Assembly: GCA_964016885.1 (NCBI GenBank) | Contig: OZ024743.1 | Coordinates: 199,454,001 to 199,518,000, forward strand | Reading direction: 5' to 3' | Length of the DNA stretch: 64,000 bases | From: Eledone cirrhosa | Lineage: Eukaryota | Shown: positions 1-64,000 of the stretch, one piece after another | Numbering within the stretch: position 1 is the first letter of the stretch | Layout of the letters: the number at the start of each line of letters is the position of its first letter | The notes under the pieces: generated by a model | What the model was told of the DNA's origin: nothing | Seen by the model: the letters and a program-made list of their open reading frames with translations, nothing else | The model's database searches: none | Translations under genes and position numbers: made by a program

Positions 1-28320: not shown

Positions 28321-29012
28321 TTTATAGTATCTTTGAGAATGGAAAGATCATTGTGAATATTTGTTGTATTAGAGTAAATGACTTGATCTTTTAGTGTAAT
28401 GCTGTTATTGTGCTGTTTTGTCCTTTTCAAGAATGTCTTGCTAATGTGGTTTCATGTGATAGAGGACATTATGTGTTAAGTAATACCACTTTATAATGAC
28501 AGATAGACAGCGAACAAAAACAAATAATAGAAACATTGGAGGAAATTGACTGTGGTAGATTTTACAAATTAATTATAAGCGTGAGTATAAAAAAATAACA
28601 AAGCAACCTTTTGATTCCTTTTGCTAAGCCAGAGTGGGAAAATTGGCATCAAAACCATCAGAATAAATAATTTTGTGGTATTTGTTTCATCTTATATTCT
28701 TAGTTCAATTCGTGTTTGGGTCAAATTTGCTTTTCATCCTTCCAGGGTTGATGAAATATAGTATTAGTCAATTATTTAATCAATTTAATCCCACCCTCCA
28801 TCCCATGTACAAAATAACTGGTCTTGTGTCTACATTAGAAACCTTTATTGTTATTATTTGAAACTTCCTTTGAATTCAGCTTCTTTCCCAAATCATGCCA
28901 AGTGTCAACCTGACACCTGAGACAAAATTTGATAATACACACATTATACAATCAATTGTCATACAACTGATGTCACAAGGGCACAAGATCAGTAAATGTC
29001 TTTGCAAGGTTT

Positions 29013-29280
29013 TTAAATAGATAATGCCCTTCTCAGGATATGGACAGTGTCAGTCAGCACTATTTTCTGTATCTTTTGGAGAGATGGCTTTCCAGGTATC
29101 CAATTATTATTATTATTATCATTTTGTGTAAGTTGGAATACACAAATTTTGTCAGTTTTGGACATGGACAACCTAGTAGGTGTTTGTAAGCTTTGTCTAT
29201 ACACAATGTTTATTATTTTTTGGAGGGTGGGGCTATTGTATTGAATGTAGTCTTTGTGTGCAGTGCCTAGGAGCACTATT
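29013..29280 (-). mobile_element. R4/Dong-like (REL-type) non-LTR 3' fragments
   Basis: IPGKPSLQKIQKIVLTDTVHILRRALSI* and LLGTAH resemble the Q.K.VLLGTAHILR C-terminal motif; (AAT)n between the pieces. Confidence 0.55.
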
Positions 29281-29290
29281 GTCTATATGT

Positions 29291-29322
<32 letters not shown>

Positions 29323-29548
29323 TTTGAGTTCCTTACTTACTGTGGTTATACCCAATTGAACCCGAGATACACACATACACATATATATATATATATTGGT
29401 GTCTTGGAATTTTGCATGGACTGTTTGTTTTTAGTATTTATTTACATGAAGTTAGTTCCTCTATTTTCTCCAGAACTCTAGTTTGTTATTATAATTTCTC
29501 CTTCAATTTCTTCCTTATGGTCTTTGGCAATACTATCTCATTTAATTT

Positions 29549-29804
29549 TAAAACTTTCCATACCTAACTGGCTGAAACTGCCTCTAGCTCTATGATACAG
29601 AGCTGCTTATTTTAAAAAATTCAATTTTTATCGAAAACATTCCATGATAATTTAATTTAAAAGGAGTTTTATGTTTCAAACACCAGCTTAATAATGATGA
29701 AAATGCTGGTTATATTACTAAATCTTTCCAAATTCTTTATTTTCAAAATTATTTAAAAATCATAAACAGTGTTTTTCATTAGAGAACTGGTGATGAAAGG
29801 GTTA
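29549..29804. mobile_element. piggyBac-like MITE (degenerate)
   Basis: Ends ...gaaagggttaa; related starts ttaacccttt... at 6801, 15619 and 30455. Confidence 0.45.
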
Positions 29805-31525
29805 ATATTTGATAATCATAATAATAATTGTAATATTAACTAATATTTATTTATTTATTTGAAACCGTTGGATTTATATGTGATCATCTTAACGTGTTTT
29901 GTAAACAAAATTTCTACGACTGGAGCACGTGTCTCATTTAATGTTTAATATTTAAAAATCCTAATCATCATCATATTAACCACTTTATGGTGTGCATATG
30001 GTGTGGTAAATAAATATATACATATATATTGTGTCTGAACATAATGGAATCAAATTCTCATTGTCACTACCTTCGTCTCTCTCACTCTCCCCATCTCTCA
30101 CTATTATAAGCAAATTACTCTATGAATTTATGATTTGGTATGTCATAATGTATGTGTCTAGTCAAGTTGCCATTCTCTAGGCCTTTTGTGTCTAATGGTT
30201 CTTTGTTTTGTTTTATTTATTTACTTATTTGTATTATTCATTTTGTTAACAATATGCTAAAACACAACCACCATCTCCACTCAATTAGGGAACTCTTCCA
30301 AACTGACATTTGTTTTTGCTTCTATTGTTATCATGACTATTTATCACAATTACTGTTTAATTATTTCGTTATTAAGAATGTATTTGTAACATCACTGAAC
30401 AATAGATTTTTATATAAAACTGTGGGCAGGTTTTTATTGAAATAGAGACCCTTTTACCCTTTCGATACCAGACTGTTCACGCCCCCCCCCCCCCCCTTGG
30501 TTCTATGACACAAAAATATTGGAAAGAGGAGTAGGAAAAGACGTGTGTTGGTGCATAGAAGTGACTGGAAGAAGGAAATAAAGGAAGGTTATGTACAAGA
30601 CAGCTTTGTAAACACACACATCTTCACCCTCATCAGATCTCAAACCAGCAAAATGGTTTCACACAATTTAATTGAGAGTTGATGAGGGTGAATATATGTG
30701 TGTATAAACCTCTTTTCAACATTGCCTTTCTTTATTTCCTTCTTCCAGTCACTTCTATGCACCAACACACTTCTCCATATCCTCATCCTCTTTCAATTTT
30801 TTCTATATTTCATCTGCCTGTCACTAAACTATTTATTTGTTTAAAAACCTGCCATTGTAATTTTTTTTAGATATCAGTTTAATATTAGTTATATTGCTAA
30901 ATCCCTCTAAATTATTGATTATTTTCAAACTTATTTGAAAATAATAGGCAATGTTAATATGATTATGAAAACGTTAAAATGGGCGGTTTTGTTTCATAGA
31001 GCCAGAGATAGTTTTGGCTGGTTTCATATCAAAAGGGTCGGTTCTATTATGGCCAAATTTGTTATATTCAAAATGGTCATTGACATTTATATACTTATTA
31101 TCCTTGTCTTTCTCCTCCACTTCAACCTCCCCACCACCATCATCATCAGTTGTTTTCTTCTCAATCCCCTGTTTATTGAAACTGGGGGGAATACTTTGAT
31201 GACAAGCACATTCCTCGTGTAGTATTTTGTTACTGTAGAAGTTTAATGTTTGAATGGTAGCAATGATTTAAGAAAGTAAGCAAACATTAATTATATATAT
31301 ATATATATGTGTGTGTTATTATTACATTTATTATTATTACTATATATGTATATATATATATATGTATTATTATTACATTTATTATTATTACTATATATGT
31401 ATATATATATATATACACACACATATATTGATGTGTACATGTGAATTGTACACATGTAAATGTATGTGTGCATTGTATAATATATATATATATATATATA
31501 CATACACACACATACACACACACAC

Positions 31526-31585
<60 letters not shown>

Positions 31586-31590
31586 TTACA

Positions 31591-31622
<32 letters not shown>

Positions 31623-32819
31623 GCCTTCTCATTCAGTATTTGTCTAAGCTCCCAACATATAATGCCAATGCCCAGATGTTGATGTATTTGACAAATCTCC
31701 TTGTTTCTATTTCATCATAGCACCACCTGGACCATTCTCCATCTAATACATAGATCTTGTTACTTGATCGAGAGAAGTATAAAATTAAAGAAAACATACA
31801 AAATAAAACAAACAATATAAATATACACAACCAAAAAAAAAAAAATTGGCAGCCCATGCCTGTGTTCTACTAACACATTTTATTACAAAGGTACCAAACT
31901 ATAGAGAAGGATAGTAGGAGGGTGCCCTCATCAGTCATAGCTGATCATGGGTTTACAGCTAGAATGTTCCTCATGATATTCGTTATATTATTGTCAGTTA
32001 TGATGGGTTGTTGATATATTGTGATGTTAGTGGACAGAATTTTCATTGAAAAGGCAATGATGATGCTGATGATATTACCGGTTGGGATAATAATTGTTTC
32101 TACTTTTGGCACAAGGCCAGCAATTACCCAGTACATTACTGGTACTTTATTTTATTAACCCTGTAAGGATGAAAGGCAAAGTTTTGTGATTGAAACTATT
32201 ACCTTACAGGGTAGACTGTGATTTTTATTGTGGCAGTCAAATGAAAATTAAAGGAAATTTATAGTATAGACTAATACATAAGCTTCGCTGGTCATGTTTG
32301 GGGATCCAGCCAGATCAGTTGGAGATGGCTGCTTCTGACAGGACCCACTGAAAGGAGTTTTTCAGGACTCTGCCTCCACAACCCTTTCAGGATTAAGTGG
32401 ACGAATAAGAAGACTAATACAGATTTATCTGGCCTCCAATGAGGTTGCATCTCTTGATAAAGTGCCCCAATCTTATCATGAAAGTTACATGAAATGAAGT
32501 TTCTTAATCAAGAATACAACAAACCACCTGATCCAGGAGTGAAACCCACATCCTTATGTTTGTGTGTCCAACAACCTAGCCATTAGTCCACATGTAGGAA
32601 GAGCATTTGTAAGAAATATGAAAATCATGTCAGACATACTAATTTTAGTTGTCTTGAGAATCTGATTTTGCTCAAGAAAAGAAATTTGTCTAGAGTTCAC
32701 TTTCTTCTAATTAACTTTAGTTCTATGTATATGGTGTTTAATGTATTTTTATTAGTAAGTATATATATGTATGTATGTATGTATATATATGTATGTATTA
32801 GTAAGTATATATATGTATG

Positions 32820-32871
<52 letters not shown>

Positions 32872-33774
32872 TATATATATATGCCTCTTTCTTATTTTAA
32901 ATGCTTTCTATTTTATTTCATATTCCCCTTTCCTTCTGTGGAAATGGTAGATATGTCTGTTCTGTTGTAAAAATTAATGAAGTTGGAAATCTTTGTTAGT
33001 TTTTTTATTCAAGAATTTCATTGATCTCAGAAAACACTGGAAAATAATAAAATTTTAAAGACTCTCAACAAATTCTTATCAAAATCTCTTTTGAATACTT
33101 AAAGTAAAATGTTCTAAAACTGTAAAAACCAGTATAGAATGTTTGCAAAGACAAACTGACGAGCAATTTAGAAACATAAAATAGAATTTTCATTAAATTA
33201 TTTTCAATTACTAATCAGCAAAAATAAAAAATATATAAATAATAAAAAAATAGTAAGTGAAAATAATTGGACAAACCTCAGTTCTTTTAAATAAACCACA
33301 TTTTCCAAAGTTCTCGTCATTTGTAGAATAGCAACTCAGATTCACAAGAGATTTGTTTCATTTATTATTTATTATGTTTTTGTTTTCATTTTCTTAATCC
33401 TTTAATTAGTTTTACAACAAGCAGATAAATAAGTTATATTGAGCTGCTAGTATGCGTTCAAACCTATTTGAAATTTCCCTAACATTGTTTGTATATGTAT
33501 TCTGTAAATAATCGATGTCTAAGAGAACATCACATCAGTGATGACAAATATGATGACATCCTGTCTTTCTCAGCTTCTTTTCTATTTCAATTTAGTTTCT
33601 TTTTATGACACAAATGGTGAACAATAGTGCTGCTGGTTACAGGTCTCCAGTGGACCAGTTGCTAGTTCACTGCATTTCTGATGGAAAGATTGACAAGTGA
33701 GTATCTATGTAACTCATGCACAGGTTTCTCAGATTTCTAAGTGATATATAGTAAAACGTATACTGTGGCAGTGA

Positions 33775-34590
33775 TATTTTTAACTGTTGGTCAATCAACG
33801 ATAACCATTGATTGCCAGCTAAATTATTTATAGAAATATAAAAATATACTGAAGCAAAACCCAAATTAGAACAACATGGCAATATTAGAACAACATGATC
33901 CTCCCCGAATATAACAAAACAAATACTGATATATATATATCAAAGGCATATATTGAGTTAGAAACTCAAAATAGTCTCTTACAACAGAATAGCTCTAAGA
34001 AAGAGATATTTCTGAGGCCGTATATTATAATTGAATATAAAAGAAAAACGAACACAGACATATACATATATGTGTTCAAATCGTAAGGGACCAGATTTGC
34101 TAAGGTGAAAAGAATAACTATAGACAATTGGGTTTGCTTGTCTCAATTTAAGAAAAAATCAAGAAAATCTATACAAACCGGAATTGTGGTAACTACCAAT
34201 CACCCAGACAAGTTGGTGTTGTTTCGCAAAATTAATTGTGAATAGAATTACCAATTTATTCTCATCAGTGGGTGATAAATTAGTATCCTAGACACTTCTA
34301 AGTATATTAAGAAACTAAACAGTATGCTATATATAAAATATTAGCGCACATGGCAATTCAATTATAATATATATATATATGAATTTATTTTGCAATGTCT
34401 TTGATATGAAATCGTGTTTAAAGAAATATTGTTATAGTATTGCCAAATATTGTTATAATATTGCCAGAAATATATAAAACACACTCACTGATTGGTTTGG
34501 ATTGGTTTTTGCTTCTGTATCTTTTATATCCCTATAATTAATTTAGCTGGCAATTAATGTTTATCATTGATTGACAAACAGTTAAAAATA
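33775..34590. mobile_element. HHR-bearing element with inverted terminal segments (PLE-like)
   Basis: 33775-33865 is an inverted copy of 34505-34590; the interior 33955-34280 is homologous to 60537-60865. Confidence 0.6.
34199..34276 (-). ncRNA. Type-I hammerhead ribozyme
   Basis: atcaccca CTGATGA gaata...ttgc GAAA caa...tt GTC tgggtgat: 8-bp stem I, acaa/ttgt stem III, GUC site; stem II branched or imperfect. Confidence 0.7.
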
Positions 34591-34690
34591 GAGATATAAA
34601 TATTCTTTCATCACACACCTGTGACACCATCAGTGGTACTATTATGTTCCCTCCCATTGTATTGTAATTTCTATTGTATTTTTTATCAGC

Positions 34691-34799
<109 letters not shown>

Positions 34800-35419
34800 C
34801 ACACACACACATGCATACATATATTACCATTGTCATCATCTATTTACACCCTCTTTCCCACATGTTAGCCTTTCTAGTGCTGGTGCCAAGGTAAAATGCA
34901 TGCGGTACACTATGTAAAATAGTTTTCCTGATGCCCCAACAAGATGCTCTCTGTACAGTGGTTGGTGCTAGGAAGAGCATCGAGCCATACAAATCATCCC
35001 AAAATATGGAACATATGAAAGCAAGATTACCTTTTTCCAACCCAATTTTCTCTGACCATGAAAACCCATCCGACTGCTGCTAAAATAGAAACCAGTTCTT
35101 AAATGATGATGATGGTGATGATGGTGGTAATGATGTTATTGATGTTGAAAATAAATTAATAAAAGAAAAAAGGGGCTGCTTGAAGGATCATCTTTGATTT
35201 GCCAGACTTGAAAAATATTTCAGAATGTTTAGAGGACATTGTGAAAACAAAGTATTGTAGAAATGTTTCAGTGACATATCTGCCATTGATGAATGACCTT
35301 CATTGAAAATTAAAATGAATGGGTCACGAACATTGGCTATTGTCAGATGTTTCTCTTAAATTTAAAATGATAAACAGCTTTGATTTATTTTGATTATTTA
35401 GTTGATTTATTTTTATGTA

Positions 35420-35439
35420 TTATATACAGACATATGTAT

Positions 35440-35473
<34 letters not shown>

Positions 35474-35536
35474 GAACATATATATATATATTCATATATA
35501 TATATATATATATACGCATTTATATATATATATGCG

Positions 35537-35568
<32 letters not shown>

Positions 35569-35627
35569 TATATATGCATATATATATATATGCATATATA
35601 TATATACATATACATATATATATATAT

Positions 35628-35707
<80 letters not shown>

Positions 35708-35757
35708 ATATATATATATATACATATACACATATATATATATATATACATATACAC

Positions 35758-35791
<34 letters not shown>

Positions 35792-35835
35792 ATATATATA
35801 CATATACACATATATATATATATATACATATACAC

Positions 35836-35894
<59 letters not shown>

Positions 35895-36358
35895 CACATA
35901 ATATATATATATATACATATACATATATATATATATATATATAAATATATACATACACACATATATATATATATATATACATATATACATATACACATAT
36001 ATATATAAATATATACATATACACATATATACATATATATATACATATATACATATATATACATATATACATATATATATACATATATACATATATATAT
36101 ACATATATACATACATATATATATACATATATATACATATATACATATATATATATACATATATACATATATATATACATATATACATATATATATACAT
36201 ATATACATATATATATACATATATACATACATATATATATACATATATACATATATATATACATATATACATACATATATATATACATATATACATATAT
36301 ATATACATATATACATATATATATATATACATATATACATATATACATATATACATAT

Positions 36359-36391
<33 letters not shown>

Positions 36392-36430
36392 TACATATAT
36401 ATATACATATATACATATATATATATATAC

Positions 36431-36463
<33 letters not shown>

Positions 36464-36552
36464 CATATATATACACCTATATATATATATATATACATAT
36501 ACATATACATATATACATATACATATACATATATATATATATACATATATAC

Positions 36553-36601
<49 letters not shown>

Positions 36602-36627
36602 TATACATATATACATATATATATACA

Positions 36628-36689
<62 letters not shown>

Positions 36690-36698
36690 TATATTTAC

Positions 36699-36741
<43 letters not shown>

Positions 36742-36746
36742 CATAC

Positions 36747-36796
<50 letters not shown>

Positions 36797-36918
36797 ATAT
36801 ATATATACATATATACATATACATATATATATATATATATAAATATATACATATATATATACATATATATACATATATATATACATATATACATATATAC
36901 ATATATACATATATACAT

Positions 36919-36951
<33 letters not shown>

Positions 36952-36984
36952 TATATACATATATATACATATATACATATATAT

Positions 36985-37029
<45 letters not shown>

Positions 37030-37361
37030 CACATATATATACATATATATATACATATATATATACATATATATTACATATATATACATATATATACATA
37101 TATATATACATATATACATATACATATATACACATATATATATACACATATATATATACACATATATATATACACATATATATATACACATATATATATA
37201 CACATATATATATACACATATATATATACACATATATATATATACACATATATATATATACACATATATATACACATATATATATATACACATATATATA
37301 TATACACATATATATACATATATATACATATATATACATATATACATACACATATATATAC

Positions 37362-37406
<45 letters not shown>

Positions 37407-37407
37407 C

Positions 37408-37454
<47 letters not shown>

Positions 37455-37741
37455 CACATATATATACACTTATATATACATATATATACATATATATATC
37501 ATACCTATATATATATATATACATATATATATCATACATATATATATACATATATACATATATGTATCATACATATGTATATATATATATACATATATAT
37601 ATATCATACATATATATATATATACATATATATATATCATACATATATATAATACATATATACATATATATATATCATACATATATATCATACATATATA
37701 TATACATATATACATATATACATATATATATACATATATAC

Positions 37742-37816
<75 letters not shown>

Positions 37817-37880
37817 TATATATACACATACATATACATATACATCTATATACATCTATATACATACATATATATATCAC
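35420..37880. repeat. ~2.4-kb (TA)n/(TACA)n compound microsatellite
   Basis: Directly visible. Confidence 0.95.
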
Positions 37881-38157
37881 ATATACGCACTCAACTATGT
37901 ACATGCACACCCACATACATACATACGTGGGTGTCCATTAATTACATTTCTTTCCTTCTTTTTTTTTTGCCAATAATTCTTATTGTTATTTTTCAGAAGA
38001 ATACATTTATCATTCTTTTATTTCGTCTGACAAATCTACAGACCCTTTTTTTTTATCAACTCACATAAATTTCCAAATGTTTGATATCCATATTGCTTAG
38101 TTAATAAAGAATCAGACACAAATGTAGTGAGTATATGTTCAACCCTAGCCAAAGCTA

Positions 38158-38290
38158 TCATCATCATCATCATCATCATCATCACCGTTTTACGTCCGTT
38201 CTTCCACGCTAGCATGGGTTAGACGGGTTGTCCTGTTGTGGGCAGTGTCTGGTCGGCTGACCATGCCTTGCTCATACAGGAACTGATCAT
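38158..38290 (-). mobile_element. RTE-type 3' tail, 5'-truncated
   Basis: Near-identical reverse complement of 52365-52486. Confidence 0.8.
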
Positions 38291-38564
38291 GACAGAGTAT
38301 TCCGTTTATTTACATAGGTATTTATTAAAATTGATATTTATTTTTTATAAGCGAAATGAAGCTGGAATTACCAAAATTCTTGTTATTTTTACCCCTGCCA
38401 TGTTTTAGTTTCATATTCTTTTTGTTCAATACAAACAAAGAAAAGATGGTATATGTGATGAAATATTTATACCCAATAACAATGTGATAGAATATTCTGA
38501 GTTCAATCTTTAACTATTTTGTGATAATATTTTTAATGATATATTTACTGCCCCCCCTCAGTCA

Positions 38565-38880
38565 CTAATGACCATGGTTTTCCACGAAGAACGTTTCCCT
38601 CCAAGTTTCAAGCCTGGCAACTTTGTTTGTGGAAGACCAGCAGTCACCCATGGATACCAGTCCCCCTTCTCCAAGCCACCTATGTTGTCCAAGGGAAAGA
38701 CAAAGCCTGATACAGCTTGGCACAAGTGACGTCATAACTCATTTCCTCAGCTGAGTAAACCGGAGCAATGTGAAATAAAGTGTCTTGCTCAAGAACACAA
38801 CACATCAACTGGTCTGAGAATCGAACTCACAATTTCTCAATTGCAAGCCTAATGCTCAAACCACTAAGCCATATGCCTTT
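38565..38880 (-). mobile_element. CORE-SINE with family-B head and alternative 3' body
   Basis: Head and CORE as at 3789; body ggaagaccagcagtc...ataccag shared with 58300-58610. Confidence 0.75.
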
Positions 38881-39610
38881 ATTAATGATATATACTGCCT
38901 ATGTATTTCAGTATATGTTTGAAATAATCAAGAATTTGAAGGGATTAAGTAAAATAACCATTGTTTATATTTTTGGATGGTGTTTGGAACATAATTCAAC
39001 AAAAACTTTTACATAAAATTATAATGGAATGTTATATTTCATTTTACGCTCTATGCAAATTAGGCTAATCAGCCAATGTATATTTTAGAGAATACTATAT
39101 ATTCTCAAGAGTTGTAGTGTGTGACAGGCGAGAGATACATAATCTTAACAAAGGGCAATAACCCAGAAAAAATATTATTGTGAATTGTTTCTCTCTGTCA
39201 TGACTACAACAAAATGATGGTGATGGTTATCTAAAAAACATAGCATAATGAGGCTGTTTGCTTGCAAACAAATCGCATATTATTCAATATAAAACTCACG
39301 AATGCATATAATGGAATGGTTTTATTTTTAGATGAACAATTTGGAACAGATAGCTATATATGATAAAAGTAAAAGCAATCTGAGGTGAATTGGCTTTTGA
39401 AAAGATCTTTGGAAAATCAGTATGTAAAAACTAGCAGGAAGTTTCATCAAAAGTTCTTATTTAGATTTACTAAAATTTTTATCACTATTTTCTTATCAAT
39501 TTTTTTTTCCTGCTTGCATTAGTCAAATGATGTCTTTAGCACATCTCATTGTTGCAACATTTTGTCATATCTGTCATACCATTAAACCTTCTAAGAACAG
39601 CTTTCACAAT

Positions 39611-40180
39611 TTCTTCTCATATCTCATGGACTCAAACATACATCTATTAGGGACCTCTTAATCACTCTACTCCCTTTCTTCTCATATCGCATGGACTCAA
39701 ACATACATCTATTAGGAACCTCTTAACCACTGTACCCTCTTTCTTCTCATATCGCATGGACTCAAACATACATCTATTAGACACCTCTTAACCACTGCAC
39801 TCCCTTGCATATACCTCCCATGCCCCAACACCCTACACACCCACTTCTGACCACACTACCCTTACACTGTTAAGTTGTTGATATCATGACAAAAACCACC
39901 CAACCCACACACTGTAAAGTAGTTGTTTAGGTATCACAACAAAAAGCACCCAGTCTACACTGTAAAGTGGTCATGTATGTGACACAACAATAAGCACCCA
40001 GTGCACACTGTCAAGGTGGTTGGTGTTCTAAATGGCATCCAGTATAGAAGCCTAGCAAGAAACAGTTCTGTATGAGCAAGACGTGGTCACCTGAACCGAC
40101 TTGCTTCTAATGGGACAAACTGTCACCTAACCGATGCTAGCATGGAAAATAGACGTTAAACAATGATGGTGATGAAGATG
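39611..40180 (+). mobile_element. Three ~65-bp tandem units followed by a degenerate RTE-type 3'UTR/tail
   Basis: ttcttctcatatcgcatggactcaaacatacatctattag x3; then cacactgtaaag units and gacgttaaacaatgatg. Confidence 0.7.
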
Positions 40181-40664
40181 ACTCGATTATTTGGCACTTT
40201 TTACTCATCTGTCATAATCCATATGAATCTCATGTTTAGACCAGAACTGTAATTTTTCTTGCACACTACATATGATTTCTCTTATACATAGTTTTTCTCT
40301 CTTGGTATCAAACTTGTTAAATCAAACAGGATACATTGTAAAATGTCCTGCTATGATATGGTCAGAACTCAAACTTTTGAACCAAGTAAAAAACGAAAGA
40401 TTACACACACACATTCACACATTCACACATAAAGCACATTTTCTAATATTATAGCCATCTGTTAAAAGTATACAAATTTTCTTTATTTTTGTTTTCGTCT
40501 TAAGCATGCTGAAAATATTTATTTTGTAAACTGATTCTGTAACATGTTCAACTCTTAAAACTCCATTTATCAGAGCAAGATCTAAAATGAGTCAAAAAGA
40601 GAGTTTCTAGATATTCATTTGATCTGGTAGAAATAGCAGCCAAATTGTGCTCTCAAATCATACA

Positions 40665-40666
40665 TT

Positions 40667-40701
<35 letters not shown>

Positions 40702-40989
40702 TTTACGTCTGCTTTTCCCTGCTTGCAAGGGTGGGACGGGAACTGATTCTGGCTTCATTTCTACAGCTGGATGCCCTTCCTAACACCAACCTCATTTACA
40801 GTGAGTGATGGGTGTTTTTTTAATTTTCCGTGGCGCCTACACGTCCACTTTACAGAGAGGGCTGGGTGCTTTTTTGCTGTGGCACCTCCACGACCATTTT
40901 GCAGTGGAATGATAGGGACCCCAGTCCTATCATATCATTTCTACAGCTGAGTAAACTGGAGCAATGTGAAATAAAGTGTCTTGCTCAAG
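40665..40989 (-). mobile_element. SINE family B, 5'-truncated
   Basis: Reverse complement of the CORE plus RTE tail of 3789-4134. Confidence 0.85.
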
Positions 40990-41174
40990 TCTATCATGAA
41001 AAAAAAAAAAAAAACACATTGCATAATATCGTTGTCAATAACATAGGGTTATGAGTGGTAAGTTAAAAGTAACTGAAGGGCCAAATAACAGGATGTCTTC
41101 TCTCATGTAAAACCTGGGATTTCTAGTCAGAGTTTTGGGGTAGACATGGTTCATGGATTAATATATATATATAT

Positions 41175-41517
41175 GGAGGCACATAGCTTAGTGGTTAGAG
41201 CATTGGCCTTGCAATTGAAAGGTTGTGAGTTCAATTCTCAGACCGGGTGATGTGTTGTTTCCTTGAGCAAGACACTTTATTTCACATTGTTCCAGTTTAC
41301 TCAGCTGTAGAAATGAGATGATAGGGACTGGGGTCCCTATTATTCCACTGTAAAGTGGTCGTGGAGGTGCCACGGCAAAAAAGCACCCACACTCACTGTA
41401 AATAAGGTTGGTGTTAGGAAGGGCATCCAGCTGTAGAAATCAAGCCAGAATCAGTTCCCGTCGCACCCTTGCAAGCAAGGAAAAAGCGGACGTAAAATGA
41501 AATGATGATGAAATGAT
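41175..41517 (+). mobile_element. SINE family B, full length
   Basis: Near-identical to 3789-4134; flanked by (TA)n. Confidence 0.85.
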
Positions 41518-41540
41518 ATATATATATATATATATATAAG

Positions 41541-42030
41541 TACAGAAACATCATCTACAAATGAGCTAGTGGCCTCCCAATGGGTTCACGACTCAGCAGG
41601 ACCCTGAACCCTTGCAAACCTAACAATGGATACCATAGAAAGAAGAGTACTATCCTCTAGATGACACATCATGTTCTACAGAAGGTACATAGATGACATA
41701 CTAGTACTGCCCCATTCCACCAGAGGTAAGGAAAAAAAATATATGAAACATTCAATGCAATGCCCGACATAATCGAGTTTGACATCAAACATTCAACAGC
41801 TAATTGTTCCTTAAGCCAGCTCGACATCCTCTCCCTCACTTCCAGAAAGGCCACCATCAGCTTCTACAAGAAGGAAGCAAAGAGTGATATCTTCTTCCAC
41901 ACAGACTTCACATACTCACAAACTCTAAAATAATAACCAGAAATAAGCTCATGTGTCATGTAGACAAATGCAATGAAGCCACCCTAGCAGAATATGTGGT
42001 AACCTTCTACTCCAAACTGTTGTTGGGAAG
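41541..42030 (+). pseudogene. Decayed Penelope-like reverse transcriptase
   Basis: IYK*ASGLPMGSRLS...LANLTMDTIE...FYRRYIDDILVL...SLSQLDI...FYKKEAKSDIFFH, with stops and frameshifts. Confidence 0.8.
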
Positions 42031-42489
42031 AAGCTGACAGCATGAGGTTTTCATGGTTTCTATATTTTTAAGGTCAATACAAATAGCTCCAGTGCACATG
42101 GGACAGTTATAAAATTACACAAGTTAGGATAATTAGTCTTTCGACTATTTACAAATAAATGAAATGTGTTGCAACTGAAAAGAAGAGATAGAAACAAAGT
42201 CTAACATATTAGCAAAGATGAGACACTATGAAAAAATGGCGACGAAAAAAAAATTGTTTGTTTGGACATAAGTCCTATATAGACAGACACAACATGGATA
42301 ACAAAAAAGAAAGATAGTAAAGAATTAAGAATGCAGAAGAGGATCTTATTATTATAATTATTATTACATTTATATATAAATATATATTCCAAGATTTGGC
42401 AACATGAATGGACCTGTTATTTTTATCTAAAGACATTTTTTCCAATTCCAGCCCTCCTGTCCCTTCAATCTTTCTAATTTCTCATTCTT

Positions 42490-42614
42490 TCTTCTGATAA
42501 AAGACAAGCGTCTGAAACGTTAAGACCCTCTTCCTGCTATAACAAGCGTTAACCCAATATATTCCTTCCATATACTGTACCGATTGTGTTGTTATTTCTG
42601 TTTACCTTTTACAT
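42490..42614 (+). mobile_element. PLE pseudo-LTR with degenerate minimal HHR (42490-42525)
   Basis: tctt CTGATAA a agac aagc gtct GAAA cg TT aaga; downstream 90 bp repeated at 45714-45803. Confidence 0.6.
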
Positions 42615-42647
42615 ATATATATATATATATATATGGAGAGAGAGAGA

Positions 42648-42693
<46 letters not shown>

Positions 42694-43207
42694 GGGAGAG
42701 AGAGAGAGAGAGAGACTGTAATATTGAGACTGAGCAGACCACTAATCATGGGAGTACACAATGCATGGGGAGATGCAGAGTTGACGTGTGTATGTATATA
42801 TATATATATATATACGTATTTATATATATATATTATATTATATATATATATATATATTATATTCGTTTTTTCCTGTTCTTAGCCAGCGAACGTTTCCACG
42901 AACCAAAGTATCGTCTTCCTGTCTTCCTCCGGTTGCAACGTTTTTTGAAATATCCACTTCTGCGTTTAGAGATTGACTTTGTTAGTTTCAGCAGATCCCG
43001 TTAAGGGTGAAAGCAGCGATTCTTTGCTTAAACTTTAATCTGTTATTTTAATAAATATATATATATATATATATATATACTTAGGGTAAACATTGATGCA
43101 ATTCAATTCAAGCACTCAACGTACTTTTTCCACATAGGAGTGATGGAGTAAATATCGAATAAGAAAAAGCGAAGTAGTTTCAGATGTTCAAGTCTTTTAA
43201 TAATAAT

Positions 43208-43281
43208 GCTGTGATATATATTTCAATGACGACACTGGCCACACTGTTCTTTGTGTGAGTGTCGCGACATCTTCAGACAGC
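43208..43281 (-). ncRNA. Type-I hammerhead ribozyme (core CUGAAGA)
   Basis: gctgt CTGAAGA [long stem II cgacact/agtgtcg] GAAA tatata TC acagc. Confidence 0.7.
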
Positions 43282-43893
43282 TTGTTACATAATAAGGTTA
43301 TGTTTCCGAGGCAATCCAAATTGAATCGACATGGGAACAGACGAAGTGTGTGCTTTTGGATTCTTCATCCGTTCCCCTGTGAGTACCTCCACCGGTCTGC
43401 GCAGGCGCATGTCCGAAGGAAGTTGACCATTAGCTACCGCAGATTTCAACGAAATTCGCTTAGTAAGTTCCCCCCTCTCAGCCAAACAATGACCCATTCA
43501 GGCCTGTACCTTAGTTTACTGCTACCCATCCCGTCTGTGGCAGTCAGCCGAAAGTCAGAGGGGGTGGGAGAGTGTTAGTATTTACAGGTCACAATACTAT
43601 CTCTCATCAAGCATGGGCAGTACAACTGACCATCAACCCCTAAGAGAAAATATACTTAATTCTAGGTATCATGGTTTTACATTGGAAGTTATGAGTGAGA
43701 GTTAGAAATAAAAATAAAAATTTAAAATCGAAAATCCTAAATCAAATATCAGAAATTATAAATTAAAAAATTAAAAAATTAAAAAATTAATTAGAAATTA
43801 AAAAATTTTTCAAGTGGGAATCTGGATTGAGGTGAGTATCCCATGTCGATTCAATTTGGATTGCCTCGGAAACATAACCTTATTATGTAACAA

Positions 43894-43967
43894 GCTGTCT
43901 GACGATGTCGCGACACTCGCACACAGAACAGTGTGGCCAGTGTCGTCATTGAAATATATATCACAGC
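43894..43967 (+). ncRNA. Type-I hammerhead ribozyme (core CUGACGA)
   Basis: gctgt CTGACGA ... GAAA tatata TC acagc. Confidence 0.7.
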
Positions 43968-43970
43968 ATT

Positions 43971-44290
43971 TTCTACTTTTGGCACAAGGCCAGCAAATAT
44001 CCAGTGCATTACTGGTACTTTATTTTATCGACCCCGTAAGGATGAAAGGCAAAGTCAACCTCGGCGGGATTTGAACTCAGATCGTAAAGGGACGTAAGTA
44101 TGCTGGAAAGCATGGCGTCTGGTAGAGGGTCAGACGCCATGCTTTCCAGCATACTTATGTCCCTTTACAATCTGAGTTCAAATCCCGCCGAGGTTGACTT
44201 TGCCTTTCATCCTTACGAGGTCGATAAAATAAAGTACCAGTAATGCACTGGGTAATTGCTGGCCTTGTGCCTAAAGTAGAAACAATTATT
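43971..44290. mobile_element. Head-to-head fold-back dimer of SINE family A
   Basis: Minus copy 43971-44121 and plus copy to 44290 joined by a 9-nt loop gtagagggt. Confidence 0.9.
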
Positions 44291-45524
44291 ATTAAAGACT
44301 TGAACATCTGAAACTACTTCGCTTTTCCTTATTCGATATTTACTCCGTCACTCCTATGTGGAAAAAGTACGTTGAGTGCTTGAATTGAATTGCATCAATA
44401 TTTACCCTAAGAATTTAGCTCCAATTAGTTGAGCGCTCTATGATGTAACCGATATGGTGGAGAAGAGAGGAACCAACCACGAGCTACCCCTGGAAATTCC
44501 CTCTACCATGGGGATGGAAACCCCTGACACTGGATGGACATAATAGTAACTTTCTGCAGGATAAATACGCGGAAACAAAAACTAAGATACACCCATATTT
44601 TCCTGCACCAAATCGCATTTGAACAGAAGCCCCCTCAATTCAATCTATACATGGACAAATTGACAATCATATGGATCATTTTGCATATATGTACTCTGTG
44701 ATTTTGCATTTATTCATTATTGGTTCTTTTCTTTTGTGTACTTTATATCTGTTTTTTTTTGCTTTTGTTCCATGTGATGGAAATTATGACTGTGTACCAG
44801 ATTGAATATTGCCTTTAATACTGTAATTTACCCTCCGTTCTAATGTACAGCACTATCGTTCACTATGTGGCTAGTGTAGATGAGACATTAGGACCCCTTT
44901 CAGAACTTCTTACTTAAACATCTCTCTGCATATTATTTACTCACTTCAATCTATGTGTTTTTTTACTCACCTCAATCCAGATTCTCACTTGAAAATTTTT
45001 TTAATTTCTAATTGTTAATTTTTTAATTTTTTAATTTTTTAATTTATAATTTTTGATATTTGATTTAGGATTTTCCATTTTAAATTTTTATTTTTATTTC
45101 CAACTCTCACTCATAACTTCCAATGTAAAACCATGATACCTAGAATTAAGTATATTTTCTCTTAGGGGTTGATGGTCAGTTGTACTGTCCATGCTTGGTG
45201 ACAGATAGTATTGTGACCTGTAAATACTAACACTCTCCCATCCCCTCTGACTTTCGGCTGACTGCCACAGATGGGATGAGTAGCAGTAAAAAAAAGGTAC
45301 AGGCCTGAATGGGTCATTGTTTGGCTGAGAGGGGGGAACTTACTAAGCGAATTTCGTTGAAATCTGCGGTAGCTAATGGTCAACTTCCTTCGGACATGCG
45401 CCTGCGCAGACCGGTGGAGGTACTCACAGGGGAACGGATGAAGAACCCAAAAGCACACACTTCGTCCATTCCCATGTCGATTCAATTTGGATTGCCTCGG
45501 AAGCACAAGCTTATTATGTAACAA

Positions 45525-45598
45525 GCTGTCTAACGATGTCGCGACACTGGCGCACGGAACAGTGTGGCCAGTGTCATCATTGAAATATATATCACAGC
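45525..45598 (+). ncRNA. Hammerhead copy with core mutation (CUAACGA), probably inactive
   Basis: Same fold as 43894-43967 but conserved G5 is A. Confidence 0.6.
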
Positions 45599-45645
45599 AT
45601 TATTATTAAAAGACTTGAACATCTGAAACTACTTCGCTTTTCCTT

Positions 45646-45714
<69 letters not shown>

Positions 45715-45798
45715 CCCTCTTCCTGCTATATCAAGCGTTAACCAAATATATACCTTCCATATACTGTACTGATTGTGTTGTTATTTCTGTTTACCTTT

Positions 45799-45834
<36 letters not shown>

Positions 45835-46411
45835 CACACACACACACACACACACACAACAGAAAGTGGTGTCTCAATGACCTGCCTAAGAAAGAAAGGA
45901 CTCAAAATAAAAACTGATTTGGACCATAACAAGCTGTCCAATCCAATCCAGCATGGACAAAGTGGACAAACATTATGATGATGATGATGATGATCTTACT
46001 ACAGCTTCCTCTGAATAAATACCAACTAAGCTTCCCAATAGAGTTTCCTCCTCGTTTAAATGTGGGACCTTAATTGGTGCTGCTTAATCTCAATAATATG
46101 ATAACAACTACTATTTCGAATGCCAACTGGCTATATAAGTTAAATGAAGATAATTGAAATAAACAGGAACAAATCTAGTATATAATGATTTGTAATAAGA
46201 TTCTTCTACCTTATGACATCACTTGGAAAAAATAGAGAAAGAAAGGAAAGAAAGAAAGAAAGAATGAAAGAAAGAATGAAAGAAAAAATGAAAGAAAGCA
46301 ACACATTAAAACTGTCTTCATCTATTTCAATTATCTGATCATAAACCGTTTTCAACATACACATGCACACATAAACACACATACACACTGGTTCATACTA
46401 ATTACTTTCTC

Positions 46412-46442
<31 letters not shown>

Positions 46443-46524
46443 CGTGTGTATATGTATGTATGTACGTATGTATATATATATGTATGTATGTATGTACGTA
46501 TGTATGTTTATATATATATGTATG

Positions 46525-46569
<45 letters not shown>

Positions 46570-46582
46570 GTATGTATGTATG

Positions 46583-46652
<70 letters not shown>

Positions 46653-47675
46653 CACTCATTTATATATTATTCAAAATTATATACACATTATTTATATGAT
46701 TGTCTGTGTAATATATATATTTATAGTAATTTATATATTAATCTATCTGAAATTTCACTCTCTCTCTCCCCTTCTCTCTCTCTCTCTCTCACTTTTTCTC
46801 ACTCTCTATCTCCTTCAGTCCATGTATGTGTGTATATGTGTGCATATGTATGTCTATGTGTATGTGTGTGTATGTATGTTTGTATGTATATCTATGTACG
46901 TGTGTTTGTATGTGTATGTATGTAATTCTATTTACAGGTGCAGAGATATCACTGAAAACCAGCAAAAAGCAACAGATAACATCGCATGGGTAGATTTACA
47001 AATATCTTCCACTTGCAAACATTTAATAATTCGGAGTAACGTAATTGAAACATGAAAAGTAAAACAAAAAAAAAAAATAATCAAAAACAAAAATCAACAG
47101 AATCTTTTCCCCAATCCTTTAGAGTCACATTTAAATTCTTTCCTCTCATTAAACTCTGTTGCATTTTGTAACTCTTTTCTATCTCCCCATGATAACTACA
47201 ATCTGAGATCAATATAGCATAAAATTCTTACATATTTTCAGTACAATCTTCTGAAGTTTTTTCTCCTAACCAGCAAAGAAGGCTGGAAGCTGAATGAACA
47301 TTTCTGGATTTCAAATGCAAAACATGCTTAACAAATGAATGAAGTATATTTTGTTCATTTTGAAAAGCAATTTTCCTTGAAGAATTTTTCCTTCTAGTCA
47401 AAAGTAAAAATTCTTCTTCTTACTTTTCTTATCAAACCTCAAACTAATGTCTCCAGGCAAAAATCACCCCCTACCATGCAGCAGAGATAAGAACTAAGAT
47501 TGGAGCAGCAGATAAATTCTTGGCTAATAACATTACTTTTGTCTTTCTTTCCTTTTTCTAAAACTTTCATGTTATTTCTTTTTTTTTAATGTCTTCATTA
47601 ATATCAATCTTTCTGTCTTATTCTTTTTTTTCACCACCTCCTACACCCCATATATACATATGTATGTATGCAAGA

Positions 47676-49320
<1,645 letters not shown>

Positions 49321-49720
49321 TATATATGATACACAGAGACACAAAGAACAAATAATATTCATAAATGCTTTCAAATTCATATAAATGTTTATATATACAA
49401 ATGTATTTCATATTCATAAATACATACTCATGCACAAACACACATGGTCATTCATGTATATGCATATACATAGAAATGCAAGCATAACTTGCAGTAATTA
49501 TATAGACATATTTTTAGGTGCTATAGGTTAGAAATTCACTTATATATGATGTAAATTTATGTAGTCTATACAATTAAGTTTTAAACAAACTAGAATATTA
49601 AGAAGTAAAATTGAAAAATGTGAATAGCACTATGAGGCATACAGAAACCAGCCCCCAGAAGAGAGAATAATGAAATCTCATTATGTGGGCATGTATGTAT
49701 ATGTTAGTATGTATGTGTGC

Positions 49721-49765
<45 letters not shown>

Positions 49766-49946
49766 ATGTGTGTGTGTGCATACAGAGAGAGAGAGATGTA
49801 AGACATCTAGATATATATATAAAACACAGCAAATAATATACACATATATATATATATATACAAACACAGTATTATCCTCCTCATACTAATATGGAAAAGC
49901 AGATGTAAAAATGTTAATGATATATTTACACACACACACATATATG

Positions 49947-49977
<31 letters not shown>

Positions 49978-50025
49978 ATGCGAGCGTGGAATATGGACGT
50001 TAAACGATGATGATGATGATGATAT

Positions 50026-50059
<34 letters not shown>

Positions 50060-50623
50060 GATGGCTGCCCCCTTATTATCGAGTATGGCCATTGCACGAT
50101 ATACCATTATTAATAATTATTAAGTAATTCTATCATGCAATGCCCGTGCATGAAGATATTTTTTAAAGTGAGGAAAGACTGTGCACTGAGCCAATCCCAC
50201 TCTCTGAGCGACAGTAGCTATAACCCGAAAAGAAGAAAAGATCAACATCATCGGTAACTACTGAGCTGCAGGTTTTATATCGGAGTTATCCCAGTTTCCT
50301 GAGTTGCCTTATATATACATATATATACACATATACATACATACAGGGATGTATTTGTATGTATCTATTTGTCTGTGTTATCCATATGGGCAAGTTGTAT
50401 GAATTCTGCAATATTAAAAGGTAGACCATAATTAGAAAATATGATAGTTTCAATTCCTAGTTGTGATGTTCTGACTGATGCTAAGGTTTTATTAGGTGTT
50501 GGAGTATAAATGTCCTGAGTGCTTCACACATCTATATTTCAAATCATACTTTGGTGGATACTGTTTTGAGAAACAATTGAGTAATTTATTTAACTTTATT
50601 GTACCAGCACTAGATTTAAACTG

Positions 50624-50654
<31 letters not shown>

Positions 50655-51234
50655 TCAGTATATCTCCAATTCATGGATGTTATCCCACCATCTTGTTTGG
50701 GTCTCTTGCTAGATGGCTGTGTCCCTAAAATTGGTCCAGTGATTCTTTCCTCAGACATTTGTAACATATATTAGCAGTAACAGCTGTGATCTTCCAATTC
50801 AGAGAAGTAGCTCTAACAGGAGTAACTAACTGGTCTCTGAGTTACTCAACTTTACTTCAATATATTCAGTATTTACTGTCACTTAATTGGAGTCTGCCCC
50901 ACGACCCTCCCCGTTGGGTGAGTAGAAGAAGAAAATGTATGTATGTCATGTATAGTTCACTGTTTTTTCGAATATGTACACAGTGTCCTATGTTTAAAAA
51001 AAATAAAAGGTTCAATAAAATAGTGCCCATCAAAATCCTGTCCAAATTATGCAGGCATGATGAATGTTGATGAATATAATAGATATTTATTTAATATGTA
51101 TAATTTGCTGCGTCTATGTATGTGAATACAATTATACAAAATAAAGCCCTTGTTGGACACCAGATCTATCACAATAAGTAGCTATCACTATATGAATTAT
51201 ATATACACATTGAGAAGCCTGCATGTTATATATT

Positions 51235-51289
<55 letters not shown>

Positions 51290-51388
51290 ATCATGCAGGG
51301 TGGGCATCCAGCCATAAAAACCAACCCAAAATCAGTTCTGTGTGAGAAAAATACAGTCCTCCCAACCTGGATGTCTCACAATGGGACA

Positions 51389-51430
<42 letters not shown>

Positions 51431-51596
51431 CTGTAAACGTGGTTGGTGTTAGGGAAGGCATCCAACCGTAGAAAACCTGCCAGACAGTCCTATACGAGCA
51501 AGACAACCAATCTTGCCTCAAGTGGGACAATTCCCGTCTAAACCCCTGCTAGCGTGGAAGATAGACGTTAAATGATGATGATGATGATGATGATGA

Positions 51597-51600
<4 letters not shown>
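51290..51600 (+). mobile_element. RTE-type 3' tail fragments
   Basis: 51431-51600 matches 4815-4980. Confidence 0.8.
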
Positions 51601-51643
<43 letters not shown>

Positions 51644-52049
51644 TATATATATACAAATATATGTATACATACGCAAATACATACATATATATGTATGTGG
51701 ATGTGTGTATATTCATATAAACACTGATTAATGAAAATATACAGGCATATATACACTGTTGTTCCTCTACTTTGCTTAAAATACTAGATGAAAAGAACTT
51801 AGCATTTTTCAGGTCTAAGCTCTTAACCTTCAGAATCTGTCTGAGTCATTAATGCTTTTGAAAATGTTTACCATGTGGAGATTGATAGGAAGAAATACCT
51901 CCCAATTGCTATTTTGCATAACAACATAAGCTTTACAGTCCTCTCCATCATGTGTATAATTACAAATCACATTATACTGTTAAATACATGAAATAAAGAA
52001 ATGAATTTGATAAATCAAATAACTTATGATGCAGACTTGGTAACAATAT

Positions 52050-52486
52050 ATCCTAGATGACTTGGGATGAGGTGATAAAAGCCGAACTTACCCAACTACA
52101 CCTCTCAAAGTCAATGACACCCGACCGTGACTTCTGGCGTCACGCAGTAATACAGGGTACCCGACCTCCCATGGGTACATGCTGAAGCATATAAACAATG
52201 TGCCCCCACTCCCCCCACCGCAAGGTGGTCGTGGAGGTGCCACGGCAAAAAAGCACCCAGCCCACACTGTAAAGTGGACGTGTAGGCGCCACGAAAAAGC
52301 ACCCAGAACTCACTGTAAATGAGGTTGGTGTTAGGAAGGGCATCCAGCTGTAGAAATCAAGCCAGATCAGTTCCTGTATGAGCAAGGCATGGTCAGCCGA
52401 CCAGACACTGCACACAACAGGACAACCCGTCTAACCCATGCTAGCGTGGAAGAACGGACGTAAAACGGTGATGATGATGATGATGA
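52050..52486 (+). mobile_element. RTE-type LINE 3' end
   Basis: TWDEVIKAELTQLHLSKSMTPDRDFWRHAV plus 3'UTR and (GAT)n; paralogous to 4455-4980. Confidence 0.8.
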
Positions 52487-52534
52487 TACATATATATATA
52501 TATATATAAAATTATTGCAAGTAACGAAGCAGGC

Positions 52535-52594
<60 letters not shown>

Positions 52595-52640
52595 TAAATA
52601 TGTATACATGTATATAAATAGATGCATATATATATATGCA

Positions 52641-52684
<44 letters not shown>

Positions 52685-52850
52685 GAAGGAAATGTGGTAA
52701 GGAACCAGGTGGACCATAACGCACCAAAGTACTCAATACTTGAGGTAGTAGAGTGGGTAATAGGAACCAGTAAGACCCCAAAATACATAAATACAGATAC
52801 ATATATATATATATACTCTTTTATATATATATATATATACATATATATAC

Positions 52851-52901
<51 letters not shown>

Positions 52902-52990
52902 CATACAAATATATATATATATGCATACATACATACAAATATATATACATACATACAAATATATATGCATACAAATACATACATACATAC

Positions 52991-53037
<47 letters not shown>

Positions 53038-53429
53038 CATACATATTTATATATATTGTTAGGTTTCTTATATTTATTTCACTCTCTTCCTTTTCTTTTT
53101 CTATATATTCATGAAATGCACCCCCATGGATATAGAATGTTCAAATGTTTTGACCAGAAACACAAAACATAGTTAGAGACACCAATGAGCTGACACTTTT
53201 GCACATGGCAATTCCATTGAAGGACTAAAGTTTAAATTTCCATAAATGACATGCCGTCGATGGGTCACCTGTAAAAGGCTCTAGCTGATTTCATTAAATG
53301 TTATTGATCTAACAGCTATCATCTCAACAAAGTTCTAACTAAGTCTCTGAAGTAATTTATTCAGCATGAGGACAAAAGTCTGAAGGAAAACAAAGTAAAG
53401 TTTTAAATGTTAAACAGTTTATTACATAT

Positions 53430-53489
<60 letters not shown>

Positions 53490-53538
53490 TGACGTAAAAG
53501 AAGAAAATTATAAAAATTAACTTACTTACTAAAATTTC

Positions 53539-53620
53539 ACTCCAACTAATTAGTTTCTGAAAGGGAATAAACATGGTTTCCGAATGGAAAGCACGGAGAA
53601 ACCTTTCGTCATCAGGAAGT
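53539..53620 (-). ncRNA. Type-I hammerhead ribozyme-like motif
   Basis: acttc CTGATGA c gaaagg...cctttc a GAAA ctaatta GTT ggagt; palindromic stem III. Confidence 0.55.
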
Positions 53621-54025
53621 TCGTTCTCAGCTAAGTTACCAGGCGATGCGTGGACACAGGGAACTTATACAAAAATAATTCAGTGCGTGGAAAAAAGCCA
53701 GCGTGGACTAAATTCCAAGACATTGAAAAAAATCACTGCCTACTTGGTCGGTGGCAAATTCAAAAGAATCAATCACGTGACATCGAGGTTAATCAGTGAA
53801 GAGTGGGGTGTTAAAAAGACAGTGGCCGAGCCATTACTATGAACTATAGTAGCAGTTTTGGCAAATTTTTGCTCAACAAAATAATTTGGAGATAATTATG
53901 AAGAATTAGTATATCTACCAACATATCTATACAGATGCATGCCTATGCTAGCAAATATATAGGTTTGTCTTAGTAACTTTGTGGTTCAATGCAAGGGGAT
54001 GCAGAACAATTATATGAATGACGTA

Positions 54026-54117
<92 letters not shown>

Positions 54118-54208
54118 ATGTGTGTGTGTATATATATAAATATGAATATATATGTGTGTGTGAGTGTGTGTGTATAAATATCCGTATTCACATACATATA
54201 TATATATA

Positions 54209-55012
54209 TCACGATAAATTAACGGAGGCATATCCCTCGCTATTCCCTGTAAATAGTGTGCTCAAAGGAGAAGAGATCCTGAGCTCTTTAAAATAGTAAC
54301 ACACCAGAGAGAGATATATAGTCCGTTATCAATAATACAGGGAAAAAACCACCAGCGTATGGAATCTATAACCTATGAAAGGCAGACTATAGACACGATA
54401 ATTAAAAATATAAATTAAAGCGTAAATAAATACCTCTATAACAATATAACACACGTACAAATCCAAAGATATGTTTCACCAAAAATTTGTTGAAAGAAAT
54501 GGTCTAGTCTCGGTTCATCAGCGTGTGTAAGGCTATACATTTCAGACAACACTTAGAGAATTTTAAAATTGACTGTCAAGCTACACGTGGGAGAGAGAAG
54601 TCACAGCGTGTTTAAGGGCAGTGAACCAGTGGCCTCTGAGGGACGAACAGCTAGAAAGGGCAGCCCAAAGCCACTCAGAGAAGTGTGCTCAAACAAACAG
54701 AGATAGGAAAGACTGTTATTAGGAGCGAAATTTCACGATAAATTAACGGAGGCATAGGCCTTCGCTATTCCCTGTAAATAGTGTGCTCAAAGGAGAAGAG
54801 ATCCTGAGCTCTTTAAAATACAATATGTTGAAAAGGTAACACACCAGAGAGAGATATATAGTCCGTTATCAATAATACAGGGAAAAAACCACCAGCGTAT
54901 GGAATCTATAACCTATGAAAGGCAGACTATAGACACGATAATTAAAAATATAAATTAAAGCGTAAATAAATACCTCTATAACAATATAACACACGTACAA
55001 ATCCAAAGATAT
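54209..55012 (-). mobile_element. Partial tandem (~523-bp unit plus ~280-bp second copy) carrying an HHR
   Basis: 54209-54472 repeated at 54732-55012; the second copy breaks off inside the HHR. Confidence 0.8.
54449..54528 (-). ncRNA. Type-I hammerhead ribozyme
   Basis: acacacg CTGATGA accga...ttggt GAA acatatc tttg gattt GTA cgtgtgt: all three stems and the core are present. Confidence 0.8.
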
Positions 55013-55289
55013 ATACGTATATATAAATATCCATATATATATATGCTCTGTAAATTCAATATGTGGCAGAATGAACCAGATTTGTATGTTTGAACACATA
55101 AAATGTTTTCTCTGTTATGTCCATGCGTTAGTGACACGTGAGAAAAAAACGGAGGTACTTGGCTGTGTGACTTCAATACGTCAAACATTAAACCAGTTAT
55201 GGAAAACCATAGTGATGGTGATGCTTTAGAAGTTGAACTAAAATTTGAATCCAGAACAAGAAAACAACCGTATCCATCTATGACAACGA

Positions 55290-57600
55290 ACCCAGTCAAT
55301 TAAAAACACTTTTAAACATATATGGGACCATATTTACATTTTAGATTTTTTTAAATTTGATGTGGTAAATCTCTATACTACGGTCAGACATCAATATGCA
55401 CTAGATGTAATAGTATTCTGGCACAAAGAATTCCCTAATGAAATTCCGGGCATAAAAAAGTTTCATTACCAAAAGATTAACATTTTTCTTCTTTTTACCC
55501 ACTTATTCCTGTGTGGGTTGTTAAGGCAGTGTCCTCCAATACGGCTTTCAGTGGATCCTGTCACGAACAACCATCTCCAATTGATCTAACTGGATACCCA
55601 AGTGAGACAAACCGAGCTTATAGATGTTAACCAAATATCTTGCTCGGGGTCTACTATCGTTTCGCTCGTAAAATCTGTCCAGCAATCTTTTCCTGTTACA
55701 TTCTAACCACATGCCCGTCGTATCGGAGCTGTGATCTATCACTTCGGAGGTGTACCGGCTCTACCTGGACCCTTCGTAGAAACCCCATATCGGCCGCCTG
55801 TATTCATAGTCGTATTCTTTCGGTCATTACCCAAGTTTGATGACATAGTTATGGGTTGGCACGAATACCGAATTGAAAATAGCGAAGTTGGCTTTTACAC
55901 CTACTTCCCTTCTTCAGAAGAAGGAATGCTGAAGCTGGCACATTACTGCACCAGCTCCTGCAATTATTGCACTTAATTCAGCCTCTTGCCTTCCAACGCT
56001 CATGAACACAGTCCCGGGATACTTGAACTTCTTCACCTGCTTCACTGGAACTCCAGTCATATGTAGACTGCACTGCGAAGTCTTTGCAGCATTGATTTAC
56101 ATTCTAGCCATGCAGTACTCAGCAACAAATCTATCAAGTATATGTCGGAGATCATCTTCTGACGAGTTAAGTAATACCATGTCGTTTGCAAATTCCAGCC
56201 CACTGATCCTACACCCACCAGTCGTGATTTCACTTCCAACCCGGTTGCTCGTATCAATCCTGTTTGTGAATTAAATTCATTCTACACAATGTTTTTGTTT
56301 TACTTTAATGGCAGCATTTACAAAGATATATCTGCGACCGTGATGGGTACGAACGAAGCTCCGACTTATGACATTCTAATCATGATAGACACGAAGTTCC
56401 AAACATACGAACACTCTATATTAAAATACGGCTTAAATTTCCATAAATATTTGCTAGAAAACCGAGATCGTTACTTCCATGCCTACCTGATTCTGTGAAC
56501 GCACACTGTTGAACAGCTCAATGAATTCAAGATTCTAATTAACAACATAAACAATAATATTAACTTCATAATGACATACGGTATAGTCAGGATCAACTCC
56601 AATTCTTGGACATTTTAATCTCAAAAAATCACAAACATTGAAACTAACATCCACTAACATCCCAACGGACTCTAAACAATATTTGCTATTCATCTCAAGC
56701 CATCCAAGACGAACGAAGACGAATATTTCGTTTAATATAGTAAGAAGTGTCTGCATAATTATTTCAAATTATGAAATTCGGAATAAAAACTCAAGGAATA
56801 AAAACAAACATTATCCATAAAGGTTAATAACGGAACAGAACGTGCTAAAGCAATAGATATCCTAGAACTGCGAAAATAAAACATAAACAATACTTCAAAT
56901 ACACTCAATTGATGGTCAGTTTTGTTTTTGCTCGCCCAACGTTTTTTCTCTCTTTTATGCATTATAAAACGACATTATATTTGTAATGTTCTTCTGAACG
57001 AATTGCGAACAATTTATAATGTTCTTTACACATTTGTAAAGTTATTTATACAACTGTGAATAAAATTTACGTTCTCAATAAATACCTTACACTTCATCAC
57101 AACACATAACACAAGAAATACAAAGGCATACATTATCCTCTAAAGGCATTCATATGAATGAAAACTGCAGGTGAAAAAGAACAAACAACCAAAATCCCTT
57201 TAAAAACAAATACACACCAGTGCCAACACAAACCCAACAGCAACAGTCAAAACATGCGGTCACTTTAATTGCAGGTCTAGCATTGATACATCGTATACAT
57301 TTAAATCAGGACAAATTTTTATTGTAAAAATTAATTTCATCTGTTCGACAAAGAATGTAATATATGCGGTTAGGTGTAAAAGATGTAACGTAGACTACAT
57401 AGGACAAACAAAACTCATCATCAAAAACAGAATGACTCTTCATCGTCAACATATAACGAAACATTAGTGCTAGACATATTCCACTTTGTAGATATCTAGG
57501 TTTATGTGCGACAAATAATCTCTTAAGTTTCACGTCTTCCCATTTTGTTTTTGTTCAGAATATACTAGAGTTTAAGCACTGGTACAGAAAGAACATAAAT
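55290..57600 (+). pseudogene. Decayed Penelope-like element ORF (RT plus GIY-YIG), interrupted by an RTE
   Basis: FDVVNLYTTVRHQYALDVIVFW; FYFNGSIYKDISATVMGTNEAPTY; PTDSKQYLLFISSHPRRTKTNISFN; NFICSTKNVIYAVRCKRCNVDYIGQT. Confidence 0.85.
55485..56270 (-). mobile_element. 5'-truncated RTE-clade LINE (RT C-terminal half to 3' tail)
   Basis: LEFANDMVLLNSSEDDLRHILDRF...INAAKT...VKKFKYPGTVF...RPRARYLVNI; AAG-rich tail. Confidence 0.85.
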
Positions 57601-58299
57601 TTATACAAAAATAAACTTTAGCAAGGTACATTCACTTCTAATTCATATGACATGTTGAAGTTACATTATTTCTTGGGGGCAATGCAAGGACGTAACAAAG
57701 AACTAACAAAATTCTATGCCTAATCACGTGATCATCTTTGACCAAATTGCATCCTACACAGATAGCAATTCAGTCATGTTCTCTCCATGAAAAACAAGAG
57801 AATTTTCGAACTTCCGTCAGAGGGAGATAGTTATGTCAATGCCCAATGTAATAAACTTTTGAAAATACTCAAAAACCTGGAAACCTGTAAGGTATGTTGT
57901 TGTAAATATATCTTCCTCAAAACTTCAAGAGTATTCTCAAATTCTTGTCTTTATATTTCTAAACGTGTGAAATAAAAATGAATACATTCTTTCCTATAAA
58001 TTGAATTAGAGGATTTCGCCGTATATTTGACTAAGTAACATAGTTTGATAATGGGGCTTCTACGCTATGTTATCAGACTATTTTAAAATACAGTGAAATC
58101 TTTTAATACAATTTGCAAATCACGATAGCTGTTTTCTAAACATGTCTCTCTCTCTCTCAAAATTGAATTAGAATATTTCGTCGTATCTTTGATTAAATAT
58201 AACAGGGTATTTAAGACCACTGAACGGGGGAAAAAAAGATGCGGATGCCAATCTTGTTTTCCGCTTATACGCTCCGTTATTATTCTAAGACCACCGTCG

Positions 58300-58610
58300 G
58301 TTACGAATGACCATGTTATTTGCACCTAGAAAGTTTCTCTCCGGGCACAAGTCCACGCAATGTTGTTTGAGGAAGACCAGCAGTCGCCCATGCATACCAG
58401 CCTTCCCTCTCCATGCCATCGATGATGTCCTAGGGAAAGGCAGCTTAGCACCAGTGACATCGCAACTCATTTGTACAACTGAGTAAACTGGAGCAACGTG
58501 AAATAAAGTGTCTTGCTCAAGGACACAACGCATCACCCGGTCTGAGAATCGAACTCTCAGCCTCTCGATTGCAAGCCCAATGCTCTAACCACTAAACCAT
58601 GCACCTTCAC
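58300..58610 (-). mobile_element. CORE-SINE, same type as 38565-38880
   Basis: tRNA-like head, CORE and shared body. Confidence 0.8.
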
Positions 58611-59032
58611 ATTCAGTTATTATTAGACTGTTATATTTAGTCAAAGTTACTGCGAAATCTAATTCAATCTTCAATATTATACCGGTTTCATTTTGGAGGT
58701 GAATATCATGAGTTTCACTTACGACGCGAAATTCGTTTTTGATATTTTGTATGAATATGGCCTTCAAAATGATCAGAAATTGGTAAAAAAAAAATATTTA
58801 TTACATAATGTTGTTCTGAAACAAAAGATATACTTTAAACGACACTTAAATCACTTTAAGTATCAACATATTAAAACTTCATAAATATTTTCTCCACTCA
58901 TGAGAAATTCAAAACCGTCATTTAAACACAATGTGTTGATTACCTGCCTCGATTTATAAACAGAGTTTGGATTTGGGCTTGTTTATCTGGCATAAAATAG
59001 AGGTCGACTGATATTCAAGTATATTCTGTATG

Positions 59033-59095
59033 CAGTGGCGGACTGGGTCTAAAATATTGGTTGCCAGAAGATGAAGGGGGCCCACCTACATACAG
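59033..59095 (+). mobile_element. hAT-like terminal sequence; second copy at 61031-61082 runs into the gap
   Basis: cagtggcggact.ggt..aaaatat.ggttgccaga...gaagggggcccacc in both places; no right end found. Confidence 0.45.
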
Positions 59096-59366
59096 AATAT
59101 TATCATTTAATTTTTATAATGAATAAATAAACTTTTCAAAAATACATAAGCGGAAACAAAACATTGTAACCAAATTTCTGCAGGGAAATAACTTACCTTC
59201 GCCAATAAAAAATATTATGTATTTTGCGAAATCCAGAGTCTTTCAATAATGACCAGAACTCGACCTTAAGTATTAATGATAGCTCTAGGAAAGCCATGAA
59301 CGACACAACATCTTTTTAACTTAGATTTTGAAAGTAGGTTTATAATTATCAATGTTTATTGTACTT

Positions 59367-59580
59367 TCGTAGCTGTCTCGGTGGGCTAGTTGGTGGAATC
59401 ATAGACGTTGATGATCCTGGTGTGAAGTTCGATCCTAGTCGGGAGTAGGGTTCCCGCTAAACCTTTCAGTTTTATTTCTATTGGTTGTAAAATAAAAACT
59501 GAACTCAACCAGGATTGAACCCAAAGCCAAGACCTCCACCGTCTCTAGTAACTACCGCTACACCACAGAGACAACTACGA
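59367..59580. repeat. Fold-back element made of two convergent tRNA-like heads
   Basis: tcgtagctgtctc...ctagttgg...gttcgatcct on + and tcgtagttgtctc...gtagcgg...ggttcaatcct on -. Confidence 0.55.
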
Positions 59581-59930
59581 GAAATCTCATGAAAATTCAT
59601 ACTTTCAAATTATCAAACAAAATGATGTGGTGTCATTCATGTCTTTCTTAATGTTATTGTTCCTATTTAAGGTCGACTTCTAAATCATTTGGGTGTTCTA
59701 TAAACTACATCCTCGTTTTGTTTCACATCTATCTAGACTACATTTTAACTGCAATCCATGTTTCATTTCTGTTCCACCTCACCCCCTCACCCTCTCTCTC
59801 TCTTTCTCTCTGTTATATTTGAATCTACTATGATTTGGGCTTACCTTATTCTTATATATATGTTTTTGCATGTCAGTTATATTCAAACTTAAAATGATTG
59901 GCATTATATATATATATATATGTGTGTGGG

Positions 59931-60507
59931 TGTATCCCATTTGCAACAACCCAGCACGCCATTTTTCATTTATATTTTTCCCTCGCTGTGACCCGTCTGT
60001 TTCTTTCTTACTGCTATCCTCTTTCTCTGTATCTCTCACCTTCATTTCACCCCCTCTGCCAGTCACTCTCTCTCAGCTGGCCTCTTCCTCACATTTTCAC
60101 TCACTCAATCTCTGCTACTCCCCCTCTCTCACTTCCTCCCGTCTGACCTATGTGAATTCCTTTTCTCGCTTACATCTCACATGGCTCGGACGCGCCTATG
60201 TCTTTCGTCCGTGATTTGATCGAACTTAAGTTCACAGATATCACGGATTTGTTTCTCCTCTTCCTCTCTTTCCGTTGCATTACAATCTCTGTTTGTTTAC
60301 ATGTCTCGCTCGCTTCACCCTATTCTACGTGTCCCAATAACTTTTTTTTAGTTATTGCTCGCACCAGCCAGGGGTATTTGATCTTTAATGCGAAGAAATA
60401 CCAACGACGGCTGGAAGATCACTGATGACGGACGCCTTATCTTCTGTTCGAATTTTATTCATATGTATCCCATTTGCAACAACGCAGCACGCCATTTTTC
60501 ATATATA
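59931..60507 (+). mobile_element. ~533-bp unit with 44-bp terminal direct repeat
   Basis: tgtatcccatttgcaacaac.cagcacgccatttttcat at 59931 and 60464; CTGATGA cggac...gttcg just before the second copy. Confidence 0.55.
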
Positions 60508-60774
60508 TGTATATATATTATATTATATTATATATAGAGTTATAAACTCAAATAGTCTTTTACAATTAAATAGCCCATAGAAAGGAATATTTCTGAGCCG
60601 TGTAATACAAATGAATATATGATAGGGATAAACACTGATACAAGTATACATGTGTTCGCATTGCATATGACCAAGTTAGCTAGATTGAAAAATACTAATT
60701 AAAATAATACGGTTTGCCTGTCTCGATTTAAAATAATAAATCAATAAAAACAAACCTATATTGGCAAAAGCCGT

Positions 60775-60864
60775 GATACCTGGACAAATTTAAATTTTAA
60801 ATTTCAAATTTGTTTCGCAACAATTAAGTGAAAGTTCCTATTTCTGTGCTCTTCTGCAGGTATC
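60775..60864 (-). ncRNA. Hammerhead homologue of 34199-34276 with core mutation (CAGAAGA)
   Basis: gatacctg CAGAAGA gca...tgc GAAA caaattt...aaattt GTC caggtatc. Confidence 0.6.
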
Positions 60865-61082
60865 CAGAAATTTGTAATTTTCACTTCAAAATACTTAAGA
60901 AGACTGAGAGAAATGTGTCTTTTAACGCACATGTGTCACAGTGTCTAGTACGTCCTATACTCGTGCCGCTAAAAATAGCAGCCGGTTTTATGGGACTAAA
61001 AATAGCTCTACGTATGGAGCCTATAATATACAGTGGCGGACTAGGTAAAAAAATATCGGTTGCCAGATGAAGGGGGCCCACC

Positions 61083-61282
61083 NNNNNNNNNNNNNNNNNN
61101 NNNNNNNNNNNNNNNNNNNNNNNNNNNNNNNNNNNNNNNNNNNNNNNNNNNNNNNNNNNNNNNNNNNNNNNNNNNNNNNNNNNNNNNNNNNNNNNNNNNN
61201 NNNNNNNNNNNNNNNNNNNNNNNNNNNNNNNNNNNNNNNNNNNNNNNNNNNNNNNNNNNNNNNNNNNNNNNNNNNNNNNNNN
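61083..61282. other. Assembly gap (200 N)
   Basis: Directly visible. Confidence 1.
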
Positions 61283-61312
61283 TCGATGTATCATTTTTTC
61301 TTTTATAAAATA

Positions 61313-61596
61313 CTAGCTGAATTACCCGGCGTTGCCCGGGTTATCTGCTGTTCTTATTCAGATTAGTAAACAATAAATATGAAGATTTTTTTTTTTTTCA
61401 TAATTATTTCAAAATATCTATATTTTATAAAAAGAAAATATCAAAATTGTAATAAATCTTATATTGTTTTAATCCAAATGACTGCCGGGGTCTAATACTA
61501 TTACCTTTCTAAAATTTGAATTGATTTGGTCCAGCCGTTAGAGAATGCATGGGGGACAGACAGACAGAGAGACAAAGAATTTTATATAGAAAGAGA
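61313..61596 (-). mobile_element. Non-autonomous Helitron
   Basis: Minus strand starts TC, has a (CTGT)n tract, ends with hairpin cccgggcaacgccggg followed by CTAG; inserted between A and T. Confidence 0.8.
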
Positions 61597-62650
61597 TTAA
61601 GGTGAGGTTTAGAGGAGATTTTGGCTGCTATTTCTAACGTCTAGTGAAAACCGCATATAAAAAAAAATCCTGTCTTGTTGATAAATCAGATTATGTACTT
61701 AGTTTCCTTCATACGCCTTCTTTACCTCAGTTTTCTACCGACATCTCTTTGATGTATTTTACCTGTATGTATGTATGTGCTTATGAAATTCAATATATAT
61801 ATATTATATATTACTATATATATATATAATATATATATATTATATATATATATATATGTATATATATATTGTATAATATGTGTGTGTGTGTGTAAATATA
61901 TCTACATTCATATATATTTGTGTTTATGCACTCGTCCGTGGCTACTTACCTGTGTTATGTATTCAAATCATTCAAGCAGGTGAGAGACATTATAAAGTAC
62001 AGATATATGTGTGTATTTCCACTACACACGTGTGCAGTGCCATTTTGCATGCAGAATACTTCCTCCGACAAAGAAAGCATAGAAAAAAAGCCGTGAGAAG
62101 ATAGCAATAAAAGAAAAATAGATACATTGTTATAATAATGACATATATATGTGTGTGTGTGTGTTATATATATATATATAATATTATATATATATATATA
62201 TGTGTGTATACATACACGTGTGTGTGTGTATGAATTGTATGTATATATATTATATTACTAATATAATATGTTGATATGTATAGAGCTATATTTCATGTGA
62301 GATTTGGAGATGTTGATGTTTGATGTTTTGTTGTTGTTTTTGTTTTTTTTTCGGCACGCGGTGGGGGTCATATTTTTATTTATTCATTTATATATTTTTG
62401 TTATCAAACAGATAGACGTTTGTATAACATTTGAACTATAATTTCCACTGTTATAGAATCTATAACAACGGGCCATCTAAATATTCCCGCCGATTAAAAC
62501 TCCGCATAAAGTATATACAGGTTTAAGGGTCCGACTGGCGATGTGTTGTCTTCTGGTACGAACACACACACGACACCCAGACGTCTGTATACTTTGTTAG
62601 AAAACTATCACTATATATCGGACATTTCTTCGCGGCTATGGGGCGTATGT

Positions 62651-62837
62651 AATAATTGTTTTCTACTTTTGGCACAAGGCCAGCAATCACCCCAGTACAT
62701 TACTGGTACTTTATTTTATCGACCCGGTAAGGATGAAAGGCAAAGTTAACCTCAGCGGGATTTGAACTCAGATCGTAAAGGCCCGTAACTCAATGCTGCA
62801 AACCATCGCGTCCGACCCTCTAACGATACTGCCAATT
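62651..62837 (-). mobile_element. SINE family A
   Basis: Matches family A consensus, CpGs retained. Confidence 0.85.
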
Positions 62838-62848
62838 CATGTAATAAT

Positions 62849-62897
<49 letters not shown>

Positions 62898-63044
62898 TTA
62901 TATATATATTATAGGCACTCGTTTTACGTGTGTTGTATTGAAGCTAATAACTATGTGTCTACTCTGGGAGTGTATCCTACATTACGCTATTGAGTACGCT
63001 GAGATACAACTGATCCTGGCTCCGTCAACTCCAATATTATTATT

Positions 63045-63235
63045 GGTGGATTGCCAGTATCGGTAGAGGGTCGGACGCCATGCTTACTAGCATAGTTACG
63101 TCCCTTTACGGTCTGAGTTCAAATCCCGCCCTAGGTTGACTTTGCCTTTCATCCATACGGGGTCGATAAAATAAAGTACCAGTGATGCACTGGGTATTTG
63201 CTGACCTTGTGCCTAAAGTGGAAACAATTATTATT
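63045..63235 (+). mobile_element. SINE family A, full length
   Basis: Matches family A consensus, CpGs retained. Confidence 0.85.
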
Positions 63236-63239
63236 ATTA

Positions 63240-63653
63240 TCATTATTATATATTTATATGATAGTATATATTATATTATATATTATATATATATATATAT
63301 ATATTGTGTGTAGGTGTGTGGATAGATAGAGATATTTATATAATGCAAAATATAACAGCTATTATAGTATTATGAATAAATGTTCTCATTCTCTCTATAT
63401 ACATTATATATATATCATATTATATATATATATATAATAATATATATATATAATGTGTGTATATATATATATATGTGTATATATATATATATTGTGTATA
63501 TATAATATATGTGTATAATATATAATATGTATATTTATATATATATTATGTATATATATATATATGTATATTATATGTATATATGTATATTAATTATATA
63601 CTATTATATATAATATATAGTATATATATATATGTATATATATATTATGTGAT

Positions 63654-63684
<31 letters not shown>

Positions 63685-63799
63685 CATATATATGTATGTA
63701 TTATTATATGTATGCATATTATATGTATTTGATGTATAATATAATATATATGATATTATATGTATTATATATATTATATGTATGTATATATATAATATT

Positions 63800-63832
<33 letters not shown>

Positions 63833-64000
63833 TATATGTATGTATATATATATGTATGTATATATATTGTATGTATAGTATATGTATGTATAGTTAATTA
63901 TGGTATGTATATTATATGTATGTATATATATATGTATGTATATATTATTATATATGTATATATATTATATATAGTATGTATAGTATATATTAATGTGTAT
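63240..64000. repeat. Degenerate (TA)n/(TATG)n low-complexity tract
   Basis: Directly visible. Confidence 0.9.

Follow-up and report, generated by a model that had tools for sequence, protein, structure and literature searches.

How does a repeat that carries no recognisable protein gene come to lie in the genome as an inverted arm joined to a partial tandem, with a hammerhead ribozyme motif in each of its terminal repeats? This question is raised by an element of about 2.6 kb in Eledone cirrhosa. It lies within a stretch of 64,000 nucleotides of contig OZ024743.1 (assembly GCA_964016885.1), referred to below as the window, to which all coordinates apply.

Layout of the locus

An earlier note on this DNA, made from the letters, had described an inverted arm followed by pLTR-unit-pLTR, and self-BLAST of the window bore this arrangement out. 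Positions 43149-43838 match the reverse complement of 44964-45657 over 694 nt at 95.1% identity, the last 8 nt of the match being TA repeat. The left arm extends past this match as far as 43080, and the extension aligns with 44285-44417 at 95.5%, which brings the length of the inverted arm to 759 nt. Direct repeats were found between 43839-43970 and 45470-45601 (93.9%), and between 44285-44342 and 45599-45657. A (TA)n adjoins both outer ends of the element exactly, at 43080 and 45649. In the sense of the hammerhead, the unit reads P (the pLTR), X and Y, and the window holds Y P in reverse followed by P X Y P; the unit measures 1297 nt in one natural copy, in keeping with the 1.3 kb first described. 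The left arm carries a 77-nt tail and the right arm carries none. Both parts of the layout that had been called a hallmark of PLE insertions, namely the partial tandem of the pLTR and the inverted 5'-truncated copy, are present. The parts of the element are as follows.

43080..43838, minus strand: inverted arm (Y and full pLTR), 5'-truncated at 43838, with its far (site B) end against (TA)n
43080..43156, minus strand: 77-nt tail between sites A and B, on this arm only
43208..43281, minus strand: type I minimal hammerhead motif, core CUGAAGA, every core position intact
43839..44411, plus strand: inner pLTR, 5'-truncated, broken by a SINE pair and reading past site B into X
43894..43967, plus strand: hammerhead motif, core CUGACGA, intact, predicted cut after 43962
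43971..44284, no strand assigned: head-to-head pair of a presumed SINE, foreign to the unit, at the ATTATT run 3' of the hammerhead
44412..44963, plus strand: X segment of the 1.3-kb non-coding unit, with 1042 first-look candidates in the genome
44964..45469, plus strand: Y segment, with a 14-bp hairpin directly upstream of the hammerhead region
45470..45649, plus strand: outer pLTR, with its near (site A) end against (TA)n and no tail
45525..45598, plus strand: hammerhead motif, core CUAACGA (G5 lost), likely an inactive catalytic core

The arrangement is known from the assembly alone; an assembly artefact is unlikely, given the 95% likeness of the arms and the presence of this layout at dozens of further loci. 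The outer pLTR of this copy carries three variants of another subfamily, which are absent from the left and inner pLTRs. The splice-donor-like 7-mer GTGAGTA occurs three times in the X and Y segments, on the strand opposite the hammerhead.

The 314-nt inner hairpin at 43971-44284 does not belong to the unit. It consists of two head-to-head copies of a short, unrelated repeat that occurs many more times in the window, and the pair lies as an insertion in the middle pLTR. We take this repeat to be a tRNA-like SINE in view of its A/B-box-like motifs and variable target duplications; ARAGORN detected no tRNA in it. The same repeat lies at the ATTATT run of P in many family copies, its 5' ends and duplications varying from copy to copy; with about 20 matches in 80 loci, the SINE has entered this run directly 3' of the hammerhead many times over, in separate events. 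In being paired head to head, the SINE of the window resembles the larger element around it.

Two further features were noted around the element. A 110-bp direct repeat at 42525 and 45714 was considered as a target duplication and rejected, being another dispersed repeat; the latter (42441-42612 and 45714-45801) has a (TA)n end, a decayed hammerhead-like core and 18 local matches, and is probably a different PLE-type end. Degraded PLE reverse-transcriptase fragments lie elsewhere in the window, at 41568-41900 and 55314-57611.

The 1.3-kb family and its hammerhead

The window element is one copy of a young, high-copy family and shows the usual PLE pattern rather than a one-off arrangement. The proposed genome-wide search with the X segment yielded 1042 first-look candidates in this 3.0-Gb genome, the best 40 of them matching at 92-100%. 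Exact 22-mers of the two end types described below occur 883 times (A) and 344 times (B) genome-wide, with 0 for the reversed controls. A relaxed hammerhead pattern gave 2162 matches against 1 in the control, and about 92 of the first 100 listed were assigned to the family by eye. The head-to-tail closure pLTR-X-Y-pLTR was observed at many loci, in short arrays. In an alignment of 25 units, divergence from the majority sequence is 1.4-3.5% for most and 9-13% for four; the window copy, at 4.7%, is probably a decaying passenger in an ordinary and probably inert locus.

The lack of a recognisable RT or endonuclease, claimed for the unit from the start, held up. No conserved ORF was found, the 70-codon frame of the window being broken in the majority sequence of the 25 copies, and nine frames gave no Pfam family over the cut-off. 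Six PLE proteins of this genome compared with seven family loci scored at chance level, low-complexity flanks excepted, and likeness of the family to PLE peptide motifs reached E values of 0.06 or worse (best 0.06-0.1). An ORF with RT and GIY-YIG, by which an autonomous PLE is recognised, was not found in the family, which is therefore not an autonomous PLE.

The three hammerhead motifs described at the outset are likewise present, with cores CTGAAGA (minus strand, 43276), CTGACGA (plus strand, 43899) and CTAACGA (plus strand, 45530). Each core is followed by 45 nt, GAAA, TATATATC and ACAGC, the last of which pairs with the GCTGT preceding the core. Each P accordingly carries GCUGU - CUGANGA - 45 nt - GAAA UAUAUA UC - ACAGC, which forms a type I motif whose helix III is palindromic. 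A descriptor of the type I minimal hammerhead gave one match per strand within the window element, and 1 in 3000 mononucleotide shuffles of a 1365-nt unit. Rfam returned no hammerhead match at E<=10, only hairpin and microsatellite noise.

Conservation of the motif was assessed in 83 ungapped copies from the sample taken along one contig (C1). The core is intact in 77 of them. Of 913 calls at core positions, 8 are changed, whereas the figure for the remaining non-marker positions is 131 of 5561 (p=0.003). Older relatives at 69-82% retain the core and helix I. Position 7 is free, with U in 51 and C in 30 of the copies; three functional core alleles were rejected, CUGAAGA and CUGACGA differing at this free position only. 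CUAACGA, whose loss of G5 presumably leaves the catalytic core inactive, was found in 0 of the 83 copies and at 4 loci among matches picked with that copy as query, and is probably decay.

Within helix II, one pair switches from A-U (45) to G-C (28) among the 83 copies, and another is broken to C.C in 27. The more unusual part is the helix II base, which is U.U in 81 of the 83 copies (symmetric register), followed by two pairs and a C.C mismatch; the G10.1-C11.1 closing pair was not found. In related families, helix I shows covariation. At the same helix II places, two unrelated families have G.U, two pairs and C.C, as read by eye, and the U before GAAA also occurs in other hammerhead families of this genome. 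Unrelated hammerhead families at L245, L246 and L247 (around position 4450) show a palindromic helix III, U before GAAA, the fourth-step C.C and a covarying helix I. A coding Neptune-like family (L096, L097, L100, L105, L107) has a minimal hammerhead with U.U at the helix II base. A 2017 paper reportedly deals with dimeric PLE hammerhead variants, and the variant with U.U and C.C may be described there.

The minimal PLE hammerheads of PMC4209133 are similar in having a 5-bp helix I, a long helix II (7-8 bp reported), a small palindromic helix III and opposite-strand motif pairs 100-700 bp apart. The motif of the 1.3-kb family differs in its 45-nt helix II domain, U.U base and fourth-position C.C, whereas the motifs described there have an extra base and the highly conserved G10.1-C11.1 pair.

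End sites and the proposed course of insertion

Family copies stop either at site A (…CUUAUUC) or 77 nt further on at site B (…CCCUAAG), and then pass into TA/TC repeats; the window element ends at B on its left arm and at A on its right. The pairing of ends was tallied by eye in 80 loci taken in order along C1, 40 anchored at B and 40 further loci anchored at A, the latter set leaving out loci of the B set or fetched earlier. The tally was 54 A+B, 1 B+B and 0 A+A, i.e., 54 of 55 scorable two-armed insertions, with P of about 2e-15 if the ends were independent at 0.5. In 2 of the 54, the arms measure just 10-20 nt and were read from the flank. In the remaining loci, the partner arm ends elsewhere (3), leaves the stretch (1) or gave no scored second arm (21). 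The arms of the sole B+B case belong to two subfamilies and are 13% apart, and it therefore probably represents two events. The anchored ends run into TA/TC repeats at 80 of 80 loci, a figure partly built into the search patterns, and the partner ends do likewise.

The same rule was observed in coding PLEs, of which this genome holds many. In a Poseidon-like family with frames of 900-905 aa, whose copies end in (TA)n, the two end sites are separated by about 43 nt. All 18 divergent pairs taken from pattern lists are A+B, and so are 8 of 8 further pairs, a ninth being unscorable. The Neptune-like family likewise has two end sites, and one two-armed locus of it is also A+B. The names Poseidon-like and Neptune-like are provisional, being given by a linker motif (PMC8557442) and not by a tree. 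At L200, L206 and L207, which are near-identical duplicates, a B end of the 1.3-kb family lies in the TA run after a Poseidon-like A end. A published count of a one-A-one-B rule was not found in the literature searched: PMC8557442 and PMC3846280 describe the one-sided tail of EN+ PLE insertions as occurring "often" or "optionally", whereas it is near-strict in the 1.3-kb family.

The earlier note had expected read-through RNA both to self-cleave and to form dsRNA. The second part stands as a predicted duplex of about 690 bp. Self-cleavage is doubtful: in the predicted fold that duplex takes up 67 of the 73 nt of the left motif and as many of the right, which leaves the middle motif alone free; such motifs reportedly depend on a dimer partner and show weak cleavage (PMC4209133), and the right motif has lost G5. 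Nor is the dsRNA-forming layout special: since about two thirds of the sampled insertions are two-armed, it is a by-product of insertion. The proposed check for editing revealed neither an A>G or T>C excess nor an ADAR-type bias in the window arms and the family sequences.

We consider it likely that the locus records the insertion of a protein-free 1.3-kb hammerhead repeat mobilised by a PLE, in which both cut strands of a (TA)n target primed one RNA at two fixed sites, in one event. The proposed course would be as follows: 1) a PLE RT-endonuclease would bind, in trans, a multimeric sense RNA with head-to-tail units and no cut in the pLTR being copied, 2) priming from one DNA end would begin at site A and from its partner at site B, probably via an asymmetric dimer, 3) the two cDNAs would stop independently, or both would run off a common RNA 5' end, and 4) they would be joined head to head by short microhomology. 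The hammerhead would be kept by selection in source copies, probably processing multimeric transcripts as a dimer, and would play no visible part in end formation.

The biochemical counterpart is Poseidon_Ac (PMC11167929). In vitro, its purified PLE protein nicks each of the two DNA strands and extends it, and a dimer was predicted; the target is AT-rich and the RNA template uncut, and reverse transcription starts at two internal RNA sites, downstream of the hammerhead, that delimit the tail. This system differs in being coding; the study reported no strand difference in the use of the two sites, and counted start sites without pairing them within a molecule or insertion.

Most arms of the 1.3-kb family read through the motif, which means that the template was uncut or re-joined there. 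Formation of the ends at the ribozyme cut site was rejected: about 135 inner ends show no pile-up, with 1 within 2 nt of the cut, and 9 lie 5-12 nt downstream of the predicted cut, at the ATT run. These data bear on the idea of a circular-RNA retrozyme, compatible with two start sites, in which hammerheads release and circularise a 1.3-kb monomer that is then copied round; we regard it as possible, though unlikely. Circles are made by small animal retrozymes (PMC7229834), and a circular template would suit the conserved hammerhead core, the head-to-tail units that close without an ORF and the arms that exceed one unit (7 of 104). A tandem source read through into a linear transcript gives, however, the same arrays, the tandem pLTRs of the window differ at subfamily markers, the cut site shows no cluster of inner ends, and 8 of 9 predicted retrozyme dimers were uncleaved in vitro (bioRxiv 10.64898/2026.07.22.740005).

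Whether the two arms come from one RNA was approached through subfamily markers and inner ends. Marker calls agree between arms in 1031 of 1163 cases (89%), against 54% in shuffles (maximum 73%). The inner ends coincide within 4 nt at 8 of 56 junctions, against 1.0 expected, and without the ATT site at 4, against 0.6 expected (p=0.002); most junctions show 1-4 nt of overlap or a few extra bases. Both arms stop at nearly one unit position at L121, L137, L142, L149, L163, L164, L170 and L191, and the ATT run, found at four of the eight coincident-end loci, may be prone to endonuclease cutting or to deletion. Two RNAs, one for each subunit of an asymmetric dimer, would explain A+B equally well from the geometry of the protein, each arm being copied from its own transcript. 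Marker sharing could then reflect one dominant source at a time, and the outer pLTR of the window is unlike the other two. Coincident inner ends, on the other hand, arise more easily from one shared RNA 5' end, and mixed arms are rare despite several subfamilies of similar age; we thus find two templates improbable. The reading with one RNA nevertheless faces two points: shared markers are also expected from two RNAs of one then-active source, and the mixed pLTRs of the window need a mixed source array or later conversion.

Resolution or self-priming has been proposed in PMC8557442 and PMC3846280. Accordingly, a single priming could be followed by a fold-back, self-primed inverted arm, with trimming of one end during resolution by the endonuclease giving the tail, and perfect palindromic junctions do occur. 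This copy would have to lie within the first cDNA, yet either arm can be the longer: the A arm exceeds the B arm minus its tail in 28 of 52 insertions, the window included, which contradicts a simple fold-back. The tail cannot be copied from a cDNA begun at A, and both sites map as RT starts in vitro (PMC11167929). Fold-back is therefore very unlikely. As for signals at the two sites themselves, a duplicated signal before A and B was not above shuffles (726 of 2000), and a bulged hairpin predicted 10 nt before B was without compensatory change.

That the copies are truncated remnants which show simply the long UTR or pLTR of a coding PLE is scarcely credible: most copies are 5'-truncated, coding PLEs abound and the weak peptide likeness given above exists, yet pLTR-X-Y-pLTR closes on itself at many loci, PLE protein matches lie near 11 of 144 fetched loci (some overlapping one another) with 0 overlapping the element, the 2 exact site-B matches that continue with C or G do not run into an ORF, and alignment of the pLTR with five coding families is not above shuffles. 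The autonomous partner sharing the pLTR, for which the earlier note had proposed a search, was found neither among those five families nor at 8 distant hammerhead loci, where no linked ORF was detected (top candidates scored in both searches). The case for mobilisation of the 1.3-kb family by a PLE is therefore made by its insertion footprint.

Relation to known elements and meaning

PLEs are the closest relatives of telomerase. EN+ PLE insertions (PMC8557442, PMC3846280) resemble those of the 1.3-kb family in the partial tandem of the pLTR, adjacent inverted copy, one-end tail, (TA)n target and hammerhead in the pLTR. The 1.3-kb family differs in having no RT-endonuclease ORF and in its tail of 77 nt, against a usual 30-40 nt (PMC8557442). 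Non-autonomous Chlamys elements, e.g., MRC1 (PMC8557442), are likewise PLE derivatives that lack an ORF, have pLTRs and form head-to-tail copies; the 3' end of these elements resembles that of an autonomous family, unlike in the case of the 1.3-kb family, for which no such partner was found.

Animal non-LTR retrozymes (PMC7229834, bioRxiv 10.64898/2026.07.22.740005) share the non-coding unit, the single type I hammerhead and the head-to-tail copies, and co-occur with PLEs. They differ in size, at about 300 bp (51-972 bp) against 1297 nt, and the description of the element as a non-autonomous PLE-type derivative larger than typical animal retrozymes is supported by this comparison. In addition, the 1.3-kb family occurs mostly as dispersed two-armed insertions instead of long arrays, and has a minimal rather than canonical hammerhead and candidate circles. 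The survey in the bioRxiv report searched repeat periods up to 1000 bp, and a unit of 1297 nt could therefore not have been found by it. Apart from size, the family fits the non-autonomous PLE / retrozyme class, its circles being putative.

The formation of tandem and inverted PLE insertions is named as unsolved in PMC8557442. A wider reading, on which we are evenly divided, is that two primers are obligatory in every Penelope-type insertion: an asymmetric RT-endonuclease dimer would hold one RNA, with one subunit starting at site A and its partner at site B, and would yield the inverted arm and the one-sided tail as one product. The 1.3-kb family would then be a compact ORF-less substrate, larger than the reported animal retrozymes, with a helix II variant (U.U or G.U base, fourth-step C.C) common to several unrelated families. 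Retrozyme surveys limited to 1 kb miss larger units such as this one. The near-strict pairing of one A end with one B end, in a non-coding and in a coding family, predicts that complementary start sites would be used on each target molecule in vitro.
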